Source: Myxococcota bacterium (GTDB lineage: Bacteria; Myxococcota_A; UBA796; UBA2385). Taken from it: a stretch of 64,000 bases of DNA. The position numbers and the translations under genes were made by a program. The stretch lies in contig JBIJDH010000002.1 of the NCBI GenBank assembly GCA_044344255.1, positions 448,001 through 512,000 of the forward strand, written 5' to 3'. Under the pieces are notes generated by a model. The model saw only the letters and a list, made by a program, of their open reading frames with translations. It was not told the origin of the DNA and did not search any database. Shown piece after piece: positions 1 to 64,000 of this stretch. The stretch's first letter is position 1. Each line of letters opens with the position of its first letter.

Positions 1-261
1 CATACGGGCGACGTCCTTGCCCTCGAGGAAGACCGAGCCCTCGTTGGGGGTGTCGAGCAGCCCGACGAGGTTGAGCAGCGTCGTCTTCCCCGAGCCGGAG
101 GGGCCTGCGAAGACAGTGAACTCGCCTCGTTCGATGGTCAGATCGATGCCCTTCAAGGCGGGCACCTCGAGCTCGCCCATCGGGTAGGACTTCTTGACGC
201 CGACGAGGCGGCAGAGGGCGACCTCGGGGGCGGGATCGGGCGGGGGTCGGAGGGCGCTCAT
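1..261 (-). CDS. ABC transporter ATP-binding protein, LolD/MacB type (5' part only; runs off the window)
   Basis: Manual translation from ATG at 261: MSALRP...VKKSYPMGELEVPALKGIDLTIERGEFTVFAGPSGSGKTTLLNLVGLLDTP; Walker A GPSGSGKT. Confidence 0.9.
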   Translation of the reverse strand, partial: MSALRPPPDPAPEVALCRLVGVKKSYPMGELEVPALKGIDLTIERGEFTVFAGPSGSGKTTLLNLVGLLDTPNEGSVFLEGKDVARM

Positions 262-284
262 GGGGGTCCGCCGAAGAGGGATGG

Positions 285-1661
285 TCAGATACTAAGCCGC
301 AGCCAGGCGAGGGCCGTGAAGCGGGGCACGAGGCCGGAGAGATCGAAGGGGCCGGCGCGGAGGTCGGTCGCCGAGGGGCGAAACTCCCCGTCGTCGCCCA
401 AGGGGACCTGCGCCCCCAGGTTCGCCGCCACCCGCCCGGTGGCGAGCCAGGTGACGTAGGTGAGGTTCGTCCCGGTGCCGTCGGCGAGGTTGACGAGGGT
501 GGTGTCGGCGACGGACCACTCTTCGGTGAGGGCCCAGCGGACGAGGCCGGTGCCGTACCACCGGCCGAGGGTGCTGCGGGCCCCGTCGGCTGAGGCCGCC
601 TCCCCGCTGTCCCCCCCGCCGAGCGTGGAGGTGAAAGCGTCGCAGCCCTCGAGGACGAGGCCGCTGTCGGGGAGCCCGCCGCGGTCGTAGTGGTCCGGAG
701 CTTCGCCGGAGCCGTCGTAGTAGGCCTGTCCGGAGACGACGAGCTGCTGGAGGACGGGGAAGGAGTAGTCGGCGCCCGCCACGACGCGCAGATCGCCGTC
801 GTAGCCGCCCTCGATCCACCAACCGACGCCGAGGTCGCCCTTGAGGTCGAGGCCGATCAGGTGGGCGTCGCGGGCCCACCGCTCCTCCGAGGTGAAGGTG
901 ACGAGCGACAGATCGACGCTCGCGACATGAACGGTGCCCCGCAGGCCCGCGCGCCAGGGGGTGGGCTGAGACGCCTCGCGGAGGCTGCCCGGCAGATCGG
1001 CCACCCCGCCCACCGCGAGGAGCTGCGCGGAGGCGCCGACGGGCACGGTGGCCCGAACGGCGTCGACCCCCGCCCGCTCCCGCCACGGCTCGTTCAGGTT
1101 GACCTCGGCGAAGACATCGGTGGGGTTGAAGATCTGCGCCGAGCCCCAGGCTACGGCTTGCCGACCGAAACGGAGGTCGGCCCTGCGCAGGTCGACGTCG
1201 AGGAAGAGCCGCGGTAGGTCGAGCACGTCACCGACCGAATCGACTCGCGGCTCCGCCGAGATGTCGCAGCCGGTGAGGGCCGAGAGGTCGTCGAGGTCAT
1301 CCACGCCCATCGCCTCGAGCTGCGGATCGCCGCCGATCTGCTCGTCCATCAGGCGCACGACCTCGTCGGGGGTGTAGCGGCCGAGGCTGTAGGCGGCCTC
1401 CGCCGTGACCGTGAGCTCGATCCGATCGGAGAAGGGCTGCTCGATCGTGGGCCGGAGCCGGGCGGTCAACGCCCAAGGTTGGCCGTCGGCCTGCGTGTAG
1501 CTCCCGCGCAGCTCGGCGTATCCAGAGCCGCTCGGCGCGCGCCAGCGGCGCGGCTTGGTGTCGGGAGCAGCGGCCGTCGGGGCCGGGATGGGCGCGGGCG
1601 GCGTGTCATCGGCCCACGCGGGCGCGCCGAGCAACAGGAGGGACAACGCGCGGATCGACAT
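285..1661 (-). CDS. Secreted, probable outer-membrane beta-barrel protein (DUF1302-like) linked to the ABC transporter
   Basis: ATG at 1661 after GGAGGAGGAG; signal peptide MSIRALSLLLLGAPAWA; motif GRQAVAWGSAQIFNPTD; amphipathic strands. Confidence 0.6.
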   Translation of the reverse strand: MSIRALSLLLLGAPAWADDTPPAPIPAPTAAAPDTKPRRWRAPSGSGYAELRGSYTQADGQPWALTARLRPTIEQPFSDRIELTVTAEAAYSLGRYTPDEVVRLMDEQIGGDPQLEAMGVDDLDDLSALTGCDISAEPRVDSVGDVLDLPRLFLDVDLRRADLRFGRQAVAWGSAQIFNPTDVFAEVNLNEPWRERAGVDAVRATVPVGASAQLLAVGGVADLPGSLREASQPTPWRAGLRGTVHVASVDLSLVTFTSEERWARDAHLIGLDLKGDLGVGWWIEGGYDGDLRVVAGADYSFPVLQQLVVSGQAYYDGSGEAPDHYDRGGLPDSGLVLEGCDAFTSTLGGGDSGEAASADGARSTLGRWYGTGLVRWALTEEWSVADTTLVNLADGTGTNLTYVTWLATGRVAANLGAQVPLGDDGEFRPSATDLRAGPFDLSGLVPRFTALAWLRLSI

Positions 1662-1746
1662 GGGGCTCCTCCTCCGTTGGACGGAGGGTCTATCCGCGGC
1701 CTCGCTCAGGGGCGCCCTGCGTCTGGCGCCTGGATAGCCGGGATGG

Positions 1747-4212
1747 ATGCCGCATCGCCCTACCCGCCTCCGGCCGCTCATCATCGGGCTCGGCCTCCTG
1801 CTCGGCTCCCCGTCGGGGAGCGCGTCGCCGCCGCTGCTCCAGCCCAGCCGTCGGGGGGAGGTGGCCCCCGATCGGGCCTTTGACATCCTGGCCCTCGATC
1901 TCGACCTGCGCCTCGATCCGTCCGCCCGCGCTGTCTCTGGCGCCGCCACCTGGACGATCCATCGGCTGGCCCCCGGCCCGCTGGTGCTCGATCAGGTGGG
2001 CCTGCGCGTCGATTCGGTGGAGGACGGCGAGCGCCGGCCGGCCTGGTGGATCAGCGGCGACACGCTGGTGATCGACGGCCTCGGCGCCGAGGCCAAGGTG
2101 ACGGTGCGCTACTCCGCCACCCCCCAGCTCGGCCTCCACTTTCGGGAGGCGCGGCGGGGCGGCCCCGATCGATACGATGAGATCTGGTCTCAGGGAGAGG
2201 CCGACGACAACCGCCATTGGTTCCCCGCCTGGGACCATCCGAACGATCGGTTTGTCTACACGGGGCGGATCGCGGCCCCGGAGGGCTGGAAGGTCCTCAC
2301 GAACTCGGGCCACGACATGGTGAGCTACCTCGTGATGGTCGCCGCATCGCCGGACTACCGGGTGGTGAGCCGGCCTGCGCTGCCCGAGGCCTCCGTCTGG
2401 GTGCCGAGCGACACACCGGAGTCGGCGATCTCGCTCGTGCTCGACCCCATCCCCGAGATGATGGCCCACTTCGCCGCGCGCACCGGGGTAGCCTATCCCT
2501 GGGGCCCGTACCGCCAGGTCTTCGTACAGCGCTTCATGTACGGAGGCATGGAGAACACCTCGGCCACGGTGATGGAGGGCGGCCTCCTCCTCCCCGAGCG
2601 CCTCGCCTCCACCGGCGACCTGCGCGTCGACAGCATCGTCGCCCATGAGCTCGCGCACCAGTGGTACGGCGACCTCCTCACCTGTGACACGTGGCAGGAG
2701 CTCTGGCTGAACGAGGGCTTCGCCACCTTCATGGCCAGCGACTGGGCGCGGAGCAAGCAGGGGCCGGAGCGATACGCGCGCAACATCCGCCGTAGCTTCT
2801 TGGACAGTCTGAGCGGGCCCGCCCTGGCCGGGCGCTTTCACCAGGGCCCCGGCGCGCCCCCGAATCACAACGTCTACCAGAAGGGGCAGAGCGTCCTTCA
2901 CATGCTGCGGGTGCTGCTCGGAGAGGAGACCTTCTGGGCCGGCATCGTTCGGTACACCCGCGCGCACGCACAGGGCCTCGTCACCACCGAAGACCTTCAG
3001 CGCTCGATGGAGGCCGCGAGCGGTCGCCACCTCGACTGGTTCTTCGAGCAGTGGGTGGAGCTCCCGTACATCCCGAAGCTGACGGTGTCCGATCGCTACG
3101 AGGACGGTCGGTACAAGGTGACGATCCGACAGGAGACAGGGCCGGAACGACCTCTGTATACGATACCGCTCGACGTCGAGGTGGGCGGGCCTTCGGGGCC
3201 GGTCCACCTCCGAGGCTGGCTGGAGGGGGCGGAGGCCACCCTCGAGCTGCCGCTGGCGGCCCCGCCCACCTACGCGGTCTTCGATCCGGAGGGCGGCGTG
3301 CTGGCCGAGGTGAAGCAGAGCCAGGACGCGCCGAAGTGGGCCGCGGCCTTGGCCTCGACCTCCCCCTACGCGCGCTTGGTCGCCATCGAGGCCCTCGGCC
3401 AGACGGGCGAGCACGCGGCCCTCTCGGCGCTGCTCGCCGACGCTTCGGCTCCGCTCGTGCTGCGGGAGGCCGCCGCCGCCGCCCTCGGCGAGCAGCGGTG
3501 GGCCGAGCCCCTCCTCGCCGCCCTCGCCGATCCGAGCGCCCCCGTCCGCCGCGCCGCCGCCGCCGGCCTCGGGCGCTGCACGGGGGAGCCCGTGGTGGGG
3601 GCCCTCCGCGCGCTCTTGCTCGGCCGGGAGCCGAGCCCCGCGGTCCAGGCGGCGGCCCTGCGGGCCCTCGCGACCGTGGCCCCGAAGGCAGCCCTCCCGG
3701 TCGCGCGGCCCTTGACCCGCCGATCGGAGCCCGCGGAGGCGGAGCTGCGCGACGCCGCCGCCGACATCGTGGGTCGCGAGGGAGACGCCCAGGATCTGCC
3801 CCTGCTGCTCGACGAGCGGGCCCCCTATCGCTCCCGGGTGGCGGGGATGTACGCCGCCGCCGCCCTGGCCGCCCGGGAGCTCGATCCGACCAAGAAGGCC
3901 CGTCTCATGGCCTCCACCGCCCGCTTCGCCGAGGTGCTGCTCGACGACCTCGACATCCGGGCCCGTCAGGCGGCGATCGACGTGCTCGGGCGAGTGGGCG
4001 ATGAGGGCTCGGTCGCCCGCCTCGAGGCCCACCGGCGGGAGGATCAGGTCATCGAGACGCGCCGCGCTGCGGAGGCGGCGATCGCGGCCATCCGCGGCCG
4101 GTCCACGCCCGCGGCGCCGGCGCCGAACGAGGTCGAGGCCCGCCTCAAGGCCCTCGAGGACAAGGCGACCGCGACCCAGCGGACCTTGGACCAGTGGGCC
4201 GAGCGGCACTGA
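1747..4212 (+). CDS. M1 family aminopeptidase with C-terminal HEAT-like repeats
   Basis: GGMEN, HELAH and WLNEG motifs; Ala/Leu-rich HEAT-like repeats; N-terminal signal peptide. Confidence 0.9.
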   Translation: MPHRPTRLRPLIIGLGLLLGSPSGSASPPLLQPSRRGEVAPDRAFDILALDLDLRLDPSARAVSGAATWTIHRLAPGPLVLDQVGLRVDSVEDGERRPAWWISGDTLVIDGLGAEAKVTVRYSATPQLGLHFREARRGGPDRYDEIWSQGEADDNRHWFPAWDHPNDRFVYTGRIAAPEGWKVLTNSGHDMVSYLVMVAASPDYRVVSRPALPEASVWVPSDTPESAISLVLDPIPEMMAHFAARTGVAYPWGPYRQVFVQRFMYGGMENTSATVMEGGLLLPERLASTGDLRVDSIVAHELAHQWYGDLLTCDTWQELWLNEGFATFMASDWARSKQGPERYARNIRRSFLDSLSGPALAGRFHQGPGAPPNHNVYQKGQSVLHMLRVLLGEETFWAGIVRYTRAHAQGLVTTEDLQRSMEAASGRHLDWFFEQWVELPYIPKLTVSDRYEDGRYKVTIRQETGPERPLYTIPLDVEVGGPSGPVHLRGWLEGAEATLELPLAAPPTYAVFDPEGGVLAEVKQSQDAPKWAAALASTSPYARLVAIEALGQTGEHAALSALLADASAPLVLREAAAAALGEQRWAEPLLAALADPSAPVRRAAAAGLGRCTGEPVVGALRALLLGREPSPAVQAAALRALATVAPKAALPVARPLTRRSEPAEAELRDAAADIVGREGDAQDLPLLLDERAPYRSRVAGMYAAAALAARELDPTKKARLMASTARFAEVLLDDLDIRARQAAIDVLGRVGDEGSVARLEAHRREDQVIETRRAAEAAIAAIRGRSTPAAPAPNEVEARLKALEDKATATQRTLDQWAERH

Positions 4213-4475
4213 GTGGGTTCGACGGTCAGGGGCGCGGAGGCGCGGTACCGTGGCCGGCGGGCTGGCCGTCGAAGGCCCGTTCACCGGGGCCGCCCCCCCC
4301 CCACCGGGAGGGCGCCGAGCTCCGACGCAGGAGGCCCAGAGCGACGGGAGCTCCTGGTCCTGTTCCCGATGCGCTGCACCCGGCGCGCCACCCTCGTCGG
4401 GCCCCACTCACGTCGGAGTACCCCGCCGCGCCGAAACCGGACACCGCCCTCCTTCGCGGGTCCTATCCGATCGAG

Positions 4476-5141
4476 TCAGAGCGGCGTTGCAGGAGTCGTC
4501 TCCGGGACAACCGGGGACTGGATGGGGGCTTCCCCTAACTTCGCCTTCTGGATGATTTCCCCGGGCGCCAGTCCCTGGCTGAGAAGCTCGGCCACCCATG
4601 GCTTGATGATCTTCATTTGTACGATGTCGTTGGCCGACAGACCGAGGACCCTCATCACCCCGGCCGCGGTCATTAGCTCCACATCGGTTGCCGTCGGGGC
4701 CGCCTTTGGCAGAGGTCCCACGGGGACTTGCTCCGGCCTGTTGCTGGGAGGCGGTCGGAGAACACTGGTACAGCCGCGATTCTGAGCCGTTTTGCGTGCG
4801 GAAGTGGAGGCAACACCCGAGTCAATACCCCGGCTCACCGCGGATGTCGCCCAACCAGCGACGGCAAGAGTGGCCCCTGTCTGTGCCCTCTGAACGCCAT
4901 CACCTCCAAAATCTCCGCTCGCTGAGGCTTGTGATGCATACCCGCCCACAATTAGGCCCAACCCGGCGGTTTCCACCACCGCGAATATCGCACCCACTCC
5001 GGGGCGCTGCGAATAGAAATGTCCTGCTCCAAAGCCGATAAAACCTGATAACGCCGCCGCAGTGCCTGGCGAGGGGAGTTGTTCGTCAGGGATGCAATCT
5101 AGTGCGGTGGCGGTTTGAAGTAGAAGGAACAGGGCGAGCAT
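4476..5141 (-). CDS. Hypothetical membrane/secreted protein with TM2/DUF5683-like motif
   Basis: Signal-like N-terminus; SPGTAAALSGFIGFGAGHFY motif; visibly lower GC than flanks. Confidence 0.55.
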   Translation of the reverse strand: MLALFLLLQTATALDCIPDEQLPSPGTAAALSGFIGFGAGHFYSQRPGVGAIFAVVETAGLGLIVGGYASQASASGDFGGDGVQRAQTGATLAVAGWATSAVSRGIDSGVASTSARKTAQNRGCTSVLRPPPSNRPEQVPVGPLPKAAPTATDVELMTAAGVMRVLGLSANDIVQMKIIKPWVAELLSQGLAPGEIIQKAKLGEAPIQSPVVPETTPATPL

Positions 5142-5321
5142 CAGTCCATCCCGTATCGTAGCAAATTATGCAACCCGTAGTCCGCGTAACATCCGCTCTT
5201 TTGGTCGTCCAGTTCAGCCACCACCACATCATCTCCCACAGTCTATTCCACCCGATTCGGCGAAAAACGCCGTGACATATTGGCGCGCTTGGCCATCCTG
5301 GTGTTCTTGCCGGCTAAACAA

Positions 5322-5729
5322 TCAGTGATCTGTCGCCCCCGACTTCGCCTGTTGCTCTTGCGGCGCCAGCCGGAGGTAGAGGTTCGCCCCGAGGAGCAGG
5401 GTCTCCACGATGTCTTCGAAGGACATGCACACCGCCCCGGCCGCCGTCGGCGACACGGTCGTGGTGGTGATGCCGGGGATGGTGTTGATCTCCAGGAACC
5501 AGGGCTCCCCGGACTCGTCGATGATGAAGTCGGCGCGGGCCACGCCGTGGAGATCGAGGGCCTTGTACGCGACCACCGCCCGCTCCTGGGCGGCCTTGGC
5601 CTCGGCGTCGGGGATGGGGGTAGGTACAATGTACTCGGTCTTGCCGGCGGTGTACTTGGCCTCGAAGTCGAAGGTGCCGATGGTTGGGTGAATGGCGACC
5701 ACAGGCAGGGCTCGGCCGTCCAGCACGGC
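5322..5729 (-). pseudogene. ddl: D-Ala-D-Ala ligase C-terminal fragment, N-terminally truncated and degenerate
   Basis: AVLDGRALPVV, FDFEAKY, GVARADF, LEINTIPG match the Ddl C-domain; upstream in-frame sequence does not resemble Ddl. Confidence 0.75.
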
Positions 5730-5937
5730 GGATAGGGCGCATAAACGTAGTGGAACAGTCATCGCGCTCGGCCTGCCACAGGTCCCGGCTACCCTCGCTC
5801 TCCTGGGGTGCGGCCCCCAGAAGGCGTCGTTTGCCCCGATGGTCTCGCGGCAAACCCGCCTTCCGGTCATCGCGCAGCGGCCGCGCCGCCGGGATGCCCC
5901 CCAAGACGGGGTAGCGCCCCCACGGCGCCGGCCCGCA

Positions 5938-6516
5938 TCACTCGATGAACGTGAGCGTGGCGGAAGTGCTGCGACCGAAGTACCCGCCGCTCGCCATCGT
6001 GTAGGTGGTGCCGTTCAGGACGATCGTGGCGGAGCCGTAGTTGTAGGTGCCGTTCGCGCGGAACATGTACTTCTGGCCGAAGGAGGTGGACTGGCTAAGG
6101 CTCTGCCCACGGTAGGTCCCGTCCTCAGACCCGACGGTCGCGGACACGGTCACCGGCAGGGCCGTGCCCGAGTAGTACTCGTAGAGCTCGCCGGTGCCGG
6201 AGAGGGTGCCCGTCGAGCCGGTAGCGCTCATCGAGGACGAGCTCAAGGTGCCCGAGTAGTAGGCGAAGGAGCCGGTGCAATAGTCGTAGTTGCCCACGGA
6301 CACGTACACGTCGTTGGTGGTGGTGGGCGCGCCCGTGGAGCTCGTGTGCGAGACCGACGAGAAGCCGGAGACGGTGACGTACTGACCGGTGCAGACACCG
6401 TCGGTGTCGAAGTAGGACGCGGTGACGTAATCGCCCTTCTGGGAGGACTTGGACGGCGCGGCGAAGGCCGGGGTGGCAACGGCGAAGGCGAGCAGTGCAG
6501 CGGTGGCACGAATCAT
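5938..6516 (-). CDS. Secreted Ser/Thr/Tyr/Gly-rich beta-strand protein, function unknown
   Basis: Signal peptide MIRATAALLAFAVATPAFA; strong GC3 bias; AGGA upstream; two Cys. Confidence 0.75.
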   Translation of the reverse strand: MIRATAALLAFAVATPAFAAPSKSSQKGDYVTASYFDTDGVCTGQYVTVSGFSSVSHTSSTGAPTTTNDVYVSVGNYDYCTGSFAYYSGTLSSSSMSATGSTGTLSGTGELYEYYSGTALPVTVSATVGSEDGTYRGQSLSQSTSFGQKYMFRANGTYNYGSATIVLNGTTYTMASGGYFGRSTSATLTFIE

Positions 6517-6873
6517 GGTCAGGTCCTGGAAGCCCAGCGGAAGGAGGGGCCACCCGTGCGTCGGGTCATCGCGTCGAGTGGCGCCCGCCTCGAGTCCCCC
6601 GAGGCCGTGCTACACAGTCATACAAAAAGATCTCGGCATCCGCGACAGAAAGTTCGACGTCAGCGCACTGCACATCGCGAAGTCACATGCTTGTATGAAG
6701 CCTGCGGCGGCGGGTGGGCCCCGGGAGGCCGCCGCGCTCCGACGCCGGCTCGCCCCTTCGCTCGTCGTCGGGCCACCTTCGAACACGCTCCCGGCGGTAG
6801 GTGAGAGGGCCGCCGTCCCATCTTGCGGAGCGGCAGCGCCATCGCCGCTCTGCTCGCCGCCAGCGCCGACTGT

Positions 6874-7773
6874 TCAGAGGATGATCTCCAGCCCTTCGCG
6901 GGCGAGCTGAATGTCCGGCTCGCCGGTGGCACCCGGCTGGTATCTGGTGGTAGCGAGCGCGGCGGCGAAGACCTGCTCCAAGGCGTCGTCACTGCGCGTG
7001 GGTTCGTGGTGGGTGCAGTACAGCCGCGGCACGCCGAGCCGGCGCGCCCAGGCAACCTGGTCCTCGAAGGTGCCGTGCCCCCAGCCGACCTTGCCGGCCT
7101 TGTACTCGGCGGCGGTGTAGGAGCTGTCGGTGACGAGCAGGTCGAGGCCGGCCAGGTGCCGGTCGAGATCGGCCTGCTGGTGCTCGACCATCTGCTGGTA
7201 CTCGGCGAACTCGGCGTCCCCGGGGGCGTAGATGTTGGCCCAGGGCTCGTGGTCGCCGGTGAAGAACATGGCCTTGCCATCGCCTTCGACGCGGTAGCCG
7301 AAGTTCGTCACCGGGTGGCTCATCATCACCGGGGTGATGGTCAGGGAGCCGATAACGACGGGCTCGCCCACGGTCAGCGTCTTGTATTCGAGCTGAGCCT
7401 TCAGCTCGGCCTCGCGGATCGGGAAGTAGCTGTACTGCATCTGCACGTCCATCACCTGCTCGATGCCGCGCCCGGTGACGATGTTGAGGGGGCCGTAGAT
7501 GCGGACAGTGTTGCCGGGGATGTAGATCGGGGTGAAGAAGGGCAGCCCCTGGATGTGGTCCCAGTGGGTATGGGTGATGAAGATGTTGGCCTTCACCGGC
7601 AGTTCGCGCAGCAGATGCTGGGCGAGCGGGAAGATTCCGGTGCCGGCGTCGAGGATGACCAGGGTGCCGTCGTCACCACGCACCTCGATGCAGGTGGTGT
7701 TGCCGCCGTAACGCTGGGTGTGGGGGCCGGGTGAGGCAATCGAGCCGCGCACGCCCCAGAAGCGGACTTTCAT
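6874..7773 (-). CDS. MBL-fold metallo-hydrolase (phosphodiesterase-like)
   Basis: FWGVRGS, YGGNTTC, LDAGTG, THTHWDHIQG (HxHxDH), GWGH, HHEP. Confidence 0.9.
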   Translation of the reverse strand: MKVRFWGVRGSIASPGPHTQRYGGNTTCIEVRGDDGTLVILDAGTGIFPLAQHLLRELPVKANIFITHTHWDHIQGLPFFTPIYIPGNTVRIYGPLNIVTGRGIEQVMDVQMQYSYFPIREAELKAQLEYKTLTVGEPVVIGSLTITPVMMSHPVTNFGYRVEGDGKAMFFTGDHEPWANIYAPGDAEFAEYQQMVEHQQADLDRHLAGLDLLVTDSSYTAAEYKAGKVGWGHGTFEDQVAWARRLGVPRLYCTHHEPTRSDDALEQVFAAALATTRYQPGATGEPDIQLAREGLEIIL

Positions 7774-7780
7774 CGGCTCC

Positions 7781-8650
7781 TCATCGTTCGCTGCTCACCT
7801 GGGCGAATGTCTGCGCGTCGTCGATGAAGCGCTGCAGGTCGCCCAGCGAGGTGATGGTGGCGGCGAGATCGCCGCCGAAGCGGTGCGGCGCCGCGGGCGC
7901 CTCGCCTTCGCGCCACGGGTTGCCGCTGTCGCCGATGGCGAGCTTACGCGCGACCTGGTTGGCGACGCGCAGACAGTCCATCAGCGCCGAGGGCTTGGCG
8001 GCGGGATTGTGGTGGTCGCGGATGCAGTCGATCATGGTGTCGGGGAACTGCCAGCGGCGCGCGAGCATGGCGCCTACGAGCGCGTGGTCGGCGCCGATGG
8101 CGGCACGCTCGGCCTCGTGCAGCGGGATGTTCTCCCGGTGGCTGCGCGCCATGGCGTCGCGGAATTCGTCGGGCATGAACTGAGCGAACACGGCCTTGCC
8201 GAAGTCGTGGAGCAGGCCGGCAATGTAGGCGTCACCGGGATCCACCTCGCCTTTGGCGCCCTGGATCGCGAGCTGACGGGCGATGGAGGCGACGATCAGC
8301 GAGTGCAGCAGGTAACGCTGGATGTCAAAGCCGGCGGTGTTCATGCGCGGCAGGATGCCGACCGCGGCGAAGCCCAGCGCGAGGTTCTTGACGGTGTTGA
8401 TCCCGAGGTAGACCACCGACTGGCCAACCGAGGTGATCTTGTGCGGCAACCCATAGTAGGCCGAGTTGATGACCTTGAGGATCTTGACCGTCATCACCGG
8501 GTCTTTCTCGACGACGCCGACGAGGTCCCGGGGCATACAGTTGATGTTCCGCGTCAACTCAAGGATCTTCTGCACGCTCTTGGGGAAGGCGGGCATTCGT
8601 TCGACAGCGATGCCGAGCTCACGTTCGAGTTCGGAGGGTAATGCGGTCAC
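7781..8650 (-). CDS. HDOD domain protein
   Basis: DPVMTVKILKVINSAYY, AGLLHDFGK, DHALVG...W.FP motifs. Confidence 0.9.
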   Translation of the reverse strand: MTALPSELERELGIAVERMPAFPKSVQKILELTRNINCMPRDLVGVVEKDPVMTVKILKVINSAYYGLPHKITSVGQSVVYLGINTVKNLALGFAAVGILPRMNTAGFDIQRYLLHSLIVASIARQLAIQGAKGEVDPGDAYIAGLLHDFGKAVFAQFMPDEFRDAMARSHRENIPLHEAERAAIGADHALVGAMLARRWQFPDTMIDCIRDHHNPAAKPSALMDCLRVANQVARKLAIGDSGNPWREGEAPAAPHRFGGDLAATITSLGDLQRFIDDAQTFAQVSSER

Positions 8651-8886
8651 GGTGGGGGCTCCGGATCGCTGGTCGGGCGATTATGGAGGGGACTGAGCAC
8701 ATGAACGGCGGGGAGCGATCATGGCGGCCAGCCTACCACAGCGCGCCCCCCCCTTCGCTCTCCCAGGCACGGCCGCGAGGGGGCATCTTTTGCCCCGATC
8801 TCGGGTGCCGACGTGTCGTGCGCGTCTCCGGCCGGATGTCACGGAGGCCAAACAATGACCCCCTTGACCGTGGAGGGCCGCGCCGC

Positions 8887-10032
8887 TCAGGGGCTCGTGG
8901 CGGCGGCCCCGGCGGGCGGCGCGTCGGTCGCGGGCGCCCCTGCCTCGGCGGGCGGGGCCTCGACCACCGGCGGGGGGCCGACGATGAGGGTGGCGGTGAG
9001 CGGCAGGTGGTCAGACAGGTCGTCGCGCGGGCGGAGCACCTGCGCGGAGACGACGGTCACCGGGCCACCGTAGAAGATGTAGTCGATCTTGCGGTCGGGG
9101 TCTTTGATGCCGAAGGGGTAGTAGGTGCGGTTCGCGGCGGCGAGCTGCTGGTCTGCGAAGACCTCCTTGTACTTGGCGAAGGCGTCCTCGAGCGGGTTCC
9201 GGGCGTCGGAGTAGGCGTCGCCCTCCTTTTCGAGGCGCGAGGCGTCGTCGCCCGGGGGGAGGATGTTGAAGTCGCCGGCGAGGATCCAGGGCTGGTCGGG
9301 CGGGCGGGTGGCCATCCAGGACTCGAGCGCCTTGACCTGCTTCTCGAGCGTGCCGTCGCCCTTGGAGAAGGCCGAGAGGTGTGTCACGGCGAGGGCGAGG
9401 GGCTGGCTCCAGCCCTCCACGGGCACCTCGGCCGTGAGCAGGGCCCGCTTGAGGTTGAACACCTGTCGATAGCGGGGCTCGTTGAGCAGGGCGAGCTGGG
9501 TGCGCTCGGCGGCCTGCATCGGCGCCCGACTGAGCAAGGCGACGTTCATGTCGACCTTGCCGAGCGGCCGCGACGGCGGCGTGGGGACGAAGGGCGAGCG
9601 GTGGTAGGTGGCGCTCGCGCTGCAGGTGGCGCCGGCCGCCTCGGCGAAGATCGGCAGCTCGTCGAGCTCATGGGTGCGGGAGGAGCCGCGGTCGACCTCC
9701 TGGAGGAGGTTGATGGGGGCGTCGACCTCGCGGATCACGGCGGCCATACCCTCCACCGCGGCCTTGAGGTCAGCCTCCTCGACGAAGACGCGGTCCCCGT
9801 CATCGTAGAAGAAGTGGTAGGTGCGCGGCGCCCCGTACTGGAGGTTCCAGGACAGGATCTTGAAGGGCTGGCCGGCGACGAGCGGCGTCGGCTTGCCGGT
9901 GCAGGCCACCGTGACCGCCTCCAGCGGCGCGGGCTTGTGCTCGGTGGCGAACGCCCAGGCCACGATGCCGATGGCGAGGAGGAGGGCGAGGCCGATGAGG
10001 GCGCCGAGGATGCGGAGTGCTCGTTTTTGCAT
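8887..10032 (-). CDS. Endonuclease/exonuclease/phosphatase (EEP) family protein with N-terminal anchor
   Basis: SWNL, LLQEVD, THLS, AGDFN, IDYIF, SDHLP motifs. Confidence 0.9.
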   Translation of the reverse strand: MQKRALRILGALIGLALLLAIGIVAWAFATEHKPAPLEAVTVACTGKPTPLVAGQPFKILSWNLQYGAPRTYHFFYDDGDRVFVEEADLKAAVEGMAAVIREVDAPINLLQEVDRGSSRTHELDELPIFAEAAGATCSASATYHRSPFVPTPPSRPLGKVDMNVALLSRAPMQAAERTQLALLNEPRYRQVFNLKRALLTAEVPVEGWSQPLALAVTHLSAFSKGDGTLEKQVKALESWMATRPPDQPWILAGDFNILPPGDDASRLEKEGDAYSDARNPLEDAFAKYKEVFADQQLAAANRTYYPFGIKDPDRKIDYIFYGGPVTVVSAQVLRPRDDLSDHLPLTATLIVGPPPVVEAPPAEAGAPATDAPPAGAAATSP

Positions 10033-10049
10033 CCGCCCATCCTACCGGA

Positions 10050-11060
10050 TCAGCTCACCCGATTGGGGCGGTCTCCCCACCGGTTGTGGTAGCGCTCCCA
10101 CATGTCCTGCACCTTGTACCGGTCCTCCGAGGCCATCCGCTCGATGCCCTCGCGGGGGTGAAGGTTGAAGTAGCCGGTGATCGCGTAGGGCAAGTGGTAG
10201 CCCCAGCGCAGCTCATCGCGCATGTGCACGAAGGTCTCGACAAGCTCGAGCACGGGCGCGGGGTCATACTTCGGGTTGTCGAGGTAGAAGAGCAGCAGCT
10301 CGAGCGGACAGTTCCCGGCGCCGCGGCCCATGCCGTGGATGGTGGCGTCGGCGAAGTCGACGCCCTCGTCGATGGCGGCGATTGTGTTGGCGAAGGCCTG
10401 CTGCTGGTTGTTGTGGAAGTGCACGCCCACCTTGATGGCGTCGCCCAGGTAGTTCATGTACTTGTGGACGAGGTAGCGCACGTGGTGCGGGAACAGGGAG
10501 CCGAAGCTGTCGACGATCGCCACGTTGTGGACGCCCGACGCCCGGAGCTTGAGGAGGAACTTGTCCACCTCGTCCGGGGAGAGCGTCGAGACGGCCATCA
10601 CGTTCATGAAGGTCTCGTAGCCAGACTCGAGCGCGTGATCGAGCAGCTTCAAGGCCTCGTCCATCTGGTGGGCGTAGGTCGCGATCCGCAGCGTGTTGAT
10701 GACCGTGTCGCGGGTGTGGGGGATCTCGCTCGGGGTGACCCGGCCCACGTCCACCATGGTCGAGATCTTCATGCGCCCCGGCTCGACGACCTTCGCGAGG
10801 TCTTCCTCGTCGCAGAAGCGCCAAGGGCCGTTCGTGGTGCGGCTGTCCTTGCCGTCGCCGGTGACCTTGTAGCCGACCTCCATGTAGTCGATGCCGGCGG
10901 CGCTGAGCGAACGGAACACGCGGCCGACGAGCTCGTGGCTGAACTGCCAATCGTTACACAGACCGCCGTCGCGGATGGTGCAGTCCAGCACCTTGATCCG
11001 GCGCCGGCGATCGGTCACGAGGCCATCGGGACAACACTTCACACGATAGTCGAGACCCAT
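10050..11060 (-). CDS. DRE-TIM metallolyase, 4-hydroxy-2-oxovalerate aldolase-like
   Basis: LDCTIRDGG, VDSFGS, HFHNN, GMGRGAGN; start chosen at MGLDY (11060), uncertain. Confidence 0.85.
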   Translation of the reverse strand: MGLDYRVKCCPDGLVTDRRRRIKVLDCTIRDGGLCNDWQFSHELVGRVFRSLSAAGIDYMEVGYKVTGDGKDSRTTNGPWRFCDEEDLAKVVEPGRMKISTMVDVGRVTPSEIPHTRDTVINTLRIATYAHQMDEALKLLDHALESGYETFMNVMAVSTLSPDEVDKFLLKLRASGVHNVAIVDSFGSLFPHHVRYLVHKYMNYLGDAIKVGVHFHNNQQQAFANTIAAIDEGVDFADATIHGMGRGAGNCPLELLLFYLDNPKYDPAPVLELVETFVHMRDELRWGYHLPYAITGYFNLHPREGIERMASEDRYKVQDMWERYHNRWGDRPNRVS

Positions 11061-11114
11061 GGGGATCCTCACTGGGCCCCGGGGGCCCGCACGGAAGGGG
11101 TCAGGTCTACCCGG

Positions 11115-11132
11115 TTTCACCGCGAGGTGAAA
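11115..11132. promoter_or_regulatory. Perfect inverted repeat TTTCACC-GCGA-GGTGAAA (operator or hairpin)
   Basis: 7-bp AT-rich arms, intergenic, 55 nt upstream of the aldolase-like gene. Confidence 0.35.
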
Positions 11133-11181
11133 TTCGGCGACAGGGAATTCACAGGACCCGGGTCGATGACCGAGGGTCGAC

Positions 11182-12378
11182 TCAGGGGGTGAAGCGGCGG
11201 GCGCCGAGCTCGGTCACGAAGGGGTGGCTCCCCTCGAGGATCACGGTGGCGAGCGCCTCTCCGGCCAGCCAGGCGAAGCCGAAGCCGTGGCCGGTAAAGC
11301 CCGCGCCCGCCACAGCGCCCGGGGAGCCCGGCACTGGGCCGAGGATGGGCAGGCCGTCCCGCGAGAAGCCCATGATGCCCGACCAGCGGTGCGTGATCGG
11401 CACCTCGGCGAGGGCGGGGAAGCGGCGGATGAAGGCCTCCATCCGGGCCTGGATCTCGGGGTGGAGGTGGTCGTCGAAGCCCACCTCGCTGCCGGGATCG
11501 AGGTTGCGCCAGCCACCCAGCACGACGCAGCCCCGCTCGTCCTGGCGCCAATAGTCGAAGCCGTGATCGGCGTAGATGGGGGTGTCGAAGAGGCGCGGCG
11601 CGGGCCCCGTGGCGAGCATCTGCCCGCGGACGGGATCGACCTTGTCGGCGAACCAGGGGAGGAGCTGGCCGACCCGGGCGTTGACGGCCACCACCACGGC
11701 CTGGGCCGACACCCGACCCCCCGCTGTGGTGACAGTGACCGCGCCGCCGGTGGAGGCGTCGAGCGAGAGCACCGGGCACTGCTCGTAGAGCCGCGCTCCC
11801 GCGCGCCGCGCCGACACCGCCGCCGCCCGGACGAAGCGCACCGGATCGAGCTCGCCGTCCCGGGGCAGGCGGACGCCCGTGCGGAAGCCCGCCTCGCGGA
11901 AGACGGCGGGCAGGGCCTCGCCCTCCACGAGCTCGGCCTCGAAGCCGTCCGCCTGGAGCAAGGCGGCGGAGGTGGCGAGCTCGGCCTCCTCGCCCTCGGA
12001 GCTCGCGAGCTGGAGGCTGCCGCCGCGACGATACCCACACGCGATGCCCTCCTCGTCGATGACGGCGGCGATGCGGTCGTGGTTCTGGAGGGACCAGGCG
12101 TGGATGCGTCGACAGCGATCGTGGCCGAGCATCTCGATCGCCCGGCTGTACCGTTCGGCCGTGCCCTGGAGGATGAAGCCGGCGTTTCGACCGGTGGCCG
12201 CCGAGGCGACCCGTCCCGCCTCGAGCAGCACCACATCGACGCCTTGGTGGGCGAGCGCGCGGGCGGCCGCCACACCGCAGAGCCCGGCCCCGACCACGAC
12301 CACGTCGGCGGTGACGTCGCCCTGGAGCGGGCCAGCGAGGGGGTGGGCGGGATCGAGCCAATAGGAGGTTGTGGTCAT
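11182..12378 (-). CDS. FAD-dependent oxidoreductase, DAO/PuuB-like
   Basis: SYW, VVGAGLCG, ATGRNAG, WSGIMGFSRDGLP, GFTGHG. Confidence 0.85.
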   Translation of the reverse strand: MTTTSYWLDPAHPLAGPLQGDVTADVVVVGAGLCGVAAARALAHQGVDVVLLEAGRVASAATGRNAGFILQGTAERYSRAIEMLGHDRCRRIHAWSLQNHDRIAAVIDEEGIACGYRRGGSLQLASSEGEEAELATSAALLQADGFEAELVEGEALPAVFREAGFRTGVRLPRDGELDPVRFVRAAAVSARRAGARLYEQCPVLSLDASTGGAVTVTTAGGRVSAQAVVVAVNARVGQLLPWFADKVDPVRGQMLATGPAPRLFDTPIYADHGFDYWRQDERGCVVLGGWRNLDPGSEVGFDDHLHPEIQARMEAFIRRFPALAEVPITHRWSGIMGFSRDGLPILGPVPGSPGAVAGAGFTGHGFGFAWLAGEALATVILEGSHPFVTELGARRFTP

Positions 12379-12517
12379 CAGCGAAGGCTCTGCGTGAAGG
12401 GCGAGAGGGCAGGCGCCGGCGAGGCAGGGTGGGGCCTCGCCGGTTTGGGGGCCCGCCGGGGGTCGGGCCCTGCTACCCTGCCCGGCCCGCCGCCGCCGTG
12501 ATCACACCCCTCGGCCG

Positions 12518-13246
12518 ATGGAGCCTCGCTTGAACCCCGCCCCGCCCCGCCCGCCGCCCTCGGCCTCCCGCGGCCGCCGCCGCTTTGAGGCCATCCTCCT
12601 CGATCTCGACGGCACCCTGATCGACAGCGCCCCCGATCTCCGCACCCACCTCAACGCGGCGCTCGCGGACTGGGGGCGCCCGGGCGTCACCACGGCGGCC
12701 GTGCGGAGGATGATCGGGGACGGCGCGCGGATCCTCGTGGACCGAGCGTTTCGAGCCACCGGCCCCGCCCTCCCGCAGGACGAGCTGGACCGCGCCGTCG
12801 CGCGCTTCGTCGAGCTGGAAGAGACCGACGTCCTCAACGAGACCACCGTGCTCCCGGGCGTGGTCGAGGGCCTGGAGCGGCTGTCCGCCGAGGGGCGGGG
12901 CCTCGCCCTCTGCACCAACAAGCCGATCCGGGTGACCCGTCGTTTGCTCGACACCCTCGGCCTCCAACGCTGGATCCCCCATGCCGTCGGCGGTGACTCC
13001 CTGCCCACCCGGAAGCCCGCGCCGGAGATGCTGTACTACGCCCTCTCGCTGCTCGACCTGCCCCGCGAGCGGGCGCTGATGGTCGGCGACTCCATCAACG
13101 ACCTCGAGGCCGGGCGGAACGCCGGGGTGCCGGTGGTGCTGCTCGAGGGCGGCTACTCCGAGCGCCCGGTGTCCGAGCTCGGCGCCGACGCCGTCCTGCC
13201 CTCGTTCACGGGCCTCCCGGGCTGGATTGCGGCGGCCGACGGCTGA
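12518..13246 (+). CDS. gph: HAD phosphatase, phosphoglycolate phosphatase-like
   Basis: DLDGTLIDSAPD, CTNKP, KPAPE, VGDSIND. Confidence 0.85.
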   Translation: MEPRLNPAPPRPPPSASRGRRRFEAILLDLDGTLIDSAPDLRTHLNAALADWGRPGVTTAAVRRMIGDGARILVDRAFRATGPALPQDELDRAVARFVELEETDVLNETTVLPGVVEGLERLSAEGRGLALCTNKPIRVTRRLLDTLGLQRWIPHAVGGDSLPTRKPAPEMLYYALSLLDLPRERALMVGDSINDLEAGRNAGVPVVLLEGGYSERPVSELGADAVLPSFTGLPGWIAAADG

Positions 13247-13269
13247 GCGCTGTGCGCTGTGCGCTGTGC
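13242..13269. repeat. Heptamer tandem array GCTG(A/T)GC x4
   Basis: gctgagc gctgtgc gctgtgc gctgtgc; first unit contains the gph stop codon. Confidence 0.85.
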
Positions 13270-13274
13270 GCGAC

Positions 13275-14168
13275 CTACTTCGCCGCGCCGCTGGCGCCGG
13301 CCTCGAGCACGGGGTCGGTGACGGTGGGCGCGGCGGGGAGGCCCGGGGGGCCGATGATGGCGGAGCCTGCGTTGGCGGGGGCTGACGCTGCCGGCCAGAA
13401 GTTGGCCTTGGGGATCACCGGCACGAGCTGCTCGTGGTGCTGGGGCAGGAGGCTCCAGTGGAGCTCGGGCTTGATGTGGTGGCTCACGTGGTAGCCGATG
13501 TTGAAGCCGAGCAGGCCGTAGGGGAGGCCGAAGAAGACCATCGAGGAGTCGTTCGGGTTGGTGAAGGCGCAGCCGTGATGGTGCCGGTAGTTGGTGAAGC
13601 CGAGGCCGAAATACAGGATAATCCAGGTCGAGAAGAAGAAGACCAGGAAGCCCATCGGGTTGATCGCGATCAAGCCCGCGGACATCAGCGCCACCATCAA
13701 GACCGAGCGCACGAAGCGCTGGGAGGTGCGGCTCCCCGGGTTCCGGGCGATCTCGATCAGGCTGTAGCTGATGGTGAGCAGCGGGAACGTGAAGATGTAG
13801 TAGGCGCGGCCCACCGGCTTGTCTGGAAAATGGGTTCCAGCGAAGCCGAACATGCTTGAGCAGTCGCCCGGCCCGTTGTTGAAGCGGTGGTGGTTCTTGA
13901 CATGATGGAGCTCGTAGAACTCGAGGGGCACCCCGTTCGAGAGCCAACACAGCCAGCCGAGCGCGTCATTGAGGAGGCGGGAGTTGAAGATCCGCAGGTG
14001 AGCGTGGTTGTGCTCGACGAGGTTCACCTGCCGCGCCAGGAGGACGATGGGGATCAGGGTCCAGGCCGACCAATGGAAGTACAGCGCCGCGAACTGCACG
14101 CCGAGGGTGGCAAAGACTTGGATGACGGAGAACGCGTCCACCGGATACCGCATGATCTTCGAGCTCAT
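13275..14168 (-). CDS. Membrane fatty acid desaturase family protein
   Basis: His boxes HNHAH, HHVKNHH, HVSHH; transmembrane helices. Confidence 0.85.
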   Translation of the reverse strand: MSSKIMRYPVDAFSVIQVFATLGVQFAALYFHWSAWTLIPIVLLARQVNLVEHNHAHLRIFNSRLLNDALGWLCWLSNGVPLEFYELHHVKNHHRFNNGPGDCSSMFGFAGTHFPDKPVGRAYYIFTFPLLTISYSLIEIARNPGSRTSQRFVRSVLMVALMSAGLIAINPMGFLVFFFSTWIILYFGLGFTNYRHHHGCAFTNPNDSSMVFFGLPYGLLGFNIGYHVSHHIKPELHWSLLPQHHEQLVPVIPKANFWPAASAPANAGSAIIGPPGLPAAPTVTDPVLEAGASGAAK

Positions 14169-14464
14169 GTCTTCAGTACGCTCCGGGAGCCCGGGCGGCT
14201 CCGTGGTCAATCGGCTTCTGAGGCTTGGGCCCGCGTGGGTCGGCACGCGGTGAGGCCCGGACGAATCTGCGAGGTGTGGGCGGTGGGCAACAAGTCACCG
14301 ACGCCCATCCCCCTGACCCAACGGTCAGCGGCCCGGGCGTCCCTGCACCCTCTACTCCCTTGTACCACGGGAGATGGGGCTGACGGCACAGGGCTGATCT
14401 GGCGCAGGCCGGAGGTGAATTCGCGGAGCGCCGTCCCATGCCCCAGGCACCTCCGGGCTCCGGT

Positions 14465-14941
<477 letters not shown>

Positions 14942-15046
14942 GGGGGGTCCTTCGGAAGGCAGGGGGCGCCCCTCCGCGGGGGGTGGGCGAGCGGGCAGTC
15001 TAACCCCCGCGCGACTCGGGACCCGAAGACCGGCTCGCGGCGTCGC

Positions 15047-18000
15047 TCAGTGAAAGTCGCGGCTCTTCGACGCGACGGGGGTGGCCTCGGGGAAGGGCGC
15101 AAAGGAGAGCGCGAGCAGGCTGACGGCCGCGCCGTCGCGCTGGACGCGGGCGGTGGCCCGGAGGAGGTTGGTCTCGAGGATCAGCGCCCGCTGCCGCTCG
15201 AAGAGGGGCGGCTTGATCACGAGGTTGAGCAGGCCGGTCTCGTCCTCGAGGGTCATGAAGACGACGCCGCTGGCGGTGCCGGGGCGCTGTCGGTTGCTCA
15301 CGAGGCCGGCGACCTTGACCACCTTACCCGCCTCGCAGCCGAGGATCTCCTCGGCCGTTCGAACCCCTTGTCGGCGGAGGACCTCGCGGGCCATCCGCAC
15401 CGGATCGTGCTCGATCGACAGGCCGAAGGAGCGGAAGTCTTCCTGCAGGGCCTCGGCGGCCGTGGCGGGCTCGAGCGGAGGGGGCTCTTCGACCCGCTTG
15501 AGGCCGCGGAAGAGCGGCAGATCGTAGAGCCCCTCCACCGTCCACAGGGCCTGGCGTCGGTCGGCCTCGAGGCTGGCGAGGGCGCCGGCGCGGGCGAGGC
15601 GACCGAGCTCGGCGCGTCGCAGGTCGGCCACCCGGGCGAGCTCGGGCACGCTGGCCGGCGTCCCGCCGGTGCGGGCGGCCTCGATGCGGTCGGCCACGGA
15701 GGCGTGCAGCCCCTTCACGAGGCGGAGGCCGAGGCGGATCGCGAAGGCGGGCAAGGACCGGCCCTCGGACACGAACCGCTCCCCGGAGGGCTCGAGCGTG
15801 CAGTCCCAGCGGCTGTGCAGGACGTCGATGGGGCGCACCTCGATGCCCTTCCGCCGGGCGTCGGCGACGAGCGCGCGCGGGGAGTAGAAGCCCATCGGCT
15901 GCGAGTTGATCAACGAGGCCGTAAAGGCCGCAGGGAAGTGACGCTTCAACCAGCAGGATACGTAGACGAGGCGCGCAAAGCTGGCGGCGTGCGACTCGGG
16001 GAAGCCGTACTCGCCGAAGCCTTGGATCTGGAGCGCGATGCGCTGGGCGTACTCCTCGGGGATGCCGCGGCGGGTCATCCCTTCGATGAGGCGGCGGCTG
16101 TGCTCTTCGAGCCCCCCCTTCTTACGCCAGGCCCCCATCGCCCGGCGGAGCTGGTCGGCCTGGCCCGGCGAGTAGCCGCCCACCGCCATCGCCATCGCCA
16201 TCACCTGCTCCTGGAAGAGCGGCACGCCGAGCGTGCGGTAGAGGATGGGCTGCAGGTCGCGGTGCGCGTAGGTGACGGGCTCTTCACCGTTTCGGCGCCG
16301 GAGGTAGGGGTGCACCATGCCGCCCTGGATCGGCCCCGGCCGCACGATCGAGACCTCGATGACCAGATCGTACCAGCACCGGGGACGGAGCCGCGGGAGC
16401 ATCGACATCTGGGCTCGGCTCTCGATCTGGAAGACGCCCACGGTGTCAGCCGCGCAGATCATGTCGTAAGTATCGGGATCTTCGGCGGGGACGGTCGCGA
16501 GATCCAGGGCCCTGCCCCAGGAGGTGCCGACGAGGTCAAAACACTTGCGGATGGCCGTGAGCATACCGAGCGAGAGCAGATCCACCTTCACGAACCCGAC
16601 GATGTCGATGTCGTCCTTGTCCCACTGGAGGATGGTGCGGTCCTCCATCGTGGCGGGCTCGACCGGCACCATGTCGACGAGGGGCCCGTCGGAGATGGTG
16701 AAGCCGCCGACGTGGATGCCGATGTGGCGGGGCAGCCCCTGGAGCTCTTGGGTGAGGGCCAGGGTGAGGCGGACCCGACGGTCGGAGGGGTCGAGGCCCG
16801 CGGAGCGGAGCTGCTCGTCCTTGGGCATCCCCTTGTCGAACCACTGGATGCCGCCGGCGAGGCCGTCGACCTGATCGAGGGAGAGGCCCAGGGCCTTGCC
16901 CACGTCCCGCACCGCCGACTTTCTCCGCCAGGAGATCACCTCGCTCACCATCGCCGCCCGATGCCGGCCGTAGCGACTGTACAGGTACTGGATCACCTCC
17001 TCTCGGCGCTCGTGCTCAAAGTCGACGTCGATGTCGGGCGGCTCGCCCCGCTCCTCCGAGATGAAGCGCTCGAAGAGGAGCTGAAACCGCGCAGGATCCA
17101 CAGAGGTGATCCCCAGCGCGTAGCAGACCGCGGAATTGGCGGCGCTGCCTCGCCCCTGGCAGAGGATGCCCCGCTCGCGTGCGAAGCGGACGAGATCGTA
17201 GACCGTGAGGAAATAGGCCGGGAAGTTGAGGCGGCTGATCAGGCCGAGCTCGTGCTCAACGAGCGTGCGCACCGAGGGTGGGGTGCCGGCCGGGTACCGC
17301 TCCCGAAGGCCACGCTCGGTGAGGTCGCGCAGCCAGTCCATCGGCGTCCAGCCCTCGGGCACCACCTCGCGGGGGTACTTGTAGCCGAGCTCGGCGAGGG
17401 TGAAGCGGCAGCGCTGGGAGACCTCGTTCGCGCGCTCGATCGCCGCCGGGTAGGACTGAAAGAGGGCCTCCATCGCCAGGGCCCCGCGGAGGTGGCGCTC
17501 GGCGTTGGCGGCGAGGGCGCGGCCCGCCTGATCGACGGTGGTGCCGAGGCGCACGCAGGTGAGCACGTCTTGGAGCGGCTTTCGGGCGCGATCGTGCATC
17601 AGCACGTCGTTGGTGGCGAGGAGGGGGAGGCCGGCGCGGCGGGCGAGGCCGGCCTGCGCCGCCATCTGCGCGCGGTCGTCGGCGCCGAGGGGGCGGCTGA
17701 GGCCCATGGAGGCGTGCTCGCCGAAGGCCTCGCGGAGGCGGCCGAGGTCGCTCGGGGCCCAGGGGCCGAGGGCGATGGCCTCGAGGCCGGCGGCGCGCTC
17801 GAGCACGTCGCCGAGGGGCAAGCGGGCGCGCCCCTTCTCCACGCCCGGGCGGCCCTGGGGGGAGGGGGCGATGGCGTCGGGCCCGGCGAGGGCGGTCTCG
17901 ACCTCCCCGCCGCAGCGCCCGCGGGTGAGGATGCGGCAGAGGTGGGCCCAACCCTGGGCGTCGCGGGCGAGGAGGGCGAGGCCGGGAGCTTCGGCGAGGG

Positions 18001-18223
18001 TGACGAGCGCCCCGCAGATCAGCCGGGGGGCGGGCCCCTCGCGGGCCAGCTCCTGCGCCCTCCGCCAGGCCCTCGGCAGGCCGTAGACGCCGTCCCGATC
18101 GGTGATCGCGACGGCCTCGAGCCCCAGCCGCGCCGCCTCGTCGACCACCTCCTCCGGCGTGCTCGCCCCCTCGCGGAAGGAGAAGGCGGTGCGACAGATG
18201 AGCTCGGAGAAGCGACCCGACAT
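15047..18223 (-). CDS. dnaE2: Error-prone DNA polymerase DnaE2 (ImuC)
   Basis: PHP domain, GRGSAANS, PPDIDVDFEH, YGFPESHA, OB fold, diagnostic C-terminal SRDFH. Confidence 0.95.
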   Translation of the reverse strand: MSGRFSELICRTAFSFREGASTPEEVVDEAARLGLEAVAITDRDGVYGLPRAWRRAQELAREGPAPRLICGALVTLAEAPGLALLARDAQGWAHLCRILTRGRCGGEVETALAGPDAIAPSPQGRPGVEKGRARLPLGDVLERAAGLEAIALGPWAPSDLGRLREAFGEHASMGLSRPLGADDRAQMAAQAGLARRAGLPLLATNDVLMHDRARKPLQDVLTCVRLGTTVDQAGRALAANAERHLRGALAMEALFQSYPAAIERANEVSQRCRFTLAELGYKYPREVVPEGWTPMDWLRDLTERGLRERYPAGTPPSVRTLVEHELGLISRLNFPAYFLTVYDLVRFARERGILCQGRGSAANSAVCYALGITSVDPARFQLLFERFISEERGEPPDIDVDFEHERREEVIQYLYSRYGRHRAAMVSEVISWRRKSAVRDVGKALGLSLDQVDGLAGGIQWFDKGMPKDEQLRSAGLDPSDRRVRLTLALTQELQGLPRHIGIHVGGFTISDGPLVDMVPVEPATMEDRTILQWDKDDIDIVGFVKVDLLSLGMLTAIRKCFDLVGTSWGRALDLATVPAEDPDTYDMICAADTVGVFQIESRAQMSMLPRLRPRCWYDLVIEVSIVRPGPIQGGMVHPYLRRRNGEEPVTYAHRDLQPILYRTLGVPLFQEQVMAMAMAVGGYSPGQADQLRRAMGAWRKKGGLEEHSRRLIEGMTRRGIPEEYAQRIALQIQGFGEYGFPESHAASFARLVYVSCWLKRHFPAAFTASLINSQPMGFYSPRALVADARRKGIEVRPIDVLHSRWDCTLEPSGERFVSEGRSLPAFAIRLGLRLVKGLHASVADRIEAARTGGTPASVPELARVADLRRAELGRLARAGALASLEADRRQALWTVEGLYDLPLFRGLKRVEEPPPLEPATAAEALQEDFRSFGLSIEHDPVRMAREVLRRQGVRTAEEILGCEAGKVVKVAGLVSNRQRPGTASGVVFMTLEDETGLLNLVIKPPLFERQRALILETNLLRATARVQRDGAAVSLLALSFAPFPEATPVASKSRDFH

Positions 18224-18236
18224 CGAGCGGACCATA

Positions 18237-18292
18237 GCGCGTGGACCTCCGCGCGTGGACCTCCGCGCGGAGGCCGTCGCGCGGAGGCCATC
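18237..18292. repeat. 14-bp tandem array (2+2 units) containing a perfect 14-bp palindrome
   Basis: gcgcgtggacctcc x2 then gcgcggaggcc(g/a)tc x2; palindrome cctccgcgcggagg at 18260-18273. Confidence 0.85.
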
Positions 18293-18389
18293 GCTCGCGG
18301 CCCGCGGTGAACGGACGGGATAGGTCGGCGGGAGTCGGCGGCGTGAGCTCGGCTCGCGGCCGCTGAGTTTTTTCTCGCATCCGGTTGGA

Positions 18390-19832
<1,443 letters not shown>

Positions 19833-19845
19833 GCCCGTCTCCTCG

Positions 19846-22287
19846 GTGGTCCGCCGCTTGTCGTACAGCTTGTTGTTCACCCTGTTCCTCGGGTCTTGTG
19901 AGGCCCCGCCGCAGCCCCTCCTCCCGGAGCAGGGCCGTTGGCAGGCCGTGGAGGAGCAGCGCGGGCCGGCCACCGAGCTCCCGCGTTCGGGATCGGGCAC
20001 GGGCGCCGGGGTCGGCGGGCCCTCGGGGGAGGTCACGGTCCTCGCCGCCGGCCGAGACCGCCAAAACCAGCGCGTGTTGGCGTGGATCCTCGCGGATCGG
20101 GAGCTGGTCCTGAAGACAAGGAGCCCCGGTGAGGCCTGGGGGCCGGTCGAGGCGCGGCCGCTCCCCGAGGGCCTGCGCCCGAGCGCCGCCGCTGACTCGA
20201 CCCTCGCCGTCGACGCCGATGGCGCCGTCCACATCGCCGTGCTCCACGACGACGGGCTCGCCGTCTATCGCTGGGGGGCCGAGGCCTGGGAGCGCCTCGG
20301 CCCGCCGGGGGCGCTCGGTGGGATCGGGCGCGGGCACGGCGCCACGCTCACCTTCGATCCGCAGAACCACCCGGTCGTCGCTCGTCGGGTGGGTGACCAT
20401 GTCGGCGTCTGGCGCTGGGCCACCGATCAGTGGGAGCTCGTGGGGGACCTCCTCCTGCTGCCCGGGGTCGGCCGCGACGCGCCCTTGGGCGGGGCCGCGC
20501 CCTCGATCGGCTTCGACCAGCGCTCCGAGCCGGTGATCGCGCTGCGGCTCCAGCAGCGGGTCCGGTGGCGGAAGGCCGAGAACGGCGCTCGCGAGGCCTC
20601 GACCCCGCAAGATGACCGCTACCCCGTAGTCGTCGCTCGCCACGGCGCCCGCGGCTGGGAGTGGTTGGCCCGCACCCGTGGCTCGCCTTTGCAGGACGAT
20701 CCGCGGCGACGCCGGCCGGCCACCCGGCGAGACGACTCCGTTGGAGACCTCGCCTGGGCGGAGATCGCCCGCGAGTCCGGCCCCCCCGCGGTGACGGTGG
20801 ACCGCCAGGACCGGGTCACGGTCGCCTGGACGAGCCCCGATCGGCTGCTGCTCTACCGGTACGACGGCCGTCGCTGGGGAGCCGTGCCCTTCAGCGCCGA
20901 GTGGGCCGACCACCCCGCCGAGCCCCGCTTCCTCACCACCCCGGTCGGCCTCCGCCTCGCCTTCACCGACCGCGGGCCGAGCGAGGGCCGCCGCCTCCGC
21001 GTGCTGCTGGAGGGGGAGGCCGGCTGGACCGAGGCCGGGCCGGTGGACGGCGCCGCCGGTGACTCCGGGCACCCCGCGCTCACCCTCGAGGCCGACGGCG
21101 GGCTGCTCGCGGCCTGGTCGGAGCGGGTGGCCGGGGCCGACCTCCTCTACGCGCGCCGGCTCCACGAGGGGGAGTGGACCGAGACCGTCGCAGGGTCGGG
21201 CTGGCACGATCTCGAGCGGCGTGTGGCCGGCCCCTGGGCTCCAGCCGATCGACCGCAGCTCGCCTATGGGGCCGACGGCGGCTTGATCCTCGCCTGGACC
21301 GAGCTCCTGTCGACGGGGGGCCGCGTGGGGGTCGAGCGCTGGGACGGGGCCGCCTGGTCTCGCCTCGAGGCTCCGCGGACCCGCCTGCCCGCCCGGCGCT
21401 CCCTGTGGCGGGCTGACCTCGCCCTCGACGCCGCAGGGGCGCCCAGCCTCCTCCTCCCCACCCGCGGCGGCGGCGAGCTCGGCCTGCGGGTCGCCCGCTG
21501 GGACGGCGCCGCCTGGGGGCTCAGCCCGCCGCTCTGGGGGGCCCGGGAGGCCGCGCTGGTCGGAGCCGGCGATGGGGATCCCCTTGTCTTTGCGCACCAC
21601 GAGCAGACCGTGGGCCTCTATGCGCTCTCGGGAGAGGCCTGGGTCCCGCAGGGTGAGCCCCTGCGCGCCGGGGAGAGCCGGGTGGAGCCCGCCTTCGCCC
21701 GGGACGCCACGGGTCAGGGCTATGCCCTGTGGGTGGACGAGCTGCGGGCCGAGGCCCAGCTCGGCCGCCTCACCGAGGCGGGGGTCGAGCGGATCCCCGG
21801 CCTGATGACCGCCTGCGACGTCGACGAGCAGGCCGACGTCGAGGGTGTGGCCTTGCTCGGCGGCGGGGGCGGCGCAGGCGTGGTGGTCGGCCTCACCGTC
21901 GTCGAGGGGGACGGCCTCAGCCGCTACCCGCTCTGCCGGTGGACCGGCGAGGCCTGGGAGCCCGTGCCCGCCGTCCTCCCCGCCGGCACGGCGCTCTCCG
22001 GGCGCCCCGGTGGAGCCGGCGCGCTCTCGCTCGCCAGCGATGGCGCTCAGCTCTTCGCTGCCTTCGAGCTCGACACCGACGCTGGGCGGCGGGTGGCCGT
22101 ACAGCGGCTGCGCGAGGACGGCTGGACCCCCCTCGCCGGCGGAGGGCCCGCGGGGGAGGTTGAGCCTTGCCGGGGCGCTTGCGCCCAGCCCGCCCTCGTC
22201 GCCCGCCCCGGGGAGCTCTGCCTCGCCTGGCTCACGGGCGGCGAACGAGCAGACGTCGTCGAGCTCCGCTGCCATCGGCTCTGGTGA
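19846..22287 (+). CDS. Large putative lipoprotein with Trp-rich beta-propeller-like repeats
   Basis: Lipobox LGSC; repeated RWDGAAW/W..LG units with P.L/WxE motifs. Confidence 0.6.
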   Translation: MVRRLSYSLLFTLFLGSCEAPPQPLLPEQGRWQAVEEQRGPATELPRSGSGTGAGVGGPSGEVTVLAAGRDRQNQRVLAWILADRELVLKTRSPGEAWGPVEARPLPEGLRPSAAADSTLAVDADGAVHIAVLHDDGLAVYRWGAEAWERLGPPGALGGIGRGHGATLTFDPQNHPVVARRVGDHVGVWRWATDQWELVGDLLLLPGVGRDAPLGGAAPSIGFDQRSEPVIALRLQQRVRWRKAENGAREASTPQDDRYPVVVARHGARGWEWLARTRGSPLQDDPRRRRPATRRDDSVGDLAWAEIARESGPPAVTVDRQDRVTVAWTSPDRLLLYRYDGRRWGAVPFSAEWADHPAEPRFLTTPVGLRLAFTDRGPSEGRRLRVLLEGEAGWTEAGPVDGAAGDSGHPALTLEADGGLLAAWSERVAGADLLYARRLHEGEWTETVAGSGWHDLERRVAGPWAPADRPQLAYGADGGLILAWTELLSTGGRVGVERWDGAAWSRLEAPRTRLPARRSLWRADLALDAAGAPSLLLPTRGGGELGLRVARWDGAAWGLSPPLWGAREAALVGAGDGDPLVFAHHEQTVGLYALSGEAWVPQGEPLRAGESRVEPAFARDATGQGYALWVDELRAEAQLGRLTEAGVERIPGLMTACDVDEQADVEGVALLGGGGGAGVVVGLTVVEGDGLSRYPLCRWTGEAWEPVPAVLPAGTALSGRPGGAGALSLASDGAQLFAAFELDTDAGRRVAVQRLREDGWTPLAGGGPAGEVEPCRGACAQPALVARPGELCLAWLTGGERADVVELRCHRLW

Positions 22288-22339
22288 GCGACCCCAACCC
22301 CATCGACCCTCCGCCTGCGCCGAGGGAGGAGTGACCCGG

Positions 22340-23143
22340 ATGACCCTGATCCTGGACCGTGTCCGCGTCGAGCGGGTGGGCGCCGTGGCCCACGTGCAGC
22401 TCCACCGCCCCGAGAAGCACAATGGGCTCGACTGCGCGCTGATCGATGCCCTCATCGAGGCCGCGGCCTCGCTCTCGGACAGCCCCGGGCTGCGCGCGGT
22501 CGTGCTCTCGGGCGCCGGCCCATCCTTCTGCGCCGGCCTCGACTTCCCGAGCTTCCTGGCTGACTCCGAGCGGCTCATCCCCCACCTGATGGACGAGCTC
22601 ATCGGGCCGGCCAACCGCGCCCAGCAGGTGGCCTGGGCCTGGCGGGCCCTGCCAGTGCCGGTCATCGCGGCGCTGCACGGGCACGTCTACGGGGGCGGGC
22701 TCCAGATCGCGCTCGGCGCCGATCTCCGGCTCGTCCACCCCGAGGCCCGCCTCTCGATCATGGAGATCCACTACGGGCTCATCCCCGACATGGGCTTCAC
22801 GCAGACGGTGCTGCCCCACCTCCGGCCGGATCAGGCGATGGAGCTCACCCTCACCGGCCGCAAGGTGGGGGCCGAGGAGGCCGTCCAGCTCGGGCTCTGC
22901 ACGCGGATCGAGGCCGAGCCCCTCGAGGCGGCGCTCCGCCTCGCCGAGACCATCGCCGCCCGCAGCCCGCACGCGATCCGCGCCGCCAAGCAGCTCATCC
23001 GTGAGGCCCGGGGCCTCGACGTGGCCGCCGGCCTCAACCTCGAGGCCCGCCTGCAGCGGGGGCTCCTCGGCAGCCCGAACCAGCTCGAGGCGGTGATGGC
23101 CAACTTCGAGCGGCGCCCCGCCGTGTTCGTCGATCCGAGCTGA
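22340..23143 (+). CDS. Enoyl-CoA hydratase/isomerase (crotonase)
   Basis: GGAGGAG RBS; FCAGLD, GGGLQIALGAD, EIHYGLIPDMG. Confidence 0.9.
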   Translation: MTLILDRVRVERVGAVAHVQLHRPEKHNGLDCALIDALIEAAASLSDSPGLRAVVLSGAGPSFCAGLDFPSFLADSERLIPHLMDELIGPANRAQQVAWAWRALPVPVIAALHGHVYGGGLQIALGADLRLVHPEARLSIMEIHYGLIPDMGFTQTVLPHLRPDQAMELTLTGRKVGAEEAVQLGLCTRIEAEPLEAALRLAETIAARSPHAIRAAKQLIREARGLDVAAGLNLEARLQRGLLGSPNQLEAVMANFERRPAVFVDPS

Positions 23144-23155
23144 GCCGTCGACCGG

Positions 23156-24502
23156 ATGGAGCGTCGTTTGTCCAAGTCTGCCCATGGGGCCCCCCCGCCG
23201 TCGCTCCCCACCTACGACGGCGACGTCGAGACCTCCTGGGAGGCCGTTGAGGGCCCGCCGGACCTCGGTTCGCCGTCGCAGGCCCCCCGCTCCGAGGGGC
23301 CGTCGGAGGGGCTCCTCGGCGGCGTGTCGACGGGCTTTGGCACCACCGTTCTCCCCGACGTGGAGTGGGACGCCGCCCGCCCGGTGCTGCGGCGCCGCGT
23401 CGAGACCCGCTTCCTCCCCTTGCAGCGCCTCGGCGAGGGTGGGCTCGGTGAGGTGGTGTCGGTGCAAGACCAGGACATCGGTCGCCGGGTCGCCATCAAG
23501 CGCATCCGCGCCGACGTCGTCTCCACGAACTCTATCGTCCGCTTTCTTCAAGAGATCCGCACGGTGGGGCGCCTCGAGCACGCCAACATCATCCCCATCC
23601 ATGATGTCGGGCGAGACGCCGACGGCGCGCTCTACTTCGTGATGCGCCACGTGGACGGAGAGACCCTCCAAGCCGTGATTGAGCGCCTCCGCGCGGGAGA
23701 CCGCGCCACCCATCAGCGCTACCCAACGGAGCGCCGTGTCCAGATCATCGCGGCCGTCCTCGAGGCCCTGGCCTTCGCCCACTCCCAGGGGGTGGTCCAC
23801 CGCGACATCAAGCCCGCCAACGTGATGATCGGGCGCACCGGCGAGGTGATGGTGCTCGACTGGGGCGTGGCCCACCTGATGCGGACGATCGAGGTCGGTC
23901 AGCGGGGGGAGCCGGAGGCGCCGGCTACAGCGGGCTCGGCCGGCAGCCCGCCGCCGCCCGCGGTCCTCCTCCAAACTCAGGATGGCGCGGTCGTCGGCTC
24001 GCCCGCCTACATGTCCCCGGAGCAGGCCCGGGGAGAGGCGATCGACGCGCGGAGCGATCTGTACTCTGTCTCGGTGATGATGCACGAGCTGCTCTGCCTC
24101 CGCCATTACCTGAGCGAAGCCGGCGACGTCACCGCGGTGCTCGCGGGCGTCTCCGCCCTCCCCGTGCCGATCGCCAGCCGGGTCGCCTCTCCGCACCAGC
24201 CCCCCGTGCCGATGGACCTCTCCTGGTTCATCCACCAGGGCGTCCAGAAGGACCGCGCGCGCCGGTATCCGTCTGCGCAAGCGATGCTCGACCGCCTCGC
24301 CCGCCGGGCAGAGGGCGACATCCCCATCCAGTGCCACGTGACCCTCACCAAGCGCCTCACCTTCATGGCGCTTCGTTTCTTCGATCGTCACGTTCTCCTC
24401 GTGACCGCCTTTGCGCTCCTGGTCTCTCTCGGGGCGCTCGTCTCCGGGGCGCTCGGGCTGTGGAGCTTCCTGTTGGCCGCTGGCGTCGGCCGCGGCCCTT
24501 GA
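23156..24502 (+). CDS. Hanks-type Ser/Thr protein kinase with C-terminal TM helix
   Basis: LGEGGLGEV, VAIK, HRDIKPAN, DWG, GSPAYMSPEQ. Confidence 0.92.
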   Translation: MERRLSKSAHGAPPPSLPTYDGDVETSWEAVEGPPDLGSPSQAPRSEGPSEGLLGGVSTGFGTTVLPDVEWDAARPVLRRRVETRFLPLQRLGEGGLGEVVSVQDQDIGRRVAIKRIRADVVSTNSIVRFLQEIRTVGRLEHANIIPIHDVGRDADGALYFVMRHVDGETLQAVIERLRAGDRATHQRYPTERRVQIIAAVLEALAFAHSQGVVHRDIKPANVMIGRTGEVMVLDWGVAHLMRTIEVGQRGEPEAPATAGSAGSPPPPAVLLQTQDGAVVGSPAYMSPEQARGEAIDARSDLYSVSVMMHELLCLRHYLSEAGDVTAVLAGVSALPVPIASRVASPHQPPVPMDLSWFIHQGVQKDRARRYPSAQAMLDRLARRAEGDIPIQCHVTLTKRLTFMALRFFDRHVLLVTAFALLVSLGALVSGALGLWSFLLAAGVGRGP

Positions 24503-25977
24503 GGCACCCGCGCCTCCCCCTGCTGGTCTGCCTGCTCGTCGCCGTCGCCGGCCTCGCGCGCTTCGCCGACCTCGACTACGCCGTGGACGACGCCTGGATC
24601 TCCTTCCGGGTCGCCCGCAACCTGTGGACGAGCGGGGTGCTGAGCTTCAACGTCGAGGGCCCGCCGGTGGAGGGGATGACGAACCTCTCCTGGACCCTGC
24701 TCTCCGCGCTTTGGGTGCGGCTCCCGGTGGACCCCATCCTCCCTGCCCGTGCGCTCGGCGGCGCGCTCCACCTGCTCACCGTGGGCCTGGTCACCACCCT
24801 CGCCGGTCGGGTGGCGGGGCCGCGGGCGGCGCTCGTGGCCGGCCTGCTCGCTGCCACATCGGGCTCCCTCGCCTACTACGCCCTCTCCGGGCTCGAAACC
24901 CCGCTCACTACCGCCCTGTTCATGATCGCCCTCGAGCGCTTGGAGCGCGGGGCGCCCACGCAGGCCGGCGTCGCCCTTGCCGCGTTGGCGATGACCCGCC
25001 CCGAGGGCGTGCTGGTGGGCTCCCTGCTGGTCGGCCTGGTCACCCTCGAGGGGCGGCGCGCCGGGCTCCGCGCGGGCTTGCCCTTCCTCGTCGGCGTGGC
25101 GGCCCTCGAGCTCGGCCGCCTCGCGTACTACGGCGCCCTGGTGCCCAACACCTTCTACGCCAAGGCGCCTGAGGTCGGCGGTGGTCTCGACTACGTCGTG
25201 CGGGTTTGCACCCTCGGGCTGGGCCTCGTCGGTCCCCTCGTGCTCTGGCCGCTGCGCCAAGATCGGCGGGCGCTGGGCCTCGGGGCGCTCGCCGCGGTCG
25301 GGGTCCTGGGAGCGGTGGCCAGCGGCGGCGACTGGATGCCCGGGCTCCGGCGAGTGGCCCTGGAGCTGCTGCTGCTCTACCTCCTCGCCGGGGTGGCCGT
25401 CGCGCGGCCGGCGGGGCGCGCCTTCGCTGGCCTCGGGGTCCTGGCCCTCTTCGGCGGGAGCCTCCTCGGCGCGCTCCGGGGGGACGACAGCGCTCGCTTC
25501 GCCGACGTGGGCCTCCGCCGCCTGGGAGAGGCCGCCGCCGCCACCCCCGGTCTCTCCCGGGTGGCGATGGTCGACATCGGTCGGTTCGGGTGGGTCTTCC
25601 CGGGTCACATCGTCGACCTCGTCGGCCTCACCGACGCCCACCTCGCGCACCTCCCGGGTGGCCACGCGAACAAGCCCTGGGATGAGGCATGGTTTCGCGG
25701 CCAGGCGGCAGACCTGCTCATCGTGCGCTCGGAGAGCCCGGTGGGCGACCCCCTCCTCGCCCCGCCCCGGCTCGGTGCCCCGGAGGTGGGCCTCGTGCGG
25801 AGCGTGCTCGAGAACGGGGGATACCGCCTCCACAGCGTGACCGAGGCCGCTCCGGGCCGCTGGCTGCTCATCTTTCGCCGTGACGGCCTCGTGCTACCAC
25901 CTGGCCTCTGGGGTGGGGAGGTTGAGAAGGACCTCCGTCAGCTCTTCATCGAGGCCAAGGCCCGGAGCGCGGGCTGA
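24499..25977 (+). CDS. GT-C fold membrane glycosyltransferase (arabinofuranosyltransferase-like)
   Basis: DDAWISFR.ARN, VEG.TN, SGLET, TRPEG, PNTFYAK, GGDWM, D..GLTD; TTG start overlaps the kinase stop. Confidence 0.75.
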   Translation: MRHPRLPLLVCLLVAVAGLARFADLDYAVDDAWISFRVARNLWTSGVLSFNVEGPPVEGMTNLSWTLLSALWVRLPVDPILPARALGGALHLLTVGLVTTLAGRVAGPRAALVAGLLAATSGSLAYYALSGLETPLTTALFMIALERLERGAPTQAGVALAALAMTRPEGVLVGSLLVGLVTLEGRRAGLRAGLPFLVGVAALELGRLAYYGALVPNTFYAKAPEVGGGLDYVVRVCTLGLGLVGPLVLWPLRQDRRALGLGALAAVGVLGAVASGGDWMPGLRRVALELLLLYLLAGVAVARPAGRAFAGLGVLALFGGSLLGALRGDDSARFADVGLRRLGEAAAATPGLSRVAMVDIGRFGWVFPGHIVDLVGLTDAHLAHLPGGHANKPWDEAWFRGQAADLLIVRSESPVGDPLLAPPRLGAPEVGLVRSVLENGGYRLHSVTEAAPGRWLLIFRRDGLVLPPGLWGGEVEKDLRQLFIEAKARSAG

Positions 25978-26065
25978 GCGTCCGGCCAATCGCGACCCCG
26001 CCTCCCCGCCATGAAGGGTGGTAGCCTCCGCCCGCTTTCCGCCCGCCCGATTGGAGCCGCTCACC

Positions 26066-27541
26066 ATGTCGAACGTACCGACCCCGAACCAGCCGGCGGG
26101 AGGCGAGCCCGCCGGGGAAGCCCCCCGGAGCGGCCTCTGGCGCTACGCCGCCCTGGTGTCGATCGCGGCCTTCGCCACCACCTTCTCTCAGCAGAAGTCG
26201 CCGATGGTGGGCGGGCTGCCGACCACCTTCTTGCTCAAAGACCACTACGGCATGAAGAAGGAGGACGTCGCCTTCTTCTTCTTCTGGGCCGCCTTCGCCT
26301 GGTCGCTCAAGCCGGTGGCAGGGATCCTCACCGACGCCTTCCCGCTCTTCGGGACGCGGCGCCGCCACTACATGATGATCGGCGCCACGATGGCGGGTGT
26401 CTGCTGGGGCCTGATGGGGGCCTTCTCGTCCAACTACGCCGTGCTGCTCGCGCTCTCTATCGGCATGAACGTGTCGCTCGTCTTCTCGAGCACCGTGATG
26501 GGCGGGATGATGGTGGAGGCGGGCCAGGCCTTCGGGGCCCCCGGCCGGATGGCCTCACTCCGCCAGATCGTGCAGAGCATCGCCCAGATCGGCGCGCCCT
26601 TGCTGGGCGGCTACCTCGCCGGCAAGGCCTATGGGCTCACCGCCGGCCTCGCCGCCACCCCGCTGATCGCCCTCGCGGTGGTCACCTTCTTCGTGCAGAA
26701 GGAGGCGCCGCTCGTCGCGGTCGACCTGAAGGATGACGCTTACGTCAACCGGCCCCGCTACAAGCCGCCCCTCGCCGTCGTCGGCGGGCTGGTGGCCCTC
26801 GCCGCCATCGCCGCCGGTGTGGCCAGCGACGAGCACATGCGCAACGTGGGCATCTCGCTGCTCGCCCTCGAGGGGGTGCTGGTGCTGGTGCTGATCCTCG
26901 CGATCAGCCCCATCCAGAACCTCGTGATCCGGCGCGCGCAGGGCCAGCTCTCCCAGATCTTCGCCTCGAAGACCCTCTGGCTCGCCGTTCTGATGCTCTT
27001 CCTCGTGCACACGGTGCCGGGCCTGTACACCTCGCTCACCTACCAGCAGAGCGACGTGCTCAAGTTCGACAGCGAGTACATCGGCCTTCTCACCTCGATC
27101 GAGGGGGGCGTCGGGATCCCCGCTGCGGTCGCCTACGGCCTCGTCTGTCGGCGCTTCAGCCTCCGCGTGCTGCTCTTCGGCGGCGTGGGGCTCGCCGGCC
27201 TCACCACCTTCGCCTACCTCCACTACACGCACGACTCGGCGCCGCTGGTCCATGGCTCGACCGCCTTCTTCGCCGTCCTGGCCGAGCTCGCCCTGATGGA
27301 CCTCGCCGTGCGCTCCACCCCGCGGGGCTGCGAGGCGCTGGGCTTCTCCTTGATGATGAGCTTCCGCAATTTCGGCATCGCGATGAGCGACGTGCTCGGC
27401 ACGCAGATCATGGACCAGTACGGCGTGAGCTTCGACACCATGGTGGTGGTCAACGCCGCCACGACCTTGCTCGTGCTCGCGTTCGCGCTCCTCCTGCCGC
27501 GCGAGGTGATGAACCGCAAGGAGGGTGAAGCCGCGGCTTGA
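26066..27541 (+). CDS. MFS transporter, BT1 (folate/biopterin) family
   Basis: WSLKPVAGILTDAFPLFGTRRRHY; P.GCEA.GF; many TM helices. Confidence 0.8.
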   Translation: MSNVPTPNQPAGGEPAGEAPRSGLWRYAALVSIAAFATTFSQQKSPMVGGLPTTFLLKDHYGMKKEDVAFFFFWAAFAWSLKPVAGILTDAFPLFGTRRRHYMMIGATMAGVCWGLMGAFSSNYAVLLALSIGMNVSLVFSSTVMGGMMVEAGQAFGAPGRMASLRQIVQSIAQIGAPLLGGYLAGKAYGLTAGLAATPLIALAVVTFFVQKEAPLVAVDLKDDAYVNRPRYKPPLAVVGGLVALAAIAAGVASDEHMRNVGISLLALEGVLVLVLILAISPIQNLVIRRAQGQLSQIFASKTLWLAVLMLFLVHTVPGLYTSLTYQQSDVLKFDSEYIGLLTSIEGGVGIPAAVAYGLVCRRFSLRVLLFGGVGLAGLTTFAYLHYTHDSAPLVHGSTAFFAVLAELALMDLAVRSTPRGCEALGFSLMMSFRNFGIAMSDVLGTQIMDQYGVSFDTMVVVNAATTLLVLAFALLLPREVMNRKEGEAAA

Positions 27542-27664
27542 GCGGTCGACCGCCGGACGGACGTGGGGGGCCGTTCGGCCCTGGGCCCGCGGCTTCGGGG
27601 GACGGGGTCGCCTCGTCGGCCGGCCCGACCGCTGACACCTGCTGGGTCGCCTGCGGCGAAGAGC

Positions 27665-28687
27665 CTACTGGTCCGAGGCCCAGACGAGAGGGAGCAGGAG
27701 GTCGGGCCGGTCGGTCTGCGGGATCTGGACCCCGGCCGCGAGGGCCTCCTCGTAGCGGGTGGTGTCTCCCGTGATGCCGGCGGCGGTGTCCCCGAGGAAG
27801 ACGTCCATCAGGGGCCGGTGGCCGCGGCTCCGCACGTCGGCGGCGAGCGCGGGATCACCGTCGCCGATCTCGACGATGATCGGCGGGTGGCTCGCGAAGT
27901 GCTCGAGCTGGCTGTCGAGCTGCTCGAGGGTGTCCACGCGGATCATCGTGCGGAGCTCGGGCTCGATCTCCAGCGCGGCGTCGATCTTCTCGACGGAGGA
28001 GGTGTCAAAGAGGGCGTGCTCGACCATGTCGGTGCGCTGGATCGCCGCCACCAGGAGGTCGACCCGATCGGTCTTGTTAGCGTCCACGAGGACGTCGATT
28101 CGACCGTGCGCGGCCTCGAGGATCTCGTCGAGCGTGGGGATCCGGGCGCAGCTCCAGTCGCCTGGAAACTCCACGAGGTCGATCGGGAGGGCCTGGACCT
28201 CGGCGAGGGTCATCTCGGCGACGGCCCCGCTGCCGGTGGTGGTGCGGTCTACCGTGTCGTCGTGGAGGTTGACGAGGTGGTCGTCGGCGGTGGGCCGCGG
28301 GTCGGTCTCCACGAAGTCGAGCCCCCAGGCGACGGCGGCGTAGACCGCCTGGACGGTGTCCTCCGGTGCGATGACGCCGAGGGCCCCGCCGGCGCCGCGG
28401 TGGCCGCTCACCAGGGTGTCCGGGCAGGCGGGATCGGTGGCGCAGGAGGGGGCGCGGGTGAGCCAGCGCTCGGGGGGCGCGGCGGCGCTGCAGTCATAGG
28501 AGGAGGGGGCGGGCGGCCAGGTCGCGGCCCCGCTGTCTTCGCCGACCGCGCCGCTGTCGACGGGCCCTCCGCCCCCGGCGCCGTCGGTCGCCTTGCCCGC
28601 GCAGGCCGGGAGGAGGACGAGGTGGAGGAGGAGCGGGAGGAGCAGCGGCGTGATCCGAGCGACGGCCGCGGAGCGGTACTCACCCAT
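27665..28687 (-). CDS. Glycerophosphodiester phosphodiesterase lipoprotein
   Basis: HRG, PEDT, VETD, LHD..VDRTT, IPTL.E, TDRP; lipobox LPAC. Confidence 0.85.
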   Translation of the reverse strand: MGEYRSAAVARITPLLLPLLLHLVLLPACAGKATDGAGGGGPVDSGAVGEDSGAATWPPAPSSYDCSAAAPPERWLTRAPSCATDPACPDTLVSGHRGAGGALGVIAPEDTVQAVYAAVAWGLDFVETDPRPTADDHLVNLHDDTVDRTTTGSGAVAEMTLAEVQALPIDLVEFPGDWSCARIPTLDEILEAAHGRIDVLVDANKTDRVDLLVAAIQRTDMVEHALFDTSSVEKIDAALEIEPELRTMIRVDTLEQLDSQLEHFASHPPIIVEIGDGDPALAADVRSRGHRPLMDVFLGDTAAGITGDTTRYEEALAAGVQIPQTDRPDLLLPLVWASDQ

Positions 28688-29705
28688 CGAGGCCTCGGAT
28701 GGCGGCCATCACCGCCTCCTTCCGGGCGGCGAAGGCACGAGACTCGCCGGCCGCCTCGACGACGTACAAGCGCCGCCCCTCGACGAAGAGGGCGATGGTC
28801 CAGGCGAAGTCGCGGTCTCCGCTGGGGGCCCCGAGCTCGAGCAGGGCGCCCTTCATCCCCCCCGCTTCGAGGTCGGCTCGGCCGAGCACGAGGTATCCCG
28901 CGCCCTTGAGGTGGCTCTCGAGGGCCTCCTTCCAAAAGGCGAGGTCCGCCTCGGGCTTGTTCTTCTCGACCCGGAGCGCGTAGACCACGCCGTCGGGGCT
29001 GGTCGCCCGCACCGAGCGCCGCTCCCGATAAGGCGCGAAGCCCGTGGGGATCGGGCTCTTCGCGCCCCGCCGCCGTACGTCACCCCCGTCGTCGGTCTGG
29101 AAGGACTGGAGCAGGCGAGGCAGGCTCACCGTGTTGATCCAAGGGAAGGCCGAGCGCGAGGCGGGGGCCGGGGCCCGACGGTCTCGGAACTGGAAGGAGA
29201 CCGTGGTGGTGGCGAAGGCGGCCTCGTCCTCCAGGCGCCGGATCCGCCCCTTGGTGGCCTCGATCTCGGCCACGATCGCGGAGACCTGCGCGCCCACCAT
29301 CACCACAGAGTCCGCCTTTGCGGTGCCCAAGACCTCGAGGTACCGCTCGAGGATCTCCTCGTTCGCCTTGAGGTGGGCGCGGCTGTCGCGGAGCTGCGCC
29401 GACAGGTCTTGGGTGTTGAAGCTGCGGTCGACCGCCCGGCCGAGCCCGCGGGCCTCCTCGAGGAAGGGCTTGAGCCCCGCCGACGGCAGGCGAAAGGTGA
29501 CGGCTTCGGCCTCGAGCCGGCTGAACCAGCCCCCGCGGGCGCGGGCCCGCTCGATGAGGGCCGCGGCGGCGGCGTCGCGGTCATCGACTTGCAGGACGAG
29601 GGTAGCGTCGGTGTGCACCTCGTCGGCCCGCGCGCGGCCGCCGGTGAAGAGGGAGGCGGCGAGCAGGGCGGCAGCCAGCAGGGTGCTCAAGAGGGTGCGT
29701 CGCAT
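28680..29705 (-). CDS. Secreted DUF4349-like protein
   Basis: Signal peptide; VTFRLPS, coiled coil, EIEATKGRIRRL, then a C-terminal alpha/beta domain. Confidence 0.7.
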   Translation of the reverse strand: MRRTLLSTLLAAALLAASLFTGGRARADEVHTDATLVLQVDDRDAAAAALIERARARGGWFSRLEAEAVTFRLPSAGLKPFLEEARGLGRAVDRSFNTQDLSAQLRDSRAHLKANEEILERYLEVLGTAKADSVVMVGAQVSAIVAEIEATKGRIRRLEDEAAFATTTVSFQFRDRRAPAPASRSAFPWINTVSLPRLLQSFQTDDGGDVRRRGAKSPIPTGFAPYRERRSVRATSPDGVVYALRVEKNKPEADLAFWKEALESHLKGAGYLVLGRADLEAGGMKGALLELGAPSGDRDFAWTIALFVEGRRLYVVEAAGESRAFAARKEAVMAAIRGLDG

Positions 29706-30976
29706 CAGGAGGCGCTCCCGACGAGGGCGGCCTGAACGGCCGCGCCGTAGCGCTGCTCGTGGGCCTGGGTGGGGAAGTAGACCTCGACGAGGTCCAGGTG
29801 GCGGCCGAGGGCGCGCACGGCGATGAGGTAGACGTAGGGCTGATCGGAGCGGTCGACGAGCCGCAGGAGCTCGTAGCCGCCGGCCTTCGAGCGCTCCGCG
29901 GTGGCGAAGTCGGGGCCGAGGCGCCGGGCGACGGCCTCCATCCAGAAGGCGCTGTCTCCCTCGGGGTCGTTCTTCAGCCGCCCCGTCCAGACCCGCGCGC
30001 CGTCCGCGCTCTCGGCGATGAAGGGCCCGCGCGGGTGCAGCGAGACGAGGCCAGCGGGGACGTCGAGCTCGAGCCGCTTCCCTCCCTGACCGACCTCGCG
30101 GGAGAAGGGGCTCAAGCGGCTCAGCCAGCGCATCCCGGCCGCTTCGTCCGCGCCGCTGCGGGCCGAGAGGACCGGCCGCTGCACGAGCTCGATCGTGATG
30201 CGGGAGTAGGCGGCGAGGTCGCCGAGGGTGCGCAGGCTGGCCTCGAGGCGCTCGATCTCCTCGGAGACCCGCTGGATCTCCGCCACCAGCATCAGCTTCT
30301 CTTCGGACTCCGTGGCCTTGGCGAGCAGGGCGACGAGGCGGCTGCGGGTGGCCGTCGCGGTGCGGAGGCGGAGGTCGGTGGCGGTGAAGGCGTCGGTCAC
30401 GTCGTCGGCGGAGATCTGCTTGCCGGTGAGCTCCCCGAGCTTGGAGACCTCCTTCACGGCCTCCTCGAAGCGCGCCACCGGCACCCGGATGACCACCCGA
30501 GACAGGTTGGCCTGCTCGAGGTGGCCGCCCACGCTCGCGGCGTACGCGGTGAGCGCGTCGACGCTCTTGTCGGGCTGGATGACCCGCAGCCGCAGCCAGC
30601 CCTCGTAGTGGACCATGCGCTCAGCGGCGGGCTCGGCGGCCGCCTCCACCGCGGTCGGGCTGCTCGAGGGGCCGCCCGGGGGCGGGCCGGGCGGGGGCGG
30701 CGGCGCCGACGGCCGAGGCCCCGCGCGCTTCGCCGCGGGTGCCTTGGTGGCTCCCGCCGAGCGGCCGCGCTCCGCAGGCATGGAGGCCGCGGCGAGCTGC
30801 CGGTCCGACTCCTCGGCCATGCCCCTGGAGTCCGAGGCGGGCATGGCGTAGGCCATGTCCGCCTCGGCGTACATCACGGGGGCCTCGGAGCGCTTGGCGC
30901 AGGCCACCGTGAGCACCAGCCACGAGGAGGGCAGCACGAACCGCCAGGCGAGGCGGCGAGGGGAGGGCAGGGGCAT
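29705..30976 (-). CDS. DUF4349-like lipoprotein
   Basis: Lipobox VAC; IRVPVARFE, DVTDAFT, EIERLEASL, YSRITIEL. Confidence 0.75.
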   Translation of the reverse strand: MPLPSPRRLAWRFVLPSSWLVLTVACAKRSEAPVMYAEADMAYAMPASDSRGMAEESDRQLAAASMPAERGRSAGATKAPAAKRAGPRPSAPPPPPGPPPGGPSSSPTAVEAAAEPAAERMVHYEGWLRLRVIQPDKSVDALTAYAASVGGHLEQANLSRVVIRVPVARFEEAVKEVSKLGELTGKQISADDVTDAFTATDLRLRTATATRSRLVALLAKATESEEKLMLVAEIQRVSEEIERLEASLRTLGDLAAYSRITIELVQRPVLSARSGADEAAGMRWLSRLSPFSREVGQGGKRLELDVPAGLVSLHPRGPFIAESADGARVWTGRLKNDPEGDSAFWMEAVARRLGPDFATAERSKAGGYELLRLVDRSDQPYVYLIAVRALGRHLDLVEVYFPTQAHEQRYGAAVQAALVGSAS

Positions 30977-31020
30977 CGAGGGCTCCGCGGCAGAGAGGCC
31001 CTCCTAATCTCGTCCTCTCC

Positions 31021-32268
31021 TCAGGGGCGGCCGCTCCGCCTCCGGCTCCCCACCCGCAGGCCCAGCAAGCCCAGCCAGGCGGCGAGGGCCAGCCCGAGGC
31101 CCCGGCCCGGCGCCGTCGCACAGCCGCCCTTGCCGTCGGAGTCGCCGTCACCGATCACGCGGGGTCGGGGCTCGTCGAGTCGGATCTGGGGCTCGTCTTC
31201 CAGCTCGGAGCCGGTGTCGCCGGTCGTCGAGCCGCCGTCGTCACCGTCGCCAGACCCGCCCGTGTCGCCGTCGCCCTCGGGGGGCTCGCCGACGGTGCCG
31301 GTGAAGCTCACGGTGAGGGTGTACGGGCCCGGGAACTCGCGGCTGCCCACATAGCTGTCGAGGGAGAGCCAGACCTCGCCGGGGCCCACCTCGACGGTGA
31401 CCTCGGTGTCGTCGCGGCCGAGGCAGCTCTCCCCGTCGGGCGCGGAGAGGACGTGGACGTCGATGTCGACCTCGTCCATGTCGCTCACGACCGCGGTGAG
31501 CGTGCCCGCGGTGGCGGCGGTGAAGCGGTACAGGCGCTCGGGGCCGCTCTCGTCGGCGGTGGGCTTGCAGGCGTAGACGTCGATGAGGTCGGAGGCGGCG
31601 CCGGCCGTCCAGCGGTCGTCCTGGTAGGGGAAGGCGGTGATCTCGATGGGGTCAGCGAGGGTGCCCGTGGTGGTGCCCTCCTCGATGTCGTCGAAGCGGA
31701 TCGGCTGGTATCCATCGACGTAGGTCCAGCCGCCCGAGCTGTTCATCCGCACCTTCGAGGCCCCGCCGGCGGCCTCGTAGAAGACGGGCCAGCCGCCCTC
31801 CGAGAGGTGGGTGAAGAGCACGATGTGGCTGCCGGCGTCGTTGATGGCGTCGGCGGGCGCGAGGTCGGACCAGTCGATCTCGTGGGTGACGCTCGAGAAG
31901 GTCGAGGTGCCGTAGTGACCCGAACCCCAGACCTCGGAGATGTAGCCGGAGCAGTCGACGCCGGTGGTGCACCACAGCACGCCGTCCCAGGAGTGGCCTC
32001 CGGCGCCGTAGCCATCGGCGATCTGGGCGTCGAACTCGCTCAGGGTGACGTAGCCGCCCCAGTCGTAGGGCAGGCCCTGGAAGGTGCCGGCGCCGTAGTC
32101 GCTCTCGTAGTCGGCGTCGCAGTCGGCGGTGGTGTTGGCGGAGGTGGCGGTCCAGCGGTGGGTGGCGTAGGCCGCGGCGGCGTCGAGGGCGGCCTCGCGG
32201 GTGGTGGCCGAGGCGGGGGAGAGCGCGCCGAGCAGCAGCGGAACGCCGAGCGAGAGGAGGCCGGTCAT
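31021..32268 (-). CDS. Secreted NlpC/P60-like Cys hydrolase with PPC-like domain and MYXO-CTERM-like tail
   Basis: PYDWGG, GVDCSGYIS, HIVLF; ESGPERLY/DIDVHVL module; GGCAT + TM + RRR tail. Confidence 0.7.
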   Translation of the reverse strand: MTGLLSLGVPLLLGALSPASATTREAALDAAAAYATHRWTATSANTTADCDADYESDYGAGTFQGLPYDWGGYVTLSEFDAQIADGYGAGGHSWDGVLWCTTGVDCSGYISEVWGSGHYGTSTFSSVTHEIDWSDLAPADAINDAGSHIVLFTHLSEGGWPVFYEAAGGASKVRMNSSGGWTYVDGYQPIRFDDIEEGTTTGTLADPIEITAFPYQDDRWTAGAASDLIDVYACKPTADESGPERLYRFTAATAGTLTAVVSDMDEVDIDVHVLSAPDGESCLGRDDTEVTVEVGPGEVWLSLDSYVGSREFPGPYTLTVSFTGTVGEPPEGDGDTGGSGDGDDGGSTTGDTGSELEDEPQIRLDEPRPRVIGDGDSDGKGGCATAPGRGLGLALAAWLGLLGLRVGSRRRSGRP

Positions 32269-33101
32269 GGGCGCACCCGGACGATGTGCAGCCCGTCGGG
32301 CTGAGGGTCGAGCCAGCCGACCTCGCCGTCGGGGCCCACCGCGATCGCGGCGGCGGGGGCGTAGACGGCGCTCGGGCCGGGGAGGCGGAGCTCGGCGGCG
32401 GGCGAGGCGATCGGGCGGAGGGGGTAGAGGCCGCGGTGGGTGACGGCCCCGCGGGCGCCGTGCTCGACGAGGAGGTGATCGCCGAGGACCCTCACCGCCA
32501 CGACGTCAGCGCCGAGGTTGAGCGGCTGACCGTCGAGGGCGAGGCGGCCTTGGCGGAGCGTGGCGCGGTGAGCGGGCGGTCGCAGGAGCGGCCGGCGGGC
32601 GGGGCCGAGGCCCCCCGAAGGCAGGGTTGCGGCGGGGTGGGCGTTGCCGAAGGCGTCGACCACCAGCGCTTCATCTCCGGCCACGACGAGCTCACCCCCG
32701 ATGGGGCAGAGGTCGTCGATGCGGCCGCGGGCCTGCTCGTTGAGGCCGCGGAAGCGCCGGAGCTCCCGGGCGCCGTCGTGGAGCACCAGCAGGTCACCCT
32801 CGGCGGTGAAGGCGAGGCCGGTGGCGGCGGGCAACGAGAGGCGGCCGAAGCTGCCGTGGACCTCGGCGTGTACGGGATCCCAGACCGCCCAGGCGCCATC
32901 GGGGCCGAGCGCGAGGAGGTCGGGGCCGAAGGCGGCCTGCTCCGGGAGGGCAGGGGAGAGGCCGACCGATCCCCAGGGGAGGACGAGCTCAACCCGATCT
33001 TCACCGCTGGCGGGGGCCCCCGCCCCCGGCGCGCCCAGCGTGGAGGGGGCACCTGCGAGGCTGGCCGAGATCAGAGTCCACCACATCAGAGTCCAGCGCA
33101 T
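32265..33101 (-). CDS. Secreted hypothetical protein (propeller-like), coupled to the NlpC/P60-like gene
   Basis: Signal peptide; ATGA overlap at 32265-32268. Confidence 0.6.
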   Translation of the reverse strand: MRWTLMWWTLISASLAGAPSTLGAPGAGAPASGEDRVELVLPWGSVGLSPALPEQAAFGPDLLALGPDGAWAVWDPVHAEVHGSFGRLSLPAATGLAFTAEGDLLVLHDGARELRRFRGLNEQARGRIDDLCPIGGELVVAGDEALVVDAFGNAHPAATLPSGGLGPARRPLLRPPAHRATLRQGRLALDGQPLNLGADVVAVRVLGDHLLVEHGARGAVTHRGLYPLRPIASPAAELRLPGPSAVYAPAAAIAVGPDGEVGWLDPQPDGLHIVRVRP

Positions 33102-33151
33102 AGGACGATCCTTATCGCGCCCTTCGGCGGGCTGCGCTAACGACGCAGCCG

Positions 33152-34357
33152 ATGCACGTGGCCTTCGTCAACCTCTGGTGGCCGCCCGCCCTCGAGAGCC
33201 CCGCCGCGGTGGTGGCCGCCGATCCGCTGCGGCGCGCGCTCTCCCACGCCCTGCTCGCGCGGGGGCTGCGGGTGACCGTCATCCAGGAGTGGCGAGAGGA
33301 CGCGATCTTCGAGGACCGTGGCGCCGAGGGGGGCTCGGTCACCTGGCGCTTCGTGCGCACCCGGCCCTCCACCCGCGCCCTCCGCGCCCTCCTCGGCGCC
33401 GCCGGGCGGCGCGACGCCTTCGTGAAGGCGCCCTCGACGGCGCCGCTCGCCGCCCTCGCGGCGCTCCACCCCGACCTCATCCACTCCTTCGACCTCACCG
33501 CCACCGCCAGCCTCGCCTTGCTCGGCCGTTATGCTCGCGGGCGCGGGATCCCGCTGGTGGTGCACTTTCACGGCGGGGCCCCGGCTCGGATGGCGCCCCT
33601 GCGCGCCCTCGAGCGCCACGCCCTCTCCCGCTGTGACCGACTGCTCTTCACGGCCCGAGCGCAGGGCCTGGCCTGGGTGGACGCTGGGGCGCTCCCCGAT
33701 GATCGGCGCCTCGTCGAGGTCTTCGAGACCACCACCCTCTTCAGCCCGGGCCCGGCCCCCCGCCTGGAGGGCGCCCCCGCCTGCCTCGCGGTGGGTCGGC
33801 TCGACGCCGTGAAGGACCCGCTCACGCTGATCGAGGGCTTTCGGCGCCTGCGGGAGGCCCGCCCCGGGGCCGTGCTCCACCTCGCTTACACCGAGGCGCC
33901 CGCGCGGGCCGCGGTGGAGCGGGCGGCGGCGGGCCTGCCGGTTCGAATGCTGGGGCGCGTCGAGGATCCGCAGCCCCTCTATCGCGGCGCCGATTTGTTC
34001 TTGCAGGCGAGCACCCGAGAGGTCTGCGGGCGAGCCCCCCTCGAGGCGATGGCCAGCGGCCTCGTGCCGGTGCTGAGCGACATCCCGGCCTTTCGCCGCC
34101 TGACAGGTGACGGCGCGGTGGGCCGCCTCTTTCGAATGGGAGATCCAGACGATCTGGCACGGGCAGCGCTCTCGGTCACCGACCCCGAGGTCGAGGGGCG
34201 GCGCGCGCGGGCCGCCTTCGAGGCCCGGCTCTCTCCGGCGGCCCTCGCCCGCGAGGTCCTGGCCGTCTACGAGAGCTGCGCCCAGGAGAGGAGGCGGAGC
34301 GGGCCGCGCACCGCCGAGAGCCCGCCTGCGGCCAGCCAGTCGAGCTCCTCGCGGTAG
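33152..34357 (+). CDS. Glycosyltransferase family 4 (GT-B)
   Basis: VGRLDAVKD, ADLFLQAS, E.CG..PLEAMASG, SDIP. Confidence 0.85.
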   Translation: MHVAFVNLWWPPALESPAAVVAADPLRRALSHALLARGLRVTVIQEWREDAIFEDRGAEGGSVTWRFVRTRPSTRALRALLGAAGRRDAFVKAPSTAPLAALAALHPDLIHSFDLTATASLALLGRYARGRGIPLVVHFHGGAPARMAPLRALERHALSRCDRLLFTARAQGLAWVDAGALPDDRRLVEVFETTTLFSPGPAPRLEGAPACLAVGRLDAVKDPLTLIEGFRRLREARPGAVLHLAYTEAPARAAVERAAAGLPVRMLGRVEDPQPLYRGADLFLQASTREVCGRAPLEAMASGLVPVLSDIPAFRRLTGDGAVGRLFRMGDPDDLARAALSVTDPEVEGRRARAAFEARLSPAALAREVLAVYESCAQERRRSGPRTAESPPAASQSSSSR

Positions 34358-35025
34358 GTGGGGTCGTGGGGGTTGCCCGGGTGGGCCATCAGCTCGACGC
34401 TGGCCCCGCGGAGGAGGCGGCGGTGGAGGGGGTCGCGGAGGAGCGCTCGGAAGACCCGCACGCTCATGAACTCGTCAGTGGTGAGCGCCCCGTCGGCGCG
34501 GAGGGCCCTCCGGAAGCGCCGAGCCCGGAGCCACTGGGCGAGGCCCCGCGCGCCCACCCCGAGCCGCCAGGCCCCCATCGTGCGCGTGCGGCGGAGGCCG
34601 AAGCGGCGCCGAAGCTCGGCGACGACGCCGAAGAGGAGGGGCTGGTGGTGGAGGTGCTGGTGGGAGTCGAGGTGCGAGATCACGAGGCCCGCCGCCCGCA
34701 CCCGCTCGATCTGCGCCGCCCACTCGCCGAGCACCGCCGCCCGCTCGGCGGGCCCGGCGTGGAGGCCGAGGGGAGAGAGCGTCCCACCCTGGAGCAACGG
34801 GGTGAGCCCCGGGTGGTGGGTCAAGGGCGGCCCCTCAGAGAGGTTGAGGTGGACCCCGACCGGCGGTGAGCCCAGGCCGCGCAGCCGCCCCGCCGCGTCT
34901 TCAAAGGCCGGCCCGTTGGCCATCAGCGAGGTGGAGCTGCACCAGCCGAGCCGGAGCGCTCGCTCGATCGCCTCGTTGATCTCGACGCTGAGGCCGAGAT
35001 CGTCTGCGTTAACGATCACCCGCAC
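34267..35025 (-). CDS. ChbG/HpnK (YdjC) family deacetylase
   Basis: NADDLG, GVHLNL, HLDSHQHLH, ELMAHPG; 3' end overlaps the GT4 gene convergently. Confidence 0.88.
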   Translation of the reverse strand: MRVIVNADDLGLSVEINEAIERALRLGWCSSTSLMANGPAFEDAAGRLRGLGSPPVGVHLNLSEGPPLTHHPGLTPLLQGGTLSPLGLHAGPAERAAVLGEWAAQIERVRAAGLVISHLDSHQHLHHQPLLFGVVAELRRRFGLRRTRTMGAWRLGVGARGLAQWLRARRFRRALRADGALTTDEFMSVRVFRALLRDPLHRRLLRGASVELMAHPGNPHDPTYREELDWLAAGGLSAVRGPLRLLSWAQLS

Positions 35026-35056
35026 GCCGCCGCCCTTATCCCTCAGCCGTCAGCCG

Positions 35057-36874
35057 TCAGCGGTCGCGGCCGCCGCGCTTGGTGCCCTTGCGGTCGTCTC
35101 GGCGGCTGTCCTTCTTGGTGTCCTTCTTGGTGTCTTTCTTGGTGTCCTTCTTCGTGTCCTTCTTGGTGTCCTTCTTGGTGTCTTTCTTGGTGTCCTTCTT
35201 CGGGTCCTGGTCGGTCGTCTCCTGGTCGGCCATGAAGTACAGGCCGCCGCCGGCGCCGAAGACGAAGAAGCCGCCGCAGATCAGCGCGGCGACGATGCCG
35301 ACCACGGCGACGATGGCGGTGAGCGAGAAGCCTCCCTTCTCGTCGTCGACGGTGGCATAGGGGACCTCCGCAGGTTTGGGCGGCGGGAGGGGGGCCGAGC
35401 GCGCGGGCTCCGCAGCCTTGAGCGGCTCCGCAGCCTTGAGCGGCTCGACGGCCTTGGGCGGCGCCAACGGGGGGGCGGAACGCGGGGGGATGCCTTGCAC
35501 CGGCTGGAGCAGCGGTGAGACCGGCGGCTTCTGGGGCTCGTAGGGCAGCACGGGCTCGTAGGGCTTCGGGGGCTCGTAGGGCCGGGCGGGCTGGTAGGGT
35601 CGGGTCGCCCCCTCGTACGGCTTGAGGAGCGGGCTGCCCTCGGGGCGACCGAGCGGCGGCGGTGCTGGCTCAACGGGGAGGGGAGGGGGCGCGAGGCGCG
35701 GGGCCTCGACGGGGAGCGGCGGCGACACCGCGGCGGCGACCGCGACCGCGGCGGAGGCTGCGGCGACCGTGCCAGCGACCGCTGGGGCGATCTTCCCGGT
35801 GGGCAGCTCCACCGTGGAGGTCGGCGCGCCGAAGTCGGGCAGCGGGGGCGGGAGGTCGCCGCTCAGGGGGGGCGGCGCGATCGGGAGCGCGGCGAGGGGT
35901 GGCGGGATCGGGAGCGCGGCGAGGGGCGGCGCGACCTCCTGCGGGGGAGCCGGCGGCGCGGCCTCCGGCGGACGGAGGAAGTCTTCGCGCCACTTCTCGG
36001 CGAGGGGGTGCAGGGTCGCGAGCCCGGCCTCGCGGGCGGAGCGCCAGACCACGGCGTCGGCGGCGAGGCGGGTGCCGAGGAACCGGTAGACCGGCAGCAC
36101 ATCGGCCCCGACGGCCAGCAGATCGGCGGCGACATCGAGGCCCTTCAGGGCGACGGGGAGGCCGCGCTCGATGGCGTCGGCGGCGGGGCCGGCGTCGCGG
36201 GCGGTGGCGAAGGCCACGCTGTCGATCAGAAAGACGAGGTCTGGGAGGCGCAGGCGGGCGCGGCTCACGGCGTCGGCCCCGACGACGGCGGCGAGCTTCC
36301 CGGCCTGCTCGTCGAGGTGCTGGGTGACAAAGCCCGCCAGGACGCCACGGGCGCCGATGGTCTCCTGGAGGAAGGGCAGGGCGACCTCGGCGGCGGCCAT
36401 GTAGGCGACGATGCCACGCCCGGCCTCGATCGCGATTAGCTCGCCAATGGGCTCCTCCTCTCCAGGGAAGAGGCGCTCGAGCAGGTGAGCGAGGGCCAGG
36501 GCCTTGAGGACAGCGTCCTTGGCCTGCATGTCGGCCCAGCCCGCGGGGGGGGCCACGCTGCCGCCCTTCTTGCTCCGGTAGAGCTGGAAGGCGGAGCGCA
36601 CGCTGGTGAAGATCGTGACTACGCCGTCGCCGGCGTCGAGGCCGGTGGCGATCCAGACCGCTTTGCGGACGGCCTCGTCCTGGCTCAGGGCGCGCGCACG
36701 CTGCCCGATCGCCCCGGAAGGCGCCTGCGTGTAAACCGTAGAGATGGCGTCGAGGCTGCGGCCCTCGGACAGCGGGTCTACATAGGGGAGCGCGTTCAGG
36801 AGCCCGTTGCAGAGCAGGACCGTGACGTCGCGGGGGCCGAACTTATCGAGCTGGGCGTCAAGATCGGAGGACAA
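35057..36874 (-). CDS. Hypothetical bitopic protein: helical N-domain, Pro-rich linker, TM helix, KKDT-repeat tail
   Basis: TTG start after GGAG; TM LTAIVAVVGIVAALIC; 12-bp repeat tail. Confidence 0.7.
   Translation of the reverse strand: MSSDLDAQLDKFGPRDVTVLLCNGLLNALPYVDPLSEGRSLDAISTVYTQAPSGAIGQRARALSQDEAVRKAVWIATGLDAGDGVVTIFTSVRSAFQLYRSKKGGSVAPPAGWADMQAKDAVLKALALAHLLERLFPGEEEPIGELIAIEAGRGIVAYMAAAEVALPFLQETIGARGVLAGFVTQHLDEQAGKLAAVVGADAVSRARLRLPDLVFLIDSVAFATARDAGPAADAIERGLPVALKGLDVAADLLAVGADVLPVYRFLGTRLAADAVVWRSAREAGLATLHPLAEKWREDFLRPPEAAPPAPPQEVAPPLAALPIPPPLAALPIAPPPLSGDLPPPLPDFGAPTSTVELPTGKIAPAVAGTVAAASAAVAVAAAVSPPLPVEAPRLAPPPLPVEPAPPPLGRPEGSPLLKPYEGATRPYQPARPYEPPKPYEPVLPYEPQKPPVSPLLQPVQGIPPRSAPPLAPPKAVEPLKAAEPLKAAEPARSAPLPPPKPAEVPYATVDDEKGGFSLTAIVAVVGIVAALICGGFFVFGAGGGLYFMADQETTDQDPKKDTKKDTKKDTKKDTKKDTKKDTKKDTKKDSRRDDRKGTKRGGRDR
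35105..35200 (-). repeat. 12-bp coding repeat x8 (KKDT x7, KKDS)
   Basis: Read directly from the sequence. Confidence 0.95.
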
Positions 36875-36901
36875 GGTGGCTCCCGGTTATCGCGCCCGCG
36901 C

Positions 36902-36941
36902 TGCTTAGCCTGTCTCAGGGGTGCTTAGCCTGTCTCGGGGC
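36902..36941. repeat. 20-bp direct duplication (tgcttagcctgtctc core)
   Basis: tgcttagcctgtctcagggg / tgcttagcctgtctcggggc, intergenic. Confidence 0.85.
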
Positions 36942-36977
36942 CGAAGATCCACCAGCGCGCGGTGAAGCCGGCCGCCT

Positions 36978-38363
36978 TCAGCGCGGCGCGCCGAGGATCT
37001 CGCCCACCACACGCTCGGCGGACTGGAGCGCCCCCTCGAAGTAGCCGGTCCACTCCGTCGCGGTCTCCGTGCCCGCGAAGTGCAGCGGACCCACCACGGC
37101 GCGGAGGGCGGGGCCGTCCCGGCCGAGGACGCCGGGCGGGGGCATGCCGACGGGGCAGCCGCCGCTCCAGGGCTCGTCGCTCCAGTCGTGCTCGATGACC
37201 TCCTGGGCGTCGCGGGCCGCGGGCCCGAAGAAGTGGGCGAGGTGGTCGAGGAAGCGGGCGCGGCGCTCATCCAGGCTCCGTTCCCGGTGGCGGCTCGCCT
37301 CGTCGCCGACCACGAAGCCGACCAACGCCGAGACCTCGCCGCGCACGCTCGAATTGTCGTAGGTGAAGGCGCAGAGCCCGCCGTGGGAGAGGGACTCCCC
37401 CGAGAGGCCCTGCGCTCGCCAGAAGGGGCGCTCGTAGAGCGCGAGGCACTTGATCGTGCGGCCCATCGGCATCGCGCCCATCAAGCGGCTCCGCTCGTTC
37501 GGCAAGGGCGGGCGGAGGTCGAGGCGGGCCGCCGGGGCCGGCGGGAGGGCGACGATCAGCCGCCGGGCTGCATAGGCGGCCCCCTTCGACCAGGCGACCA
37601 CGCCGTCCTGGTCCCAGTCGATCCGATCGACCGGGGTCGAGAGCTGGACCGGTCGCTGGAGCGCGGCGGCGAGGCGGAGGCTGATCGACTGCGCGCCCTC
37701 GACGAAGCGCCGCTCTTGGGCCCCGCCCGCCACCTCGGCGAGGCGCTCGACCCGGCCCGCCGCCTTGCCGTACGCGAGGAAGTACAGCATCGAGAGCTCC
37801 CGCGGCTCGGCCGACCAGCAGGAGCGGATGAGGAGGTCGACCAGCTTCCGCGTCTCCGGGCGGTGGAGGTGCGCGGCGACCCAGGCCTCGGCGCTCACGG
37901 CGTCGAGGGCGGCCGCGTCTTCGGCGGTCCACGGGGCCTCGACCGGCACCCCACGGGCCAGCCAGGCGATGCGCCAGAGCGTCGCCTGAACGCGCACGAG
38001 GTCGAGCAGGGAGAGGGCAGGGAGATCGCCCTCATAGCGCCGCACGCCGTCGCCGAGGTCGAGGAGCTTGGTGCCGCTGTGGTAGGTCGGGAAGGTCTCG
38101 AGGCCGAATTCCTCGATCAGGGCCTGCAGCCGAGGCTGGCGGGCGCCGATCCACTGTCCGCCCACGTCGAAGGTCGCCCCACGCACCGGCACGCTGCACG
38201 TGCGGCCACCGACCCGGTCTCGGGCCTCGAGCACGAGCACGTCCTGGCCCGCCCGGCAGAGCGCGCGCGCCGCTGAGAGCCCGGCGATGCCGGCCCCGAC
38301 CACGATCACGTCGGCCCGCCCGGCCTCGCCTCCGCGCGCTGTCGCCCCCTGCTCCTGTGCCAT
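36978..38363 (-). CDS. Flavin monoamine oxidase family protein
   Basis: VVGAGIAGL, LEARDRVGGR, DVGGQWIG, FAGTETA..W.GYFEGA. Confidence 0.9.
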   Translation of the reverse strand: MAQEQGATARGGEAGRADVIVVGAGIAGLSAARALCRAGQDVLVLEARDRVGGRTCSVPVRGATFDVGGQWIGARQPRLQALIEEFGLETFPTYHSGTKLLDLGDGVRRYEGDLPALSLLDLVRVQATLWRIAWLARGVPVEAPWTAEDAAALDAVSAEAWVAAHLHRPETRKLVDLLIRSCWSAEPRELSMLYFLAYGKAAGRVERLAEVAGGAQERRFVEGAQSISLRLAAALQRPVQLSTPVDRIDWDQDGVVAWSKGAAYAARRLIVALPPAPAARLDLRPPLPNERSRLMGAMPMGRTIKCLALYERPFWRAQGLSGESLSHGGLCAFTYDNSSVRGEVSALVGFVVGDEASRHRERSLDERRARFLDHLAHFFGPAARDAQEVIEHDWSDEPWSGGCPVGMPPPGVLGRDGPALRAVVGPLHFAGTETATEWTGYFEGALQSAERVVGEILGAPR

Positions 38364-38436
38364 CCTGCCCCCCGCCGCGCCGCAGCCCGAGCGCCGTGGT
38401 ACCACAGCGGCCTCCCCTTGTCTGGAACCCCCGATC

Positions 38437-39897
38437 ATGGCTGACGAAGCGCTCCTCACCGCCTCCGCCACCTCCCTGGCCCGCGCCATCGCCCGGGGCG
38501 AGCTCAGCTCGGAGGGGGTCGTCGAGGCCCACATCCGGAAGATCCAAGAGGTCAATCCGGTGATCAACGCGATGGTCGCCGACCGCTTCGATCTCGCGCG
38601 CGAGGAGGCCCGCTCGGCGGATCGGCTGCGGGCGCAGGTGCCGATGCGCTTCCTGCCTCCCCTGCACGGCGTGCCCTGCACGATCAAGGAGAGCTTCATG
38701 CTCCCCGGCATGCCCAACACCGGCGGGCTCGTGTCGCGGAAGGCGCAGCTCGCCACGCGCGAGGCGCCGACGGTGGGGCGACTGCGGGAGGCGGGCGCCA
38801 TCCCCCTCGGGGTGACCAACCTCTCCGAGCTCTGCATGTGGTTGGAGTCGAACAACCGCGTCTATGGGCGGTCCAACAACCCCTATGACACGAGCCGGAT
38901 CGTCGGCGGCAGCTCGGGCGGCGAGGGGGCGATCGTGGGGGCGGGCGGGAGCCCCTTCGGCCTCGGCGCCGACGTGGGCGGCTCGATCCGGCTCCCCGCC
39001 TTCTTCAACGGGGTCTTCGGCCACAAGGCCTCGAGCGGCCTCGTCCCGAACCTCGGCCAGTTCCCGGTCTCCCACGGCGAGGGGCTGCGGATGCTCGCCA
39101 CGGGCCCCATTTGCCGCCGGGCGGAGGACCTCTGGCCGCTGATGCGCGTGCTCGCCGGCCCCCATCCCGACGAGCCCAGCGTGGATCACCGGCTCCAGGG
39201 GGACCCTTCGATCGTCAACCTCCGCGGGCTGCGGGTCTGCGTGGCCGAGCACCCCGGTGCGCTGGCGCCGGCCCCCGCCCAGCAGGAGGCGGTGCGGCGG
39301 GCGGCCGACGCCCTCCGCGAGCGAGGGGCCGAGGTCGTCCCGGCCGAGACCGCCTGGTTCCGCGAGGCCTTCACGCTCTGGTCGCAGCGGATGTCGGGCG
39401 CCAACGACATCACCTTCCACGAGCTCATGGGCACCGGCGGCGAGAAGCCGAAGCTCGCGCGCGAATTCTACCGCCTCGCCCGCGGCCGCTCCGATCACAC
39501 GCTCCCGGCGCTGATGCTGGCGGCGCTCGAGAAGATCCCCGGGGTCAACCCCACCGATCTGGGCCCGGTTCGCGTGCGCCTGCAAGAGATCCGCCACGAC
39601 ATCGCCCGACAGCTCGGGCCGCGCGGCGTGCTCTTGCTGCCCACGTTCCCGCGCCCGGCGCCGCGTCACAATCGACCCATGCTCCGCTTCTACGAGGCGG
39701 GCTACACGGGCCTGTTCAACGCCCTGGAGATGCCGGCGACGCAGATCCCGTGCGGCCTCGATCCCGAAGGTTTGCCCACCGGCGTGCAGGCCGTGGGCCG
39801 ACACGGGGACGACGCGGTCACGATCGCCGTCGCGGTGGCCCTCGAAGAGGCGCTGGGCGGCTGGATCCCGCCCTGGGAGGTCGGAGCCCGCCGCTGA
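38437..39897 (+). CDS. Amidase signature enzyme (FAAH2-like)
   Basis: LHGVPCTIKES, GGSSGGEG, GADVGGSIRLPA. Confidence 0.92.
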   Translation: MADEALLTASATSLARAIARGELSSEGVVEAHIRKIQEVNPVINAMVADRFDLAREEARSADRLRAQVPMRFLPPLHGVPCTIKESFMLPGMPNTGGLVSRKAQLATREAPTVGRLREAGAIPLGVTNLSELCMWLESNNRVYGRSNNPYDTSRIVGGSSGGEGAIVGAGGSPFGLGADVGGSIRLPAFFNGVFGHKASSGLVPNLGQFPVSHGEGLRMLATGPICRRAEDLWPLMRVLAGPHPDEPSVDHRLQGDPSIVNLRGLRVCVAEHPGALAPAPAQQEAVRRAADALRERGAEVVPAETAWFREAFTLWSQRMSGANDITFHELMGTGGEKPKLAREFYRLARGRSDHTLPALMLAALEKIPGVNPTDLGPVRVRLQEIRHDIARQLGPRGVLLLPTFPRPAPRHNRPMLRFYEAGYTGLFNALEMPATQIPCGLDPEGLPTGVQAVGRHGDDAVTIAVAVALEEALGGWIPPWEVGARR

Positions 39898-39951
39898 TCG
39901 GCGCAGACGACGGCGAGGGGAGCCCAACGGCGCCCCTCGCCGGGCGGCGTC

Positions 39952-40446
39952 TCAGAGCTGGCCGCAGTCCGCGATGGTGACCTTGGTGGAGGTCTTGCCG
40001 CTCGACGAGCCGACCTTCTCGACCGCCGTGATCACGTTCATCCCCTCGACGACCTTGCCGAAGACGACGTGCTTGCCGTCGAGCCAAGAGCAGGGGACGG
40101 TCGTGATGAAGAACTGGCTGCCGTTCGTGCCCGGGCCGGCGTTGGCCATCGAGAGGAGGCCGGGGACGGTGTGCTTGTGGATGAAGTTCTCATCGGCGAA
40201 CTTGTTGCCGTAGATCGACTTGCCGCCGGTGCCGTTGTGGTTCGTGAAGTCCCCGCCCTGGAGCATGAACTGGGGGATCACCCGGTGGAAGCTGCTGCCC
40301 TTGTAGCCGAAGCCGGGCTCGCCCGTGCAGAGCTGACGGAAGTTCTCGGCCGTCTTGGGGACGGTGTCCGTGTAGAGCTCGAAGACGACGCGGGCGGCGG
40401 GCTGGGTGCCGATCTGGATGTCGAAGAAGACGCGCGAATTGGCCAA
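39952..40446 (-). CDS. Cyclophilin-type peptidyl-prolyl isomerase
   Basis: TTG start after [48 protein letters not shown]. Confidence 0.95.
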
Positions 40447-40544
40447 AGGAGCCTCCTGGGAAAGGACGGCTCCGATAGCACGGCGCCCCCGCGCTCGCAC
40501 CGCCCAAGGCGGGGAGGGGGGGCGCCTTCGTCCGGGCTCGGCCT

Positions 40545-41405
40545 CTACTCGGCGCTGAAGGCAGCCACCACCGCGGAGGCGGGGAGGGCGGCGAGGGGCG
40601 TCGAAGAGAAGGTGTAGCCGTCGGCGGCGGGCTGGTAGGTGGTCAGCGTGGCGGCGGGCACCGTCCAGAGGCCGCGGGTGGCGGCGACGGTGGAGGTGTT
40701 CTTCGTGCTGCCCGTCGTGTACATGCCGTCGGAGAGATCGGTGTCGCCGTAGTAGGGCACGCAGGCGCCGCAGGTGATGGTGGCGCCGTCGATGCCGTTG
40801 CCCGCGTTGTCGGTGATGAAGCCGATGGTCATGCCGTCGGTGTTGAGGTCACCGGTGTAGCCGCCGAGGGCCAGCGAGGCGGCGATGCCGTCCTTGGTCT
40901 CGTTCGGGATGAAGAAGGCGGTGCGGCCATCGACCGTGCCGCCGTCTTCGACGTCGGCGTAGGTCGCGTTCGAGACGCCGGTCGCGGTCGGGAAGACGGT
41001 CGCCCCGGGGGTGTCGCAGTCGCGGTTGAGGAGCAGGAGGCCGAGGCCGATCTTGGGGACGGCCGTGAGCGTGAAGGTGCCGTCGCTGGCGACGGTGGTG
41101 CTGGAGACGACCTCGGGATCGCCGCCGGAGAGCACGTTCGTGGGGTCGAGCGCGTCGATGCAGAGGCCGGCGCCGCCCGGGGCGAAGAGCCCAAAGTCGA
41201 GGGAGTTGCCGGTGATGGTGAAGGTGGGATCGGCGTCGGTGTCGGCGTCGGTGTCGGCGTCGGTGTCGGCGTCGGTGTCCGCATCGGTGTCGGCGTCGGT
41301 GTCAGCGTCCGACTCGTCGACCGCGCTGTCCTCCCCCTTGTCCTTGCAGGCGGTGAAGGAGAGGGTGAGGCCGAGGAGGCTGAGACCGAAGAGAGTGCGC
41401 GTCAT
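40545..41405 (-). CDS. Lipoprotein with DADT acidic linker and beta-sandwich domains
   Basis: Lipobox FTAC; (DADT)6-DADP. Confidence 0.8.
41226..41309 (-). repeat. 12-bp coding repeat x7 (DADT)
   Basis: Read directly from the sequence. Confidence 0.95.
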
Positions 41406-41559
41406 GACTGCTCCATCTGGGCTCAGGTGCGAGCCCTTGCTTCAAGGTACCGTAGGTGCCAGGGACAGGTTTAGCCTGCGCTTCCGTGGAGGGCGCGTGA
41501 CACTCCTGTGATCCCCGCCGGTTTCCCGGCGATGGGGGCCCCGAAGGCCGCCGCTCCCT

Positions 41560-42600
41560 TCAGAGGCCCAGCGCCACCGCCGCCAGCCAGTAGCCGCCCG
41601 CCGCGGCCACGGGGACGGTGAGGTTGTCGTCCCAGCGGCGGATGAAGAGCTCGGCGAGGGCCGCCGGGATCGAGGCGGCGATCGCCAACAGGGCCGCCTG
41701 ACCGTGCGGGAGCGCGGGGTAATACACCGCGAGCAGGGCGATGACGGCCAGCACGCTCACCGCGATGAAGCCGAGCGAGCCCTCGACCGAGCGACCGTTC
41801 TGGAGGCGATGACGGCCGAAGCGGCGCCCGATGAGGCCGGCGGCGGGATCGCCGACGCCGACCACGGCCATCGCCACCGTGAACAGCCGTTCGTCGGCCG
41901 GCAACGCGAGGAGGCCGATGGCGACCGCATACCAGGAGGACGAGGTGACCCGGTGCCGCTCGTGGGGGTGGGACATCGAGCCCATCAACCGCATGCAGAG
42001 GTCGTTCATGCCGGGGATCAGGCGGCGACCGATCTCGACGCTCCAGATCGCCGTGAAGGCGAGCAGCCCGGCGAGGGGCACGGCGATGCCGTCTACGAGG
42101 TGCTGCACGACGGCGATGGCGGTGGCGCCGGTGGCGACATGGAAGAAGGCGCGGGGCAGCTTGCTCGGGCGCAGCGAAGGGAGCCGGACGTCGAGGGGCT
42201 GCAGGCTGGCGGCGAGGTGCTCGTAGGCGGGGGTGGCCTCGCGACGAAAGTCGGCCCAGGCGAAGCGCAGCCGCTCGAGGGGGAGCTCGGCCTCGGGGGC
42301 GCGCGCGGCGATGACACGGGCCATCTCCCGAAGCCGCTCGGCGAGGGCGAGGAGCCGGGGTTGCATCTCGGCCGTGGCCTGATCCGCGAGCAGGCCGACC
42401 TCGCCGCGCAGGGCCTCCACCCGGAGGGAGAGAGCCTGGAGCCGCCCCCGCAGGGCCCGCTCCTGCTCGTCGCGCCAGCGGTTGGGATCGAGATCCCGGA
42501 GGAGCTGGTAGATCTCGCGGGCGAGGTCTCCGCTGCCCTGGATCGGCGTGAGAGGGTGGCCGTCTGAAGGGCCAGGGGTACGCAAGAGGGCTACGGTCAC
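41560..42600 (-). CDS. Phytol/dolichol kinase-like CTP-dependent membrane kinase with N-terminal coiled coil
   Basis: RAFFH, GDPAAGLIGRRFG, RSVEGS, DDNLTVP; GTG start after GGAG (alternative ATG at 42627). Confidence 0.8.
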   Translation of the reverse strand: MTVALLRTPGPSDGHPLTPIQGSGDLAREIYQLLRDLDPNRWRDEQERALRGRLQALSLRVEALRGEVGLLADQATAEMQPRLLALAERLREMARVIAARAPEAELPLERLRFAWADFRREATPAYEHLAASLQPLDVRLPSLRPSKLPRAFFHVATGATAIAVVQHLVDGIAVPLAGLLAFTAIWSVEIGRRLIPGMNDLCMRLMGSMSHPHERHRVTSSSWYAVAIGLLALPADERLFTVAMAVVGVGDPAAGLIGRRFGRHRLQNGRSVEGSLGFIAVSVLAVIALLAVYYPALPHGQAALLAIAASIPAALAELFIRRWDDNLTVPVAAAGGYWLAAVALGL

Positions 42601-42707
42601 GGCCGTCTCCAGGAGTCGACACAGCATAGCGAGCGCTCACCAGGCCTGGAGGGGCGACCGCGCCGCAATTTCCGAACCATGACCGAGCGCGTCCCCGGAG
42701 CCCACCG

Positions 42708-43850
42708 ATGGCCACCTTCCTCCTCGACCCGGACGTCACCTTCCTCAACCATGGCTCCTTCGGCGCCACGCCGGTCGAGCTCCTCCAGCGTCAAGAGGTG
42801 CTGCGGCGGGAGATGGAGCGAGAGCCGGTGGAGTTCATGGTCCGCAGCCTCCCCGGCCACCTCGCCCGCGCCCGCGCCCGGGCCGCCCGCTTCTTGGGCG
42901 CCGACACGGCCGATCTCGCCTTCGTCACCAACGCCACAGCCGGGGCGAACGCCGTCTTGGGCTCGCTCCGCCTGCAGCCGGGCGACGAGCTCCTCACGAC
43001 GGACCACGTCTACAACGCGGTCCGGAACGCGATGCTCCGCGAGGCGGCCCGCGCTGGAGCCCGGGTGGTGGAGGTCCACGTCCCCTTCCCCCTCGAGCGC
43101 CCCGAGCAGGTGACCGAGGCGGTCATCGCCGGCTTCGGGCCGCGCACCCGCCTGCTCGTCCTCGACCAGATCACCTCGCCCACCGGGATGGTCTGGCCGA
43201 TGGCCGACATCCTCGCCGCCGCGCGAGCCGCGGGCATCCTCACCCTCGTCGACGGCGCCCACGCCCCCGGGCAGGTCCCGGTCGACCTCAACGGCCTGGG
43301 CGCGGACTTCTGGGTCGGCAACCTCCACAAGTGGCTCTGCGCTCCCAAGGGCGCGGCCCTGCTCCACGTCGCCCGGGCGCACCAGGCCTGGGTCCACCCC
43401 CCGGTGATCAGCCACGGCTTCGGGGGAGGGCTGCACGCCGAATTCGACTGGCCCGGCACCTTTGACCCCACCGCCTGGATCACCGCAGAGGCCGCCTTCG
43501 ATTTGCACGAGGCCGAAGGCGGCGCCGAACTGCGGGCGGCCAACCATGCCCTCGTGCGGCGCGGGCGAGAGGTGGTGGCTGACCTCGTCGGCGGGCGCCT
43601 TCCCTACCCCGACGATCCGGCCCTCTACGGGAGCATGGCCGCCATCCTCCTCGACGGACCGCCCGACGCCTGGTCGCACATCCACGACCGCCTCATCGAC
43701 GCCCACCGCGTCCAGGTGCCCATCATCTCCTGGGGTGGGCACCTCCTTGTGCGCATCTCTGGCTTCGCCCTATATAATCGGCCAGACCAGTACGAACGCT
43801 TGGGCCACGCCTTACGCTCGGTGCTCGATGAGGTCGGGCGGGTCAGGTGA
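42708..43850 (+). CDS. PLP-dependent class V aminotransferase (isopenicillin N epimerase/EgtE-like)
   Basis: FLNHGSFG, NAT, ITSPTG, DGAHAPG, NLHKWL, GTFD. Confidence 0.88.
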   Translation: MATFLLDPDVTFLNHGSFGATPVELLQRQEVLRREMEREPVEFMVRSLPGHLARARARAARFLGADTADLAFVTNATAGANAVLGSLRLQPGDELLTTDHVYNAVRNAMLREAARAGARVVEVHVPFPLERPEQVTEAVIAGFGPRTRLLVLDQITSPTGMVWPMADILAAARAAGILTLVDGAHAPGQVPVDLNGLGADFWVGNLHKWLCAPKGAALLHVARAHQAWVHPPVISHGFGGGLHAEFDWPGTFDPTAWITAEAAFDLHEAEGGAELRAANHALVRRGREVVADLVGGRLPYPDDPALYGSMAAILLDGPPDAWSHIHDRLIDAHRVQVPIISWGGHLLVRISGFALYNRPDQYERLGHALRSVLDEVGRVR

Positions 43851-43859
43851 TCGGGCGGG

Positions 43860-44855
43860 TCAGGTGAGGAGCCGCACCGGTGTCTCCTGGCTGAGCGGGA
43901 CGCCCTCGGCGGACAGTCGGTACCACATCGCCTTCAGGACTTCGCTCTCGAGCTCGTCGTGCAGCGAGAAGTCCTCGATCCAGATCTTGATCGTGTACCG
44001 CTGAAAGGTGGGCTCGAGCTGCCGAAGCCAGACACGGGGCAGCGGATCGGTCAGGCAGCCGGGGATCTTCGCGACCTCCTCCCGAACCCAGGCGGTGAGG
44101 TCAGCCGGCGGCACCCGGACGGAGCAGATGAGCTCAATGAGGCGGGCGGTGCTGCGAAAGGGCAGAGCAAAGTTCTGGATATCCGAGGTGAGCAGCGAGA
44201 TGTTCGACAGGACGAGGTGGTCCCCTGAGAGGGTGCGGAGCCGGGTGGCGCGCCAGCCGACGTTCTCGATGCAGCCCTCCTTGTTGTTGACGAGGATCCA
44301 GTCGCCCTCCTTGAAGGGGCGGTCAAAGGCGAGGACGAGGCCGGCGAAGAGGTTCGACAGCGGCTGCTGGAGCGCGAGGCCGAGCACGATCGAGACCACC
44401 GAGGTGGTAGCGAGCAGCGGGGTGACGTCCATCCCGGAGATGTGGCCCACCGCCGCCAGGGCCACCCCCAGGTAGACGATGCCGATCGAGACCTGGCGCA
44501 AGATCGGCGGCACCCGAAAGCCGAAGCGCTCCTCGAGCAGGAGGTCGACCACCAGGGTCTCGGCGCTCTCGACGAGGATGAAGGTGAGGAGCAGCCACTC
44601 GATGAGGACGAGCGCGCCCTCGGGCCACTCGAGGTGGGCGAGGTGGGCCGCGGCGTGGAGCGCGGTCGCCCCCAAGAGGACCCTCGCCGGCACCCGGAGG
44701 CGGGAGACGAGGTGATCGTCGGAGAGGGTGCGGGTGCGGCGGGCGAGGCTGCGGAGGAGGCGGAAGAGGATCCGCAGGACAAGCTCGCCCATCAGCCCGA
44801 GGCCGAGCGCCACGAGCAGGGCGGCCAGCCAGATCATCGGCGGCGGCGCCGACAT
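43860..44855 (-). CDS. MscS family mechanosensitive channel
   Basis: LGLALQQPLSNLFAG, RPFKEGDWI, GWRATRLRT; start uncertain. Confidence 0.85.
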   Translation of the reverse strand: MSAPPPMIWLAALLVALGLGLMGELVLRILFRLLRSLARRTRTLSDDHLVSRLRVPARVLLGATALHAAAHLAHLEWPEGALVLIEWLLLTFILVESAETLVVDLLLEERFGFRVPPILRQVSIGIVYLGVALAAVGHISGMDVTPLLATTSVVSIVLGLALQQPLSNLFAGLVLAFDRPFKEGDWILVNNKEGCIENVGWRATRLRTLSGDHLVLSNISLLTSDIQNFALPFRSTARLIELICSVRVPPADLTAWVREEVAKIPGCLTDPLPRVWLRQLEPTFQRYTIKIWIEDFSLHDELESEVLKAMWYRLSAEGVPLSQETPVRLLT

Positions 44856-44920
44856 CAGGTCGTACCAGAGGTCGGCCCAGTAGGAAAAGACGAACAAGGC
44901 GGCGCTCCGTTTGGCGCGGT

Positions 44921-45295
44921 CTAGCCGGGCGGACCCCCATCGAGCCACCGACCCTGGAGGGCGCGGGTGGCGGCGACGAAGAGCGAGAGGGTGAAGATCC
45001 CGAGGGCCAGCGTGAGCAGCCCGGCGGGCGCGGGGAGGTCGCCGAGCCCCGCGACGAGGAGGCCCCCGCCGACCGGCAGGGCGAAGGGGCGGCGCGCTCG
45101 CGGGGCCGCGTAGACCAGGGCCGCGCAGAGCCCAGCGCCCAGGCCCCCGCCGAGCGCCGCTCCACCCGCTTCAGAGTGCCCCAGGCGACCGGCGAGGCCG
45201 AGGGCGGGGCAGAGCAGGGTGAGGGCCCCCATCCAGAGCCCCAGGCGCCGCTCGGCGGGCACGAGGACCGGCGGCGGCGAGCCGGGGCCGCTCAT
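44921..45295 (-). CDS. Small membrane protein
   Basis: Four hydrophobic segments; ATGA overlap with the acyltransferase stop. Confidence 0.5.
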   Translation of the reverse strand: MSGPGSPPPVLVPAERRLGLWMGALTLLCPALGLAGRLGHSEAGGAALGGGLGAGLCAALVYAAPRARRPFALPVGGGLLVAGLGDLPAPAGLLTLALGIFTLSLFVAATRALQGRWLDGGPPG

Positions 45296-46032
45296 CGGCG
45301 GAGGAGCTCGGCCATCCGGCGCTGGGCTTCCCCCTGCAGGGCCTCGATCTGGGCGTCCTCGTGGGCGGGATCCCAGGCCGGGGGGACGAGCAGGGGGGAG
45401 AGGTACGCGGTCAGCTGGACGGGCCGCGGCAGCAAGGTGGGGCCGATGCCGCGGGCGAGAGGCAGGGGGATGTGGAATCGGTCATAGATCCGATCGGTGA
45501 TGCGGCTCGGGTAGACCTTGTAGATCTCATCGGCGGCCGGACAGGCGGCGAAGAGCATCGGCGCCCCCGTGCGCAAGGCGAGGCGAGCGAAGCCCCGCCG
45601 AGACTCCCAACGGGAGCGGCGGCGCAGGGTGTGGGGCCGGATCGACTCCCACATGCCTCCCGGGGCCACGCCGAGGATCTCCCCCTCGCGGAGGATGCGC
45701 TCGCCCGCCTCGGGGGAGGCCGGGACGAGGCCGCAGCGCTCGGCGAAGCGGGCGAGGCCGGGGATCTGGAAGATGCGGTCGTCACCGAGGCCGCGGGGCA
45801 GGCGGCCGCTGCCGTCCCAGATGCCGAGGCCGATGAGGAAGCCGTCGTAGGTGGCGAGGCTGTGATGCACCACGAGCAGGCAGGGCCCGGCCGCGGGGAC
45901 GTTCTCCAGGCCCTGGACCCGGAAGTGGTGGTAGCGCGCGAGCGGCTCGAGCAGGCGCCGCGCCCGCTGGATGAAGGCGGCGTCGTCCGGGCTGAGGCGC
46001 GTCGGGGTCGCGCCAGGGGTGTTCGTGGGCAT
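45292..46032 (-). CDS. Lysophospholipid/diacylglycerol acyltransferase family protein
   Basis: GLENVP, HHS...YDG, PGG..E, RRGFARLALRTGAP. Confidence 0.8.
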   Translation of the reverse strand: MPTNTPGATPTRLSPDDAAFIQRARRLLEPLARYHHFRVQGLENVPAAGPCLLVVHHSLATYDGFLIGLGIWDGSGRLPRGLGDDRIFQIPGLARFAERCGLVPASPEAGERILREGEILGVAPGGMWESIRPHTLRRRSRWESRRGFARLALRTGAPMLFAACPAADEIYKVYPSRITDRIYDRFHIPLPLARGIGPTLLPRPVQLTAYLSPLLVPPAWDPAHEDAQIEALQGEAQRRMAELLRR

Positions 46033-46113
46033 CGCCGGGGCTCCAAGGGGGCTGCTAACCCACGGGCCCGTCGAGCCCGGGTTAGGCCGGGCGCTGCTCA
46101 GGAGGTGTCCGCG

Positions 46114-46605
46114 ATGAAGTTCGAGCTTCGGCACAGCTACCCCGCCCCGGCGAAGATCGTCTGGGAGCAGCTCTTCTCGGAGCCCTACGAGCAGGCCGTC
46201 CGCGCGGTCTCTCAGATCGAGCGGGAGGTGCTGGAGGACACGGTGAAGGGGGGCGCGAGGGTGCGCCGGATGCGCATCCACTCCGGCCGGGAGCTCCCCG
46301 CCATCGCCCAGAAGATCGTGGGCTCGAGCCGCCTCTCCTATGAGATGGAGGAGCGGTATGACCCCTCCCGCCCCTACATCACCTGGAGCGCCTTCGCACC
46401 CTCCCTCGGTGAGAAGGCGCGATGCATGGGCTCCTACGAGTTCGTGGACCGTCCGGGGGGCTGTGAAAGGTTGGTCAAGGGAGACGTCACCGTCTCCATC
46501 CCGCTCGTGGGCGGCAAGATTGAGTCGGTCATCGTCGAGGAGTTCAAGGGCGCCTACGAGCGCGCCTACGCCTTCGGCCTGCAATGGGTCCGGGAGCACA
46601 CATGA
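46114..46605 (+). CDS. DUF2505-like (START/SRPBCC-type) protein
   Basis: AGGAGG RBS; IPLVGGKIE motif. Confidence 0.75.
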   Translation: MKFELRHSYPAPAKIVWEQLFSEPYEQAVRAVSQIEREVLEDTVKGGARVRRMRIHSGRELPAIAQKIVGSSRLSYEMEERYDPSRPYITWSAFAPSLGEKARCMGSYEFVDRPGGCERLVKGDVTVSIPLVGGKIESVIVEEFKGAYERAYAFGLQWVREHT

Positions 46606-47738
46606 AGGTCCGCGCCGCCCTGCTCGCCCTGCTCGTGGTCGGCCTCGCCGCCTCGCCGACGTCGGGCGGCGCCGCCCAGGCCGCGGAGGTCGGCTACGGC
46701 GACGTGGATGAAGACGGCTACCCCAATTGGGGGGAGCGCTCGGTGCACCTGTGGACGAACGCCGTCCGGGTGGACCCTGAGGCCTTCTCGGCTGACTATC
46801 AGGCCGGCGGCTGCACCTTCGAGAGCTTCGAGGCCTCCGAGAAGACCCCCAAGGGGCTGCTCTACTACTCGCGCCCGCTCAACGTGGCCGGTCGGTTCCA
46901 CTCGACCGACATGCACGACAACGACTGGTTTGACCACGCCTCGTCGGACGGCACGTCCTTCGGTGACCGGGTGGCGCGCTTTTATACCGAGAGCGGCTAC
47001 GTCGGCGAGAACATCGCCTACGGATATCCAGACCCCTTCACCGTCGTGCTCGGCGGCTGGATGTGCTCGTCTGGCCACCGCGCCAACATCATGCTGGCCG
47101 ACTACAACGAGCTCGGCACGGGGGTGGTGGGCACCTACTACACGCAAGACTTCGCGGCGGGCACGGTCGACAGCGACGGCCCCATCGCGATGGGCGTGCA
47201 TGAGCCCGAGGCCGCGACCGCCGAGGCCACCTTCCTCGTCGACTGGTCGGAGGCGGAGGCCCCCGCCTCTCTCGAGGTGGTCGTAGACGGCGTCGGGTCC
47301 GCGCTCGCGCTCACCTACGGCGTGGACGGCCTGGGCGTCTACACCGCGGACGTGACCCCCGAGTCGGCCGACTGCCACCGTTACTTCTTCCGCTACGAGT
47401 CCGCAGCGGGCGAGAGCGGGGTCTTCCCCGAGACCGGGAGCTACCTCTACGGCGCCGCCTGCGAGGGCACGCTCGGCTGGGAGCTCGGTCAGGATGGCGG
47501 CTCCGGTGGCGGAGACGGGGGCGGGGACGGCGGTGGGGACGGCGCCGGCGGCGGCGAGCTGCTCCCCACGGGGGAGACCCCCGAAGAGGCCATCGGGGCG
47601 ATGAAGGTGGTCGGCTGCTCGGCGACGGACGCCCCCTCCCGGGCGGCTCCCCGCTCGCTCCTCGCGATTTGCCTGGCGGCCGGCCTCGCCGTCGTCGGGC
47701 GCCGGGGGCCGCGCCACCGTCGGCAGAAGGGCGCCTGA
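46602..47738 (+). CDS. Secreted CAP/SCP domain protein with MYXO-CTERM-like tail
   Basis: HSTDM, FDH.S.DG, GENIA, WMCSSGHRANIM, YYTQDF; GCS + TM + RR tail. Confidence 0.85.
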   Translation: MKVRAALLALLVVGLAASPTSGGAAQAAEVGYGDVDEDGYPNWGERSVHLWTNAVRVDPEAFSADYQAGGCTFESFEASEKTPKGLLYYSRPLNVAGRFHSTDMHDNDWFDHASSDGTSFGDRVARFYTESGYVGENIAYGYPDPFTVVLGGWMCSSGHRANIMLADYNELGTGVVGTYYTQDFAAGTVDSDGPIAMGVHEPEAATAEATFLVDWSEAEAPASLEVVVDGVGSALALTYGVDGLGVYTADVTPESADCHRYFFRYESAAGESGVFPETGSYLYGAACEGTLGWELGQDGGSGGGDGGGDGGGDGAGGGELLPTGETPEEAIGAMKVVGCSATDAPSRAAPRSLLAICLAAGLAVVGRRGPRHRRQKGA

Positions 47739-47865
47739 GCGGCGATTTCGGGATACGGTGTCGGCCTCCCCTGTGGCGCTTCCCGGCGTCACGCTCCCGG
47801 CGCTCCCTTCGATGCGGCGCGTCGGCTGGCCTCCCCGCCCCACCTCCCTCCTCCGGGCTGCGTAG

Positions 47866-48372
47866 ATGTCTCGCACGGCTGTCTGCTCCCTCCTCGTCCT
47901 CCCCCTGGTCCTCGCGGTCGGCCTCTTCCCGCAGAGCGCCCACGCCAAAGACCTCCGCACCCGCGTCGGCGTCGGCTTTGACCAGCAGTTTGGTCAGCTC
48001 TCCGCCTTCTCGATCCGCTACGGGCTGCCGAACGAGAACCCGGCGATCAACATCCAGCTCGAGGGTGACTTCGGGTTCAGCCAGTACAAAGATCTCGGCG
48101 ACGAGCGGATCTTTGGCGGAGGCAAGCTCCTCTACGGTGTCGTCGTGGAGGACAACCTCAACCTCTACCTCGGCGCAGGCGGCGGCTTCATGGGCGATGG
48201 TGCGGCCTCGGTCGTGCGCATCCAGCCCTTGAGCTCGGTCGACTTCTTCCTCTTCGGCCTCGAAAACCTAGGTATCACCACCGGGATCGGCCTGAACATC
48301 GACGTCGGTGACGGCGGCTCGGGCGTCGCCTTCACCGGCGCGGCGAACGCGGGCGTACATTACTGGTTCTGA
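47866..48372 (+). CDS. Small outer-membrane beta-barrel protein
   Basis: Signal peptide ending AHA; amphipathic strands; C-terminal GVHYWF. Confidence 0.75.
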   Translation: MSRTAVCSLLVLPLVLAVGLFPQSAHAKDLRTRVGVGFDQQFGQLSAFSIRYGLPNENPAINIQLEGDFGFSQYKDLGDERIFGGGKLLYGVVVEDNLNLYLGAGGGFMGDGAASVVRIQPLSSVDFFLFGLENLGITTGIGLNIDVGDGGSGVAFTGAANAGVHYWF

Positions 48373-48384
48373 CCGGATGGCGGC

Positions 48385-51300
48385 TTGACCCGAATTCACG
48401 CTCTCTTCGATCGGCGCGCCCTGGGCCGCTGCGCCCTCGCCCTCGCGCTGCTCCTGGCAGGGGCGGCGCTGTCCTCGCCGGTCGCCGAGGCGGCCGCCGT
48501 CGACCCCGACCTCACGTGGCGGACGATGGAGACGCCACACTGGCGCATCACCTTCCACGGGGGAGAAGAGGCGCTGGCCGAAGAATTCGCGCGGGTCGGT
48601 GAGGCCATCTGGGAGGAGATGACGACGGAGCTCCAGAACGCGCCCCGTCGGCGCACGGAGCTCGTGCTCATCGACTCCTCGGACAGCGCCAACGGCTTCG
48701 CCATGACGCTGCCGGTCAACACCATTCAGATCTACGTGACGGCGCCGCAGGAAGACTCCACCCTCGCCACCTACGAGGACTGGAACGACGCGATCCTCAC
48801 CCATGAGATGACCCACATCCTCCACCTCGACACCGTGGAGGGCATCCCGCAGCTCCTCCGCTACGTGCTCGGGCGGACGATCTCGGTGAACCGGGTGGCG
48901 CCGGGCTGGGTGATCGAGGGGCAGGCGACCTTCCAGGAGACCCGCAACACCAACGCCGGCCGCGGGCGCTCCACCTACGTGGACATGATCAAGCGGATGA
49001 CCGTGGTGGAGGATGACTTCCCCCCCCTCGGCAACCTCGACGGCTTCCAGCGGGATCCGCCCGGAGGCAACCTCCGCTATCTGTTCGGGCAGGACTTTCA
49101 GCAGTTCATCGCCGATCGAGCGGGGGAGAAGGTCTGGACGGACTTCTTCCACACCTACGGCGGCTTCATCCCCTATTGGCTTCCCGCGAAGCAGACCTTC
49201 GGTGAGGGGATCAACAAGCTCTACTTCGCCTGGCGGGCGGAGATGACCGAGCGCTACACGCGGCAGCTCGAGAAGATCCAGGCCGAGGGCCTCACGCCCT
49301 TTCGGCTCCTCACCGACGGCGAAGACCTCTGCTCAGCCCCCACCTTCAGCCCGAATGGCGCCTCGCTCGTCTGGTCCTGCTCCGACCGGGAGCGCGGCTC
49401 CGCGATCTGGCTGGCAGACGGGCAAGGGCGCTCGCCGAAGCGGGAGCTTGACCAGCGCTTCGCCAACGACTTCACCTGGCGCGGCGACGGCAAGGCCTTC
49501 GCCTTCTCCTCCCTCCACTCGGTGAACCGCTTCAACCTCTACTCGGATGTGTACTTCCACACGCTGGGCGGGGGCATCGAGGCGCTTACCAGCGGAAAGC
49601 GGGCGCGGAATCCAGACTTCTCTGAGGACGGCCGCGAGATGATCGCGGTTACGAACGGCCTCCAGCAGAACCAGCTCGTCCGCCTCACGGTGGACCGCCG
49701 GATCGAGGCCCTCACCGACAATGACGACCACCGGCAGCTCTCCACCCCGGTCTACTCTCCGGATGGGCGCAGGCTCGCCCTGTCGATGTGGAAGGACGGG
49801 TACCGCGATCTGTGGATCTTCGATCTGAACGGAGATCCCACCCGTCGCGTCACGATGGATCTCGCCTCGGACATCGACCCCTCCTGGTCCGCCGACGGGC
49901 GCACGCTCTACTTCTCCTCCGATCGAACCGGCGTCTACAACATCTACGCCATCGACCTCGAGACCGAGCACCTCTTCCAGATCACGAACGTCGTGGGCGG
50001 CGCCTTCCACCCCTCTGTGCGGCCCGACGGCAGCGCGATGGTCTTCGAGTCCTTCTCCAACGACAGCGTCGACGTCGCCTGGATGGACCTCGATCGTGCC
50101 GCCTGGCGAGATCGCGGGGCTCTGCCGCGACCGGTGGAGGGTGGGGAGGCGCTGTCGGCGGTCCTGCCGAAGGAGCCCGTGGTGATCCCGACGCCGCCGA
50201 CGGGCAGCGGCGCGGCGGCGGAGGCCAGCCCGCCGCAGAGTAAGTCCGAGGCGCGGCGGGCGAAGCGGGAGGCGCGGAAGGAGAGGCGAGGGGAGAAGCG
50301 CCGCGATCGGCGCGCCATGGGCGGCCAGGGCGACGTTTACCCCACGCTGACCGAGACGTGGGAGTACCCTGGCCTCACCGGCGTCGGCGGCGCCTTCGAG
50401 CACAGCCGCTACCAGCCAGGGACGTGGGGTTTGCCCGGCGAGCCCCTGGCGCAGGGCGAGCTCAGCGCCGACCAGCCGGGCGGCGGCGCCGACGTCGACG
50501 ATCCCACGATGGTGAAGGAGGTGAAGAAGGAGGAGGACTACGCCTTCACGCACCCGGTCGAGCGCTACAACCCGCTCCCGACCCTGCTCCCCCCTCGATT
50601 CGTGATCCCGTCTCTGTACAAGGCCACCTACGGGTACATGGGCTCCCTGTCTACCTCGGGCTGGGATCCGCTGCGGCGCTGGATCTACGCTGCCTCGGTG
50701 TCCTACCGCACGGACAGCGAGTTCGTGGGCTGGAGCGGCTCGGTGGTGCTCAACCGCTGGGTGCCGATCTTCTCGCTCGGCGCCTACAGCTACACCGTCC
50801 CCTACGGGAACATCTACACCTATGAGGGCCCCCCCCCGGAGGGTGGGGCCTGGGTGCCCTCAATCGTCGATAGCGGAGAGCTCTACTGGGACAAGCGGAC
50901 CCGCCTCTATGGCGAGGCCGCCTACTCCTTGGACTCCTACCGCTCGATCTTCGCCACCTGGAGCGGGACGCTGCGGCAGCCCCTCGAGCCCCTCTCAGCC
51001 CAAGCCTGGCGGCCGTTGCTCCCCGACCGAGGCTTCCTGTCCACGGTGAGCGCCGGCTACCGTTTCTCTCGGGGCCGCTTCTACTCGCGCTCGATCTCCC
51101 CCGAGGAGGCCCGCGTGGTCTCGGTGGTTGGTCAGGCCAGTCACCCCGCGCTCGGCAGCTATGTCCTCGACGACACCGACAGCAAGGTTGGCTTCACCCA
51201 GCTCCGCCTGATGACGGAGTGGCGCGAGTATCAGTCTGTGCCCTGGTTCCCGAACCACGTGTTGGCCCTCAAGGGCGCGGTCGGCGCCTCAGCGGGCGAC

Positions 51301-51738
51301 AATCAGCGATACGGCAACTACCGCCTCGGCGGCAGCTTCGGTGAGAGCTCGTATTACACCCTGCCCGACGAGTGGCGCGCCCTCCGCGGCTTCGAGTCTG
51401 CCACCGTGTACGGAGATTGGTACTACCTCGGCTCTGCCGAGTATCGCCTGCCTTTGTTCTACGTCGACCGCGGCGTCTCGGTGATCCCCTTCTTCCTCCA
51501 GTCCTTCTCCTTCGCCGCCTTCGTCGACGCCGGGAACGCCTTCAACGAGGTGACGGAGACCGGCGTGCTGGCCAACACCCTCGTCGGCGCCGGGGCCGAG
51601 CTCCGGGCCACCGCGGTCTGGCTGTGGGGTGTTCCCCTCTCGGGCCGCCTCGGCTACGCGATGCCGGTGCACGGCGAGGGCGGCGTGAGCCAGGGTTATG
51701 GACACTCGGTCTACCTCTGGTTCGGCAGCAGCTTCTGA
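48385..51738 (+). CDS. Omp85/BamA-superfamily protein with N-terminal zinc metallopeptidase and TolB/PD40 propeller
   Basis: HEMTH and WVIEG; repeated P.(F/W)S.DG; barrel LRGF, AEYRLP, FVDAGN, C-terminal Phe. Confidence 0.8.
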   Translation: MTRIHALFDRRALGRCALALALLLAGAALSSPVAEAAAVDPDLTWRTMETPHWRITFHGGEEALAEEFARVGEAIWEEMTTELQNAPRRRTELVLIDSSDSANGFAMTLPVNTIQIYVTAPQEDSTLATYEDWNDAILTHEMTHILHLDTVEGIPQLLRYVLGRTISVNRVAPGWVIEGQATFQETRNTNAGRGRSTYVDMIKRMTVVEDDFPPLGNLDGFQRDPPGGNLRYLFGQDFQQFIADRAGEKVWTDFFHTYGGFIPYWLPAKQTFGEGINKLYFAWRAEMTERYTRQLEKIQAEGLTPFRLLTDGEDLCSAPTFSPNGASLVWSCSDRERGSAIWLADGQGRSPKRELDQRFANDFTWRGDGKAFAFSSLHSVNRFNLYSDVYFHTLGGGIEALTSGKRARNPDFSEDGREMIAVTNGLQQNQLVRLTVDRRIEALTDNDDHRQLSTPVYSPDGRRLALSMWKDGYRDLWIFDLNGDPTRRVTMDLASDIDPSWSADGRTLYFSSDRTGVYNIYAIDLETEHLFQITNVVGGAFHPSVRPDGSAMVFESFSNDSVDVAWMDLDRAAWRDRGALPRPVEGGEALSAVLPKEPVVIPTPPTGSGAAAEASPPQSKSEARRAKREARKERRGEKRRDRRAMGGQGDVYPTLTETWEYPGLTGVGGAFEHSRYQPGTWGLPGEPLAQGELSADQPGGGADVDDPTMVKEVKKEEDYAFTHPVERYNPLPTLLPPRFVIPSLYKATYGYMGSLSTSGWDPLRRWIYAASVSYRTDSEFVGWSGSVVLNRWVPIFSLGAYSYTVPYGNIYTYEGPPPEGGAWVPSIVDSGELYWDKRTRLYGEAAYSLDSYRSIFATWSGTLRQPLEPLSAQAWRPLLPDRGFLSTVSAGYRFSRGRFYSRSISPEEARVVSVVGQASHPALGSYVLDDTDSKVGFTQLRLMTEWREYQSVPWFPNHVLALKGAVGASAGDNQRYGNYRLGGSFGESSYYTLPDEWRALRGFESATVYGDWYYLGSAEYRLPLFYVDRGVSVIPFFLQSFSFAAFVDAGNAFNEVTETGVLANTLVGAGAELRATAVWLWGVPLSGRLGYAMPVHGEGGVSQGYGHSVYLWFGSSF

Positions 51739-51768
51739 CTCCGGACAATTCCGCGCGGGGCCCTGTCC

Positions 51769-53820
51769 ATGTTCATCCTGCTTCACCTGAGCCTCGCCCT
51801 GGCCCTCGGCGAGGGCGGGCGGGCGGCGCTCCAGGTCGGGGACTGCGCCGCGGCCCTCGCGGACCGAGCCGGCGCCGCCGATGACGCGGAGCGCATCGCC
51901 CTCGCGCGCTGCGAGCTCCGGGCAGGCCAGACGGAGGCCGCCCTCGCCCGCCTCGCCCCTACCCACGGCGGCCCGCTGGGCGCCTACGGTGACCTCGTCG
52001 CCGGCGAGGCCCTCCTCGCCGCGGGTCGCCCCGCCCAGGCCGCGGCCCGCCTCGCGACGGTGACGCTCCCCCGTGAGGCCGGCCAGCGGGTGCAGATGCT
52101 GCGCGGCCGGGCGCTGGTCGAGTCCGGGGACACCGTGGGCGGTCGCGCGGTGCTCGCCGGCACCCTCCAGGGCCCCCTGGCGGAGCCCGCCTTCGTCCCC
52201 ACCGCCAGCGGCGCCGATCCCGCCGAGCTGCGCTGGTGGCTGGCCGAGGCGGCGGTGCGGCGCGGTGAATCGGCGAAGGCGGTCCCGGTCTGGCAGGCGC
52301 TGTGGTCGCGTAACCCCGCCAGCCCCCGAGCCTCGGAGGCCGCGTCCCGCCTGGCCACGGCCGGTCAGCCCGTGCCGGACACACGCTCGGAGGAGGGGCG
52401 GCGGCTGGTGCGGGCGCGCATTAAGTCCTTGGACAAGCTGCGGCGCTACGACGAGTCGCTGCTGCTCCGCGATCAGCTGGGCCGCGACGGTGCGCCCGAG
52501 CCCAAGCGAACCCTCGCCTGGGCCTGCTTCAACGCCAAGGACTACGCGCGCGCCGCCGAGCTCTTTGCCGTCGTCCCGAGCCCCACCCCGGTCGAGCGCT
52601 TCAACCTCGCCCTCGCCACCTCCCGAGCCGGCGACTACGCGGGCGCCGCCGCGCTCTACGTGCGGATCTACACCGAGCTCCCCACCACCCCTCAGGGTGA
52701 CCTCGCGAGCTACAAGGTGGGCTGGCTCGCGTACGACAAGGGGGAGGTGGACCGCGCGTTCGGCCTCTTCCGCGACCACCTCGCCCGCTTCCCCGCCTCC
52801 AAGCACGCCGATGAGGCGCGCTGGTTCATCGGCTGGACCCTCTACCGGCAGGACAAGCTGGCGGAGGCCCGGCTGGCGATGGAGGCCCTGGTGCGCCAGC
52901 ACCCAGGCTCGCCGATGGTGCCGGCCGCGCGCTACTGGATGAGCCGCATCGACGGCCGCCAAGGAGACGCCGCCGCCGAGAAGAAGGGGCTCGAGGCCTT
53001 GAGCCGCGACACCCCCACCTCCTCCTACGCCTGGTTCGCCGCGGGGCGCCTCGGCCGCGTCTGGTCCCCGCCCCGCCCCGCCCCGCCCCTGCCGGACGCG
53101 TCCTCCCCGGGGAGCGCCGCCTTGGAGCGCGGCCGCGCCCTCGCCCGCGCCGGGCTCGACGGCTGGGCCCGCGAGGAGCTGCGTGACGAGAAGCCCACTC
53201 AGAAGGCGGACGTGCTGCGCCTCGGCGAGCTGCTCGTGCTGGCCGGCGACTACACCGGCGCCCAGGCCCTCGGCCGCCCCTGGTGCGGCAGCGCGGCCCG
53301 CCGGGACGGGGATCCCGCCGCCCGGGCCCTCTGCTGGCCCCGCCCCGCCGCCGCCGCCCTCGACGCCCGCACCGCCGAGGCTGGCCTCGATCGCAACCTG
53401 CCCTACGGCATCATGAACGCCGAGAGCGCGCTCAAGCCCGGCGTCACCTCGGGGGTGGGCGCGCGCGGGCTGATGCAGCTCATGCCCGCTGTCGCCGCGC
53501 GCCGCCACGCCGCGATCTACCCGGGGAGCCCCTTCGACGCCGACGCCCTCTACCAGCCGGCCTACAACGCCCTGCTCGGCACCACCGAGCTCATCACGCT
53601 GGCCGAGCACCTCCGCGGTAAGGGCCTCTCGAACCCGCTCCCCGCGGTGATCGCCGCGTACAACGCTGGCCCCGAGCCCGTGGAGCGTTGGCTCTCGGGC
53701 TACGCCTCCGTCCCCGATCCCGACCGCTTCGCCGAGGACATCTCCTTCAACGAGACGCGGCAGTACGTGCGGAACGTGCTCGGCTACCTCCAGACCTGGC
53801 GGCTGGTCTACGGAGACTGA
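51769..53820 (+). CDS. Soluble lytic transglycosylase with TPR repeats
   Basis: IMNAES, GARGLMQLMP, AAYNAG, ETRQYV. Confidence 0.9.
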   Translation: MFILLHLSLALALGEGGRAALQVGDCAAALADRAGAADDAERIALARCELRAGQTEAALARLAPTHGGPLGAYGDLVAGEALLAAGRPAQAAARLATVTLPREAGQRVQMLRGRALVESGDTVGGRAVLAGTLQGPLAEPAFVPTASGADPAELRWWLAEAAVRRGESAKAVPVWQALWSRNPASPRASEAASRLATAGQPVPDTRSEEGRRLVRARIKSLDKLRRYDESLLLRDQLGRDGAPEPKRTLAWACFNAKDYARAAELFAVVPSPTPVERFNLALATSRAGDYAGAAALYVRIYTELPTTPQGDLASYKVGWLAYDKGEVDRAFGLFRDHLARFPASKHADEARWFIGWTLYRQDKLAEARLAMEALVRQHPGSPMVPAARYWMSRIDGRQGDAAAEKKGLEALSRDTPTSSYAWFAAGRLGRVWSPPRPAPPLPDASSPGSAALERGRALARAGLDGWAREELRDEKPTQKADVLRLGELLVLAGDYTGAQALGRPWCGSAARRDGDPAARALCWPRPAAAALDARTAEAGLDRNLPYGIMNAESALKPGVTSGVGARGLMQLMPAVAARRHAAIYPGSPFDADALYQPAYNALLGTTELITLAEHLRGKGLSNPLPAVIAAYNAGPEPVERWLSGYASVPDPDRFAEDISFNETRQYVRNVLGYLQTWRLVYGD

Positions 53821-53919
53821 GCGAACCCAGAGCGTCGCAGCCTTCACCGCGGCGCTCAAGGGCCTCGCTGCCCCGACGATCGGCCTCGGAGGCCAGGGCA
53901 GCCTCCCGTCGGGGGACCT

Positions 53920-54924
53920 TCAGAGGTTGGGGAAGAGGGAGTCGTCGGCGAGGGCCGCATACAGGTCTTGCAGATCCGTCGTCTCGGTCAGGATACCCGG
54001 GTCCATCTTTCCGGGGTCACCGAACTTGATCTTGAACCAAGACTCGTAGGGCTTCGAGCGGGTGAACTGGCCGACGCTCGCGCTGCCGCCCGGAGGATTG
54101 AGCTTACCGTCGGCGCCGTGACAGGTCGCGCAGCTCGCGTCATAGATCGCCACGCCGTTGATCGGGTCACCGTCCTGGCCGATGTTCGTATACGACATCG
54201 ACGGCGAGACGAGGGTGGCCGTCCCATCGCCGTCGTATTCGTAGTGCATCGGTTCGCCGGTGATCGTCAGATCGTACAGGTCGTTCGGGTTTACCCACTC
54301 CTCACGCATGAACTTGATCAGGTCCCACACCTGCTCTTCGGTGAGGTCCTCCGAGAAGTCGGGGTGGCGGCTATCCGGAGAGTTCATGGTTCGACCGTCC
54401 GGTCGATCGATGAGATCGAAGAGCTGGTCGAAGGAGGCCGTGATGACGGTCGAGCGGACGTTGACGCTCGCGACGTCCGGCCGCGAGCTGGTGCCGGTGC
54501 TCACGCCAGTCCGGGTCGCATACGATCCGGCGCTCCCGAGGCCGTCCCAACCGTGGCAGGCCTTACAGCGGGTGAAGTCCGAGGCGACGGTGACCTCATA
54601 GTCCGCGAGCGCGCCGAGCCCGCCGCCCGGCGTGCTGTACCACTGAGAGAACGCGGCTCCACCGATGATGCCGTCTGCGGCTTCATACTCGACCGGGACC
54701 TCGCCCGGCCAGTCTACTCCGTCTTCACCGTCGACACCGTCCACCCCGTTGACTCCGGCGAGACCGTCGGCGCCAGGCGCACCGTCCTCCCCATTGTCTC
54801 CGTTGGTTCCGTTCACACCGTCGATGCCGTCTACTCCCTTCGACCCGGCGGGGCCTTCGGCGCCAGCGCAGGCGGCGACCGTCGCGAGGAGGAGGCTGAG
54901 TGAAAATCTTCTGTGGGCGGACAT
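53920..54924 (-). CDS. Diheme c-type cytochrome lipoprotein with collagen-like stalk
   Basis: AAGGAG RBS; lipobox VAAC; 17 G-X-Y triplets; CKACH and CATCH. Confidence 0.85.
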   Translation of the reverse strand: MSAHRRFSLSLLLATVAACAGAEGPAGSKGVDGIDGVNGTNGDNGEDGAPGADGLAGVNGVDGVDGEDGVDWPGEVPVEYEAADGIIGGAAFSQWYSTPGGGLGALADYEVTVASDFTRCKACHGWDGLGSAGSYATRTGVSTGTSSRPDVASVNVRSTVITASFDQLFDLIDRPDGRTMNSPDSRHPDFSEDLTEEQVWDLIKFMREEWVNPNDLYDLTITGEPMHYEYDGDGTATLVSPSMSYTNIGQDGDPINGVAIYDASCATCHGADGKLNPPGGSASVGQFTRSKPYESWFKIKFGDPGKMDPGILTETTDLQDLYAALADDSLFPNL

Positions 54925-55030
54925 GTCTTCTCTCCTTCGAACACCGGCGTCTTCGCCGTGACCGCGATCGGGGGAGCCCGGCCGCGACCATCGAGGGGGT
55001 GGGCATCGCCCTCCCTCGGCGTCGAGCAAC

Positions 55031-55046
55031 AGCACGGGGCGTGCCA
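55031..55046 (-). promoter_or_regulatory. Sigma54-type promoter TGGCACG-CCCC-GTGCT
   Basis: One mismatch to TGGCACG-N4-TTGCW; GG-N10-GC spacing intact; about 107 nt upstream of the cytochrome start. Confidence 0.6.
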
Positions 55047-55281
55047 GTTCAAGGTCCCGTCAACCTTCGCAGGCGGTAACGCTGCCGCTGTCTGCCGAAG
55101 TCCGAGCTACACGCCGCGGGGCCGGCGAGAGGACCGCGCCGCCCCCTGCTTCCAGGCGCGCTTGCTGTGTGCCCAAGCCCGTGCACGTGGGGCATTTGAC
55201 CCAGGGGCGGCGATCTCGACCATCGCTCGACCCCGGGGGACCTCCAGCGGATGGAGCGAGCGAGACGCGCTAAGGGGCCGG

Positions 55282-56439
55282 ATGGCACGCAAGGACATCC
55301 GCTTTCAGCTCCTCGGCACCGACCCCTCGGGGGCCCGCCGCAGCCGCTTTCAAACTGAACATGGGGCGCCAGTCGAGTGCCCCACCTTCATGCCGGTGGG
55401 CACGCAGGGGGCGGTGAAGGCCGCCACGCCCTTGCAGGTGAAGGAGACGGGCGCCCAGGTGGTGCTCGCCAACACCTTCCACCTCGGCTGGGATGACCGC
55501 CCGGAGCGGGTCAAACGAATGGGCGGCCTGCACCGCTTCATGGGCTGGGATCAGACCATCCTCACCGACTCCGGCGGCTTCCAGGTCTTCAGCATCCCCG
55601 ACAAGGTGGTGGACGAAGACGGCGTCACCTTCCACTACGCGAAGGCGAAAGACCCGAAGATGCGCCTCACGCCCGAGCGCTCGATGGAGATCCAGCGCGA
55701 TCTCGGCGCCGACATCGTGATGGCCTTCGATGAGTGTGTGGAGTTCCCCGCCACCGAGAAGCGGGTCGCCAGCTCGCTCGCCCGCACCACCCGCTGGGCG
55801 AAGCGCTGCCTCGACGTGCCCTTGGCCAGCCACCAGTTCCTCTTTGGCATCGTCCAGGGCGGCGTCTACCCCGAGCTCCGCGAGCAGGCGGCCACCGAGC
55901 TCCGCGAGCTGCCCTTCGATGGCTTCGCGGTGGGCGGCGTCAGCGTGGGTGAGGGCCTCGACCTCTTGAAGCGGGTGGTGAGCTTCACCACCCCCCACAT
56001 GCCGGCCAAGATGCCGCGCTACCTGATGGGGGTGGGCCTGCCCATCGACATCCTCGAGGCGGTGGAGCGCGGCATCGACATGTTCGACTGCGTGATCCCC
56101 ACCCGCTACGCCCGCGGGGGCACTCTGTTCACGCGCATCGGCCGGATGCGGATCGGGGACAAGCGGTATCGAAAGGACAAGTTCCCGATTGACACGAGCT
56201 GTGATTGTTACACCTGCCAGAATTTCAGCCGGCTCGTGCTGCGGCACCTCTATTACGCGCAAGAGCAGCTCTACAACACCCTCGCCACCATCCACAATCT
56301 CCGGCACTATCAGGTGCTGATGGCCGACATCCGCACCGCCATCGAGGAGCGCCGCTACGCGGCCTTCAAGAAGGAGTGGATCTCCCGCTTCAAGGGGGAT
56401 GACCAGGGCGATGCGCCGCGGGGCTCGGAGGTCGAGTGA
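55282..56439 (+). CDS. tgt: tRNA-guanine transglycosylase (queuine tRNA-ribosyltransferase)
   Basis: PTFMPVGT, NTFHL, TDSGGFQ, FDEC, GIVQGG, PRYLMGVG, DMFDCV.PTR, CDCYTC..HN. Confidence 0.95.
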   Translation: MARKDIRFQLLGTDPSGARRSRFQTEHGAPVECPTFMPVGTQGAVKAATPLQVKETGAQVVLANTFHLGWDDRPERVKRMGGLHRFMGWDQTILTDSGGFQVFSIPDKVVDEDGVTFHYAKAKDPKMRLTPERSMEIQRDLGADIVMAFDECVEFPATEKRVASSLARTTRWAKRCLDVPLASHQFLFGIVQGGVYPELREQAATELRELPFDGFAVGGVSVGEGLDLLKRVVSFTTPHMPAKMPRYLMGVGLPIDILEAVERGIDMFDCVIPTRYARGGTLFTRIGRMRIGDKRYRKDKFPIDTSCDCYTCQNFSRLVLRHLYYAQEQLYNTLATIHNLRHYQVLMADIRTAIEERRYAAFKKEWISRFKGDDQGDAPRGSEVE

Positions 56440-57299
56440 GCGCCGCCGCGGCTGCCGCCGACGCCGAAGGGTACCGCCTCCTCGACAGCGGGGGAGGGCG
56501 CCGCCTGGAGCAGGTCGGCCCCTACCGCCTCGATCGACAGGCCGCGGGCGCCTGGTGGAGGCCCCGCCTCCCGGCCGAGGCTTGGGCCGCCGCCGACGCC
56601 ATCCACCACCGCAGCGACGCGGGGGGAGGGGAGTGGGAGCTGCGCCGACCGCTCCCCGAGAGCTGGGCGATCGAGCACGGCGGCGTCCGGATGCGCGTCA
56701 AGCTCACGCCCTTCGGCCACCTCGGGCTCTTCGCGGAGCATGTCGCGCAGTGGGCCTGGATGCAGGGGCGCCTGCGTGAGGCCGGGGGCAGCCCACGGGT
56801 GCTCAACCTCTTCGCGTACACGGGCGGCGCCAGCGTCGCGGCCGCCCAGGCGGGGGCGCGGGTGAGCCACGTTGACGCCGCCAAGGGCATCGTCGACTGG
56901 GCCCGCGAGAACGCGCAGCGGAACGGCGTAGACACCGTGCAGTGGGTGGTCGAAGACGCCGCCCTCTTCGTGCAGCGCGAGCACAAACGGGGCCGGCAGT
57001 ATGAGGGCATCATCCTCGATCCGCCCACCTTCGGGCGTGGCGCCAAGCGGGAGCTCTGGAAGATCGAGGAGCAGCTCCCGCCGCTGCTGGCCGAGCTCTC
57101 GCGGATCCTCAGCCCGGACGCCGCCTTCTTCCTGCTCTCCTGTCACACGCCCGGCTTCACGCCCCTGGCCCTCCGCAACCTGCTCGGCGACGCCCTCGGC
57201 GGCCGGAGCGGCCGCATCGAGGAGGGGGAGATGTTCATCCCCGAGGCCGAAGGGCGGGCCCTCCCCTCCGGGGCCTGGTCGCGCTGGTCGCCGCGCTGA
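56436..57299 (+). CDS. Class I SAM-dependent methyltransferase, RlmI/RlmK-like
   Basis: YRLLDSG, HLGLFAE, VLNLFAYTG, ILDPPTFG; GTGA overlap with tgt. Confidence 0.85.
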   Translation: MSAAAAAADAEGYRLLDSGGGRRLEQVGPYRLDRQAAGAWWRPRLPAEAWAAADAIHHRSDAGGGEWELRRPLPESWAIEHGGVRMRVKLTPFGHLGLFAEHVAQWAWMQGRLREAGGSPRVLNLFAYTGGASVAAAQAGARVSHVDAAKGIVDWARENAQRNGVDTVQWVVEDAALFVQREHKRGRQYEGIILDPPTFGRGAKRELWKIEEQLPPLLAELSRILSPDAAFFLLSCHTPGFTPLALRNLLGDALGGRSGRIEEGEMFIPEAEGRALPSGAWSRWSPR

Positions 57300-57330
57300 G
57301 CCCTGAGCCCTGAGCCCTGAGCCCTGAGCC
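57296..57330. repeat. Heptamer tandem array CTGAGCC x5
   Basis: First unit contains the methyltransferase stop; followed by a degenerate tgtgccc. Confidence 0.9.
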
Positions 57331-57352
57331 TGTGCCCTGCGCCGCGGTCGCC

Positions 57353-59041
57353 TCAGCGCCAGTCGATCTCGATCGGCAGGAGCAGCAAGGGGCGCTCGGG
57401 CTGCTCGAAGAGCATCTTCGGGACCAGCCCGAGCTCGCCGACGAGGCGGGGGAGGAGGTCTGCGGCGCGCAGGCTCGCGCCACGCCCGAGCAGGCTGTTG
57501 AGGACCTGAAAGCGCGGCGGGGGGAAGCGGATGTGAGCCTCCGAGCCCGGCCGCTCTCGCAGGCCGGCGAGGGAGCGGGCCCGCTCGAGGGCGAGGTCGA
57601 GGCCGCCCAGGTGATCGACGAGGCCGTGGGCGAGGGCCTGGCGACCGGTCCAGACCCGGCCCTGCGCGTAGGGCTCGATGGCCGCGACCGGGCGGCGTCG
57701 GCCGGCGGAGACGACCTGCAAGAAGCGGTCGTAGGTGCGGGTCAACATCCGCTGGAAGCGGGCCCGCTGGTCGGCGTTGAAGGCCTCCCACGGGCCCATC
57801 ATCCCAGCGTCGGGGCCGACGGCGAGGGTCTCGGCGTGCACGCCGAGCTGACCGAGGGCGGGCCCAAAGACGAGCTTCCCGCCCACCACGCCGATCGAGC
57901 CCGTGATGGTGCCCTCGGCGGCGATGATCTCGGCCGCCGGGGCCGAGAGGAAGTAGCCGCCGCTGGCCGAGACGTCGCCGAAGGCCGCCACCACGGGCTT
58001 CTGTTGGCCGAGCCGCTGCACCGAGCGGGCGATGAGGTCGCTCGCCAGGGCGCTGCCCCCCGGACTGTTGACGTACAGCACCACCGCGCCCACGTCGTCG
58101 TCTTTGGCGAGCGCGTCGAGGACCGGCACCACCCGGTCGGCGTCGATGCGGTGGCCCGCCCCGCCGGAGGCCTCGGCGCCATGGACGATCGGCCCCTCGA
58201 GGTGCACCACGACGGTGCGGCTCTCGGGCTCCCCGAAGCTCTGGAGCCAGCGCTCGAGGGCGGCCCAGAAGGCGTATCGGCGGAGGGAGACCGGGCGCAC
58301 CTCCTCGCTCAGGAGCTCCTCGAGCTGGGCGTGGGCCTGGTCGGGCCAGGCGAGGCCGTCTACCAGGCCGAGCTCCGCGGCCCGCTCCGCGCAGAGCGGG
58401 CTCTCGGCCATCGCGGCGCGCACGCGGTCTTCGGGGATGTTGCGCCCTTGGGCGATGCCCTGGATCAGCCGATCCTGGAGGTCACCGACGAGGGAGAGCA
58501 TCTGCTCTCGGTTGGCCGCCGAGGCGAAGGCGCGCGTGTACGGCTCACCGAAGCTCTTGTAGGCCCCGGCGGCCATCAGGTCGACCTTGACGCCCAGCCG
58601 CTCGAGGAGGTCACCGTAGAAGGTGAGCTGGGCGCCCATGCCTTGAAGCCAGGCCTCCCCGCTCGGCGTGAGCCAGACCCGGTGGGCCACGCTGGCGAGG
58701 TAGAGCTCGCGGAGGCCCGCGGAGTCGAGGTGCACGACCACGAGCTTGCCCGCCGCTCGGAGCGCGACGAGGCCTGCTCGCAGGCCCTGGAGCGAGGCCT
58801 GGCCGCCGGAGAGGTCGCGCAGATCGAGCACGACCGCGCGCACGTAGGGGTCAGCGGTGAGGCTCTGGAGGGCCTGCAGCGTGGTGACGTGCCCGTGCAG
58901 CGAGCCCTGACTGCGGTCGCGGCCGAGGGCCACGCGCACCACGGCGCGCCGGCGGAGCTGGAGCCGGCGGATCAGGCCCACCGCCTGTTTGGGGCCCCAG
59001 GCCAAGGAGGCGGCGACGAAGGACCAGAGCAGGCTGAGCAA
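57353..59041 (-). CDS. sppA: Signal peptide peptidase SppA, tandem-domain type
   Basis: GAYKSFGEP, VNSPGGSALAS, SASGGY, TITGSIGV, QGRVWTG. Confidence 0.9.
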   Translation of the reverse strand: MLSLLWSFVAASLAWGPKQAVGLIRRLQLRRRAVVRVALGRDRSQGSLHGHVTTLQALQSLTADPYVRAVVLDLRDLSGGQASLQGLRAGLVALRAAGKLVVVHLDSAGLRELYLASVAHRVWLTPSGEAWLQGMGAQLTFYGDLLERLGVKVDLMAAGAYKSFGEPYTRAFASAANREQMLSLVGDLQDRLIQGIAQGRNIPEDRVRAAMAESPLCAERAAELGLVDGLAWPDQAHAQLEELLSEEVRPVSLRRYAFWAALERWLQSFGEPESRTVVVHLEGPIVHGAEASGGAGHRIDADRVVPVLDALAKDDDVGAVVLYVNSPGGSALASDLIARSVQRLGQQKPVVAAFGDVSASGGYFLSAPAAEIIAAEGTITGSIGVVGGKLVFGPALGQLGVHAETLAVGPDAGMMGPWEAFNADQRARFQRMLTRTYDRFLQVVSAGRRRPVAAIEPYAQGRVWTGRQALAHGLVDHLGGLDLALERARSLAGLRERPGSEAHIRFPPPRFQVLNSLLGRGASLRAADLLPRLVGELGLVPKMLFEQPERPLLLLPIEIDWR

Positions 59042-59139
59042 AGACCCTCCGGGGGGCGCGCGGGGGAGCCGGCCGAGGGGACCGGGGCCATCGAGGCGGA
59101 CAGATGTGTGGACACCGGAGCGCGTCCTGTCAACCAGCC

Positions 59140-59219
59140 GCCCCGGCGCAGTGGACCCCCGGCGCAGTGGACCCCCGGCGCAGTGGACCCCCGGCGTTCT
59201 TGACCCCTGGTTTTCTTGA
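59140..59219. repeat. 16-bp tandem array, 5 units with polar degeneration
   Basis: (g/c)ccccggcgcagtgga x3, cccccggcgttcttga, cccctggttttcttga. Confidence 0.9.
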
Positions 59220-59244
59220 CAGGTGGCCGCGCTCCGCCTAAACC
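59216..59244 (+). promoter_or_regulatory. Putative sigma70 promoter TTGACA-N17-TAAACC
   Basis: Consensus -35, 17-nt spacer, weak -10; about 30 nt before the GTG start. Confidence 0.5.
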
Positions 59245-59273
59245 CCGCTCAGGCTATCGCCGGAGTTTTGAAC

Positions 59274-59789
59274 GTGTCGACCAAGAATTGCCCGAGCTGC
59301 GGCGCAGACGTCCCCAGCGCCGTTCAGCGGTGTAAGCACTGCTTCCATGACTTCACTGAGGTGCCCGCCAAGAAGAGCGGCCCCATCGTGCTCCTCGGCG
59401 CGATCACCCTCACGCTCGTCCTGGCGCTCGGGATCGTCGGCTACATGTTCACGACGATGGCCGCCGAGAAGACGGTGGTGGACGAGGAGACCACCTCCAT
59501 CATCGTCACCCGCAAGTCGGTCACGGGCGACGTGAAGTCGGAGCGTTACACCTTCGACTCCATCAGCCGGGTCGAGTACGTCACCGGCGGCGACAAGTCG
59601 CTCTACGAGGTCGTGGCGGTCACCAACGACAACAAGCGGGTCTACGTGCAGCGGTCGAGCGACGAGCCCCTCGGCCCCGAGGCGGCCCACATCGCCACGG
59701 TCCTCAACAAGCCCCTCGTGACCGTGAACAACGTCCAGGGCGTAGACGCCGCCGATAAGATCAACGCGGAAGCCGCAGGGAAGAAGTAG
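59274..59789 (+). CDS. Zinc-ribbon bitopic membrane protein
   Basis: GGAG then GTG; CPSC...CKHC, one TM helix, beta-rich C-domain. Confidence 0.8.
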   Translation: MSTKNCPSCGADVPSAVQRCKHCFHDFTEVPAKKSGPIVLLGAITLTLVLALGIVGYMFTTMAAEKTVVDEETTSIIVTRKSVTGDVKSERYTFDSISRVEYVTGGDKSLYEVVAVTNDNKRVYVQRSSDEPLGPEAAHIATVLNKPLVTVNNVQGVDAADKINAEAAGKK

Positions 59790-59794
59790 TCGGC

Positions 59795-60823
59795 GTGTTC
59801 GACCAGGCGCTCGGGCGGCTGTCGACCGACGTCGCCATCGATCTGGGGACCTCGAACACCCGCGCCTGGGTGCGGGGGCGCGGCGTCGTCGTCGAGATGC
59901 CCTCTGTCGTGGCGGTCGAGCGGAGCGGAAGCAGCGGCAAGGTGGTCGCTGTCGGGGCCGAGGCCAAGCGCATGGTGGGGCGCACCCCCGAGAACATGCA
60001 GGCCGTCACGCCGATCCGCGAGGGGATCATCGGGGACTACGCGCTGGCCGAGGCCCTGCTCCGCGACTGCATGAGCCGGGCCCTCTCGGCGCGGCCCCTG
60101 GTGCGGCCGAGGGTGCTGATCCCCGTGCCCACCACGAGCACCGACGTCGAGCGGCGGGCCGTCCAAGAGTCGGCGCGTTCTTGCGGGGCGCGGGAGGTGC
60201 TGCTCGTGACCCGGGCGGTGGCGGCGGCGGTCGGGGCGGACCTCCCCATCGGCGAGGCCTCGGCCAACGTGGTCGTCGATCTGGGCGGCGGCCTCACGGA
60301 GATCGCGATCATCAGCCTCGGCGGCGTCGTCGAGGCGGCCACGCTGCGGGTCGGGGGCACCGCGCTCGACCAGGCGATCGCCGGCTGGATCCGCGACCGT
60401 CACAACGTCCTCGTCGGCAGCCGAGCCGCGGAGGAGGTCAAGCTCGTGATCGGCTGCGCCACGCGCCCGCTCTCGATCACCGAGGTGCGGGTGACGGGTC
60501 GCGACCTCACCACCGGCATCCCGCGCGAGGTGCTGGTCAGCTCCGACGACGCCCTCGCCGCGGTCCAGGGCCCCCTCGATCGTTTCGTCGAGGGGATCCG
60601 GGTCGTGCTGTCACGGCTCAGCCCCGAGCTCTCCGCGGACGTGGCAGATCACGGCATCGTCCTGACCGGCGGCACTGCGCTCCTGCCTGGCCTCGACGCC
60701 TGGCTCCGCGAGCGGACTGGCGTCCCGGTGGTCGTGGCCGAAGAGCCTCGCCTGGCCACGATCCTCGGCGCGGGCCGCCTGCTCGAAGACGCCGAGACGC
60801 TCGACCGGGTCCTGCTCGGCTGA
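59795..60823 (+). CDS. mreB: MreB-family actin-like protein, divergent paralogue
   Basis: IDLGTSNT, PSVVA, GRTP, VERRAV, VVDLGGG, GRDL..GIPR, PELSAD, GIVLTGG. Confidence 0.9.
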   Translation: MFDQALGRLSTDVAIDLGTSNTRAWVRGRGVVVEMPSVVAVERSGSSGKVVAVGAEAKRMVGRTPENMQAVTPIREGIIGDYALAEALLRDCMSRALSARPLVRPRVLIPVPTTSTDVERRAVQESARSCGAREVLLVTRAVAAAVGADLPIGEASANVVVDLGGGLTEIAIISLGGVVEAATLRVGGTALDQAIAGWIRDRHNVLVGSRAAEEVKLVIGCATRPLSITEVRVTGRDLTTGIPREVLVSSDDALAAVQGPLDRFVEGIRVVLSRLSPELSADVADHGIVLTGGTALLPGLDAWLRERTGVPVVVAEEPRLATILGAGRLLEDAETLDRVLLG

Positions 60824-60899
60824 CGGCGGGCCACCCGCGTCCTGCTGGGCCGACCGACCGCCCACCCCGACGAGATAGGCTGGGAGCCCGAGGCCGAAG

Positions 60900-61910
60900 A
60901 TGTCCTACCCCGAGCCAGGCCGCCCCTCCCTCCTCGACGAGCCCGCCCTGCTCGAGGTGCGCGACCATGGCGTGGTCCTCCGGCGGGGGCGCACCGATCG
61001 CCCCGAGGCGGTGCGCGTGATCCAGCGGGCGCTCTGCGCCTTCGGGCTGCCGGTGGCGGTCGATGGGGTCTTCCACGGCCCGATGGAGGCGGCGGTGCTG
61101 CGGCTCCAAGCGCAGGTCGGGCTGCCGGCAGACGGGCGGGTGGGGCCCTATACGCTGCACGCCCTCCACCAGGCGCTGCTCACCGGAGAGGTGGCCCGCG
61201 CCGCGCCGCCGCCGCCGCCGCCCGTGCGCGGCCTCTTCGGCGGCGACCGCTTCGGTGACCGGGTGGCGCTCACCTTTGATGACGGCCCGCACCCGAAGCA
61301 CACGCCGCGGATCCTGGATCTGCTCGCGGCCGCGCATCTCCCGGCCACCTTCTTCGTGCTCGGCAACCGCGCCGAGGCGCAGGCCGAGCTGCTCCGGCGC
61401 ATCGTCTCCGAGGGGCACAGCCTCGGCTGCCACAGCTGGGATCACGCCGACCTCGGCCGGCTCCCGGAGGCGGCCGTCGAGGCTCAGCTCCGCGACAGCG
61501 CGCGGGCCATCGAGGCCGCGCTGGGGCCGCCCGTCGAAGGCGCTCCGCCGCGGCCGCCGCTCTGCCTCTTCCGCCCGCCCTACGGGTCCCCCTGGTTCGA
61601 CGCCAGCGCGCGCCGGAAGGAGCGGGTCGGGGCGGTGGTGGCGCGGCTCGGCTGGTCGGTGATCCTGTGGAGCTGTGACAGTCGAGACTGGGTCCACGTC
61701 GGTCACCCCGAGCGGATCGTCGAAGAGGCCCGGGTCTCCTTGCGGCCGGGCCGCGGAGGTGTGGTCTTGATGCACGACATCCACCCTCAGACCGTCGAGG
61801 CCCTGCCCGGGCTGATCGCGCTCGTGGCCGAGCTCGGTCTCACGGTGGTGCCGCTGGAGGCGCTCCTGGACAGCAAGTACGGGCCCCCGGCCCCTGGGGC
61901 GATGACGTGA
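60900..61910 (+). CDS. Polysaccharide deacetylase (CE4/NodB) with N-terminal peptidoglycan-binding domain
   Basis: VDGVFHGP/ADGRVGP.T PG-binding repeats; TFDDGP, HSWDH, RPPYG, LMHD. Confidence 0.9.
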   Translation: MSYPEPGRPSLLDEPALLEVRDHGVVLRRGRTDRPEAVRVIQRALCAFGLPVAVDGVFHGPMEAAVLRLQAQVGLPADGRVGPYTLHALHQALLTGEVARAAPPPPPPVRGLFGGDRFGDRVALTFDDGPHPKHTPRILDLLAAAHLPATFFVLGNRAEAQAELLRRIVSEGHSLGCHSWDHADLGRLPEAAVEAQLRDSARAIEAALGPPVEGAPPRPPLCLFRPPYGSPWFDASARRKERVGAVVARLGWSVILWSCDSRDWVHVGHPERIVEEARVSLRPGRGGVVLMHDIHPQTVEALPGLIALVAELGLTVVPLEALLDSKYGPPAPGAMT

Positions 61911-62848
61911 CCGACAACGCCTTCCAAGTCCTCGAAGACTGCCCCGAGTGTCGGGTCCAGTCGGCCATGCTCACCCTCGTCGATCCCACGGTGGCGCAGG
62001 GGGTCGCCGTGGAGGCCTCCTGTCGCCTCTGCGGGCGGCAAGAGCGGGTGGGCGTCGTGGTGACCGCCGGCCTGCGCTTCGTCGCCATCGTCGACGTGAT
62101 CGACGCCCTCGACCGCTGGGCGGAGCGAGAGGGGGAGCCCGACGTCGAGGTCTTCTGCCGCGCCAACATGGCCGGCCTGTCGGCCACCGAGGTCAGCCGG
62201 CGGGTGGTCGAGGGCCAGGTGGTCGAGACCGGCTTCGACGTCGTCGCCATGCTCTTCCCCGGCATGGCCGGTGGCGGTGGCGGTGGCGGTGGCGGTGGCG
62301 GCAGCACCGTCCCCCTGGAGGAGCTGCGAGACCGGCGTCGCGGCCCTGCGCCTCCGTCTCGGCCGGCGGGCAGCGCTCCCGCTCCCGGGACGATCCCGGT
62401 GTCTCCGCTCCCCATCCCGCTCGAGGCCCTCCAGCCGCGCCGCACCTCGGATCCTTTCGCGAAGGCCGCGGTCGCCGCGCGGGCCCTCGCGGCCGTGATG
62501 GTGGCCGATGGGCAGATCAAGGTGACCGAGCGCCGCTTCCTCGAGGCCTTCCTCGCGCGCGCGGGCCTCGCCGCGCTCCGCCCCGAGGACATTCGGGCCT
62601 GGCGTCCCGGCGAGCTCGCCATCCCCAACGAGCCCCGTCCGATCGTCGAGGCGATGATCCAGCTCGCCCATATCGATCACGAGAAGGACGGATCGGAGTG
62701 GCGAGTGGTCCGAGAGTTTGCGCGGCATTGGGGTTACCCGCTCACCGAGCTGGAGGCGCGCGGGCGCCGCCTCGAAGAGTCCCACGCCCCGATCCACACC
62801 CAGATCTGGCGCGGGCTCCGGTCGATCTTCCTCACGGAGCAACGATGA
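61907..62848 (+). CDS. Zn-finger / poly-Gly / TerB-like domain protein
   Basis: CPEC...CRLC; Gly11; ADGQI...ER and A.ID..KD.SE TerB-like acidic motifs; GTGA and ATGA overlaps. Confidence 0.7.
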   Translation: MTDNAFQVLEDCPECRVQSAMLTLVDPTVAQGVAVEASCRLCGRQERVGVVVTAGLRFVAIVDVIDALDRWAEREGEPDVEVFCRANMAGLSATEVSRRVVEGQVVETGFDVVAMLFPGMAGGGGGGGGGGGSTVPLEELRDRRRGPAPPSRPAGSAPAPGTIPVSPLPIPLEALQPRRTSDPFAKAAVAARALAAVMVADGQIKVTERRFLEAFLARAGLAALRPEDIRAWRPGELAIPNEPRPIVEAMIQLAHIDHEKDGSEWRVVREFARHWGYPLTELEARGRRLEESHAPIHTQIWRGLRSIFLTEQR

Positions 62849-63834
62849 GCCGCCAGTCCCCCTTCGCACCTGAGGCCGGTCGGCCCACCGATCCAGCGCG
62901 GGCCGCCGCCGTGAAGGGCTTCGGCGAGGCCTTCGAGCGGGTGGTCCGGAACGTCGGGCAGATCATCAAGGGGAAGGACGACGTCGTGCGGCGGGTGCTG
63001 CTCGCCATGACCGCGAAGGGCCATGTGCTCTTGAAGGACGTCCCGGGCACTGGCAAGACGATGCTGGCCCGCGCGATCGCGGCCTCCGTGCAGTGCAACT
63101 TCAAGCGCATCCAGTTCACGCCAGACCTCCTCCCGATGGATGTGACCGGTACAAACGTCTTCAACCTTCGCAGCAAGGCCTTTGAGTTCCAGGCCGGGCC
63201 GGTGTTCACCAACATCCTGCTCGCCGACGAGATCAACCGCGCGACGCCAAAGACCCAGTCAGCCCTCCTCGAGGTGATGGCCGAGGGCCAAGTGACCGTC
63301 GAGGGCACCACTCACGTGATGCCGCCGCCCTTCCTCGTGATCGCGACGATGAACCCGCTCGATCACCAGGGCACCTACGTGCTCCCCGCCGCCCAGATGG
63401 ACCGCTTCTGTATGCAGCTCTCGATGGGCTTTCCGCCCCCCGAGGCCGAGATGGAGATGCTCGACGTTCACCTCTCCGAGCGGCCGCCCGTCGACACCCT
63501 CGGCGCGGTGATCGATCAGGCGGGCTTCCTGTCCTGGCAGCAGATGGTGCCGAAGATCTTCATCGGCGAGCAGGTGAAGGGCTACCTCGTGGGCCTCGCC
63601 AACTACATCCGCTCCGACAGCCGCTGCCTCGCGCCCCCCTCGCCGCGCTCGGTGCTGATGCTCGCGCGGGTGGCCCAGGCTCACGCGATGGCCTCCGCGC
63701 GGGACTTCGTCTCTCCCACCGACGTCGCCGCGGTCGCGCCGGACGTGCTCTCTCATCGCCTCGTCATCAGCGGTGACGAGACCGGCCACGCCTATGTGGC
63801 CGAGGTGATCCAGAAGGTCCGCGTCCCCACCTGA
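62845..63834 (+). CDS. MoxR-family AAA+ ATPase
   Basis: DVPGTGKT, RIQFTPDLLP.D, LLADEINRA.PKTQSALLE, ATMNP, AQMDRF. Confidence 0.95.
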   Translation: MSRQSPFAPEAGRPTDPARAAAVKGFGEAFERVVRNVGQIIKGKDDVVRRVLLAMTAKGHVLLKDVPGTGKTMLARAIAASVQCNFKRIQFTPDLLPMDVTGTNVFNLRSKAFEFQAGPVFTNILLADEINRATPKTQSALLEVMAEGQVTVEGTTHVMPPPFLVIATMNPLDHQGTYVLPAAQMDRFCMQLSMGFPPPEAEMEMLDVHLSERPPVDTLGAVIDQAGFLSWQQMVPKIFIGEQVKGYLVGLANYIRSDSRCLAPPSPRSVLMLARVAQAHAMASARDFVSPTDVAAVAPDVLSHRLVISGDETGHAYVAEVIQKVRVPT

Positions 63835-63852
63835 GCCCCGACTGAGAAGAAC

Positions 63853-64000
63853 CTGCGTAGCCCTCACCCCGCCCTGAGCTGCTCCGGCATCGCCCTCAAC
63901 GGGTGCGGCCTGTTCCTCATGCCCTTCTTCGTGGGCGGAGCGGCCAGCTTCTTCTTCGAGGTCTCCGAGGTCGCAGACACGGCGTCTTGGCTGCTGGTGC
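63853..64000 (+). CDS. Start of a probable membrane-anchored protein (possibly the DUF58-type MoxR partner); partial
   Basis: Open frame with high GC3 and hydrophobic LFLMPFFVGGAASFFF; start uncertain (CTG 63853 or ATG 63919). Confidence 0.35.
   Translation, partial: MRSPHPALSCSGIALNGCGLFLMPFFVGGAASFFFEVSEVADTASWLLV

Follow-up and report, generated by a model that had tools for sequence, protein, structure and literature searches.

A conserved MreB with a basic residue at the catalytic glutamate position, probably deficient in ATP hydrolysis, in a Myxococcota order that mostly lacks MreC

The mreB gene described here, referred to as copy A, encodes a full-length, conserved MreB that, judging from its sequence, probably still binds nucleotide and is deficient in hydrolysis, as a first-pass annotation had proposed. 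Our best explanation, to which we assign a probability of about 0.5, is that copy A is an ATP-binding, hydrolysis-poor scaffold kept for a job outside the Rod complex, most likely in Agl-Glt gliding.

RESULTS

An intact mreB gene with an altered catalytic site

The window, by which we mean the whole stretch of 64,000 nucleotides that was analyzed, contains an intact frame of 342 amino acids with a GC3 of 0.93. The features of the gene are as follows.

59795..60823, plus strand: mreB copy A, 342 aa, MreB/Mbl family with altered catalytic site (family profiles; fold match to Caulobacter crescentus MreB, CcMreB)
59840..59860, plus strand: phosphate-1 loop D16 to T22, retained (D16 and G18 in 62/62 top homologues)
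59990..59992, plus strand: E66, a fixed change specific to the clade; Gly in 89% of canonical MreBs (column comparison)
60146..60148, plus strand: V118, antiparallel inter-protofilament contact, retained (alignment; contact role from PMC4051119)
60212..60214, plus strand: R140 at the catalytic Glu position, codon CGG; Lys in most orthologues (alignment to CcMreB)
60293..60295, plus strand: L167 at the water-holding Thr position, codon CTC; variable among orthologues (alignment to CcMreB)
60299..60301, plus strand: E169, invariant in the clade (Glu in 24/24 genome orthologues and 62/62 top homologues)
60758..60760, plus strand: T322, equivalent of V324 in the A22 pocket; relaxed to Ala/Thr across the clade (alignment)

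Copy A is a full-length member of the MreB/Mbl family, scoring 379 bits against PF06723, 374.3 against TIGR00904 (cut-off, 365.75) and 378.6 against NF010539 (cut-off, 293). Its AlphaFold model (pLDDT 91) matches CcMreB (PDB 4czj) with a TM score of 0.88 to 0.95 and an rmsd of 1.8 Å, and the 24 best-ranked structure matches to the model are all MreB/Mbl proteins. MamK and BeeR were considered as identities and rejected, the scores being far under the cut-offs (47 of 400 and 30 of 530 bits, respectively).

The alignment to CcMreB (4cze) is gap-free from residue 9 of the query to beyond residue 215 and thus through the active site, so that R140 corresponds to E140 and L167 to T167. This bears out the first-pass annotation, which had placed both replacements at codons 140 (CGG at 60212) and 167 (CTC at 60293) of a full-length frame. 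The preceding acidic residue, D139 in CcMreB, is also gone (T139) and E169 is kept; the hydrolysis motif E..T-x-[DE] therefore reads R140, L167 and E169 in copy A. Both the DLGTSNT and the GIVLTGG motif, previously described as retained, were found, and sequence conservation indicates that the nucleotide-binding motifs (phosphate 1, phosphate 2, adenosine and E213/K216) are present. The contact residues V118 and A281 (the S283 equivalent) are kept, and the N-terminal helix has a moment of 0.46 and a mean hydrophobicity of 0.09 versus about 0.45 to 0.6 in sister copies.

The substitutions are neither private to this assembly nor an error: Lys occupies position 140 in 61/62 top homologues, and contigs from two runs of other studies (X9 and X13) span the gene with no change listed at codons 140 and 167 and only 3 differences inside the frame, all synonymous. 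An assembly error as the source of the substitutions is ruled out by these independent contigs. The stretch occurs in runs from lake, river and freshwater metagenomes, and the named close homologues of copy A are mostly called Myxococcota. Contigs of the RNA run X16, which do not give expression levels, cover the upstream gene and part of mreB.

The hydrolysis motif is consistently altered in a gene under purifying selection

The E..T-x-[DE] motif is intact in 23/23 sister-order copies and in 74/75 outgroup MreBs, a set picked partly by the pattern GGG[TVL]TE and hence biased towards intact positions 167 and 169, but in 0/24 clade orthologues, which argues that the loss of the motif is not due to chance. 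When copies were counted by family, after removal of five fragments shorter than 260 aa, the motif was intact in 0/52 copies of families f1, f5 and f6, in 5/17 and 2/14 copies of f2 to f4, and in 6/6 copies of f7.

At position 140, the copies A of f1, f5 and f6 (n = 27) have Lys in 22 cases, Arg in 2, and Thr, Asn or Ser in 3 long-branch copies. Arg140, as found here, is rare (2/24 genome orthologues, 1/119 database homologues). Position 167 is more variable: among the 24 orthologues it is Thr in 13, Val in 6, Leu in 2 and Cys in 1, with Thr also kept in 42/62 top homologues, and replacement by Leu, Val, Ile or Cys is found in the subclade containing this gene. The earlier claim that both catalytic-water residues are lost thus holds for this gene but not for the clade; since T167 is kept in most orthologues and Arg140 is rare, the double loss is a feature of the subclade. 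The signature of the family, as far as the sequences indicate, is Lys140 together with an invariant E169, which may be a partner of the basic residue.

Conservation around the nucleotide is otherwise high. The ATP-contacting and hinge residues D16, G18, G164, G166, G188, D192, E213, K216, G292 and G293 are identical in 62/62 top homologues, and D162 is identical in 61/62. At a mean identity of 60%, only 58/326 columns are conserved in at least 61/62 homologues, and K140 is among them. Compared with 98 canonical MreBs, the clade has three fixed differences (K140, G66E and M88L). The equivalents of D189, G294 and V324 are relaxed, and the filament-contact residues V118 and the S283 equivalent (Ala, Ser or Gly) are kept among the homologues.

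Selection on copy A is purifying and somewhat relaxed. By simple counting under strong GC bias, dN/dS was 0.010 to 0.284 in 9 within-genus pairs of copy A from f1 and f5, with two f6 pairs saturated, and 0.027 to 0.228 in 8 pairs of canonical MreBs; for this genome against other genera it was 0.40 to 0.48, the value of 0.48 being that against genome G003, where dS is probably saturated. Orthologues had been named as the place to look for conservation of the two substitutions, and there K/R140 is fixed and L167 variable. Slow decay of two leftover genes after loss of the Rod complex, with the substitutions as tolerated drift, would fit the branch lengths and dN/dS of copy A, both greater than those of canonical copies, the few badly eroded copies, the high ratio against G003, and the fact that Lys, Gln, Gly and Ala are each one base change from Glu. 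However, 87/95 genomes keep at least two copies, dN/dS falls to 0.01 between close relatives, K140, E66 and L88 are fixed across proteins that are only 60% identical, and 3/3 variants within the frame are synonymous. Decay is largely refuted by the selection data, and we consider it very improbable.

Other families of the order have Gly, Ala, Ser, Gln or Arg at position 140, and basic residues occur there in separate branches of both MreB copies, a recurrence that may reflect selection or simply mutational ease. Hsc70 has a catalytic lysine, K71, near the gamma-phosphate, a precedent for a rewired hydrolysis in which Lys/Arg140 would contact the gamma-phosphate and stabilize the transition state and E169, with T167 where it is kept, would activate the water. 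The near-invariance of K140 and E169, the retention of T167 in 42 of the 62 homologues and the proposal that the Thr-Glu pair rather than E140 deprotonates the water (PMC9597168) are in line with this. On the other hand, T167 is replaced by an aliphatic residue or Cys in the very subclade that contains this gene, the T160A/K substitutions in SpeMreB5 lower Pi release at least 5.6-fold (PMC9597168), and because other families vary at position 140, the changes there look like loss and not like new chemistry. We regard rewired hydrolysis as improbable.

Six f1/f6 copies sit on very long branches, some of them with damaged phosphate loops.

Copy A descends from a canonical MreB

Two recurrent loci for mreB were seen in the class. 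At locus A, sppA is divergent from a zinc-ribbon gene that is followed by mreB; at locus B, surA/M48 is divergent from mreB, which in the sister family f8 is followed by mreC and pbp2. In f9 to f12 (L190-L193, L195, L197, L201, L203), mreC and pbp2 follow surA at locus B with no mreB, and in f10 and f12 a canonical locus-A copy is the only MreB found. In a mixture-model tree of 32 selected rows, A copies from across the orders are grouped (SH-aLRT 91), as are B copies (97). A FastTree of 134 rows did not recover the A/B split; in it, the fast-evolving copies of both kinds from the order fell together, which is probably long-branch attraction. From synteny and the mixture-model tree, copy A derives from a normal MreB, one that has the housekeeping role in some families, and is the phylogenetic and positional orthologue of the canonical locus-A copy. 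The suggestion that it is not the housekeeping copy therefore has to be given up, its orthologue being the sole MreB found in f10 and f12. Copy B once headed the Rod operon.

The genome has two degenerate MreBs and no detected MreC, MreD, PBP2 or RodA

The genome (G000; 8.2 Mb, 95% complete, 83 contigs) encodes exactly two MreBs, copy A and the following.

L089:10136-11254 (contig C81, about 34228-35253): copy B, the second MreB, with Q140, A165, S167, S169 and R216

Copy B lies at the former position of the Rod operon with no mreC behind it, and its Q140 is the commonest copy B state in f1, f5 and f6 (17/25). A canonical mreBCD operon elsewhere in the genome was looked for and not found: no mreC or mreD was found in this 95% complete assembly, and no PBP2 or RodA match exceeded the cut-off, in agreement with tblastn searches using the MreC, PBP2 and RodA of a relative. 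The only class B PBP and SEDS matches are below the cut-off and lie about 6 kb apart on contig C2, where the pair resembles FtsI/FtsW of a division cluster. FtsZ is present, as is a RodZ-like gene (HTH_25 plus a weak RodZ_C) that was matched in 11/11 f1 genomes; beyond close families, the RodZ query is too divergent for absence to be judged. A flagellin gene is found on contig C14 (L269:7769-8602).

The first-pass annotation had suggested that the protein modulates the canonical MreB. As both MreBs of the genome are degenerate (Q140, S167 and S169 in copy B), there is no canonical MreB for copy A to modulate. That such a protein is encoded by a part of the genome absent from the assembly could be argued from the 95% completeness and the 83 contigs, but the 39 full-length copies from 22 f1 genomes include no intact MreB, a relative assembled as a single contig (G069) also has just two MreBs, each of which has a broken motif, and lacks an MreC or PBP2 match above the cut-off, and the sole canonical operon that occurs beside degenerate copies, in genome G040, looks foreign. 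An accessory role of this kind is hardly credible.

The Rod complex is missing from most of the order

Among 121 class genomes that are at least 85% complete (95 from this order, 26 from sister orders), MreC exceeded the cut-off in 5/95 genomes of the order versus 26/26 of the sister orders. In a separate sample of 41 genomes, PBP2 exceeded the cut-off in 2 and RodA in 1. Within the order, at least two MreB matches were found in 87 of the 95 genomes, one in 7 and none in 1. One of the five MreC genomes is G040 (L189, contig C65), which carries a canonical mreB-mreC-pbp2-rodA operon; since its MreB groups with Kofleriaceae (local support 99), the operon is probably foreign, through contamination or transfer.

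Two families indicate that catalytic loss and Rod loss were separate events. In f7, MreC was found in 0/21 genomes, yet the motif is intact in 6/6 copies examined. In four f4 genomes (G051, G072, G083 and G024; L185-L188), mreC lies directly behind an R140 MreB in 4/4 cases, followed by PBP2 and RodA in 3 of them, the contig of the fourth ending. This R140 MreB has a dN/dS of 0.021 in one pair, and the other copy, where found, is also degenerate, so these genomes possibly have a natural Rod complex run without a hydrolyzing MreB.

In genome G086, a partial PBP2-like match (profile positions 142-463) directly follows copy B with no mreC between them (L290; G086:C2:1060714-1062953), a possible intermediate of loss or reuse of the Rod operon.

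A zinc-ribbon membrane protein gene is linked to copy A

Copy A has the following neighbors in the window.

57353..59041, minus strand: sppA-like S49 peptidase gene, divergent, synteny marker of locus A (profile matches, locus comparison)
59274..59789, plus strand: zinc-ribbon partner gene, 171 aa, ending 5 nt before mreB; N-terminal Cys4 zinc ribbon, membrane helix at about residues 38-56, C-terminal PH-like fold
60900-61910: gene for a polysaccharide deacetylase with a fused PG-binding domain, 76 nt past the end of mreB

The zinc-ribbon gene is present in a single copy in 116/121 class genomes, and no more than 250 bp separate it from mreB in 75 of the genomes (65 plus a further 10). Among 20 sister-order loci, it is followed by mreB in 16, cut by a contig end in 2 and without mreB in 2. 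It had no match in f9 and f11 and, among the matches listed, occurs at none of 80 canonical outgroup MreB loci. The four Cys residues are invariant in 24 proteins. In a structural model (pLDDT 85), the best VIA match is the PH domain of SSRP1 (Z 8.9, rmsd 2.4 Å over 83 residues); no Foldseek match was obtained at an E value of 0.001, and past the zinc ribbon no named family was found. The layout is similar to that of RodZ, except that a zinc ribbon replaces the HTH. We hypothesize that this protein binds MreB; a complex prediction for MreB-A with residues 1 to 36 scored 0.00 and is uninformative either way.

The PG-binding/deacetylase gene showed no clustering with the neighbors of other MreB copies within the short flanks compared. 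Three near-tandem copies of a GC-rich unit of 16 to 17 bp (window positions 59140-59200) lie in the spacer that separates sppA from the zinc-ribbon gene, and run X9 lacks 32 bp there.

The same hydrolysis-deficient filament could have cell shape, division or the envelope as its client, positioning class A PBPs, the divisome, or the RodZ-like and zinc-ribbon proteins without RodA-PBP2. The genes kept in this genome, namely the RodZ-like gene (also in all 11 f1 genomes), FtsZ and the FtsI/FtsW-type pair, fit such a client, and so do the occurrence of the zinc-ribbon-mreB linkage in Rod-bearing sister orders as well and the viability of Caulobacter with E140G/A or T167A as the only mreB (PMC3137890). 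However, within flanks of 1.5 to 4 kb no wall-synthesis gene lies beside copy A. MreB-guided shape control is also known to run through the Rod complex, which is missing here. We consider this client possible, though on balance unlikely.

Gliding genes

The genome contains a gltA/B-C-D-E-F-G-H-like cluster on contig C59 (L271:10239-19873 and L272:386-2399), in which the gltD-like gene was assigned by position and TPR content, and a GltJ-like gene and a cluster of TolQ and two ExbD on contig C36. Together, these genes cover both gene groups A and B of PMC3169522. Most Glt matches are below the NCBIfam cut-offs, and only the CglE, barrel and C-terminal domain models pass. GltG-like genes were found in 86/95 genomes of the order with 9 candidates per genome scored, and sister orders have Glt genes just as often; being near-universal in the class at this number of candidates, GltG is unusable as a test of co-loss. 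Copy A is not near the glt genes. For MglA, PF00025 had no match in this genome, but at an E value of 1e-9 it had none in the control genomes either, and a tblastn search into this genome with the lone class match (from G048) gave nothing clear. Two roadblock genes are present, and no GYF domain was matched in the GltJ-like protein.

The single cluster on C59 joins what Myxococcus xanthus splits in two.

In M. xanthus, MreB is reported to be part of the motility platform (PMC4508894, PMC11135422), a role described as independent of wall synthesis (PMC4508894), which could explain why MreB is retained once the Rod complex is gone. Glt paralogues can also serve sporulation instead (PMC3169522). 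The link between MreB and gliding in this order is circumstantial, and we put the gliding apparatus as the client of copy A at slightly short of an even chance.

DISCUSSION

The mechanism that we propose starts from an MreB that would still bind ATP-Mg and still build membrane-bound antiparallel double filaments, which we think very likely. In all likelihood, its hydrolysis is strongly reduced: with Lys in the clade, or Arg here, in place of Glu140, a basic side chain would replace the water-holding glutamate, and ATP hydrolysis would be very slow or nil. Copy A would then remain in the ATP state most of the time, and its filaments would be long-lived. Since the lineage has no Rod complex, these would guide none; copy A, the degenerate copy B, the RodZ-like protein and the zinc-ribbon protein would instead be kept to provide some other envelope machine with a passive scaffold.

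Published work on the glutamate site makes a stable ATP-state filament the likeliest outcome. E140 and T167 hold the attacking water (PMC4051119). In Bacillus subtilis, hydrolysis is reported to promote MreB disassembly, and the E136A protein, in which most of the Pi release is lost and nucleotide binding is tighter, polymerizes normally (10.64898/2026.07.24.740542). Similarly, E134A of Spiroplasma citri MreB cuts Pi release and filaments still form; this protein polymerizes later, with less bundling and less liposome binding (PMC9195046), and normal filaments are therefore not to be assumed for copy A. Taken together, the engineered mutants at this site (B. subtilis E136A, S. citri E134A, Caulobacter E140G/A and T167A) lose the greater part of their Pi release yet polymerize, and the Caulobacter alleles are A22 resistant. 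In those mutants the charge was removed, unlike in the clade described here, where it is reversed and held fixed.

Insensitivity of copy A to A22 is plausible by analogy, as three Caulobacter A22-resistance positions are changed (R140, L167 and T322, the last equivalent to V324). The compound A22/MP265 binds E140 and the gamma-phosphate (PMC4051119), and E140, T167 and V324 are Caulobacter resistance sites at which E140G/A, T167A and V324A are viable (PMC3137890). In light of this, a bolder version can be formulated, which we hold to be doubtful as a whole: that the entire order has dropped the Rod complex and made both MreBs ATP-locked pseudo-ATPases, in which Lys/Arg140 would mimic the isothiourea group of A22 from within the protein and hold on to both the gamma-phosphate and E169, with room provided by the shrunken V324 position, and that the resulting static filament, anchored by the zinc-ribbon/PH protein, would be a track or platform for Agl-Glt in cells not built by a Rod complex.

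Copy A is a member of the MreB family that is neither an elongasome MreB nor an MreB3. With canonical elongasome MreB (CcMreB, PDB 4czj/4cze, TIGR00904) it shares the fold, about 45% identity, the phosphate and adenosine motifs and the contacts equivalent to V118 and S283. It differs from CcMreB in the changes, in copy A and its clade, of E140 to Arg/Lys, D139 to Thr/Gly, T167 to Leu, V324 to Thr/Ala and G66 to Glu, in being encoded without mreC, mreD, PBP2 or RodA in the genome, and in its linkage to the zinc-ribbon gene. Spiroplasma MreB3 (PDB 7e1c/7e1g; PMC9597168) is likewise a natural MreB whose E..T-x-[DE] motif is broken, with no Rod complex and with MreB paralogues alongside it. MreB3 has Asp, Lys and Ser (or Thr in its signature) at positions 140, 167 and 169 and very slow Pi release (PMC9597168), in contrast to Arg (Lys), Leu (Thr) and Glu in copy A, and the two are 30% identical. 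Moreover, the cell in which MreB3 works has no wall and contains catalytically intact paralogues, whereas this genome has division-wall genes and no intact paralogue. The MreB of M. xanthus in Agl-Glt focal adhesions (PMC4508894, PMC11135422) offers a wall-independent job of the kind for which Agl-Glt-like genes are present here; however, it also serves the Rod complex and is recruited via MglA-GTP and AglZ, and there is no Rod complex here. MamK, BeeR and other stand-alone bacterial actins resemble copy A in having an actin fold outside the elongasome.

Outside Spiroplasma, 95.8% of MreBs have been reported to carry an intact E..T-x-[DE] motif, and MreB3 is the exception that was named (PMC9597168). 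The clade would add another exception, independent of the first and much larger, in a cell apparently without a hydrolysis-competent MreB. In a literature search that took in few subscription papers, neither this clade nor Rod loss in such an order was found described, no mention of E140K/R MreBs in Myxococcota came up, and two Myxococcota genome papers, in the parts of them available, deal with MreB only in passing (10.1101/2021.07.06.451402; 10.64898/2026.07.10.737566). Two debated points are touched by these findings, the role of ATP hydrolysis in MreB and the part that MreB plays in myxobacterial gliding apart from wall synthesis. The order amounts to a natural experiment, with Rod-less MreBs whose motif is intact (f7), charge reversed (f1, f5 and f6) or otherwise broken, and with four genomes that keep a Rod operon behind an R140 MreB. 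It also offers an unnamed, class-wide candidate partner of MreB, the zinc-ribbon membrane protein. All of the proteins are small, and their expression and assay in standard hosts are feasible.

Three genomes, G002 (L082, L083), G032 (L076, L085) and G037 (L084, L087), have two extremely divergent MreBs each (25 to 33% identity), and the zinc-ribbon gene and a GltG-like gene are still present in all three.
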